NCBI RefSeq assembly: GCF_030296755.1
Contig: NZ_AP027741.1
Span: 1,829,475 to 1,861,474 of the forward strand
DNA: 32,000 bases
DNA from: Methylophaga marina
Lineage (GTDB): Bacteria; Pseudomonadota; Gammaproteobacteria; Nitrosococcales; Methylophagaceae
Reading direction: 5' to 3'
The notes beneath the pieces are model-generated. The model made no database searches and was not told the origin of the DNA. It saw only the letters and a program-made list of their open reading frames with translations. The translations under genes were made by a program, and so were the position numbers. The first letter of the stretch is position 1. The number at the start of each line of letters is the position of its first letter. This document shows positions 1 to 32,000 of the stretch, piece by piece.

Positions 1-1
1 A

Positions 2-553
2 CTGCGTACCCAGCAAAAGTCTTTACACAGTCTGGCTATGCTGGATGATACGACGGGCTTATTTAATCGTCATGCACTTCGTGAATTCGCAGGTAAATAC
101 TTCAGTGAGGCTTACCGCTTTAGCCGTTGTTTATCTCTGGCTGTGATTGATATCGATCACCTCAAAGATATTAATGAACATCATGGGTTTGAACGTGGTA
201 ATCAGATGTTAGCTGAGCTTGGTTCATGGTTGAAACGTCATGTGCGTGACGTGGATCTTGTTGCTCGCTGGGCTGGTGATGAGTTGGTTTTACTTTTGCC
301 TGAGTGCGACCTAGCTTCAGCAAAAAATATGATGGATCGCATGGTGCAACGTTTGAGAAAACTCAAACCAGCTGACTTAGATGTGATCGTCAGTGTCGGT
401 ATTGCTCAATTGCGGCAAACAGATAACGATAATCTCAACAGTTTGTTTGAGTTAGCAGATAAAGCAATGTATCAGGCTAAAATGGCGGGACGTAATTGCG
501 TTAAAGTGTATACAGAGCCTGAATCCATTCCCGAGTTGAGTGGTAACGATTAG
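2..553 (+). CDS. GGDEF-domain protein (diguanylate cyclase family), C-terminal part; 5' end lies outside the window
   Basis: The frame is open from nt 2 (LRTQQKSLHSLAMLDDTTGLFNR, a typical start of a GGDEF domain). It contains the DIDHLKDINE and RWAGDELVLLL segments. The A-site reads AGDEL. An RDVD (RxxD) I-site lies 5 residues upstream of it. Confidence 0.85.
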   Translation: MRTQQKSLHSLAMLDDTTGLFNRHALREFAGKYFSEAYRFSRCLSLAVIDIDHLKDINEHHGFERGNQMLAELGSWLKRHVRDVDLVARWAGDELVLLLPECDLASAKNMMDRMVQRLRKLKPADLDVIVSVGIAQLRQTDNDNLNSLFELADKAMYQAKMAGRNCVKVYTEPESIPELSGND

Positions 554-1476
554 CCGTAAAGCTGTTTAAAGAGTTCACACTGGTCTTTGTCCAGCATGAA
601 GATACCGTGGCCACCGTTTTCTAACTCTAGCCAGGTAAACGCAATCTCCGGCCATTTATCATCCACAGCGAGATCGGTGTTACCTACTTCAATAAATATC
701 AGACCATTTTCTGTCAAATGATCGGCCGCACCGGAAAGAATTTTTGTGACTAAGGCTAAACCATTATCATCTGCTTCAAGTGCTGAGTTTGGCTCATGTC
801 GATACTCTTCAGGCAAAGAAGCCATTTCCTCTGCTCCCACATAGGGCGGATTACTGATAATCAGATCATATTTTTCATCGGTAGATATCTTTTGCCATAT
901 ATCCGACTCAAGCAACGTCAGTTGATCCTCTAATCCATATTTCTGACGATTTACTCTAGCGACATCTAAGGCATCAGAACTGATATCACTGGCTGTGACT
1001 TCAGCTTGCTCAAAGGCCATTGCCAATGCGATAGCAATACAACCACTACCAGTACACATATCTATAATTCGTGTGATGGAGTCAGGTTCAGCGACCCATG
1101 GTTGGAACTGTGTTTCTATTAATTCAGCAAAAGGGGAGCGGGGAATAAGAACACGTTCATCCACAAAAAAAGGTAAACCAGCAAACCAGGCTTCATTGGT
1201 GAGATAAGGTAGTGGAATACGTTTCTCAATCCGCTTTTCAATAGCGATGAGTAGGGTCCGCTTCTCATCCTGCGTGAGTCTGGCGTCGAGAAATACATCC
1301 GGAAACGTATCGACAGGAAGATGCAAACTACTTAGTAACAATTGTGATGCTTCATTAAATGCATCCTCATTACCATGACCAAAAAATAATCCCGCTTCAT
1401 TGAAGCGGGATGTAGACCATCGTAAAAAATCACGAAAAGTATTTAATTCAGATTGAACAGCTAGGTAATCAATCAT
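550..1476 (-). CDS. prmB: 50S ribosomal protein uL3 glutamine N5-methyltransferase PrmB
   Basis: 308 aa, collinear by eye with E. coli PrmB/YfcB ([55 protein letters not shown]). Its start overlaps the leuC stop as ATGA. Confidence 0.9.
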
Positions 1477-2881
1477 ACGTTTTGTGTGATATCAACAAAG
1501 TGACCAGCTATCGCAGCTGCTGCAGCCATGGCGGGGCTAACTAAATGTGTTCTTCCACCTTGCCCCTGACGGCCTTCAAAGTTGCGGTTTGACGTCGATG
1601 CACAATGCTCACCTGCTTCGAGACGGTCCGCGTTCATGGCCAGACACATTGAGCAGCCCGGGTCACGCCATTCAAAACCGGCTTCGATAAAGATTTTATC
1701 CAAACCTTCTTGCTCTGCTTGTTGTTTAACTAAACCAGAGCCAGGCACAACCATGGCCTGTTTCACACTGTCAGCGACTTTACCGCCCTGAATGGCTTCT
1801 GCAGCTTCACGCAGATCTTCAATGCGAGAGTTTGTGCAGGATCCAATGAATACTCGGTCTAAATAGATGTCTGTAATCGGCTGATTAGCTTGTAATCCCA
1901 TATATTTGAGCGCTTTTTCCATACCGTTGCGTTTAACGGCATCTGATTCTTTGGCAGGATCGGGAATAGACAAATCAACTGAAACAACCATCTCAGGAGA
2001 CGTGCCCCAAGTGACTTGAGGTTTAATTTCTTCTGCTTTGAGTACCACGACTTTATCAAAATGGGCGCCGTCATCTGAGTGAAGTTCACGCCAAGCGTTG
2101 ACGGCTTTATCCCAGTTTTCACCAGAGGGCGAAAAAGGACGGTCTTTCAGATAGTTAATCGTGGTTTCGTCAACCGCAATCATCCCCGCACGTGCGCCAG
2201 CTTCTATGGTCATATTACAGACTGTCATGCGACCTTCCATACTCAAAGCCTGAATCGCTTCACCGGCAAATTCGATTGCATAGCCTGTACCACCTGCAGT
2301 ACCGATTTCACCAATGATAGCCAGAACGATATCTTTCGCTGTGATGCCGGGTTTAACCTGACCCTCGACACGCACTTGCATGTTTTTGGACTTACGTTGA
2401 ATCAGGCATTGAGTCGCCATGACATGTTCGACTTCGGAAGTACCAATACCAAACGCTAGCGCACCGAAAGCACCATGAGTTGATGTGTGAGAGTCACCAC
2501 AAACTACCGTCATACCAGGCAGTGTCGCGCCTTGCTCGGGTCCAACAACATGCACAATACCTTGCCGTAAATCATTTAATCCAAATTCAGTGATACCAAA
2601 TTCGACGCAGTTGCTATCGAGCGTATCTACTTGCAAACGTGAAATAGGGTCAGCAATCCCTTGTTCGCGATGTGAAGTGGGGACGTTATGATCTGGCGTC
2701 GCTAAAATTGAATTTAGGCGATAAGGTTTACGTTCAGCTAAACGGAGCCCTTCGAATGCTTGGGGGAAGTCACTTCATGAACCAGGTGACGATCAATGTA
2801 GAGTAAAGCTGTCGTGCCATCTGACTCAGAACGAACGACATGTTGTTCCCAAAGCTTATCGTAAAGTGTTTTTGCTGACAT
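1473..2881 (-). pseudogene. leuC: 3-isopropylmalate dehydratase large subunit LeuC, reading frame broken by a 1-nt deletion in a G5/C5 run (2762-2766)
   Basis: The ATG at 2881 gives [40 protein letters not shown], then runs out of frame to a stop. Adding one C restores [15 protein letters not shown]...LQVDTLD, which joins the 387-aa ORF 1473..2636. The whole product is collinear with E. coli LeuC, including the CGDSHT and [11 protein letters not shown] motifs. The restored length is 469 aa. Confidence 0.9.
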
Positions 2882-2922
2882 ATCTCTATTAAAACCGATT
2901 AGTGAGTTATAAGTATCCTGGC

Positions 2923-2951
2923 ATTATACAGCGTCAGAGATGTAAGCTCTA
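2923..2951 (-). promoter_or_regulatory. Candidate sigma-70 promoter for leuC (-10 TATAAT, weak -35 TAGAGC, 17-nt spacer)
   Basis: The minus strand reads TAGAGC-N17-TATAAT about 40 nt upstream of the leuC ATG, just downstream of the phi terminator. Confidence 0.35.
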
Positions 2952-2965
2952 TCTGAACTGATGGC

Positions 2966-2995
2966 AAAAAAACGGGTAACCCGAAAGTTACCCGT
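2966..2995 (-). terminator. Rho-independent terminator ending the hps-phi transcript
   Basis: 9-bp stem ACGGGTAAC/GTTACCCGT (2972-2980 and 2987-2995) with a 6-nt loop. On the minus strand it is followed by a run of 6-7 T, 27 nt after the phi stop. Confidence 0.8.
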
Positions 2996-3022
2996 TTCAT
3001 TTTTACTGCTAAGGAAAAGTGA

Positions 3023-3562
3023 TTATTCCATATTAGCGTGTCTGTATCGCATTTCTTCTTCTGGAATACCTTTCTCATGGATAAGATGAGAAACGATGGC
3101 TTCCAAGAAAATCAATGTCGATAATTCAAACATAGTACCCATAGGCATGCCCTTTGTAGGAGCAAAGCTATCATCGTTACCAATTTGAATTGTCTTGTCC
3201 GCTATATCACCAATCGTTGAACTTGCTTTAGAGCAGATTAATACTACTTTAGCTTTCTCCGATTTAGCTTTGTTCGCGAATGAAACCAACTGAGTTGTTT
3301 CACCTGAACCTGAGATAACGATTAATAAATCGCCTTCACGGATGCTAGGTGTGCTGATTTCACCTTGAACGTATACGGTGTAACCACTATGCATCAACCT
3401 CATACCCAAGAAGTTACCAACAAGACGTGAACGTCCGGCACCTGTAATGAAGATGCGTTTAGCACCATCACACATGGCAACGAATTCAGCTTCAAGAGAA
3501 CTGTCAGTAGCCCCTAAAATATCAGTGATTTTGTTTACAACTAGATCACGATGCATTGTCAT
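3023..3562 (-). CDS. hxlB: 6-phospho-3-hexuloisomerase (PHI, SIS domain)
   Basis: 179-aa SIS-domain protein (ITGAGRS, VISGSGET) placed 11 nt downstream of hps. This size and pairing is typical of RuMP-pathway PHI. Confidence 0.85.
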   Translation of the reverse strand: MTMHRDLVVNKITDILGATDSSLEAEFVAMCDGAKRIFITGAGRSRLVGNFLGMRLMHSGYTVYVQGEISTPSIREGDLLIVISGSGETTQLVSFANKAKSEKAKVVLICSKASSTIGDIADKTIQIGNDDSFAPTKGMPMGTMFELSTLIFLEAIVSHLIHEKGIPEEEMRYRHANME

Positions 3563-3573
3563 TTTTCTAATCC

Positions 3574-4209
3574 TTATGCTGCGTCAACTAATGCACGCAG
3601 TTCTTTTGCAGATTCAGCTGGAGATGGAGCGCCGTAGATAGCCGCACCAACAACAACGATGTCAGCACCAGCTTGAACTGTGCTTTGGATTGTATCTTTG
3701 TTGATACCACCAGCAACAGAAACTTTAACGTTCAGACCTAAACCAGCGATAGTTTTCAGATCTTCAAAAGGTGTTTGACCAGCAGCTTGTGCGTCAAGAC
3801 CAGTGTGAACACCAATGATGTGTGCACCGTTAGAAGCCGCTTCTTTAGCAACAGCCGCTTTATCTTCAACACCGATTAAATCGATTTGAGCTTCAGCGTT
3901 ATTTGCGTTAGCAGCTTTGATAACGCCTTTCATTGTAGCCATGTCAGAAGCACCTAAAACTGTAGTGATGTCACCACCAGCTTCAAAGAAAGGAGTCGCT
4001 TCGTATTCACCAGCGTCCATTGTTTTCAGGTCAACCAGGATTTTTTTGTCTGGGTGAGCTGCTTTCAATGCCTTAACCAGTTTCAGACCGTTGTATTTGA
4101 TACAAGGTGTACCGATTTCAAGGATATCGACATATGGCGCTACTTGTTCAGCCAGAGCCATTGTTGCGTCAAAGTCCAATGAGTCAAGAGCCATTTGGAT
4201 TTCAGCCAT
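3574..4209 (-). CDS. hxlA: 3-hexulose-6-phosphate synthase (HPS), copy 1
   Basis: 211-aa OMP-decarboxylase-fold protein. It carries QMALDSLD, ILEIGTP, VDLKTMDAG, GVHTGLDAQ and VAGGI motifs typical of HPS, has an AGGAG RBS, and is paired with phi. Confidence 0.9.
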   Translation of the reverse strand: MAEIQMALDSLDFDATMALAEQVAPYVDILEIGTPCIKYNGLKLVKALKAAHPDKKILVDLKTMDAGEYEATPFFEAGGDITTVLGASDMATMKGVIKAANANNAEAQIDLIGVEDKAAVAKEAASNGAHIIGVHTGLDAQAAGQTPFEDLKTIAGLGLNVKVSVAGGINKDTIQSTVQAGADIVVVGAAIYGAPSPAESAKELRALVDAA

Positions 4210-4270
4210 GTTACATACTCCTAATTTATAGTAAAAATTATTGTTATCACGCTTGCTTATGTGAAGCGGG

Positions 4271-4299
4271 ACTATATGCAGAAATCAGTGACAAGTCAA
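4271..4299 (-). promoter_or_regulatory. Strong sigma-70 promoter for hps1-phi (TTGACT-N17-TATAGT)
   Basis: The minus strand reads aTTGACTtgtcactgatttctgcaTATAGT about 60 nt upstream of the hps1 ATG. A paralogous element precedes hps2. Confidence 0.7.
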
Positions 4300-4323
4300 T
4301 TTCACTGACCCTGCTGCATTCGG

Positions 4324-4346
4324 GCCCACTCACCAATGGAGTGGGC
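4324..4346 (-). other. Stem-loop between tal and the hps1 promoter (8-bp GC-rich stem, 7-nt loop, no U-tract)
   Basis: GCCCACTC (4324-4331) pairs with GAGTGGGC (4339-4346), 30 nt after the tal stop. No T-run follows on the minus strand, so it could be a weak terminator or an mRNA 3'-end stabiliser. Confidence 0.45.
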
Positions 4347-4375
4347 TGAATACGGGGAAATTTAATTCTGATGAA

Positions 4376-5359
4376 TTAGCTTTCCAGTTCTGCAAGACGG
4401 TTAGCCAGTAACTCTTCAAGTGTTTCAAGAGCTTTAGCAAAACCATCAATACCTTCTTGTAATTTTTCAGTCGCCATGCGGTCTTCAGCATGCATAGCTT
4501 TGAAGGTTTCTTCTGTCATGTTGATACGTTCAACATCCGATGCTTTCGCATCTTCAACATTTAACTTACGTGGTAAGTCACCTTCTGTTGAATGTAATTC
4601 ATCCAGTAGGGCTGGAGAAATAGTGAGAAGGTCAACACCTGCTAACTCAGTGATTTCACCGACATTACGGAAGCTCGCGCCCATTACTTCGGTTTCTAAA
4701 CCAAACTTCTTGAAGTAGTTATAGATTTGAGTAACAGAAACAACACCTGGATCTTCAGCTGGCTCGTAAGAATCACGGCCTGTGTCTTTTTTGTACCAGT
4801 CGAGAATACGGCCAACGAAAGGTGAAATCAGTTGGATACCATTTTCGCCACAAGCTACCGCTTGGTGCAGACCAAAGACTAGAGTCAAGTTGGTGTGAAT
4901 ACCTTCTTCTTCCAGAACTTTAGCAGCCATTACACCTTCCCAGGTTGCTGCGATTTTGATAAGGATACGCTCACGTGAAACGCCTGCTGCTTCGTATTGA
5001 GCAATCAGGTCACGACCTTTAGCGATAGTTGCTTCAGTATCAAATGACAAACGCGCATCAACTTCTGTAGATACACGACCTGGAACGATATCCAGAATTT
5101 TCAGACCAAATGAAACAGCTAAACGGTCAAAAGCCAGAGAAACTACTTCTGACGCGGGTGCATCTGCACCTAATGTTTCACGAGCCGCTTTCAATGTGTC
5201 ATCAACAATACCTTGGTATTGTGGCATTTGAGCTGCAGCAGTAATCAGTGAAGGGTTAGTTGTAGCATCACGAGGTGTAAATTTTTCGATAGCTTGAATA
5301 TCACCAGTATCGGCGACAACAACGGTCATTTCCTTAAGCTGATCAAGTAAAGTAGCCAT
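4376..5359 (-). CDS. tal: Transaldolase (TalB-type)
   Basis: 327 aa with [34 protein letters not shown] and [10 protein letters not shown] motifs typical of class I transaldolase. Confidence 0.9.
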
Positions 5360-5450
5360 GTTTCGTACCTTTAATTTTTAAGTTAAAAATTAACAGTCAA
5401 CGTGATATCACGCAGACTGTATGGTTGATTTTTTTGATTATTATGTCGGC

Positions 5451-5474
5451 AAAGCCGGACTACTGCCCGGCTTT
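5451..5474 (-). terminator. Possible weak or bidirectional terminator hairpin downstream of the 105-aa repeat protein
   Basis: AAAGCCGG (5451-5458) pairs with CCGGCTTT (5467-5474) around an 8-nt loop. The only U-tract is the TTT inside the stem. Confidence 0.4.
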
Positions 5475-5509
5475 ATTCCGTAAATCTTGGGTGCAAGCTG
5501 AAGGTTAAC

Positions 5510-5827
5510 TTAACCTTTGCTTTGAATGTAACGTTCAACACCTGTCATTGGTTTAGCTTGTGCTTTGTTACGAATATATTGTTCAACGCTAGTGATAACG
5601 GTGACGGTTGTTGCTTTATTTCTGATGTATTTTTCAACACCAGTTAGTTGTGAGCCACTATTCGATTGGTTTCTGATATAACGCTCAACACCTGTCAAAC
5701 CATCATTCGTTTTTGCTGCTGCTGGGCTGCTTGGCTTAGCACTGCTGGTTGGAGCAGAACTAGGACTTGATGAAAACAGGCTTTTAAAAAATCCACAAAC
5801 TGATGCTAAGAAACCTTTATCACTCAT
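5510..5827 (-). CDS. Hypothetical small protein with four tandem TGVE(R/K)YI(R/Q)N motifs
   Basis: 105-aa ORF with a purine-rich RBS (AGGGG) and a downstream hairpin. Architecture: hydrophobic/amphipathic N-terminus (GFLASVCGFFKSLF), a Ser/Pro/Ala-rich linker, then LTGVERYIRNQ, LTGVEKYIRNK, ITSVEQYIRNK and MTGVERYIQSK separated by 5-6 residue linkers. I do not recognise a family. Confidence 0.6.
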   Translation of the reverse strand: MSDKGFLASVCGFFKSLFSSSPSSAPTSSAKPSSPAAAKTNDGLTGVERYIRNQSNSGSQLTGVEKYIRNKATTVTVITSVEQYIRNKAQAKPMTGVERYIQSKG

Positions 5828-6080
5828 AATATTATACCCCTGTTACATTTTAACCCCATCTGCCCAACAAAACGAGGTTGGTGCAACGGGTAAATTACTA
5901 TTTTAGATTAATCGTGGCAAGTCGGAAGAACCTTAGCATATGCCTAAAAGTCGACTTGATTTGTGACTAACCCATCCTGAATTATTGATATTGGTCAATT
6001 AAAATCGTAATTATTATCAATACACATTGACCGATATCTTACCTCATTATTTAAATTAATAAATCAACCAGGTAAGCATG

Positions 6081-6113
6081 AAAAAAAACGAGCGGTCATT
6101 GACCACTCGTTTT
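6081..6113 (-). terminator. Rho-independent terminator of hps2
   Basis: The minus strand reads AACGAGTGGTCAATGACCGCTCGTT (imperfect stem) followed by T8, 26 nt after the hps2 stop. Confidence 0.75.
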
Positions 6114-6138
6114 ATTTTCTTCTTTAAGCAATATTTGC

Positions 6139-6780
6139 TTATGCTGCGTCAACTAAAGCACGTAATTCTTTAGCTGCTTCAGCTGGAGAATCCGCACCGT
6201 AGATTGCTGCACCAACAACAACGATTGTTGCGCCAGCACGAACAGTGTCTTGAATAGTGTTTTTGTTCAGACCACCAGCTACTGAAATACGCACGCCTAA
6301 GTTTAAGCTAGCGATATCTTTCAGATCAGCGAAAGGTGTTTGACCAGCAGCTTGTGCGTCAAGACCAGTGTGAACACCGATGATTTGAGCACCGTTACGA
6401 GCTGCTTCAGTTGCAACTGCTTTTTTGTCTTTAACACTGATTAAGTCGATTTGAGCTTCAGCGTTGTTAGCGTTAGCTGCTTTGATTACGCCGCCCATTG
6501 TCGCTTTGTCAGAAACACCTAATACTGTACAGATGTCAGCACCTGCTTCATAGAATGGAGTCGCTTCGTATTCACCAGCGTCCATTGTTTTCAGGTCAAC
6601 CAGGATCAGGTTGTTAGGGAATTTGCTTTTCAGTGCAGTAACCAGTTCAAGACCGTTATATTTAATGCAAGGTGTACCGATTTCTAAGATATCGACATAA
6701 GGAGCAACTTGCTCTGCAAGCGCGATTGTTTGATCGAAATCCAGAGAATCCAGTGCCATTTGAATAAGTGCTTTTGCCAT
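6139..6780 (-). CDS. hxlA: 3-hexulose-6-phosphate synthase (HPS), copy 2 (monocistronic paralogue)
   Basis: 213 aa. By eye it is identical to copy 1 at roughly four-fifths of residues, with long identical blocks (VAPYVDILEIGTPCIKYNGL, VDLKTMDAGEYEATPF, KAANANNAEAQIDLI, IIGVHTGLDAQAAGQTPF, AKELRALVDAA). Confidence 0.9.
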   Translation of the reverse strand: MAKALIQMALDSLDFDQTIALAEQVAPYVDILEIGTPCIKYNGLELVTALKSKFPNNLILVDLKTMDAGEYEATPFYEAGADICTVLGVSDKATMGGVIKAANANNAEAQIDLISVKDKKAVATEAARNGAQIIGVHTGLDAQAAGQTPFADLKDIASLNLGVRISVAGGLNKNTIQDTVRAGATIVVVGAAIYGADSPAEAAKELRALVDAA

Positions 6781-6839
6781 GCTGACATGCTCCTAATTAA
6801 TTTAATTTATGAGTTATTACGTTGAAAATACGCTCGCAG

Positions 6840-6869
6840 ACTATAAAGCAGATTTGCAGATGCTGTCAA
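6840..6869 (-). promoter_or_regulatory. Strong sigma-70 promoter for hps2 (TTGACA-N18-TATAGT)
   Basis: The minus strand reads aTTGACAgcatctgcaaatctgcttTATAGT. It is paralogous to the hps1 promoter, and the 5' UTRs share ATTAGGAG(T/C)ATGT. Confidence 0.7.
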
Positions 6870-6958
6870 TTTTTGACTTGATCTCAACATTTAGCTTCTT
6901 TTTTATTACTGGACACAATGATTTGCATTATGCGACTCTTTTTGACCAAATTACATAG

Positions 6959-7819
6959 TTGCGAGGATCTATTTTGAATACAGAATCTGCGGTCTGTTTG
7001 GATAATGTAGCTGGTCTGATTATTGACATGGATGGGGTGCTTTGGCATGGCAATAAACCCATGAAAGGAGTGGAAGCGTTTTTTCAACTATTGAGAAAAA
7101 AACACATACCTTTTGTTTTGGCGACAAATAACGCCAGTTTGACTCAGCAGCAATATATAGAAAAATTAGCCTCAATGAATATTGATGTCGCTGCGAACGA
7201 AATTCTCACTTCCAGTATGGCCACAGTTAGCTATTTGTGTGAACACTTATCAGCAGATAAAAAACGCGTTTTTGTAATCGGGGAGGATGGTCTAAAACAG
7301 CCCCTGAGTGATAATGGATTTGTGCTGACAGAGTTATACGAAGTAGATCAGCCTGAAAAAGGTATCACAGGGCGAACAGCAGATATTGTTGTGTCAGGAC
7401 TCGATCGCCACTTAAGTTGGGATAAATTGGCAACGGCAACCCTAAATATCAATGCGGGTGCTGCCTTTTATGCAACAAACTCAGATGCCACATTACCTAC
7501 TGAGCTCGGTGAAGTTATGGGTAATGGGGGCGTACTTGCTGCACTCGAATCTGTGACCGGTGTCAAGCCGATATCAATTGGAAAACCAGCGCCTATATTG
7601 TACGAACAGGCTTTGAAAATTTTAGGTACAACAAAAGAGACAACCGTTGCGATAGGTGACCGTCTTAATACGGATATTTTGGGTGCTGTTAATGCGGGTA
7701 TCCGCAGTGTCTTAGTATTAACCGGTGTGTCTTCTGCTGAGGATGTTGAGCAGGTTGATTATCAACCCACATGGATTCTGGATGATTTGGCGGCACTCAC
7801 CAAGGCCTTGAAAGACTAG
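6959..7819 (+). CDS. HAD-superfamily subfamily IIA hydrolase (NagD / sugar-phosphate phosphatase-like)
   Basis: It has the DMDGVLW nucleophile motif, the ATNNAS motif II, and GKP and GDRLNTDI motifs typical of HAD-IIA. The track start (6959) is a TTG. An in-frame TTG at 6974, preceded by GAGGA, is a more plausible start. Confidence 0.8.
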   Translation: MRGSILNTESAVCLDNVAGLIIDMDGVLWHGNKPMKGVEAFFQLLRKKHIPFVLATNNASLTQQQYIEKLASMNIDVAANEILTSSMATVSYLCEHLSADKKRVFVIGEDGLKQPLSDNGFVLTELYEVDQPEKGITGRTADIVVSGLDRHLSWDKLATATLNINAGAAFYATNSDATLPTELGEVMGNGGVLAALESVTGVKPISIGKPAPILYEQALKILGTTKETTVAIGDRLNTDILGAVNAGIRSVLVLTGVSSAEDVEQVDYQPTWILDDLAALTKALKD

Positions 7820-7843
7820 CTAGATATAAAAAGGAAGCGAGAG

Positions 7844-8830
7844 ATGAAAAAATTAATCAATGCTGTGGACAGTGTGCTTGAGGAGAGTTTGAGTGGGTTT
7901 GCTAGAGCACACAGCGATATTATTCAATTCAATCAACAACCCCACTTTGTTAGTCGAAAAAATAAGTCTGAAAATAAAGTCGCTCTGATTTCTGGTGGTG
8001 GTGCTGGTCATGAACCATTACATACTGGATTGGTGGGAAAAGGCATGCTAGATGCGGCTTGTCCTGGACAGGTGTTTACATCACCTACTCCTGACCAAAT
8101 GATGATGGCTGCTCAGACTGTTGAAGCGGGTGCTGGCGTGTTGTTTATTGTTAAAAATTATGCCGGTGATGTGATGAATTTTGAAATTGCGGCCGAAATG
8201 TTGGATTGCCCACATGAAACTGTACTGGTGAATGATGACGTATCCTTACCCAAAGATCACAGTACTGGCCGTCGAGGTGTCGCAGGGACATTAATTGTAG
8301 AAAAAATCGTCGGTGCGGCTGCAGAAGCAGGCGCTGATCTAGCCACTTGTAAAAAGCTGGGTGACAAAGTCGTCAATGCCACAGCGTCGATGGGATTGGC
8401 TTTAACGAGTTGTACGGTACCTGCCTTGGGTCAACCCACTTTTGATATTACAGATAATGAAGTCGAAATGGGGGTTGGGATTCATGGTGAGCGCGGTCGT
8501 GAAATCATGAACTTAACGACTGCTGATGAGTTAGTTCAGATACTGGCTAAAGCGATTGATGAGGATTTGCAGCCGGCGAAAGGACAGCGCGTGTTACTAC
8601 ATGTGAATGGCTTTGGGGCGACACCATTAATGGAGCTGTACCTAGTCTATGATATCGCTGCTCATTTTTTTGAGGAGCGTGGTATAGAAATTGTGCGTTC
8701 ACTGGTAGGCAACTACACCACTTCACTAGATATGGCGGGTTGCTCAATTACGCTAACATTGATGGATGACGAAATGCTGCAGTATTGGGATGCACCTGTA
8801 CATACGGCGGCATTACGTTGGGGGATTTAG
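7844..8830 (+). CDS. dhaK: Dihydroxyacetone kinase, DhaK (dihydroxyacetone-binding) subunit
   Basis: 328 aa with SGGGAGHEP, NYAGDVMNF and GVGIHGERG (hemiaminal His) motifs. It has an AGGAAG RBS. Confidence 0.9.
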   Translation: MKKLINAVDSVLEESLSGFARAHSDIIQFNQQPHFVSRKNKSENKVALISGGGAGHEPLHTGLVGKGMLDAACPGQVFTSPTPDQMMMAAQTVEAGAGVLFIVKNYAGDVMNFEIAAEMLDCPHETVLVNDDVSLPKDHSTGRRGVAGTLIVEKIVGAAAEAGADLATCKKLGDKVVNATASMGLALTSCTVPALGQPTFDITDNEVEMGVGIHGERGREIMNLTTADELVQILAKAIDEDLQPAKGQRVLLHVNGFGATPLMELYLVYDIAAHFFEERGIEIVRSLVGNYTTSLDMAGCSITLTLMDDEMLQYWDAPVHTAALRWGI

Positions 8831-9486
8831 TTTTTACTTAACTCATCAGCAATGACGCAAAGAATAAGTTGTGATGTACGAGCGCCTGCATCGATGTGAC
8901 CGCGGGCGCGTTCACCCAAAAATGAGGCTCTTCCTTTTGTGGCCAGCATGTCTTTAGTTGATTGCATACCTTGTGTAGCGGCTGTTTTCATATTACTTAG
9001 AACCGTCGCTTTGTCTGCATTTTGTTCAGCATCACTTTGCAATGATTGCATCACTGGAATCAGGGTATCCAGCATGGTTTTTTCACCGATATCGGCCTTT
9101 CCTCGCGCTTTTATTGACTCAACACCCGCTGAGTAAATAGTGGAAACGGCTGTCAGATCCATATCTGGATCTTTAGCGGCTTTCCCCATACTCACAAACA
9201 TGGAACCCAGCAATGAGCCTGATGCGCCACCCATAGTAGACATTAGAGTCATACCCATTTTCATGAATGCTGCTGACCAATCAAGTTGAATCAGTTCATC
9301 ATTTTGCTTAGTCAAGGCCTCAAGTCCACGTAATAGGTTGGTGACATGGTCACCATCACCAATGGCTCGATCCAACGCAGAAATCTCCGCTTCATTGTTA
9401 ATTATTTCAGATTGAATTGCAGCGAGAAGAGTGGGGAGAAAAGTGGTATCAGTCATGTTTAGGCCAGTGAGTTTATCGCAGATCAT
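8827..9486 (-). CDS. dhaL: Dihydroxyacetone kinase, DhaL (nucleotide-binding) subunit
   Basis: Contains the LDRAIGDGDH Mg/ADP-binding motif and an all-helical DhaL-sized body. The start is uncertain (9486, or the ATG at 9456 giving MTDTTF...). Its stop overlaps the dhaK stop on the opposite strand. Confidence 0.8.
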   Translation of the reverse strand: MICDKLTGLNMTDTTFLPTLLAAIQSEIINNEAEISALDRAIGDGDHVTNLLRGLEALTKQNDELIQLDWSAAFMKMGMTLMSTMGGASGSLLGSMFVSMGKAAKDPDMDLTAVSTIYSAGVESIKARGKADIGEKTMLDTLIPVMQSLQSDAEQNADKATVLSNMKTAATQGMQSTKDMLATKGRASFLGERARGHIDAGARTSQLILCVIADELSKN

Positions 9487-9531
9487 AAAACTACTGAATC
9501 CATAGCATCAGGTCAACTGACAACCATCGTT

Positions 9532-9981
9532 TTATGTTTGCTTCGGAGGTAACGGGTGGATGGGGGGAATGATATCGGCGTTCAATAATAAGCGCCCATA
9601 CACCACACCTCGCAGTGTAATCATTTTGTCGGCGATCATGTTCAGGCGATTAGCTGGGCCTTGAACCAGAATGACTGACAGTGTGTTGGTATGGGTTAAA
9701 TTGACATTGAGGTTACTGATGACCTCATCAATGTATTCATATTGCAGATCATGAAGACGTTTTTGCAGGCCGGGTACGGAATGATTGTAAACCAGATTAA
9801 CGGTGCCGGTCATGACAGTATCACCCTGCTGGGCGCGATGTTCATTGATTTGTAAATTTATCATGTCACAAATAGCCTGAGAGCGACTTTCAAACCCCCG
9901 TTTACTGACCATTTCATCTAAACCTTCCAGCAGACTTTCAGGTAATGAGATACTGATACGACTGACTTTTTCTTTGCTCAT
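9532..9981 (-). CDS. NikR-family (ribbon-helix-helix + ACT-like domain) transcriptional regulator lacking the canonical Ni-binding residues
   Basis: The N-terminus RISISLPESLLEGLDEMVSKRGFESRSQAICDMI is an RHH motif. The C-terminal domain is collinear with E. coli NikR, but positions equivalent to H76/H87/H89/C95 read Y/N/N/T. Confidence 0.75.
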   Translation of the reverse strand: MSKEKVSRISISLPESLLEGLDEMVSKRGFESRSQAICDMINLQINEHRAQQGDTVMTGTVNLVYNHSVPGLQKRLHDLQYEYIDEVISNLNVNLTHTNTLSVILVQGPANRLNMIADKMITLRGVVYGRLLLNADIIPPIHPLPPKQT

Positions 9982-10066
9982 GCGAACTCCTGAAGTTTGT
10001 CATCATTATTGTCTGAATGGACAAGACTATCACCCAGGCTAAAACCGGGGTGATGTCACCTGATTT

Positions 10067-11436
10067 TTAGAACAAGTGGCTATAGCGCTCCACTTCCCAT
10101 GCACTAACCACAGTGTGGTATTCATTCCACTCAGCTTGTTTGTAACGAATAAATTCGTTTCTCAGCTCACTACCCAGGACTTCTTCCATAAACGGATCAG
10201 CAGCAAATGCCTGAATGGCTTCGTCCAGCGTTCTGGGTAAGAATTGAATGCCTAATTCCTCACGTTCTGCTTCAGTTAATTCATACAGATTACGTTCCTG
10301 AGGTTTACCAGGATCTAGGCCTTCTTTGATACCTTCTAGACCAGCTGCGAGCACCAGAGCGGCTGCAAGGTATGGATTGACAGCGCCATCGGCATTGCGT
10401 GATTCACAGCGACCACCACCCATCGGCACCCGAACTGAGTTGGTACGGTTATTCGAGCCAAACGAGTTAAATACCGGTGCCCAAGTGAAGTAAGGCATAT
10501 CACCCTGGCGAACCAGTCGTTTGTATGAGTTTACGGTTGGCGCAAACACCGCACATAAAGCGGGCCCGTGTTTTAATACACCGGCAATGAACTGATAGCC
10601 TAATTTGGTTAAGCCGAGGCCATGCTCATCTTCTTCAGGTTTGCACTGGAAAAGGTTAGCTCCAGTCTCCAAATCATAAAGCGACATATTAAAGTGAGCG
10701 CCTGTTCCAGTTTTATTTGAGAAGGGTTTAGGCATGAATGTCGCTAACAAATCTTCTTGTTTCGCATATTCTTTTGCCATCATCTTCAAGAAAGTAAAGC
10801 GATCGCAGCTGGTAATGGCATCAGCGTAGTTAAAGTCGAACTCGAACTGTGCATTGGCATCTTCATGATCGAAGGAGTAAAGCCCCCAACCCAGATCATC
10901 AATGCTAGTGGCCATTTTGTCTAACCAGCTAAAATTACTTAAAAAAGCGCGAGTGTCATAACATGGTTTTTTCAATTTATCATCTGGATCAGGCACAGAC
11001 AGGGTGCCATCTTCATTTTTTTCACCAGGTAAACTTCTGCTTCAATACCCAGATTCATGCCATAACCGAGCTCTTTTGCTTGTTCCAGTACAGATTTGAG
11101 TAAAACACGAGTACTGAGCATATACGGTTTTTTGTATAGGGTATTATCGGCTGGCATCCAGGCAATTTCTGGTTGCCATGGTAGTTGAATAATATGATCT
11201 AAATCTGGCACAGAGGCGATTTCATCATCATTTGGCTGCTGTCCCAAACCATCGACAGCATAACCGGTATAAAGCTCAGAGCCATGTGCCATATGATGTA
11301 AATGCGAGAGCGGGACAACTTTACCTTTCGGTACGCCATGGATATCCACATACGTACCCATGCAGTATTTCACGCCTTTGCTTTTTAATTCTTCTTGTAT
11401 TTTTCTGATTTCATCATCAGTTTTGATGTTAATCAT
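10067..11436 (-). pseudogene. Glutamine synthetase-family ligase (GlnA-like / gamma-glutamyl-amine synthetase-like), frame broken by a 1-nt deletion in an A7/T7 run (11016-11022)
   Basis: ORFs 10972..11436 (GS beta-grasp N-domain: [19 protein letters not shown]) and 10067..10996 (GS catalytic domain: [24 protein letters not shown]...R.E.R) are consecutive. Reading the run as A8 gives a continuous ...[32 protein letters not shown]... protein of about 456 aa. Confidence 0.85.
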
Positions 11437-11462
11437 GAGATTACCCTTCTTTGGTTAATGAT

Positions 11463-12227
11463 TTATAAGAGAGACTGGTGGTAGCTTTGATCAAGCGGCG
11501 GTTGTTCCTTAATTGCTCTCATCACCAGTTGAGATAAGTCTTCACACATCCATGAAAAAAGTGCTTCACCCTCAGCTTTTGTTGCAGTGGAGGGGTTACC
11601 TGTCACGCCATTTAAACTGGTGCGATTGACAGGATGGCTGAACACACAGCCATCAGTTCGGTCCGGATCATCTGCGTCAACTAATTTATCTTCACGCACT
11701 AACTCCGGGTGTAAGGCCATCATCAAAGCGGTTTCGGCTTGATTGGCATGCCAGTCTTCAGCATCGTCATGATGGGCTTTGCGAACACGTTCCGAAATTT
11801 GAGCGGTGTGAACCAAGCCGATCATCAAATCATCATGACGTGCTCTGAGCATTTCCAAGGCGCAACGAAGTGGAGCGGCATTGGTCACATGGCCATTGAT
11901 CAGTAACAGGCGTTTAATACCGGAAGAGGCTACCCAGTCACCGATATCGGAAATCATATCAATCAATGTTTTAGGATTGAGTGCCATCGTGCCTGGCCAT
12001 CTTTTAGAATGACCGATAGAACAACCATAGGGCTGGGTGGGTAATAAAATAACCGGTGTCTGCTTTGCTACTTCTTTGCATAAGGTGTCAGCAATAGCGG
12101 AATCCATACCACAGCCCATATGTGGTCCATGCTGTTCGGTGGCGCCTACAGGCAGTAAAGCGGTATCAACACCGTTTTTTACAGCCTCAGCTACTTCTTC
12201 CCATGTCATTTGTGCTAATTCATACAT
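11463..12227 (-). CDS. Creatininase-family (creatinine amidohydrolase-like) metal-dependent amidohydrolase
   Basis: 254 aa with the VGATEQHGPH...D and INGHVTN motifs characteristic of the creatininase family. Its ATG overlaps the stop of the upstream ABC ATPase (TAATG). Confidence 0.75.
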   Translation of the reverse strand: MYELAQMTWEEVAEAVKNGVDTALLPVGATEQHGPHMGCGMDSAIADTLCKEVAKQTPVILLPTQPYGCSIGHSKRWPGTMALNPKTLIDMISDIGDWVASSGIKRLLLINGHVTNAAPLRCALEMLRARHDDLMIGLVHTAQISERVRKAHHDDAEDWHANQAETALMMALHPELVREDKLVDADDPDRTDGCVFSHPVNRTSLNGVTGNPSTATKAEGEALFSWMCEDLSQLVMRAIKEQPPLDQSYHQSLL

Positions 12228-13135
12228 TAGAAAACGCTCCCAACTTCATCATTTACTGGCACCATGCGGACAAGGTTCAGGTGATCTTCATCATCATCCT
12301 GCTTGGGAGGGTGAATCAGTTCTTCCAGTCGTTTTTTAGTGGCGATAAATTCTGGCGATAAAAATTGATCTGGATTTCTAGGTTGAGGTACCGGTACTTC
12401 AATCACTTCTTGTACTTCGCCGGGATTGGCTTTTAGCACCAGAATGCGATCAGCTAGATAAATGGCTTCATCCAGATCGTGGGTAATGAAAAACACTGTC
12501 ACATCAATGTTTTTCCATATCTCCATCAGATAAGCCTGCATTTTGCTGCGAGTTTGAGCATCAAGGGCCCCAAATGGCTCATCCATCAACAGCACTTTAG
12601 GTTTATTGGCTAAAGCTCTGGCAATGGCAACACGTTGCTTCATACCTCCTGAGAGTTGATGGGGGTAGCTGTTTTCAAAACGTGCTAAACCAATTAAGTC
12701 TATCCACTGTCTAGCTTCAGCTTCTGCTGTGCCTTTGTCATAGCCAGATTCACGTAGACCAAACATCACGTTCTGCTTGACGGTTAGCCATGGAAATAAG
12801 GTATAACCTTGGAATACCATGCCGCGTTCTGGTCCCGGTTTATTGACGACTTTGCCATCCAGTTTGACTTCACCTTCGGTGGCTTGCTCAAGGCCAGCCA
12901 GAATGCGAATCAGGGTGGATTTACCACAGCCTGATGGCCCAATCACGCAAACAAACTCACGTTTATGAATGCTCAGATTGATATCTTTTAACGCGGTCAC
13001 CGTGCCATGTCGGCTTTGGAAGGTTTTACTTAACCCTGTCACTTCCATGGTGACTGGACGTTTTTTGATGCGGGCAAAACGGTCTCGAACAGCATCTGAC
13101 TGAACGCGATAATCGGGTAAGGTTGGTTCACTCAT
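12227..13135 (-). CDS. ABC transporter ATP-binding protein (NitT/TauT nitrate/sulfonate/taurine family)
   Basis: Has Walker [10 protein letters not shown], the signature LSGGMKQR and Walker [12 protein letters not shown]. The FQ...LFPW motif is typical of TauB/SsuB-like ATPases. Confidence 0.9.
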
Positions 13136-13144
13136 CTCGTGCTC

Positions 13145-14092
13145 CTAATTCGCTTTCTGCCAAGGGAAAAGACGACGTCCAAACCAGGCGAGTAATAAAT
13201 CAATGGTCAGGCCTAAAATGCCGATCATCATGATGGCGGCGAAGACGTTGTCGAAGTTTTTGTAGCGTGCTTGTTGGGTGATAAACCAGGTAATGCCTGA
13301 GCTGGTGCCAATCAATTCCGCCACAATCAAATAGGTCCAGGCCCAGCCAAGCAGGATGCGGGTGTCGCGGTATAAATCCGGCAAAATGCCAGGTAATACG
13401 ATGCGAAATAGCATGGAGCGATTATTTGCGCCCAATGTTTGACCCGCTTCCAGTAAGGCTGGGTCCAGTTTTCGGGTGGTATTGGCGACGATCAAAACCT
13501 GCTGGAAAAAGGTACCGATAAAAATAATCGCAATTTTTGGCGCTTGATAAATCCCAAGAATCGCCACCGCCAATGCACCAAATGCTGGCGCAGGTAGGTA
13601 GCGGAAGAACTCGATAAAGGGTTCAAATAATCGAGAGAAAAAGTCATAGGTCCCAGCCAAGACGCCAAGGGGAATGCCTATGATGGATGACAAAAGGAAT
13701 CCATAAAAAATAACCTGAATACTGCTCCATAGACTTTCGTGTAACCACAGCTCACTGCTACGTTTGGGTTCGGTGGTAAACGACGTATAGAAAGCGGTGA
13801 CAACTTCATGTGGCGCGGGCAAATAAATAGGGTTGGCCGGTATGCCTTCTGGTATGGCCTTGCCTGCTGCGGAAGCTTTGTCGAGTTCAGCATTAAAAAC
13901 CTCTTTATCAACTAGCATTCCTTCACGAAAGTAACTCACAGAGCCGGGTAAAGTGACTTCTACTTCCGGGTGCCAAATAAATGGGACATAGCTGACCAGA
14001 CACCAAAGAAGAATGGGTAATACAAAACTGCTGATAGTCACTAATTGTCGACTACGCGGCTCAAGCGGTTTATTAACTGAAAAGAGTGACAT
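13145..14092 (-). CDS. ABC transporter permease (NitT/TauT family)
   Basis: 315-aa multi-pass hydrophobic protein with an EAA-like loop (LEAGQTLGANNRSMLFRIVLPGILP). It sits between the SBP and ATPase genes. Confidence 0.85.
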   Translation of the reverse strand: MSLFSVNKPLEPRSRQLVTISSFVLPILLWCLVSYVPFIWHPEVEVTLPGSVSYFREGMLVDKEVFNAELDKASAAGKAIPEGIPANPIYLPAPHEVVTAFYTSFTTEPKRSSELWLHESLWSSIQVIFYGFLLSSIIGIPLGVLAGTYDFFSRLFEPFIEFFRYLPAPAFGALAVAILGIYQAPKIAIIFIGTFFQQVLIVANTTRKLDPALLEAGQTLGANNRSMLFRIVLPGILPDLYRDTRILLGWAWTYLIVAELIGTSSGITWFITQQARYKNFDNVFAAIMMIGILGLTIDLLLAWFGRRLFPWQKAN

Positions 14093-14166
14093 AAACAGTA
14101 CCTTTGCTATTTTCAGACAACACGATCCCCTGCCTGGTCATGACATAAAATTTCAGGAAGAGGGGA

Positions 14167-14191
14167 AGGCACCGGTTGATGACCGGTGCCT
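14167..14191 (-). other. Intercistronic stem-loop between the SBP and permease genes
   Basis: 9-bp stem AGGCACCGG/CCGGTGCCT with a 7-nt loop, 10 nt after the SBP stop and followed by a C/T-rich tract. This is typical of a partial terminator or stabiliser that sets SBP excess in ABC operons. Confidence 0.5.
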
Positions 14192-14200
14192 ATTAGTCTT

Positions 14201-15166
14201 TTACTCGCCTAATAAAAGAGAAGGATCGATGTAATTATCGACAGTCTGTTTATCGGCATAGACCTTATTGTCGACATTGAATTGATCCGCAATTTCTGTT
14301 GAACCATAAAGCGAACCAAAGCCGTCTGCTTTTTTCATAAAGCCTTGAGCTTCTTCTTTAGTCAAAATCTTAGTACCATCGATAAAGGCTTTATACGCCT
14401 CGGGTTCAATACCAACGCGAGCAGCCATGATGCTGATGGCATCATCACGTGTTTTTGGATCATTGAGGTAATCAACCGCCATATACCAAGCATCGATAAC
14501 TTTTTTCCATTCATCGCGGTGAGTTGCCAAGCTTGATGGAGAAACAGCTAACACATCATAAATAAGACCAGGTTCATCGGCACTGGTGTAAATAGGTTTC
14601 GATGCTGGCACTAAATCTAATGCCTGACCTGAGTTTGGTTGCCAAGCCCCAATAGCTTCGACCTGGCCTGATGCCAAGACTTGTGGTGTTTCATTTGTGG
14701 GCACATTCACTAGTTCAACATCACTTTCAGTCATACCGGCTTTTTCTAAACCGTTCAGCAATAATAAATGATCGACAAAGCCGAGTTCGACGCCAACTTT
14801 TTTGCCTTTCAGATCGGTAATGGAGTTAATGCTGGGCGCACCCACAATCATATCGTTACCGTTACTGTAGTCATTAATCAGGATCATGACATTTTGGGCA
14901 CCTGTGGCACCTGTGACTAGAGCGTCACCATTAGTCATCGTCACCGCATCTAACTGACCCGCAGCGAAGGCGTCCATGCTAGCGACGTAATCAAACCATT
15001 CAAACTGCACGTCCACACCAACTTTATCGAACATTTTCTTTTCGATGGCGATTTCCCAAGCCACCCAACCTGGCCAATCGCTATAGCCAATTTTTAGTGG
15101 TTCTGCACTGGCATTAGCTGAAAGTAATAAACCTGCGAAAGCAGAAAGAAATAGTCTTTTTTTCAT
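14201..15166 (-). CDS. ABC transporter periplasmic substrate-binding protein (NMT1/TauA-like)
   Basis: Signal peptide [21 protein letters not shown], then [11 protein letters not shown]...DAVTMTNGD, typical of NitT/TauT-family SBPs. Confidence 0.85.
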
Positions 15167-15183
15167 TTTAGATACCCCGGTTA

Positions 15184-15211
15184 GTATTACGATTTACCAA
15201 TTTGGTAATAC
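15184..15211 (-). promoter_or_regulatory. 28-bp palindromic operator candidate GTATTA-N16-TAATAC (NikR-operator geometry)
   Basis: Half-sites lie at 15184-15189 and 15206-15211. An inner 7+1+7 palindrome TTACCAAtTTGGTAA lies at 15194-15208. The site sits 18-45 nt upstream of the SBP ATG and immediately downstream of the sigma-54 element. Confidence 0.5.
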
Positions 15212-15218
15212 TCAGTTT

Positions 15219-15234
15219 TGCAGTAACTGTGCCA
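15219..15234 (-). promoter_or_regulatory. Sigma-54 (RpoN) -24/-12 promoter element TGGCAC-N5-CTGCA
   Basis: The minus strand reads cTGGCACagttaCTGCAa, against the consensus TGGCAC-N5-TTGCA. The GG-to-GC spacing is exact. The predicted start, near 15208, would give a leader of about 40 nt for the ABC operon. Confidence 0.6.
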
Positions 15235-15534
15235 GACCATGGGGTGTTGTATGGTTAGGAGAGAAAAACTGGTATAAATGGATGAGGCAATATTGAAGTA
15301 AAACCAACAAAAATAAGACTTTCAGCGGGTTATAGAGAATAGTAAGTGAAATGGTAATAAGAGAAGAGCTGATCTTATTGCAGAGTTTTACCTCGGCTAA
15401 TTCCAGATGCTTATGCACTAAAAAGACACGTGAATTGATAAAAAGCCCCAAAAGTGCGCGCTATTGTAGAAGCTAAATTGGAAATGATGTGTATTAAATA
15501 AAAGAGGAGATTGAGATCGTGAGAAGAAGGGTAT

Positions 15535-15566
15535 AAAAAAAGCCCCAACCCGAAGGTTGAGGCTTT
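15535..15566 (-). terminator. Rho-independent terminator of the porin gene
   Basis: The minus strand reads AAAGCCTCAACC-TTCG-GGTTGGGGCTTT followed by a T-run, about 45 nt after the porin stop. Confidence 0.8.
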
Positions 15567-15610
15567 TCAATAAGCTTTGAACCAATTCAAATGAATTGTT
15601 TCAGATTAGC

Positions 15611-16810
15611 TTACCAGCTGATAAAACCACCAACAGATAATACATCAACTTCATCATCAGATGATTGAAGGTGATATTCAGTTTCCATTTGTGAGTATTC
15701 AGCAACCAATTTCAGGTTAGCTGTTACATCATGATAGATACCGATAGTAGCCATTGCGTTGCTGTCTAAGTCAGCTGCACCACCACCTACTGCATTTGTG
15801 CGGTCTCTATCTAGTGTTGATTCACCATAAGATGCAGCAACAAAAGTTTGACCACCGAAACGGTAACCTAACTGTGCGTAGTAACCATCACCGTCACGTG
15901 CACTACCATTTGTGTTGAAAGCGCCAGTGCCTAGACCGTTAACGCCTTGACCTTTGCTGTCATAGTAAGTAGCAACTGCTTCAAAACCACCCAGGATTAA
16001 TTGACCACCGACAGTGTATGCATCAGAAGTTTCGCTACCTGTAGCATTGCTGTAACGAACATCTTGAGTCATACCATCTAACCACAGTTTCATAGAACCG
16101 CCGTCAAATGCTGTAGCGTAGCTTAAAGATGCTTCATAACGAGCGTCTTTTTCAAAGCCAGTACCAGTCGCTTGTAAAAAGTCATCAGAATCCGCAACAG
16201 CAATCGCTGCTTTGAAACCATTCATATCAGGAGTGGTGTAACGGATTTGTGAGCGCCAGTTAGCGTACTCATAACCCCAACCGATACGACCTAAAGAAGT
16301 TGTTCCAGTGTTTTGATCGCCAGCTGCTGTGACGCCAGTCGCACCTACACCGTATAAAGTTTGGTCTAACAGGATGTTGTTAGCTGCATAAAGGCCTAGA
16401 CCTTTACCTAACATGATTTGACCAAATGAACCGTCAACAGTTGCAAATGCTTCACGTTGTTCCATAGCGTCGTTACCGCCTTGGTTTTCGTTGAAGTAGC
16501 TGCCATTGTTAGTTGATGGTGAGATAGAAACACGTGCTGCCACTTTAAGGCCATTGATTTCAGGCATTGCCACGTTAAAACCAAAGAATGTAGGTAACAG
16601 ACCGTTAGCTACTTGTTGGTTGTTTTGATCGAAACCACCGTTAGCGCTGTCTTGGTCGCTAGCGATGAAGAACTGGTTGATGTTACCGTCAACGCTGAAT
16701 TCGTAGCCGTTTTCACCACCGACAACGATTGTCGCGTTAGCTGCACCAGCAGCTGTTAATGCTGCTGCACCGACTAAAGAAGCCAGTGTTGATTTTTTTA
16801 ATAATTTCAT
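15611..16810 (-). CDS. Outer-membrane porin (general Gram-negative porin family)
   Basis: Has signal peptide MKLLKKSTLASLVGAAALTAAGAANA, alternating beta-strand patterns rich in G/Y/N/A/T, and a C-terminal aromatic residue (...VGGFISW). Confidence 0.8.
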   Translation of the reverse strand: MKLLKKSTLASLVGAAALTAAGAANATIVVGGENGYEFSVDGNINQFFIASDQDSANGGFDQNNQQVANGLLPTFFGFNVAMPEINGLKVAARVSISPSTNNGSYFNENQGGNDAMEQREAFATVDGSFGQIMLGKGLGLYAANNILLDQTLYGVGATGVTAAGDQNTGTTSLGRIGWGYEYANWRSQIRYTTPDMNGFKAAIAVADSDDFLQATGTGFEKDARYEASLSYATAFDGGSMKLWLDGMTQDVRYSNATGSETSDAYTVGGQLILGGFEAVATYYDSKGQGVNGLGTGAFNTNGSARDGDGYYAQLGYRFGGQTFVAASYGESTLDRDRTNAVGGGAADLDSNAMATIGIYHDVTANLKLVAEYSQMETEYHLQSSDDEVDVLSVGGFISW

Positions 16811-17082
16811 TCTGTTTCACCTTCTAATTGTTAACAGATTACTTTAAGTCTCTCTCGTAACCGGATATGTCTCGGTTGTTAGCTATTTTGCATATAAAAA
16901 AATCTAATGCAACACTTTTACAACAATTTTTTTAATTTTGACGAGAAAATCACATTTCTGTGTTTTTTTTACCACAATGCTTTCGTTCTCTGCTATGCCA
17001 AATAGCGGAATAATGCGTGATAGGTGTTGCTGTGGGGATAAGAATTTATTGTGGAAATTATGCAACAAAAGTGACAGGCAAT

Positions 17083-17119
17083 AAAAAACCCAGTTTCTTT
17101 TCAGAAGTCTGGGTTTTTT
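17083..17119 (-). terminator. Symmetric (bidirectional) terminator hairpin downstream of tRNA-Phe
   Basis: AAAAAACCCAG...CTGGGTTTTTT. The stem is flanked by A6 and T6, so it reads as hairpin plus U-tract on either strand. It ends 8 nt from the tRNA 3' end. Confidence 0.7.
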
Positions 17120-17127
17120 ATAATCCG

Positions 17128-17203
17128 TGGTGGCTCGACCTGGAATCGAACCAGGGACACAGGGATTTTCAATCCCTTGCTCTACCAACTGAGCTATCGA
17201 GCC
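17128..17203 (-). tRNA. tRNA-Phe (anticodon GAA), CCA encoded
   Basis: The reverse complement folds as GGCTCGA-TA-GCTC-AGTTGGTA-GAGC-A-AGGGA-TTGAAAA-TCCCT-GTGTC-CCTGG-TTCGATT-CCAGG-TCGAGCC-A-CCA. It closely resembles E. coli tRNA-Phe. Confidence 0.95.
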
Positions 17204-17342
17204 GATAAGGGTGCGTATTAAACCTTCTGACAGGTGTGATGTCAAGGGGAAATCATCATTAATTCTATTCCATACTTGTCCGCTTCAGTGGGGCATGCTC
17301 TAATGACCAGCTATTTTTATTGATTATTCAATGGATAACTGA

Positions 17343-18425
17343 ATGTCGGCATCAAATAAGAAGTGGTTATGGGCATTGATCATTCTAGCTGCTCTCGCGG
17401 TTATTTTCGTCGGGTCGTTTTGGGATAAATCGTGGAACGAGCGACTCGAAGAATTGGTTTCCAGTCATCAGCAGTTTGAGGATGATGATGACAATGAAGA
17501 GGAAGTGAATACTAACCAGCCGCTCATCGTCACACTAGCGGATGAAACGATTCCCTACGCGGGCATTGACACGCTCACACTCCAAAAAACGCTGTTGTTT
17601 CCTGAGTTTAAGGCTTATGCAGAAGTCGTGGATATACGCGAACTGATTCAATGGCGTGCGCGATTAAATCAGCTAAGATCGGCCGTCACGGTTGCAAGCG
17701 TGACTGAAAATGCAGACCGACTGGAGTGGGAAAGACTGAAGAAGCTGGCAAAGGGAACCGGCAGTGTGGCCAGTAAGAATGTAATCTATGCGGAAACCAG
17801 CTGGCGTGAAGCCAAGGCAAACCTTAACTCTGCGGCATTTCAGCTTGAAGACGCAAAAACAGAGTTGATTCAAAGCTGGGGTGAATCCATTGCAAACTGG
17901 GTTATGGATAAATCTTCGAAAGAGCTGGAAAGATTAATTAATCGTCATGACACATTATTAATGGTGACACTTCCTATCGAGTCATCGTTGCCAGCAGATG
18001 TGAATGTGATTCGAGTCTCTCGTGCGGGGGGCCGCGCTTCTGCAAGAAAAGCTTATTTCGTTTCCCCAGCCTATGTCAGTGCAAAACAAATTCAGGGTGA
18101 AACGTATTATTTCCGAATTGCGACCGGCAAGCTTCGTTTAGGTATGCGTTTGGATGCCTGGATTCCAGAAAATAGTGATCCTGATTCAGGCTTTCATATT
18201 CCAGACGAGGCTATTGTCTGGTATTCGGGACAGCCTTGGGCTTACATCCAATTGAATGAAGCAAGCTACAAACGTATACCTTTAAGTGAGGGCAAGTTGG
18301 TCGCTGGCGGTATATTTACACAAAGCGAATTTGAGGAAGGTAATGAGGTCGTGATTTCAGGGGCTCAAATGTTGTTATCAGAAGAGTTCCGCTGGCAGAT
18401 TCATGATGAGGACGATGATGATTAA
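17343..18425 (+). CDS. Efflux RND periplasmic adaptor (membrane-fusion protein)-like, divergent, with acidic termini
   Basis: Has an N-terminal TM anchor (WLWALIILAALAVIFVG), a predicted coiled-coil middle, and MFP-like beta-barrel/C-terminal segments (GMRLDAWIP, IPDEAIVWYSGQPWAYIQ, VVISGAQMLLSEE). It lies directly upstream of the RND pump. Asp/Glu tracts are present (DDDDNEEE near the N-terminus, HDEDDDD at the C-terminus). Confidence 0.55.
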   Translation: MSASNKKWLWALIILAALAVIFVGSFWDKSWNERLEELVSSHQQFEDDDDNEEEVNTNQPLIVTLADETIPYAGIDTLTLQKTLLFPEFKAYAEVVDIRELIQWRARLNQLRSAVTVASVTENADRLEWERLKKLAKGTGSVASKNVIYAETSWREAKANLNSAAFQLEDAKTELIQSWGESIANWVMDKSSKELERLINRHDTLLMVTLPIESSLPADVNVIRVSRAGGRASARKAYFVSPAYVSAKQIQGETYYFRIATGKLRLGMRLDAWIPENSDPDSGFHIPDEAIVWYSGQPWAYIQLNEASYKRIPLSEGKLVAGGIFTQSEFEEGNEVVISGAQMLLSEEFRWQIHDEDDDD

Positions 18426-18466
18426 ATGCCACTTCTGTTTTAGTCAGCTGATTAAGGTGAGTCTGC

Positions 18467-21400
18467 ATGCTATCTAAAGTCGTTGCTTTTTCGGTACGCT
18501 TTCGTGGCGTGGTGGTCGCTCTGGCTTCGATGTTACTTATTTATGGTGTCTATAAGTTATCTAACTCCAGCTTAGATATTTTTCCAGAGTTCGCCCCTAA
18601 ACAGGTCATCATTCAAACAGAAGCCCAAGGCCTAACGGCTGAGCAAGTAGAAGTCTTGGTGACGCAGCCTTTAGAAAACGCGCTGGGTGGTCTAGTGGGG
18701 ATGAAATCAATCCGTTCTCAGTCTATACCCAGTCTTTCGGTGTTGACGCTAACCTTTTACGACAATACGGATATTTATCTGGACAGGCAGTTAGTATCTG
18801 AGCGCTTATTGGGGTTAAAAGAAGTCTTACCGGCTGGCGTGGGCGCTCCATTGATGGTGCCATTAGAATCCTCATCCGGCACGATTATGACCATAGGACT
18901 GACGTCTGATTCGCAAGACTTGATGACATTGCGCTCGCTTGTAGACTGGACATTGGCTCCCAGGTTGCTGAGCGTCGATGGTGTTGCAGATATTAATGTG
19001 TTTGGCGGTCATGAGCGTCAATTACAAATTCAGATAAAACCAGACAAATTAGCGAAATATGGTATTTCGATCGATGAAGTGACGACAGTCGCGCAGCAAG
19101 CTACCGGCATTATGGGCACCGGTTTTGTTGAAAACCAGAATCAACGGATGACCATTCAAGTCAGCGGACAACCGCTCAATGCCACACAGCTAGCCAAAGT
19201 TGTTGTTCGAAAAGAAGGCAATACTGTTCTGCGACTGGGTGATATTGCGTCTGTAAAAGAAGCACCTGCACCAACGATTGGTGGTGCAGCTATTGGTGGT
19301 AAACCTGCCGTTGTGTTGATGGTAATTGGTCAATACAAAGCGAATACACTGGCAGTAACCGAAGGCATTGAGGCTGCTTTAGATGAGTTCAAAGATGGTT
19401 TCGGTGCTGAAGGCATTACCTTGCATGATGATTTATTCCGACCTGCAAACTATATCCAGACATCACTCGTCAATATCCAAGAACATTTGATGGTCGGTGG
19501 TGGACTGGTCATGCTGGTGCTGATTTTATTTTTATTTAATATCCGTACCGCTGTGATCTCCATGACAGCTATCCCTCTCTCTTTGTTTGCAGCCATGATC
19601 GTCTTGCTGGAATTTGGCATCAATATAAACATTATGGTCCTGGGTGGTCTGGCCATCGCACTCGGGGAAGTGGTCGATGATGCCATCATTGATACCGAAA
19701 ATATTTTTCGTCGATTAAGGCAAAATGCCCTGCTAGCAGCACCTAAGCCCACCATGGAAGTGGTGTATGAAGCGTCAATGGAAGTAAGAAGTTCAGTGGT
19801 TTATGCCAGCTTTATTGTGATGCTGGTCTTTGTGCCATTATTGACATTAAGTGGGGTTGCCGGTCGTATGTTTGAGCCATTGGGTGAAGCTTATATTCTG
19901 GCCATTTTTGCCTCACTAGCCGTGGCATTGACGGTCACGCCAGCGCTTTGTCATATCTTGCTGACCCGAGCAGGAGATGTCAGTCATGACGAGCCACCCC
20001 TGATTCGAATGATTAAACCTATTTATGGTCGTGTGCTATCTGCGATAAGCCACTTTCCAAGACTAACCTTGCTTGGTGTACTGGGTTTCTGCGTAGCGGG
20101 CTTGTCGATATTACCGTTCTTAGGAGGCAGCTTTTTACCGGAACTTCGTGAAGGTCATTACATTATTCATACCGCGAGCGTACCGGGTACATCTATAGAA
20201 GAGTCGTTGCGAATAGGTGGTCGTATAGAGCAGCGGGTGGCAGAAATACCCGGTGTACGTTCAACCTCACAATGGGCGGGTAGAGCAGAACGTGGTGCTG
20301 ATACGTTTGGCACACACTATAGTGAATATGAAGTGGATCTTGAGCCGATGGATGGGCCCTCTCAGCAGCGGGTACTGGATGAAATTCGTGAAATATTAGA
20401 AGCCTTTCCCGGCGTGAACTCGGAAGTGAATACGTTTTTAACAGAACGTATTGATGAAACTATTTCCGGTTATACCTCACCTATTGTCGTCAATATCTAT
20501 GGCAAGAACCTGGATGCGTTGGACAAGACTGCACAAGAAGTGGCAGAAGTTATGAGGGATATTGATGGCGCCGCTGATGTTCAGCTTCGAGCCCCTCCCG
20601 GCGAACCACAGCTTGAAGTGCGGCTGGATTTAGACAAGCTGGCTTATTGGGGCTTGCGTCCTGCAGAAGTGATGCAGGCAGTGAGAACGGGGTTTGATGG
20701 GGCTGTTGTAGGCCAAGTCTATGAAGGCAATCAGGTGTTTGATGTGGTGGTTGTGTTACCTGAAGAACTGCGTAAACAACCTCAGCAGTTAAGAGCCTTA
20801 CCCATACAGACGCCAGAAGGTGTGATGTTACGCTTACAGGACATTGCGGTGATTCAGCAGGTCTCGGGACGCCATATGATTCAGCATCGTGGGTCACAGC
20901 GTTTGCAAACGGTCACGGCTAATGTCACTGACCGTGATCTGAGTTCTTTTTTGCTGAGCTGAAACAACGTGTACATGATGAAGTCGCTTTCACCGCAGAT
21001 ATCTATCCTGAGTTTACTGGTGCGGCAGTGGCACAAGCGCAGTCTCGTGAGGATTTGATTGTGCATTCCACCTTGGCAGGCTTAGCTGTTTTGTTATTGC
21101 TTTACGTGGCCTTACAAAGCTTTCGCAATATGATATTGGTATTGATTAATTTACCGTTTTCTCTAGTCGGCGGTGTGCTGGCCGTGGTTTTAACCAACGG
21201 CGTGTTGTCGATTGGTTCATTAGTCGGTTTCGTGACGCTATTTGGTATCACATTGCGTAATGCCATTATGCTGGTGTCACATTACCAATACATGGTGACA
21301 GAAGAGGGCGCGGCCTGGAATCTGGATACTGCCATCCGAGGGGCACAAGAACGCTTACCATCAATACTCATTACGGCTTTGGTCACAGCGCTCGCCATGT

Positions 21401-21567
21401 TACCCATAGCGATAAACTCGGATAGCCCTGGCCGTGAGATTATGGGGCCGATGGCCAGTATTATTATCGGTGGTTTGATTTCTTCCACGGTGTTAAATCT
21501 ATTGGTGTTGCCAAGTGTCATGCTTCGCTACGGACGATTCAAAACCATTAGAGAAGCGCAGCTCTGA
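18467..21567 (+). pseudogene. CzcA/CusA-family RND efflux permease, frame broken by a 1-nt deletion in a T6 run (20947-20952)
   Basis: ORFs 18467..20962 and 21028..21567 are the N- and C-terminal parts of one 12-TM RND pump of about 1033 aa (LGEVVDDAIIDTENIF in TM4, C-terminal GFVTLFGITLRNAIMLVSHY). Reading the run as T7 gives ...DRDLSSFFAELKQRVHDEVAFTADIYPEFTGAAVAQAQSREDLIVHS.... Confidence 0.85.
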
Positions 21568-21574
21568 GCACCGA

Positions 21575-21649
21575 TTAATCAAATGGAATTAAAAAGGCGA
21601 TACCAATAATCAGTAACACCACGACAAAAAAGGCAATTTCTATAATCAT
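21575..21649 (-). CDS. Candidate 24-aa hydrophobic micropeptide (MIIEIAFFVVVLLIIGIAFLIPFD)
   Basis: Its ATG shares one nt with the TGA of the upstream 366-aa gene (TGATG). It codes for a single predicted TM helix. It fills an intergenic gap that otherwise has no terminator. It is below the ORF-track size cut-off, and there is no SD sequence. Confidence 0.25.
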   Translation of the reverse strand: MIIEIAFFVVVLLIIGIAFLIPFD

Positions 21650-22749
21650 CAGTGAATAGCAAAGGTTTGTGCTTGCTCATTGCGTTGATCGGCAAAGAAC
21701 TGATAAATGTCTTTTAGCTCCTTGGTGGAGAAATGAATCAATATCAGTTGCTGTCCTGGGTAGATTAAATCTGGATTATGTCCCATCGTACTGGTGGTGT
21801 AGTTATAGATATAGCTAGACTCCACTTTATTGTTTAACACCTTGCCAAGAAATGAGCTCAATCCGGTAGGTAGCGGTTCATCGGCATCAGCAGGAATGGT
21901 AACTCTGACTAAATCTTTATTGATACCTTCAAGTGCCAGACCCTGACGAAAACGTTGAATCAAGCCAGACTGAATAATTCCCCATAAACCTTGACGATCG
22001 GCCTCAGTCACACGATGCAGATAGAATAGAGCACTGTCCTCTAAACCACCCGATTTGACGATGTCGTTCACTGACAATTCGATAGAGCCTTTATCTATTT
22101 CCGCCTCAAGCAGGCGATCTTCAGGTAAATCTGATTGTGATAATTGGCCAATGGTCGTTTTCTTCTGTACATCTTGCTCAGTAATCACCGTAATAGGTGC
22201 ACTTTTGTCGACATTATCAGCGTTGAGCAAATCAATAAGCGGCCGCTGTTGTCGACTGCCATCGGCTTGTTCAATGGTGACAAAGGTATTTTTATCTTCG
22301 GTACTGTCATCAAGCGCTTGTAATGTCGTTTGTTGTTTTTCAGTTTCTGTGTATTTTATGGTGACTGGGGTGTCTGCGCTCAGATTTTTATCAGCAAGTA
22401 ACTGACCGATGGTCGTCTCGCGTTTTTCTATTTTGGGGATCACAATAGTGCCATCTTTCCGCACGAACTCACCTTGTTTGTCATTTAACGTCACGGCTTT
22501 ACTACCCAGATGATCCACAAATTGTTCTGCTTCTTTTTCTATGATGGCTTGCTGATCTTCGGTAGGTGCGACAGGTTCAATGGTGACTTCTTCTATTTCT
22601 GGATCTTCGATTTCTATCGGTGGCGAAACCGTGTGTTCCGTGCGAGAGGGTTGTAAGTCTGCAAAGAGTAAATAGGCCAGACCCAGCAGTACCATTAAGG
22701 CCAGAATAGCAGGGACAAGGGATGGAACTGATCGTGCAGACTTAGCCAT
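21649..22749 (-). CDS. Membrane-anchored acidic protein with a LysM-like C-terminal region
   Basis: Has an N-terminal TM (VPAILALMVLLGLAYLLF) and a Glu/Asp/Thr/Gln-rich middle with repeated TTIGQL and (P/F)(V/I)T(I/V)..(T/Q)E modules. The C-terminus (HRVTEADRQGLWGII ... NPDLIYPGQQLILI) resembles a LysM domain carrying an insertion. Confidence 0.6.
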   Translation of the reverse strand: MAKSARSVPSLVPAILALMVLLGLAYLLFADLQPSRTEHTVSPPIEIEDPEIEEVTIEPVAPTEDQQAIIEKEAEQFVDHLGSKAVTLNDKQGEFVRKDGTIVIPKIEKRETTIGQLLADKNLSADTPVTIKYTETEKQQTTLQALDDSTEDKNTFVTIEQADGSRQQRPLIDLLNADNVDKSAPITVITEQDVQKKTTIGQLSQSDLPEDRLLEAEIDKGSIELSVNDIVKSGGLEDSALFYLHRVTEADRQGLWGIIQSGLIQRFRQGLALEGINKDLVRVTIPADADEPLPTGLSSFLGKVLNNKVESSYIYNYTTSTMGHNPDLIYPGQQLILIHFSTKELKDIYQFFADQRNEQAQTFAIH

Positions 22750-22781
22750 AAAATTTCTCTCTGGATTAGTGTCATTATTAT

Positions 22782-24437
22782 TTAAGACGAGAATAAGCCA
22801 GTCAGTAAGGCGGGATCAAGTTTCTGATAGCAGCCTGTTTTATCGATTTTATTATTTAACACGCATTCGATAATAGATTTCGCCTGTTCAGGACTATGAA
22901 CCGGGTTATCTGGTAATAACTGCATTAATGCATCTGTTATTAATGAGGCATGATCACTGTTTTTAGTTTCAAGTACAGTGGCTAAACGATGAACCAACTC
23001 TGGAAGGCCAACTTGTGATAACAGAAAGGGGATACGTTTAATGGTCAGAGTCTCATTGTCCGTTTCAAACTCAATACCGAACGCAGATAAATCTGTTTTA
23101 TAGCGTTGAAATTGGCCGATTTGAGCAGTAGAAAGAGGCAAGCGTACAGGCACTAAAATCGGCCTGGAGGTCAGGTTATTCTGATCAATCGCTTGTTTAA
23201 ATTGTTGCTGGCGAATCTTTTTGTCTGCTCGTTGAAGATCAATCAATGCTGGCTCTGGCGTATTCAGAACCATAAACCGGCCATGTAATATCGAGGCTGA
23301 TGACCAGTTAACGGTCTCAGATAATGACTTAACAGCTTTAGCCTCGTCTATAGGTGTGCTTTCTGCCTGATAAGTTGACGCCTGCTCATTCACCTGTTCG
23401 GAGTCTGGCAAGCTTAACTCTGTCTGGAGCTGATCTGGTGCCGGTGTTTCTGCTATAGCCTCCTGAATGGCTTTGTTTATCAGGCCGTGGATCAAACGTG
23501 CATCTCTAAAACGGACTTCATGTTTAGTCGGGTGTACATTGACATCCACTCGGTCCAGAGGCATGTTCAAATAAAGCACGTATGCCGCCTGACGTCCGGG
23601 TGGAAGCCAATCTCCATAGGCCTGGCGTATGGCATGATTAATCACCCGATCTTTGATGACACGACCATTAATAAAAAAGTATTGCACATCGGTTTGAGCG
23701 CGATGGGCGGAGGCTTTGCTCACCCAGCCTGATAAATGAATATCTTCAAAGGATTGTTCTAGATAGTTGGCCTGACGAACAAAAGCCTGACCACAGATTT
23801 TTGCCAGTCGTTGAGGATATAAATCGGCTGATTTGAGTGCGGGTAGTTTGATGTAACTTTGCTCATCAAAGCGTGCACTGAACCCAATATCAAATCGACT
23901 CAAAGCGAGTCGATAGAAAGTTGTCATTAGATGATGAAGCTCTGTTTTATCACTTCGCAGAAAGCGGCGACGCGCGGGTAAATTAAAAAAGAGCTCTGCT
24001 ACGCTCACGGTTGTCCCATCAGGATGAGCAGCAGGTTCCGGCTCTAGCTTATCGGATCGCACTTGCCAGGCACATGGCTGTTCTGCTTGTTTTGAGGTGA
24101 GACTCAAGCGTGTGACAGAGGCAATACTGGGCAAGGCCTCACCGCGAAACCCCAAGCTGCCAATCACACTGAGTTGTTCGCTACTATGTAATTTACTGGT
24201 GGCATGCCGGCTTAAGGCAAGTGCTAAATCATCAGGATGAATGCCAGCGCCGTTATCAGTGACTTTTATAAGCTGACTGCCCGCACCCTCGATCACGATA
24301 TCTACTTGAGTTGCACCTGCATCAATACTGTTTTCAACGAGCTCCTTAAGTACTGAAGCTGGACGCTCAACTACTTCGCCAGCAGCAATTTGGTTGGCTA
24401 GGTGAAGGGGTAGGGCGTGAATTCTGGTCGCGTTCAT
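22782..24437 (-). CDS. mutL: DNA mismatch repair protein MutL
   Basis: The N-terminus LPLHLANQIAAGEVVERPASVLKELVENSIDAGA is the GHKL ATPase signature of MutL. The gene sits in conserved synteny after amiB. Confidence 0.92.
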   Translation of the reverse strand: MNATRIHALPLHLANQIAAGEVVERPASVLKELVENSIDAGATQVDIVIEGAGSQLIKVTDNGAGIHPDDLALALSRHATSKLHSSEQLSVIGSLGFRGEALPSIASVTRLSLTSKQAEQPCAWQVRSDKLEPEPAAHPDGTTVSVAELFFNLPARRRFLRSDKTELHHLMTTFYRLALSRFDIGFSARFDEQSYIKLPALKSADLYPQRLAKICGQAFVRQANYLEQSFEDIHLSGWVSKASAHRAQTDVQYFFINGRVIKDRVINHAIRQAYGDWLPPGRQAAYVLYLNMPLDRVDVNVHPTKHEVRFRDARLIHGLINKAIQEAIAETPAPDQLQTELSLPDSEQVNEQASTYQAESTPIDEAKAVKSLSETVNWSSASILHGRFMVLNTPEPALIDLQRADKKIRQQQFKQAIDQNNLTSRPILVPVRLPLSTAQIGQFQRYKTDLSAFGIEFETDNETLTIKRIPFLLSQVGLPELVHRLATVLETKNSDHASLITDALMQLLPDNPVHSPEQAKSIIECVLNNKIDKTGCYQKLDPALLTGLFSS

Positions 24438-24460
24438 ACGTTAAAGTTTAACGTATGAAC
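24432..24460. repeat. Perfect 29-bp palindrome (14-bp arms, 1-nt centre) spanning the mutL start codon
   Basis: GTTCATACGTTAAA-g-TTTAACGTATGAAC. The mutL ATG (24437-24435, minus strand) lies inside one arm. The element fills most of the 33-nt amiB-mutL gap. Confidence 0.9.
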
Positions 24461-24470
24461 GGCAAGAGGT

Positions 24471-25817
24471 TTAGGGGATTTTTAAGACATCGCCAACGTG
24501 AATTTCGGAAGAGGCCAGATTATTCACCGATTTGATATCGGCCATCTTCACGCGATAACGCTGAGCAATCATACTCAGAGTATCACCGCGACTGACAATA
24601 TGTTGTTGTGGCAGGCTTGTGCCGGGAATCGGGTTTTGTTGGAAATAATTACGAATGCCGACCATCATGGCGTGAGCCAATTTATTCTGATGGCTAGCAT
24701 TTTTGAGTTTCCTTTCCTCTTCTGGATTAGAAATAAAGGCTGTTTCGACTAGAATAGAGGGGATATCAGGCGATTTGAGCACCACAAAAGCAGCGGATTC
24801 GACGTGTTTTTTGTGAACATGACCAACACGTTTAAGACCTGACAAGACAGTCTGACCGACTTCCAAACTGCCTTCCAAGCTGGCTGTTTGAGACAGATCA
24901 AGTAAGACCGACGCCAATAAATCATCCTTATCTTCCAGGCTGATGCCTCCGGCTAAATCAGCCGCATTTTCTCTGTCTGCAAGAATCTGCGCTGCTTCAC
25001 TACTCGCACCTCGACTGGATAAAACATAGACAGACGATCCTCGGGCTTTGCGATTGGTAAAGGCGTCAGCATGGATGGAAATGAACATGTCAGCACCGTT
25101 TTCCCGAGCACGACGGATACGCTGTCGCAAACTGATAAATACATCACTGTCTCGGGTTAAATACGAACGCATTCCTGGCTCTTGATCCACCAGTTTGGCC
25201 AGACGTTTACCGATAGCGAGCACCACGTCTTTCTCTTTAGTGCCGTGAGCACCTACTGCGCCAGAATCCTGACCACCATGTCCAGGATCAATGGCTACAA
25301 CAATATCTCTACGCGGTAGAATTTTATTGGTTTTGATGACTTTTTGTTCTTGTACAACCTTATTCTGAGCAGCCTCCGAAGGCGTGTTCAAGGCTTCTTC
25401 TTTGACTTCAGCAATAGATTGTTTGAGTTGTTGCTGTGTGTACAGAAGATCAACCACTAAGCGGTTAGGGTAGTTTTTCTGCGGTGGTAGCGTTTGGGTT
25501 TGGTATTTCACTTCATGAGCTAAATCCAATACCACTCGTAACGTATTTTGATCATAGGCGGCATAGCGCACAGCTTTTATTGGGGTATTTATCAACGATG
25601 GAATCGTCAACTTATCACGTTGTTGAAAGCCTTTTAAGTCAATGACCAGACGATCGGGGTTGGCTAAAGTAAATGCGTTGTAACTGACTTTGTTATCAAG
25701 ATCAAATACTAAGCGTGCACTCTGATTATCTGAAGACACGCGCAGACCTTGAATGGCATCAGCCCATGTTGGCGCTGTAAAAAATAGCAGAAAAAAACTT
25801 AGTAGGAGACGGACCAT
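24471..25817 (-). CDS. amiB: N-acetylmuramoyl-L-alanine amidase (AMIN domain + Amidase_3 + C-terminal LysM)
   Basis: Has a signal sequence, an AMIN-like N-terminal domain, catalytic IDPGHGG...SIHADA...E motifs, and a C-terminal LysM (HIVSRGDTLSMIAQRY...VGDVLKIP). It sits in tsaE-amiB-mutL synteny. Confidence 0.88.
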   Translation of the reverse strand: MVRLLLSFFLLFFTAPTWADAIQGLRVSSDNQSARLVFDLDNKVSYNAFTLANPDRLVIDLKGFQQRDKLTIPSLINTPIKAVRYAAYDQNTLRVVLDLAHEVKYQTQTLPPQKNYPNRLVVDLLYTQQQLKQSIAEVKEEALNTPSEAAQNKVVQEQKVIKTNKILPRRDIVVAIDPGHGGQDSGAVGAHGTKEKDVVLAIGKRLAKLVDQEPGMRSYLTRDSDVFISLRQRIRRARENGADMFISIHADAFTNRKARGSSVYVLSSRGASSEAAQILADRENAADLAGGISLEDKDDLLASVLLDLSQTASLEGSLEVGQTVLSGLKRVGHVHKKHVESAAFVVLKSPDIPSILVETAFISNPEEERKLKNASHQNKLAHAMMVGIRNYFQQNPIPGTSLPQQHIVSRGDTLSMIAQRYRVKMADIKSVNNLASSEIHVGDVLKIP

Positions 25818-25915
25818 CTCAACACCCTTATGATCACTTGGCCGTTATTTTCTCTTTGCTTAAAATTAAAATCAAGTTTTCTTTCTAAATAAATGAGATA
25901 CAAGGGAAAGTTGAA

Positions 25916-26371
25916 CTATTTGTGAAGTTTTCCACAGACTTCTTCACCCAAAGCTGTCATTGCTTGAATCTCTACCTGTCTTCCGGTTGATTGGTACGAT
26001 AAGTGAATCATCAGATCTGGCGCTGGTAAAAAATCCTGACCGCGTTGCGCCCATTCAATCAATGATATGGCATTGTTATGAAAGTAATCATCGATACCCA
26101 TAAATTCAAGCTCACCGGGATCGCTGAGACGATATAAATCAAAGTGGTAAATATCCCTGTGATCAAGTTGGTAGTGTTCAACAAGAGTATAGGTGGGACT
26201 TTTGACATTACCCTGATGCCCAAACGCTTGCACAAAGCCTCTGGTAAAGGTCGTTTTTCCTGCACCCAGTTCACCTTCAAGATGAATGGTGAAGAGCTTG
26301 TCAGGCATCAGCATGGCAAGGTCTCTACCTAGGCTGAGGGTCGCTTTTTCGTTATCAAGATATCTATGCAC
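25916..26371 (-). CDS. tsaE: tRNA t6A37 biosynthesis protein TsaE (YjeE ATPase)
   Basis: 151 aa with P-loop GELGAGKTTFTRG, SPTYTLV and HFDLYRL motifs. Confidence 0.9.
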   Translation of the reverse strand: MHRYLDNEKATLSLGRDLAMLMPDKLFTIHLEGELGAGKTTFTRGFVQAFGHQGNVKSPTYTLVEHYQLDHRDIYHFDLYRLSDPGELEFMGIDDYFHNNAISLIEWAQRGQDFLPAPDLMIHLSYQSTGRQVEIQAMTALGEEVCGKLHK

Positions 26372-26380
26372 GTTCTTTTC

Positions 26381-27862
26381 TTATTTTAAATTCAACAGAT
26401 GACGAAGATGAGGTAATAAGTCTAATGCCAGTAATCCCCGTTCTCCATGTTCTTTGGCTGCTCTGTCAGCGGCCATGCCATGAAGTATGACACCAAGACT
26501 GGCAGCATCAAAGAGTGACATTTTCTGTGCAAGTAAGCCACCGATAATACCGGTCAATGCATCACCCATTCCCCCACTTGCCATACCAGGATTGCCTACC
26601 GTTGATACTAGTGTGGTGCTGCCATCACAAATCAATGACCCTGATCCTTTAAGCACAACAACGCCTCCGTATTTCTGCTGAATAAGTTTCACAGCATGAA
26701 AGCGGTCTGCTTCTATTTCACTGCTGCTCATACCCAACAATCTGCCTGCTTCACCAGGATGAGGCGTAAGAATCCAGTTTGATTTGTAAGCAGGACGCTG
26801 ACTGAGTAAGTTCAGGGCATCTGCATCCATGACCATCGGTTTTTCTATTTCGAGAAGCGCATTAAACATAGGGTTAGACCAGGCATCTTGACCTAAGCCC
26901 GGGCCAAAACTTATTACTGATGCTTTCTCTAATAACTTTGCTAAATCAGTCGCTGAATCTATTGCGCTCACCATTAACTCAGGACGGTCTATATTCAGCC
27001 AGTGAGCATGCTCAGGATGTGTGGCAACACTGATAAGTCCTGCTCCAGTGCGGGCTCCTGCTTCAGCACAAATTCTCGCAGCACCTGACATGCCACGATT
27101 GCCACCCACGACCAGTAAATGACCAAAGTCCCCTTTATGGGCTGAACGGGCTCTTGGTTTTAATTGTGGTTTATAGTGCTCGAAGCGGGCGAGTTGGCTT
27201 GATGTAGGTAATGTTTTATATAGGCTCTCTGGTGTTTCTAAATCATCAAAATAAATGCGTCCGCTATAGTGTGGACCGTCTCCCGTGAACAAGCCTTGGT
27301 TCAATCCCAGAAAGCTAACGGTGATATCCGCTTTCACAGCGATGCCCATGACTTTTCCTGTATCCGCATTCAGGCCTGAGGCGATATCGATCGATAAAAT
27401 GCGAGCCTGAACCGTGTTATTGATAGCGGCAATGGCTTGAGCATAATGACCTCTTACAGGGCGATCCAAGCCTGTACCGAACAGCGCGTCAACAATGACA
27501 TCGGTCTCCGCAACTTGACCACTAAAAGCTTGAGGCTTATGACCTGTACTTAAAAAGCCTTGTCTCGCATGGGCGGCTTCATCACTCATTTTATCAGGCT
27601 GACCCAGCTCGATAAGGTCGACATGGAAACCTTGATTAATCGCCTGATGAGCAAGGTCATACCCATCTCCACCGTTATTCCCTGCTCCGCAAAATACGGT
27701 GATATGTTTTGCTTGTGGCCAAGACCTCATCAAAATATCCAGTGCGGCTTTTGCTGCACGAGACATGAGTTCAGTACCGCTAATGTGATGGTCTTCAATG
27801 ATGGTGCGATCAATTTCACGTGTTTGCGCGGCAGTATATAAACGATCCGGCAAGATGTGCAT
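26381..27862 (-). CDS. nnr: Bifunctional NAD(P)H-hydrate repair enzyme Nnr (epimerase + ADP-dependent dehydratase)
   Basis: 493 aa. It has an N-terminal YjeF_N domain (CGAGNNGGDG) and a C-terminal carbohydrate-kinase-like domain (GPGLG, GGMGDALTG). It lies upstream of tsaE, as in E. coli yjeF-yjeE. Confidence 0.9.
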   Translation of the reverse strand: MHILPDRLYTAAQTREIDRTIIEDHHISGTELMSRAAKAALDILMRSWPQAKHITVFCGAGNNGGDGYDLAHQAINQGFHVDLIELGQPDKMSDEAAHARQGFLSTGHKPQAFSGQVAETDVIVDALFGTGLDRPVRGHYAQAIAAINNTVQARILSIDIASGLNADTGKVMGIAVKADITVSFLGLNQGLFTGDGPHYSGRIYFDDLETPESLYKTLPTSSQLARFEHYKPQLKPRARSAHKGDFGHLLVVGGNRGMSGAARICAEAGARTGAGLISVATHPEHAHWLNIDRPELMVSAIDSATDLAKLLEKASVISFGPGLGQDAWSNPMFNALLEIEKPMVMDADALNLLSQRPAYKSNWILTPHPGEAGRLLGMSSSEIEADRFHAVKLIQQKYGGVVVLKGSGSLICDGSTTLVSTVGNPGMASGGMGDALTGIIGGLLAQKMSLFDAASLGVILHGMAADRAAKEHGERGLLALDLLPHLRHLLNLK

Positions 27863-28978
27863 AAGTCGATCCCCTCTAATTCAATCCCGACAGCTTATAA
27901 TAGGTTTATGGACAAACAAAACACTGACATCGAATGGCAGGATTTTATCTTACGTATGCAACGTTGGGCGCGTTCGCTGGGATTTCAGGCGCTGGGTGTC
28001 AGTGATCTTGATTTGTCAGAGGCAGATCAGCGATTACAAAACTGGCTGGAAAAAGGCTTTCATGGTGACATGGGCTTTATGGAAAAGCATGGTAGTAAAC
28101 GGACTCACCCAGCCCAATTAGTTGAAGGCACAGTCAGTGTTATCAGTGTCAGAATGGATTATTGGCCTGGGGAAGCTGCCGAACCCTGGTCCGTGCTTGA
28201 TGATGATGAGAAAGCCTTTATTTCCCGTTATGCCCTGGGGCGTGATTATCATAAATTGATGCGAAAACGCCTGGCCAAACTTGCCCAGCACATTCAAAAA
28301 GAAGTCGGCGAGTTTGGTTATCGTGTTTTTACAGATAGTGCACCGGTGATGGAAAAAGCAATCGCGGAAAAAGCGGGACTTGGGTGGATAGGCAAACACA
28401 GCAATGTGCTAAATCGTGATCATGGCTCATACTTTTTCCTGGGTGAAATTTATACCGACCTACCATTGCCACCAACACCGTCAGTAACCGCTCACTGCGG
28501 TAGCTGTACCGCCTGTATCGATATTTGCCCAACACAAGCCATTGTAGCGCCCTATGAAGTCGATGCACGTCGATGTATTTCTTACTTAACCATTGAATTG
28601 CGCGGTTCGATTCCGGAAGAGTTCAGACCCTTAATGGGGAACCGGATTTATGGCTGTGATGATTGCCAGTTGGTCTGTCCATGGAACAAGTATGCTCAGG
28701 CGACCACGGAGTCAGACTATTCACCCCGAGAGGGCTTAGATGCGCCGCAACTCGTTGATTTGTTTATGTGGTCTGAGCAAACCTTTTTGTCACGCCTGGA
28801 AGGAAGTCCTATCCGGCGAATTGGCTATGACTGCTGGTTGCGGAATATTGCTGTTGCTCTGGGTAATGCCCAAACCAGTCCGTCAGTCATTGAGGCATTA
28901 ATGGCTCGTTCAAATCAGGTGTCAGATATGGTCCAAGAGCATATTGATTGGGCGCTACAACGTCATCAGCTGTCATAA
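27857..28978 (+). CDS. queG: Epoxyqueuosine reductase QueG
   Basis: Contains the two 4Fe-4S motifs CGSCTACIDICP and CDDCQLVCPWN and is collinear with E. coli QueG. The likely true start is the ATG at 27908 (MDKQNTDIEW...). The track start at 27857 would overlap the divergent nnr start. Confidence 0.88.
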   Translation: MHKSIPSNSIPTAYNRFMDKQNTDIEWQDFILRMQRWARSLGFQALGVSDLDLSEADQRLQNWLEKGFHGDMGFMEKHGSKRTHPAQLVEGTVSVISVRMDYWPGEAAEPWSVLDDDEKAFISRYALGRDYHKLMRKRLAKLAQHIQKEVGEFGYRVFTDSAPVMEKAIAEKAGLGWIGKHSNVLNRDHGSYFFLGEIYTDLPLPPTPSVTAHCGSCTACIDICPTQAIVAPYEVDARRCISYLTIELRGSIPEEFRPLMGNRIYGCDDCQLVCPWNKYAQATTESDYSPREGLDAPQLVDLFMWSEQTFLSRLEGSPIRRIGYDCWLRNIAVALGNAQTSPSVIEALMARSNQVSDMVQEHIDWALQRHQLS

Positions 28979-29032
28979 ACCTGTCATTGATACACTTTAC
29001 ACTCAGCGTGTTTTTGACTGCTGAGAAGTTAA

Positions 29033-30970
29033 GTGAAGTTATCGTTTGTATCCCGCCTGATTAGTTTTGTTATTGTTTTTGCACTCATGTTATCCGCTGT
29101 CGTTGCTGTCTGGGGTTGGTATCAACTCGATAAGCCTTATCAAATCACTCAGGAATTTAAGCAATATCGAAATGTGTTTGATATTGATACACGTATTTTG
29201 CTGGAACGTTATTTAGCCTCGGGGCAGGCCAATTTACTTCAGGATGCAGAAAATCAGCTCGATGCAATGAAAACAAAAACGTTTGACTGGCTGAGTGAGT
29301 CAGATAATACAGCCATACAGAGTGGTATCGATGCATTGCAGTCAGAAGTTCAACAAGTGCGCTCTGCAGGCAAACTTTCAGCTAATCCTCAAACCTTGTT
29401 AATGAATAACGAGCGGGAACGTAACGGTGACTTACTGAGCTTGAATCGTTACGCAGAAAAAGCACAATCTACCCCAGCATGGCAGATTGCGGATTTTCTG
29501 CAGAAGCTGGTGGAGCTTGAGCATAGCCTGAATCAAATCTCTTTATATCGACAGCGATATCTTGAGACCCAGGATAAAGCGATTGAGAAAACCTTATTGG
29601 ACGAAAATCAGTATTTCGCAGAGTTGGTTAAGCAACTGGAAGCCATGCCGCGATTTGGTATCTACACAGAGGTAGATGAAGAGGCATTAATCCCACAAGA
29701 GCCCGATGAGATCGGCGATCTCAGTATTGCTTCTTTACATAGCCTGACTCAGCGTTACGAAAAAGAACTCCGCAATACCCAGACTATGCAGCAACAAGTC
29801 ACGGCAAGTAGGGAAGCTTTGAATCAAGAAATGCTGGCTTTTCAAGCGATGCTGGCTGAATATGAGAGCAAAATTAGCCAGATTAAGGCGGATATTACGC
29901 AACGCTTGCAGTGGCTAGTATTGCTGGCTCTTGTCTTTATTATCCCCGCGCTTTCTCTACAGTTTGTGATGCAAAACCGTTTGATGCGCTTTTTGCTCAA
30001 ACTTGATGGCTTTTTTAAAGCCATGCTTGCTGGTCATTATCAGCAGAGTTTGACTTCTGAACTGGCTTTTAGTGAGACCAACTCCGTCGTCGAGGCAGCA
30101 CTTCACTTGCAGCAGTATCTCGGCGATTTGATTGATAAATTAGACCATCAGGCGCAAACGTTGATTAACGCCAGTCGAACCTTGCAAGAGGAGTCCGAAG
30201 CTACTTCGACACTGACACAACAGCAACAACATACGACTGATCAGGTGGCTACTGCTGTTATGCAGTTGTCATATTCATTTAAGGAGGTCGCGAATAACGC
30301 GACAGATGCATCAGAGTTTGCTGGGCAAGCAAACGAAGCCACATATTCTGCTCGGCATAAGCTCAGCCTGGCATCAACGGCAACACAACAACTTGCTATG
30401 GATTTACTTGATGCAGAAACGGTTATTCATCGCCTTGAGCAAAATAGTCAAAATATTCAGTCTGTACTGGAAGTCATTCAGGGTGTGGCAGAACAAACCA
30501 ATTTATTAGCATTAAATGCGGCTATTGAGGCCGCCAGAGCCGGTGAACATGGCAGAGGTTTCGCCGTTGTGGCAGACGAAGTTCGATTGCTGGCATCGAG
30601 AACCACTGAATCAACGGAAGAAATTAAAGCGATTATTGAGCAACTCGCTACTTCCGGCGCGGAGGCGACCAGTATTGTTGGTCGCCAAAGTGCTGCCGCA
30701 AAACGTTGCGCAGCGCAGACCGATGACGCGAATCTCGCCATGGCACCCGTTGTTTCGGCAATGGATAATATTACGCAAATGAATTCATCGATTGCTACGG
30801 CTACCCAACAGCAAACGGCGACCGTTGATGAAATTGCCCGTGCGGCAGAGCAGATTAAATCAAGTTCAATTGATGTGAATCAACATATTGTGGGTATTGG
30901 TCAGTCTGGAAGAGGCTTAACGACTATCAGTGAAGAGCTGAAACTATTAGTGCTGGCCTTAAAGCAGTGA
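29033..30970 (+). CDS. Methyl-accepting chemotaxis protein
   Basis: GTG start. It has two TM segments flanking a periplasmic region of about 270 aa, a HAMP-like region, and the highly conserved signalling hairpin ([35 protein letters not shown]). Confidence 0.9.
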
Positions 30971-32000
30971 TCAGGATACAGGCTGAGCAGCCAATGGCAG
31001 TTCAAACCAAAAGGTTGAACCAAGCTGTTCTTTACTTTGATAACCAATTCGTCCACCCATTGCTTCAATGAGTTTTTTGGTGATAACCAGGCCTACACCA
31101 CTGCCTTCTGTTGTCGAATTTTCTTGCCCTAATCGAGAAAAACTAGAAAACAATAATTGCTGATTTTCATGAGAAATACCTGACCCGGTATCGATCACCA
31201 GCACACGAAGTGAATCTGTCTGCTTTTTATACTCCAGCATTAAACTGCCTTCCGGTCGGTTATATTTGATGGCATTACTCAACAAATTAATCAGGATTTG
31301 TTTTAAGCGCATAGGATCAGCATTGACATAAACCTTGGGATCGTCGGCGATAAAGAGTTTGATTTGTTTCTGCCTGGCTAAGCTATCTACCAGCGACAGG
31401 CAATCTGTGACGGTGTTGCCCATATGGGTGGGCTTTAATTTTAAATCCAGATGACCACTTTCCACTTTTGCCAGATCAAGCACCTGATTAACTAATGTTA
31501 GTAGGTGCTTACTTGCTTTCATTATGTGGTCAAGGCTCTCGGCCTGTTGCGAATGTGGGGGCGATTTTGGGTCAGTTCTGAGTAATTGTGTAAAACCCAA
31601 TATGGCATTGAGAGGGGTTCTTAACTCATGGCTCATACTGGATAAAAACTCTGTCTTGGCTCGATTGGCCGTTTCAGCGAGTTCTTTTGCTTGTTGAAGC
31701 GCAGAGGTCTGTTGTTGAAGTATTTTGGTTAAATAGAGTGACTGCCAATACTCTGCGTTAGCACGAGATGCTTGTATCAGCAAAAAAATCATATACGAAA
31801 TCAGTCCAAATAAGATGCTCACTGTACTCAGGTTCCATTTGAGCATGGTCGATACGATGATGGGCAGAAAAATCATGCATAAATACATTCGAGCCAGCTT
31901 TTTCCATATAAACAGGCTAGTCAATGCACCTGCACCGATACCAATGGTAAACATCAGTACGACCATATTAGTAAATAAGGTTTGATACAGGTAGAGGCAA
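30971..32000 (-). CDS. Sensor histidine kinase (HisKA + HATPase_c); N-terminus extends beyond the window
   Basis: Has H-box [12 protein letters not shown]-box LLSNAIKYN, and G-boxes DTGSGI and GSGVGL. The frame stays open upstream of the M at 31966 to the window edge (hydrophobic ...[11 protein letters not shown]). Confidence 0.88.

Follow-up and report, generated by a model that had tools for sequence, protein, structure and literature searches.

A putative stand-alone guanidine-utilisation operon with a creatininase-family hydrolase and a GS-like ligase in Methylophaga marina

The window analysed here, a stretch of 32,000 nucleotides of Methylophaga marina DNA, carries an operon (9532-15234, minus strand) that appears to be a variant, standing on its own, of the loci with which bacteria use guanidine; it comprises an importer and two conserved enzymes. 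[quoted passage not shown] A nickel-blind NikR-like repressor apparently switches the operon, a task that falls to a guanidine riboswitch in related bacteria. The initial annotation had treated the locus as an orphan system whose substrate the sequence cannot reveal. This holds for the window alone, but the comparative context points to guanidine, and the riboswitches and marker genes of related loci place the operon among the variants of guanidine-utilisation loci.

Gene layout and sequence quality

Open reading frames and profile matches agreed with the gene content first proposed, an importer, a hydrolase, a ligase and a regulator encoded by six genes on the minus strand. These are an SBP of the NMT1/NitT-TauT type with a signal peptide (14201-15166; Pfam NMT1_2), an ABC permease (13145-14092; BPD_transp_1, 79 bits; TauC/SsuC-like, under the equivalog cut-offs), an ABC ATPase (12227-13135; ABC_tran, 124.7 bits), a creatininase-family binuclear metallohydrolase (11463-12227; PF02633, 249.6 bits), a GS-like (GlnT/GmaS-type) putative ATP-dependent glutamate-amine ligase (10067-11436; TIGR03105) and a NikR-fold regulator with RHH and ACT-like domains (9532-9981; RHH_1 and NikR_C, with Pfam and NCBIfam matches). 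The reported TAATG coupling is present in the sequence, the ATPase stop overlapping the hydrolase start in ttcTAATGtat. The terminator scan detected a palindromic hairpin with an 11-pair stem in the gap separating the SBP gene from the permease gene (14167-14191); it is a possible mRNA-stability or attenuation element.

A ligase gene does lie at 10067-11436, but in the window it is not the single frame that had been described. Its span of 1370 nt is not divisible by three, and it consists of two ORFs (10972-11436 and 10067-10996) with the frame shifting between them at an A7 run (11016-11022), a break that the first reading overlooked. Adding one A to the run restores an intact protein of 456 aa. 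Such a split could reflect a true inactivating mutation in a locus undergoing decay in this strain, which we consider extremely improbable. Over 20.8 kb, another assembly of the same strain (GCA_039522305.1, L001) differed from the window by no mismatches and four gaps. All four gaps were homopolymer under-calls on the window side, and three of them disrupt genes that are intact in L001, namely the GS-like gene and two unrelated ones (AcrB-like and aconitase-family). Both L001 and a sister strain (L002, 97.9 % identical) read A8 at the GS-like run and have the gene intact. The frameshift is therefore a sequencing artefact, a homopolymer under-call, and not biology.

Linkage to guanidine utilisation

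We compared 80 related loci, in 64 of which there was room on both sides to test hydrolase-ligase adjacency. The two genes were adjacent in 62 of these 64, with the hydrolase gene 5′ of the ligase gene in most loci. A complete ABC set was found in 43 of 52 loci, and the full gene order recurred in four bacterial classes or phyla; the adjacency is thus not fortuitous. Guanidine markers (CgdAB, guanidine/urea carboxylase, allophanate hydrolase and Guanidine-I/II riboswitches), counted within 10 kb, were present in 50 of the 80 loci and beside 38 of the 52 complete ones. CgdAB-like genes occurred in 43 loci, the carboxylase (TIGR02712, 1887 bits) in 42, and an allophanate hydrolase was next in 28. 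Guanidine-I riboswitches were found in 13 loci and, together with Guanidine-II, 28 loci carry a riboswitch overall.

The orthologous importer-hydrolase-ligase operon directly follows a Guanidine-I riboswitch in at least eight loci. The loci with a riboswitch directly upstream of the orthologous SBP (L018, L021, L024, L025, L027, L045, L076 and L077) span three proteobacterial classes, and their SBPs are 62-74 % identical to that of the window. This context firmly links the module with free guanidine rather than with an osmolyte or a compound of the taurine type. The substrate could nevertheless be something else (urea, a creatinine-like lactam, a formamide-type amide or an osmolyte-derived amine), with the guanidine genes nearby merely marking nitrogen-scavenging islands. 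This is essentially the open hypothesis of the initial annotation. Across its 32 kb the window lacks a riboswitch, a carboxylase, CgdAB and allophanate hydrolase, and creatininase-family enzymes are diverse in substrate. The best NCBIfam match of the SBP was TIGR03427 (urea-carboxylase-associated SBP) at 142 bits, under the cut-off of 334 bits, so that its ligand may be other than guanidine. However, the riboswitches in the 5′ leaders of orthologous operons speak against another substrate, as does the Rfam scan, which detected no riboswitch class other than guanidine in 28 loci, and we give this possibility little credence. The SBP is probably the guanidine-binding subunit, judging from its orthologues.

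The pair might instead have an accessory role in the carboxylase pathway, in side-product removal or nitrogen re-capture, with the Methylophaga carboxylase encoded elsewhere in the genome. The frequent markers beside complete loci fit this role, and the pair is located in the importer operon rather than in the carboxylase operon; moreover, the absence of a carboxylase in Methylophaga refers to the 32-kb window. Against it, 14 complete loci, the Methylophaga window included, lack carboxylase genes within 10 kb, and Hyphomicrobium possesses an autonomous paralogous TetR-ABC-GS-hydrolase block. The classical carboxylase operon of Dickeya also functions without the hydrolase and the ligase (PMC5340920), and the added value of the pair is thus unexplained where both are present. 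On balance an accessory role seems improbable. Obligate autotrophs and methylotrophs are among the hosts of the loci, as would suit a role in supplying nitrogen and not carbon; here we share the nitrogen-scavenging logic of the earlier reading.

Promoter, operator and regulator

The single sigma-54 promoter proposed upstream of the operon was recovered. The -24/-12 element TGGCACAGTTACTGCA (15219-15234, minus strand) is matched nowhere else in the window, against a chance expectation of 0.10. At least 17 distant loci have an equivalent element, placed 57-80 nt 5′ of the start of the SBP gene. In riboswitch loci it is located upstream of the riboswitch, and L024 has a near-identical element 5′ of its Guanidine-I riboswitch. 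About 190 nt 5′ of the -24 element, a block (15405-15460, minus strand) is kept in all three Methylophaga loci, whereas neighbouring intergenic DNA has diverged; the sigma-54 activator may bind here. NtrC-type dyads were found at the equivalent upstream position in 13 of 36 other loci, but not in the upstream block of the window.

A NikR-type operator beside the promoter had been overlooked. This candidate, a 28-bp palindrome (GTATTAC-N14-GTAATAC, 15184-15211), lies a short way 3′ of the sigma-54 element, in the interval from the -12 element to the ribosome-binding site, and is the sole zero-mismatch match in the window. With up to two mismatches, the palindrome was present in 29 of 34 NikR-bearing loci and in none of eight riboswitch-controlled loci, at a background of 0.0048 per window; the NikR-like gene thus co-varies with the operator across loci. 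A riboswitch before the SBP and a NikR-like gene were mutually exclusive (0/5 versus 20/32; Fisher p = 0.014, kinship ignored). Both regulatory states occur inside Methylophilaceae and inside Methylobacteriaceae. From this pattern we infer that the NikR-like protein is the repressor acting at 15184-15211.

The regulator exceeds the NF003381 cut-off (119.5 versus 105 bits) and, like the nickel-responsive repressor NikR, has RHH and ACT-like domains. The NikR box of E. coli is GTATGA-N16-TCATAC, and the operator in the window is likewise a palindrome of the GTAT type and also spans 28 bp. Unlike NikR, however, the window protein has Y81, N92, N94 and T100 aligned to H76, H87, H89 and C95 of the E. 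coli protein, so that all four high-affinity nickel ligands are replaced, as the initial annotation had recognised, and the Cys ligand is missing in 44 of 44 clade members. It also differs in its predicted control of a guanidine-linked operon at a sigma-54 promoter, and in alternating with a guanidine riboswitch among loci.

The hydrolase and the ligase

The hydrolase fell under every NCBIfam equivalog cut-off (creatininase 131 against 235 bits, MftE 125 against 172, IolN 70 against 245). The founding member of its family, CrnA, hydrolyses creatinine, a cyclic acylguanidine. The window protein shares fold and family with this creatinine amidohydrolase of Pseudomonas putida and keeps its binuclear metal ligands, catalytic His178 and Trp174; E31, H33, D42, H113 and E165, as well as H160 and W159, are invariant. 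Unlike CrnA, it has lost Ser78, Tyr121, Glu122, Trp154 and Asp155, its substrate loop is four residues shorter, and it scores no more than 88 bits against the PDB sequence and remains under the TIGR04448 cut-off. The catalytic metal site is therefore kept while the creatinine-contacting residues are replaced.

The corrected ligase scored 632.6 bits on TIGR03105 (cut-off 469.6). Its closest solved structures are those of GmaS, of the N-methylglutamate pathway (9qur, 382 bits; 7cql, 317 bits), ahead of true GS. As in GmaS, Asp50′ and the Glu flap of GS are absent, the positions being occupied by Thr57 and Trp319, and D177, E179, E186, Y147 and K30′ are kept. Identity of the clade to either solved GmaS is nevertheless at most 46 %, with a median of 70 % to the window protein. 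The GmaS pocket residues Gln175, Asn188 and Trp189 (PMC7948447) are replaced by Ser188, Asp201 and Phe202 in 69 of 69 clade ligases, and the clade has two extra invariant acidic residues (E54 and D62) in the Asp50′ loop. By its residues, the pocket of the ligase clade is distinct from those of both GmaS and true GS. Also unlike GmaS, the locus has no mgs or mgd genes nearby, and the conserved partner of the ligase is the creatininase-family hydrolase.

These features bear on whether the hydrolase acts first, as a new guanidine or methylguanidine hydrolase yielding urea and ammonia or methylamine, with the ligase trapping the amine as glutamine or gamma-glutamylmethylamide. Among solved structures, the ligase is closest to glutamate-methylamine ligases; methylotrophs are frequent among the hosts, most loci have the hydrolase gene ahead of the ligase gene, and methylguanidine is a proven nitrogen source that extra genes in guanidine operons handle (PMC12508155). 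However, the ligase lacks the GS ammonium residues and, in all 69 sequences, Gln175 and Asn188 of the methylamine pocket. For autotrophs, and for the window with its lack of N-methylglutamate pathway genes, gamma-glutamylmethylamide would be a dead-end product, and the very high ammonium Km of RhGmaS (PMC7948447) would make the enzyme a poor scavenger. We regard this order as unlikely.

Proposed pathway

Transcription would start at the sigma-54 promoter, which requires an activator; nitrogen limitation is the probable cue, given the NtrC-type sites in many related loci. The NikR-like protein, bound to its operator just 3′ of the -12 element, would gate transcription. Since it fills the regulatory slot of the Guanidine-I riboswitch, guanidine or a pathway metabolite most likely causes it to leave the operator. 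The NitT/TauT-type ABC system would take up guanidine, as suggested by the riboswitch control of its orthologues. With ATP, the ligase may then join guanidine to the gamma-carboxyl of glutamate, forming gamma-glutamylguanidine, an acylguanidine, and the metallohydrolase would cut the activated guanidine. The likely products are glutamine and urea. One nitrogen would be kept directly as glutamine, and the rest would pass to urease or to carboxylase/allophanate-hydrolase enzymes, neighbours in many genomes.

This order of ligation and hydrolysis is proposed tentatively, and we hold it to be a real but somewhat doubtful possibility. Guanidine (pKa about 13.6) is weakly nucleophilic, and gamma-glutamylguanidine is, to our knowledge, not a known metabolite. 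The closest characterised relatives of the ligase use methylamine, a counterpoint to guanidine ligation.

Comparison with known systems

As the initial annotation had stated, no characterised pathway pairing a creatininase-family hydrolase with a GS-like ligase was found in the searchable literature, where the reactions of both enzymes are likewise uncharacterised and an earlier mention of the genes is possible. The gamma-glutamylation pathways (PuuA/PuuD, IpuC/IpuF, TdnQ and NpaA1) likewise combine a GS-like ligase with a hydrolase and activate an amine with ATP. They have oxidation steps between ligation and hydrolysis, and their hydrolases are GATase-type or other. In contrast, the ligase and the hydrolase are the only enzymes of the window operon, and the hydrolase must therefore cut a bond other than the one made by the ligase.

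The Ni-dependent guanidinase GdmH of Synechocystis and comammox Nitrospira resembles the proposed system: it too provides nitrogen from guanidine, is accompanied by an ABC importer and is under guanidine-dependent control. GdmH is, however, an arginase-family enzyme that requires Ni-loading proteins and no ATP, and no arginase-family gene was found in the window.

The carboxylase-pathway operons of Dickeya dadantii, Pseudomonas syringae and Raoultella terrigena are laid out as riboswitch, NitT/TauT ABC importer, CgdAB, guanidine carboxylase and allophanate hydrolase. The window operon shares the importer type and, probably, the nitrogen-scavenging role; its orthologous operons are under Guanidine-I/II riboswitches, and about half of the related loci adjoin CgdAB, carboxylase and allophanate hydrolase. 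Unlike these operons, the window lacks the carboxylase, CgdAB, allophanate hydrolase and riboswitch, and its SBP belongs to another subfamily (142 bits against the 334-bit TIGR03427 cut-off). It carries instead two enzymes not present in the classical operon, and uses a sigma-54 promoter with a putative NikR-like repressor.

Operon structure

Open reading frames and profile matches identified an NMT1-type periplasmic substrate-binding protein (SBP, 14201-15166), an ABC permease (13145-14092), an ABC ATPase (12227-13135) and a creatininase-family hydrolase (11463-12227), all on the minus strand. They were followed on the same strand by a glutamine synthetase (GS)-like ligase (10067-11436) and a NikR-fold regulator (9532-9981), the latter recognised by its RHH_1 and NikR_C domains. 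The initial annotation had listed these six genes, and the ORFs and domain matches agree with it in all but the ligase frame. The TAATG overlap of the ATPase stop with the hydrolase start, which it had read as coupling, was seen in the sequence, and a scan of the window revealed no convincing terminator inside the six-gene run. A NitT/TauT-type ABC importer with a periplasmic SBP is present. The SBP nevertheless scored below the TIGR03427 cut-off, and its PDB matches were only weak ones to SsuA or nitrate SBPs, giving no clue to the ligand.

The NikR-like gene is followed after 45 nt, in the same orientation, by a gene for the dihydroxyacetone kinase subunit DhaL (8827-9486, minus strand). DhaL was rejected as a member of the module since it stands behind the regulator only in Methylophaga loci. 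It is convergent with the gene of another subunit, DhaK (7844-8830, plus strand), with a 4-nt overlap; the usual arrangement is co-directional. Immediately upstream of the operon, a Porin_4 outer-membrane porin (15611-16810, minus strand) with its own strong terminator (15535-15564) was found in 3/3 Methylophaga loci and was absent from this position in other taxa. Elsewhere in the window, two OMPdecase-family (hexulose-6-phosphate synthase-like) paralogues (3573-4200 and 6138-6765, 80.5 % DNA identity) bracket a transaldolase and a SIS-domain gene, in what looks like a duplicated segment of the RuMP pathway. A 113-aa ORF (16904-17245, minus strand) overlapping the tRNA-Phe gene (17128-17203, minus strand) is almost certainly spurious.

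A ligase gene does occupy the annotated span, though not as one ORF: a run of seven A (11016-11022) shifts the frame, and the 1370 nt are read as two ORFs. Sequence matches identified the source organism as a Methylophaga, and alignment with contig BAAADG010000002 of GCA_039522305.1 (locus L001, another assembly of the same strain) gave 0 mismatches and 4 gaps over 20.8 kb. In all four gaps the homopolymer was shorter on the window side (G5/G6, A7/A9, T7/T8 and T6/T7); these under-calls lie at ~2766, ~2973, 11016-11022 and ~20953, T7/T8 being the ligase A7 run as read on the plus strand. Three of the four disrupt genes that are whole in L001, namely an aconitase-family gene (387 aa in the window vs 469 aa), the ligase, and an AcrB-like pump (831 + 179 aa vs 1033 aa). 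The sister strain (L002, 97.9 % identical) also has A8 at the ligase run, and adding one A yields an intact 456-aa protein. The ligase frameshift is an artefact. Programmed frameshifting or slippage was ruled out because both the other assembly and the sister strain have A8, and it is also contradicted by the fact that all four differences from L001 are homopolymer under-calls. Further frameshifts in this assembly should be regarded with suspicion.

Conservation of the operon

Hydrolase homologues numbered 5353 at E ≤ 1e-20. Scanning one genome per species with an alignment of hydrolase orthologues produced a set of 80 related loci from Gamma-, Beta- and Alphaproteobacteria and Verrucomicrobia. 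Methylotrophs (Methylophaga, Methylotenera, Methylobacillus, Hyphomicrobium and Methylorubrum) and sulfur-oxidising autotrophs (Thiomicrorhabdus, Hydrogenovibrio and Thiobacillus) were well represented. The neighbourhood count proposed in the initial annotation placed a GS-like gene next to the hydrolase in 62 of the 64 loci with sequence on both sides, a complete importer in 43/52 loci and a NikR-like gene in 35/52. The adjacency of these genes is not fortuitous.

Hyphomicrobium possesses a more distant paralogous block with the order TetR-permease-ATPase-SBP-GS-hydrolase, so importer, ligase and hydrolase recur together as a unit that stands on its own. In this block (locus L030, 5617-10756; also L058 and L036) the gene order is reversed and the regulator is of the TetR/BetI type. 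Its ligase is 49-50 % identical to that of the window and retains Ser188 and Asp201. No guanidine marker was found near it.

Linkage to guanidine utilisation

Clustering of all ORFs around the loci revealed recurrent downstream neighbours: a carboxylase (1204 aa, 1887 bits on TIGR02712), an allophanate hydrolase (809 bits) and two CgdAB-like proteins. Carboxylase, allophanate hydrolase and CgdAB make up the guanidine carboxylase pathway described in the 2024-2025 literature. Genes of this pathway occurred within 10 kb in 42-43 of the 80 loci. Rfam placed Guanidine-I riboswitches immediately before the SBP gene of orthologous operons, and elements of class I or II ahead of carboxylase genes; the leader of the orthologous operon contained a guanidine riboswitch in at least eight loci. 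The SBPs under riboswitch control were 62-74 % identical to the window SBP. Covariance models made from the Rfam matches and run on all loci brought the totals to 13 loci with Guanidine-I and 28 with either class (I or II), and Rfam scans of 28 loci detected no riboswitch class other than guanidine. At least one guanidine marker (CgdAB, guanidine/urea carboxylase, allophanate hydrolase or riboswitch) lay within 10 kb in 50/80 loci, or 38/52 when only complete loci were counted. The guanidine linkage of the module is well supported. The locus singled out in the initial annotation is real and non-random, and its substrate side, which had been left at an N-containing osmolyte, amide or amine, is now more specific.

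A different substrate for the module is one rival reading. Neither Rfam nor the covariance models found a guanidine riboswitch in the window leader, and the 32-kb window contains no gene for guanidine carboxylase, CgdAB or allophanate hydrolase. Thirteen other complete loci have the same stand-alone form. Bacterioplanoides (NZ_OZ241361) and Methylobacillus arboreus VKM B-2590 are further carriers of the stand-alone module. Two loci, L008 and L012, have a carboxylase and apparently lack CgdAB. Their carboxylases carry motifs common to all carboxylases, which do not separate the urea from the guanidine type, and the locus edge runs through these genes, so that CgdAB may sit just outside.

Two further gene sets were found inside guanidine loci. 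The first, comprising a GbcA-like Rieske oxygenase, an FGE-sulfatase-like protein and a xylose-isomerase-like TIM barrel, occurred in L020, L044, L053, L054, L059, L061, L063, L069 and L078-L082. The second, comprising a membrane FA_desaturase-like di-iron protein, a metallo-beta-lactamase-fold protein, a TIM barrel and an EamA transporter, occurred in L008, L010, L012, L013 and L021, and in L012 it is preceded by a Guanidine-II riboswitch (4930-4985). By analogy with MgdH/MgdL, both sets are candidate converters of substituted guanidines.

Promoter and operator

The sigma-54 promoter claimed ahead of the operon was borne out. Its -24/-12 element, TGGCACAGTTACTGCA at 15219-15234, was the sole match in the window (chance expectation 0.10), and it has GG at -24, GC at -12, canonical spacing and a conserved position. 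At least 17 distant loci have the element conserved at 57-80 nt ahead of the SBP start. In loci with a riboswitch, the element precedes it; in L024, for example, the order is TGGCATAGTAACTGCA, aptamer, SBP gene. NtrC-type dyads (GCAC-N7-GTGC) were found 100-135 nt farther upstream of the sigma-54 element in 13 of 36 loci, against ~1.6 expected. No NtrC site was found in the Methylophaga leader, which has a different conserved block at 15405-15460, and the window contains no gene for an enhancer-binding protein.

The -12 element is followed, ahead of the ribosome-binding site, by an exact palindrome, GTATTAC-N14-GTAATAC (15184-15211), whose 28-bp architecture matches that of the E. coli NikR box. 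With up to 2 mismatches, this operator was present in 29/34 NikR-bearing loci, 0/8 riboswitch-controlled loci and 5/11 loci with neither, against a background of 0.0048 per window. A riboswitch preceding the SBP gene and a NikR-like gene were never found together (0/5 vs 20/32, Fisher p = 0.014, uncorrected for phylogeny). Both states occur within Methylophilaceae and within Methylobacteriaceae, and the regulators have therefore been exchanged more than once. In two verrucomicrobial loci (L078 and L081) the palindrome upstream of the SBP gene is replaced by an E. coli-type NikR box, GTATGA-N16-TCATAC; the NikR-like proteins of these two loci share only ~41 % identity with that of the window.

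The NikR-like regulator

The regulator has an RHH DNA-binding domain (RHH_1, 32.5 bits) and a NikR_C domain (81.1 bits), and matched P. horikoshii NikR with 114 bits. It had been annotated as ligand-less, correctly so: the three His and one Cys of the high-affinity square-planar nickel site are replaced by Y81, N92, N94 and T100. The Cys is absent in 44/44 clade members; two of the His are retained in most members and lost in marine gammaproteobacteria. NF003381 would name the protein 'nickel-responsive transcriptional regulator NikR' (119.5 bits vs 105), a name that is probably functionally wrong for this clade. We infer that it represses the operon from the 15184-15211 operator and senses guanidine or a pathway metabolite, not nickel. 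It is probably a new type of guanidine-responsive regulator; no protein sensor of guanidine appeared in the literature searched, where the known sensors are all riboswitches.

Ligase and hydrolase

The corrected ligase scored 632.6 bits on TIGR03105 (type III, GlnT-type glutamate-ammonia ligase; cut-off 469.6). This family also takes in gamma-glutamylmethylamide synthetase (GmaS), as the 7cql entry is so named, and 'type III glutamate--ammonia ligase' is probably a functionally wrong name for the ligase clade. The closest solved structures were glutamate-methylamine ligases (382 and 317 bits), with true GS at ≤ 250 bits. In the clade, whose median identity to the window protein is 70 % (≤46 % to GmaS), GS Asp50' is replaced by Thr57 and the Glu-flap residue by Trp319, each in 69/69 members; E54 and D62, in the Asp50' loop, are invariant. 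A plain ammonium-assimilating GS was ruled out, since Asp50' and the Glu flap are missing, as they are in GmaS. The proposed methylamine pocket, compared using residues from PMC7948447, differs from that of GmaS: Gln175, Asn188 and Trp189 are replaced by Ser188, Asp201 and Phe202 (each 69/69), Gln175 and Asn188 being present in both solved GmaS enzymes. No N-methylglutamate synthase/dehydrogenase genes were found in the window or among the recurrent neighbours of the loci. Judging from these substitutions, the pocket would be roomier and more acidic and may suit a larger cationic amine such as guanidinium.

In the hydrolase, E31, H33, D42, H113, E165 and H160 show no variation across 16 orthologues; they correspond to creatininase E34, H36, D45, H120, E183 and H178, the binuclear metal ligands and catalytic His. 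The creatinine-contacting residues of creatininase (Ser78, Tyr121, Glu122, Trp154 and Asp155) are not kept; Ile, Val, Thr and non-aromatic residues stand in their place, and the loop is 4 residues shorter. The protein scored 131 bits on the creatininase model TIGR04448 (EC 3.5.2.10), where the cut-off is 235, and it reached none of the curated equivalog cut-offs. A bona fide creatininase, MftE or IolN was ruled out, all being under their curated cut-offs.

Proposed pathway

Under nitrogen limitation a sigma-54 activator would open the promoter, and with guanidine available the NikR-like repressor would be released. The ABC system would concentrate guanidine inside the cell, the ligase would gamma-glutamylate it at the expense of ATP, and the metallohydrolase would cleave the resulting acylguanidine, probably to glutamine and urea. 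An acylguanidine is already a substrate of the creatininase family. Activating the very stable guanidinium ion by acylation makes chemical sense; the carboxylase pathway activates it too, by carboxylation. Since ligase and hydrolase are the only enzymes of the autonomous module, the bond cut by the hydrolase must differ from that made by the ligase. The reverse order, in which the hydrolase acts first and the ligase traps the released amine, is a rival reading for a ligase whose nearest structures are amine ligases.

The pair could also have an accessory role to the carboxylase pathway. Many genomes keep the pair beside that pathway in complete form; the pathway works without the pair (PMC5340920), and the pair stands alone in the window. 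We regard it as possible, if rather doubtful, that ligase and hydrolase constitute a third way of assimilating guanidine, not described before, in which ATP-dependent gamma-glutamylation followed by acylguanidine hydrolysis gives glutamine directly, and that the nickel-blind NikR-like protein is also the first non-RNA guanidine sensor, repeatedly exchanged with the Guanidine-I riboswitch.

That guanidine is a widespread nitrogen source for bacteria is a recent insight. The module is abundant and occurs in methylotrophs of marine and fresh waters, sulfur-oxidising autotrophs and Verrucomicrobia. Should the pair prove to be a self-sufficient pathway, it would represent a new reaction type in guanidine biochemistry, alter the way genomes and metagenomes are scored for guanidine use, and correct systematic misannotations ('creatininase', 'type III glutamine synthetase', 'nickel-responsive regulator NikR'). 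The apparent swap of riboswitch for protein, with the promoter otherwise identical, provides a clean natural experiment on how regulation evolves and could lead to a protein-based guanidine biosensor.

Comparison with known systems

Both enzymes of the module are uncharacterised. The 2024-2025 literature describes only two routes of guanidine degradation, the carboxylase pathway and Ni-guanidinase. Reviews and primary papers to late 2025 gave no role for these two enzymes; the gene association may have been mentioned earlier. Searches for literature linking creatininase or GS-like enzymes with guanidine or ykkC returned nothing relevant.

Each component departs from its named relatives. The hydrolase differs from creatininase in defining features (cut-off and creatinine-contacting residues), and the ligase from GmaS in Gln175/Asn188 and the link to N-methylglutamate genes, and from true GS in Asp50' and the Glu-flap residue. 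The regulator differs from nickel-responsive NikR in lacking the nickel site. Unlike carboxylase-pathway operons, the window has neither the pathway genes nor the riboswitch. In its importer type, in the guanidine-dependent control of its orthologues and in its neighbourhood, the module resembles guanidine-utilisation loci, of which it is a variant.

Follow-up and report, generated by a model that had tools for sequence, protein, structure and literature searches.

NikR proteins bind Ni(II) at a high-affinity square-planar site composed of His87, His89, Cys95 and His76' (Escherichia coli numbering). In E. coli, nikR occupies the 3'-terminal position in the operon of the ABC importer that it represses (PMC2667541), and published NikR boxes have the forms GTGTTAC-N13/14-GTAACAC and GTATGAT-N13/14-ATCATAC (PMC545781). 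A 2026 survey inferred nickel sensing for the dominant NikR-family cluster, which accounts for 86.5% of sequences (bioRxiv 10.64898/2026.05.01.721428). For guanidine, a 2025 review names riboswitches as the only known receptors, notes the absence of any known regulatory protein that binds guanidine, and explicitly asks for such proteins (PMC12186494). Our full-text literature searches found no description of a NikR together with creatininase, glutamine synthetase (GS), gmaS or urea/guanidine carboxylase, nor of a NikR-like paralogue of the kind described here; in PMC10781810, PMC2667541 and PMC10927577, NikR appears in unrelated contexts only. Here we examine a NikR-like regulator encoded in the window, that is, the whole 32,000-nucleotide stretch of Methylophaga marina DNA that was analysed. 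The regulator gene and the parts of it that bear on its function are:

9532..9981, minus strand: NikR-like regulator gene, 149 aa, with an RHH domain, an ACT-like NikR_C domain and a C-terminal tail (open reading frame, Pfam, NCBIfam, PDB alignments, AlphaFold2 model)
9682..9741, minus strand: codons of the former high-affinity Ni site (Y81, 9739-9741; N92, 9706-9708; N94, 9700-9702; T100, 9682-9684)
9547..9573, minus strand: C-terminal tail IIPPIHPLP, residues 137-145, conserved and specific to the Cys-less branch defined below

The original prediction gave this protein an RHH N-terminus and a NikR-type C-terminal domain, and Pfam, NCBIfam and PDB alignments agree on that architecture. RHH_1 (PF01402) covers residues 8-45 (E 7.7e-8), and NikR_C (PF08753) covers residues 59-132 at 81.1 bits against a cut-off of 22. 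When all PDB chains were searched with phmmer, the regulator matched NikR proteins only, the top matches being Pyrococcus horikoshii NikR 2bj1 (E 5.7e-32) and E. coli NikR 1q5v (E 5.2e-16). The same alignments place R8, S10 and S12 of the regulator's beta-strand on the NikR strand and have zero gaps over the metal-binding domain of either protein. Each regulator residue carries the number of its E. coli NikR counterpart plus 5, and H76, H87, H89 and C95 correspond to Y81, N92, N94 and T100, within a stretch that reads VYNH...LQYEYIDEVISNLNVNLTHTNTLSV. Both this stretch and the gap-free alignment to E. coli NikR are exactly as first claimed, and alignments to solved NikRs confirm the replacement of the four ligands by Y, N, N and T.

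The AlphaFold2 monomer model of the regulator has a mean pLDDT of 87.4, and NikR chains make up the top 50 of its PDB matches. Because the C-domain of the model superposes on NikR C-domains at 0.7-2 A with a TM of about 0.9, the sequence alignment and the fold-level alignment agree; the structure-based alignment puts no His or Cys at any of the four ligand positions. A misalignment that hides His or Cys ligands is ruled out by the gapless match to three solved NikRs and by the superposition of the fold. The predicted loss of canonical nickel binding follows from these verified alignments and the fold superposition, by which the square-planar Ni site should be unable to form in the regulator. 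The protein passes the NF003381 'NikR' equivalog model at 119.5 against a cut-off of 105, which explains why databases name such proteins NikR. Given the missing Ni site, that name is probably an over-annotation. We class the regulator as a variant of the NikR kind and not itself a NikR, because the defining Ni site is lost.

The substitutions recur in relatives. Among the 120 closest homologues (at least 65% identity), whose hosts include Methylophaga, Neptunomonas, Thalassolituus, Psychromonas, Celerinatantimonas, Marinomonas and Exilibacterium and which, where a source gives a name, are called NikR, the three ligand columns hold N or S, N (H in five) and T or I, and the H76 column holds Y, F or H; the Ni-site substitutions are thus conserved rather than random. 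Against a Methylophaga relative (L003), the regulator gene has a dN of 0.006, a dS of 1.32 and a dN/dS of 0.005. Two other Methylophaga loci encode exactly the same protein (100% identity), with 94-99% identity in the neighbouring proteins. These values indicate strong purifying selection on the gene. A decaying pseudogene or chance open reading frame is ruled out by the dN/dS of 0.005 and by conservation across genera. No second NikR_C gene was found in the M. marina genome, which rules out the regulator being a spare copy beside a canonical NikR. Across an even sample of 401 Gammaproteobacteria, a NikR-family match occurs in 48 genomes and is of the Cys-less type in about 10. Two genomes (G118, G091) carry a second, distant NikR-family match of 29-34% identity besides the Cys-less gene, and in a third (G261) the second match is a 66%-identical fragment of the same Cys-less type at a contig end. 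Two other Methylophaga genomes have no NikR-family match, and the distribution is patchy.

A search of 1.8 billion cluster representatives returned 1266 family members, of which the best 150 were taken and 137 entered a tree built by a quick maximum-likelihood search, not a finished one. One clade in this tree (SH-aLRT 99) comprises 66 of the 137 rows; none of them has Cys95, and most lack one to four of the His. The canonical H/H/H/C rows, also 66 of 137, all fall outside it, and the sub-clade that holds the window's regulator has a support of 98. The tree thereby places the regulator in a well-supported Cys-less branch of the NikR family. A query from one sub-branch alone retrieved over 2,500 protein clusters, and the Cys-less branch is both large and undescribed in the literature that we found. 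The residues of the former ligand pocket differ by sub-branch, reading HYNNT, HHHHT or ERHQR, and the kind of operon is the same in each. The ERHQR sub-branch is from soil and Verrucomicrobia; the other distant one is HHHHT/HHHHS. A feature common to the branch is the C-terminal tail, with the consensus (I/L)(I/L)PPxHPLP, which is absent in 94% of canonical representatives. Across 86 sequences of this tail, P139 never varies and H142 is conserved in at least 90%; the tail has low pLDDT in the monomer model.

The regulator gene is the last of six same-strand genes, which encode in order a binding protein, permease, ATPase, creatininase-family protein, GS-family ligase and the regulator. The other genes and the control elements of this operon are:

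15219..15234, minus strand: sigma-54 promoter TGGCAC-N5-CTGCA, with exact -24/-12 spacing
15184..15211, strandless: operator dyad GTATTAC-N14-GTAATAC (equivalent to GTATTA-N16-TAATAC), predicted site of the NikR-like tetramer
14201-15166, minus strand: NMT1-type binding protein, part of the NitT/TauT-type ABC importer at 12227..15166
13145-14092, minus strand: ABC importer permease (Pfam, NCBIfam)
12227-13135, minus strand: ABC importer ATPase (Pfam, NCBIfam)
11463..12227, minus strand: creatininase-family metal amidohydrolase (PF02633, 249.6 bits)
10067..11436, minus strand: GmaS-like type III glutamine-synthetase-family ligase (best PDB match 9qur)
10005..10061, minus strand: part of the 85-nt gap between the GS-like and regulator genes, with a hairpin at 10048-10061 and a weak sigma-70-like site at 10033-10005 (consensus scan only)

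The creatininase-like protein scores below the NCBIfam equivalog cut-off for creatininase proper and matches PDB creatininases at E values of about 1e-24. The nearest solved relatives of the GmaS-like ligase are glutamate--methylamine ligases, 9qur (E 2.5e-112) and 7cql. In this assembly its gene is interrupted, one nucleotide being deleted from the A run at 11016-11022 (A7 here, A8 in four relatives), in a break region that spans 10972-11040. Two other genes in the window are also broken: that of an AcrB-type RND pump at 18467-21567, which yields pieces of 831 aa and 179 aa, and an aconitase-family gene at 1473-2636 that starts at profile position 86. All three breaks look like homopolymer assembly errors, a reading based on the genome being a single contig. 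The sigma-70-like site and hairpin in the 85-nt gap may, on weak evidence, provide a basal promoter for the regulator. The binding protein of the window shares 68-77% identity with its counterparts in clusters that contain the guanidine carboxylase pathway as well, and only 33% with a paralogue under riboswitch control in the same genome. In Methylophaga loci, a porin gene (15611-16810 here; 67-82% identity between species) sits directly upstream of the operon, and the porin could serve uptake of the importer's substrate. On the other side, a Dak1 gene (plus strand) and a Dak2 gene (minus strand) for dihydroxyacetone kinase converge within 7844-9486 and overlap at their stops; they adjoin genes for a HAD phosphatase and the RuMP cycle, including two hexulose-phosphate synthase copies, SIS and transaldolase.

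The dyad starts 7 nt after the end of the -12 element. An rpoN gene is present in the M. marina genome, and no NtrC-type upstream activator site was identified for the promoter. In geometry the dyad equals the published NikR boxes, so that an inverted-repeat operator of the NikR type is present here and its occupancy by the regulator is predicted. The arrangement recurs: in all 21 loci with a readable region upstream of the binding-protein gene, TGGCAY-N5-xTGCW is followed by the dyad within 5-8 nt. Other arrangements and phyla, including the ERHQR and HHHHT sub-branches, carry the dyad before the binding-protein gene, cgdA or the regulator gene. The palindrome at 15184-15211 that the original prediction had singled out thus appears to be a conserved operator-like element right after a sigma-54 promoter in all loci examined. 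In the 3.1-Mb M. marina genome the perfect dyad occurs once, at 15184-15211, and near-matches with up to two mismatches number 27 against 30 for a control pattern; a wider dyad regulon in this organism is ruled out, since near-matches are no commoner than the control. With a single perfect dyad, near-matches at control level and no other NikR_C gene, the predicted regulon in M. marina consists of the regulator's own operon alone. One other locus (L074) has two more dyads, at positions 6838 and 7010, in the interval that separates the carboxylase gene from a divergent gene for a second NMT1-type binding protein, which shows that the regulon can include additional importer components.

The neighbourhood of Cys-less genes points to guanidine. 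A NitT/TauT-type ABC importer adjoins the regulator gene in all 40+ sampled loci, from three sub-branches and several phyla. In the 24 genome loci with the regulator, the importer is always on the same strand and directly or nearly directly upstream, mostly together with the creatininase and GS genes. That pair and the genes for CgdAB (two DUF1989 proteins), the carboxylase (in these clusters a urea/guanidine carboxylase) and allophanate hydrolase, with a guanidine-II riboswitch, are usual in the sampled loci and not universal. The fullest order, seen in about 10 close matches among the 401 Gammaproteobacteria either whole or in subsets, is importer-creatininase-GS-NikR-like-CgdA-CgdB-carboxylase-allophanate hydrolase. 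The distant ERHQR and HHHHT sub-branches have the same neighbours as the sub-branch of the window. Four loci (L031, L084, L085, L026) have no GS or creatininase gene. As for whether the GS-like/creatininase neighbourhood accompanies ligand loss, the two genes are usual beside Cys-less genes, are missing in some loci and belong to a larger guanidine-utilisation regulon. By Rfam, a guanidine-II riboswitch lies directly before the carboxylase gene in seven loci of the Cys-less branch; this marks the pathway as guanidine-responsive, and the placement matches that in described operons (PMC12186494).

Creatininase-family hydrolase and GmaS-like ligase genes travel together in guanidine clusters of both Gammaproteobacteria and Verrucomicrobia (L071, L073, L074, L075, L029), and the pair lies outside the described guanidine pathway. 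Two metagenome contigs of Verrucomicrobiales (L029/L030) carry an extended cluster that runs from the importer and creatininase genes to the NikR-like gene, with genes for a Rieske oxygenase, a GS-like protein, an SDR, a polysaccharide-deacetylase-family protein, an FGE-sulfatase-family protein and a xylose-isomerase-like TIM-barrel protein inserted; CgdAB, carboxylase and allophanate hydrolase follow the NikR-like gene.

In the clade of the window, all nine Oceanospirillales-type loci have a divergent cgdAB-carboxylase operon with both a guanidine-I and a guanidine-II riboswitch, and the sigma-54 promoter and dyad are found on the adjacent importer-creatininase-GS-regulator operon of the same nine loci. 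For this clade, the idea that the NikR-like protein just takes the place of the guanidine-I riboswitch is an oversimplification, as the two are present together at one locus. The Methylophaga locus is a short form, made up of the importer, the two enzymes and the regulator, with the cgdAB-carboxylase half missing. The carboxylase operon of M. marina is complete and lies 1.5 Mb from the window (G000:C1:306000-322500, L040), in the order guanidine-I riboswitch (89.7 bits), binding protein, permease, ATPase, two DUF1989 genes, guanidine-II riboswitch and carboxylase. No riboswitch was found on the window operon, a tRNA being the only element within the window to reach the Rfam threshold.

Taken together, the data lead us to propose that the regulator represses a nitrogen-starvation operon, its own gene included, independently of nickel, with guanidine or a related compound as the leading candidate effector, a reading to which we assign a probability of about 0.6. 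A tetramer would bind the dyad through two RHH dimers spaced about two helical turns apart. As the dyad overlaps the start site, the bound regulator would block sigma-54 RNA polymerase there, and would repress the importer/enzyme operon including itself, since its gene is the last of that operon. The sigma-54 promoter would supply control by nitrogen starvation, and a small nitrogen compound, not nickel, would relieve (or impose) repression. That the protein has probably been re-purposed, as the original prediction held, and now serves the adjacent operon draws strong support in comparative genomics from the purifying selection, the invariant importer linkage and the conserved operator.

The candidate effector is guanidine or a close guanidino/ureido compound that would be handled by the importer and the two enzymes, and an effector of this guanidine-type class is the most parsimonious guess for the branch as a whole. 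Because the pocket columns vary (HYNNT, HHHHT, ERHQR), a single effector at the former Ni site is not supported, and the sensing site of the regulator may lie elsewhere in the protein. Moreover, a second guanidine sensor is not obviously needed where guanidine-I and guanidine-II riboswitches are already on the cgdAB-carboxylase operon, as in the nine loci above and, in trans, in M. marina. The effector in the clade of the window may be something other than guanidine, such as a substrate of the creatininase-like/GmaS-like pair, and the 33% identity between the two M. marina binding proteins is compatible with a different substrate.

A bolder version of the proposal, which we regard as possible and hold only tentatively, is that the Cys-less branch forms the first family of protein transcription factors to sense guanidine or a methylated or cyclic guanidino compound. 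The planar cation would sit at the tetramer interface, in what was once the nickel pocket (Tyr/Phe, Glu, Asn, Asn and Thr in this clade), perhaps closed by the PPxHP tail, and the creatininase-like/GmaS-like pair would be an undescribed route of guanidino compounds into nitrogen assimilation.

Among the alternatives, the one that fares best, though we consider it unlikely, is that the effector is a nitrogen-status or pathway metabolite (glutamine, an ammonium-derived signal, allophanate/carboxyguanidine or a product of the creatininase/GmaS-like enzymes) that acts as a co-repressor and exerts feedback on import. This logic is that of Ni-NikR on nikABCDE, in that canonical NikR binds DNA only when liganded and shuts off an importer. 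Amino acids are common ligands of ACT-like domains, the regulator gene follows a GS-family gene in most loci, and guanidine sensing for the catabolic genes is already performed by riboswitches in the clade of the window. The sigma-54 promoter, however, already provides a reading of nitrogen status, and the same operator also stands before catabolic cgdAB genes in other arrangements. Furthermore, the four loci named above have neither the GS nor the creatininase gene, so that no product of these two enzymes can serve as the signal in every locus.

Less probable still is that the protein remains a metal sensor through other ligands (H67, H97, the tail His142, Tyr/Glu) and switches between nickel-dependent hydrolysis of urea or guanidine (urease, GdmH-type) and the nickel-independent ATP/biotin-dependent carboxylase. 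Such regulation would be physiologically sensible, and a NikR box before a nickel-independent isoenzyme has been predicted earlier (hydAB, PMC545781). The M. marina genome holds two urease loci, a large sister sub-branch retains the four His with only Cys changed to Thr or Ser, and the tail His is conserved through the whole branch. Against this, three of the four ligands here are Asn, Asn and Thr, which are poor Ni ligands; across the branch the columns take R, Q, L, V, I and S, a pattern that no conserved metal site shows; H67 and H97 vary as well; and no nickel transporter or nickel enzyme was seen beside any sampled branch member, so that the genomic link to nickel that marks NikR is missing. 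Finally, a regulator with no small-molecule effector, acting as a constitutive autoregulatory damper or controlled by a partner such as the GS-like enzyme docking on the PPxHP tail, as Bacillus GS controls TnrA/GlnR by docking, would suit the variable pocket, the conserved, branch-specific tail of predicted disorder and the adjoining GS-like gene in most loci, but is very improbable given that loci which lack a GS-like gene (L031, L084, L085) conserve the tail just as well, that the whole ACT-like domain is very strongly conserved, and that the NikR family offers no precedent.

A repressor that responds to a small nitrogen compound therefore remains our preferred reading of this locus, and it has several implications. 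NikR is treated as uniformly nickel-specific, and a large branch that lacks the Ni site and controls a non-metal regulon would mean that many annotations need correction; if true, the branch also shows the re-use of a metalloregulator scaffold. The regulator and its dyad constitute a directly testable candidate guanidine sensor and might serve as a biosensor part. Uncharacterised chemistry linked to the guanidine pathway is suggested by the conserved creatininase-like and GmaS-like genes. M. marina is itself a natural experiment, because its NikR-like operon and its riboswitch-controlled carboxylase operon are physically apart.

Of the known systems, P. horikoshii NikR (2bj1/2bj3/2bj7/2bj9; NF003381 type) is the best match to the regulator in both sequence and structure, with 42-43% identity in structural alignment. 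The two proteins have the RHH plus ACT-like architecture in common and align without gaps over both domains; the archaeal protein has an H/H/H/C Ni site and serves nickel homeostasis, whereas the regulator has Y/N/N/T, an extra conserved tail and a non-metal context. E. coli NikR has the same fold but only 27-30% identity in structural alignment, and its Ni ligands are absent from the regulator. The E. coli nik operator, GTATGA-N16-TCATAC, has the same 6-N16-6 (7-N14-7) geometry as the dyad of the window and differs by one base per half-site. The position of the regulator gene at the operon 3' end is likewise that of E. coli, but the importer here is of the NitT/TauT type, not peptide/nickel, and the promoter is of the sigma-54 type. 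From the guanidine-I (ykkC) carboxylase operons of Raoultella and Klebsiella (PMC12186494), the importer, CgdAB, guanidine-II riboswitch, carboxylase and allophanate hydrolase are also found in loci of the Cys-less branch, and the creatininase-like and GmaS-like genes are extra relative to those operons. Many Cys-less loci carry a sigma-54 promoter and a NikR box where the described operons have the guanidine-I riboswitch. The described guanidine operons use an RNA switch, the window-type system a predicted protein-DNA switch, and in the window's own clade the two types of control stand side by side on different operons.
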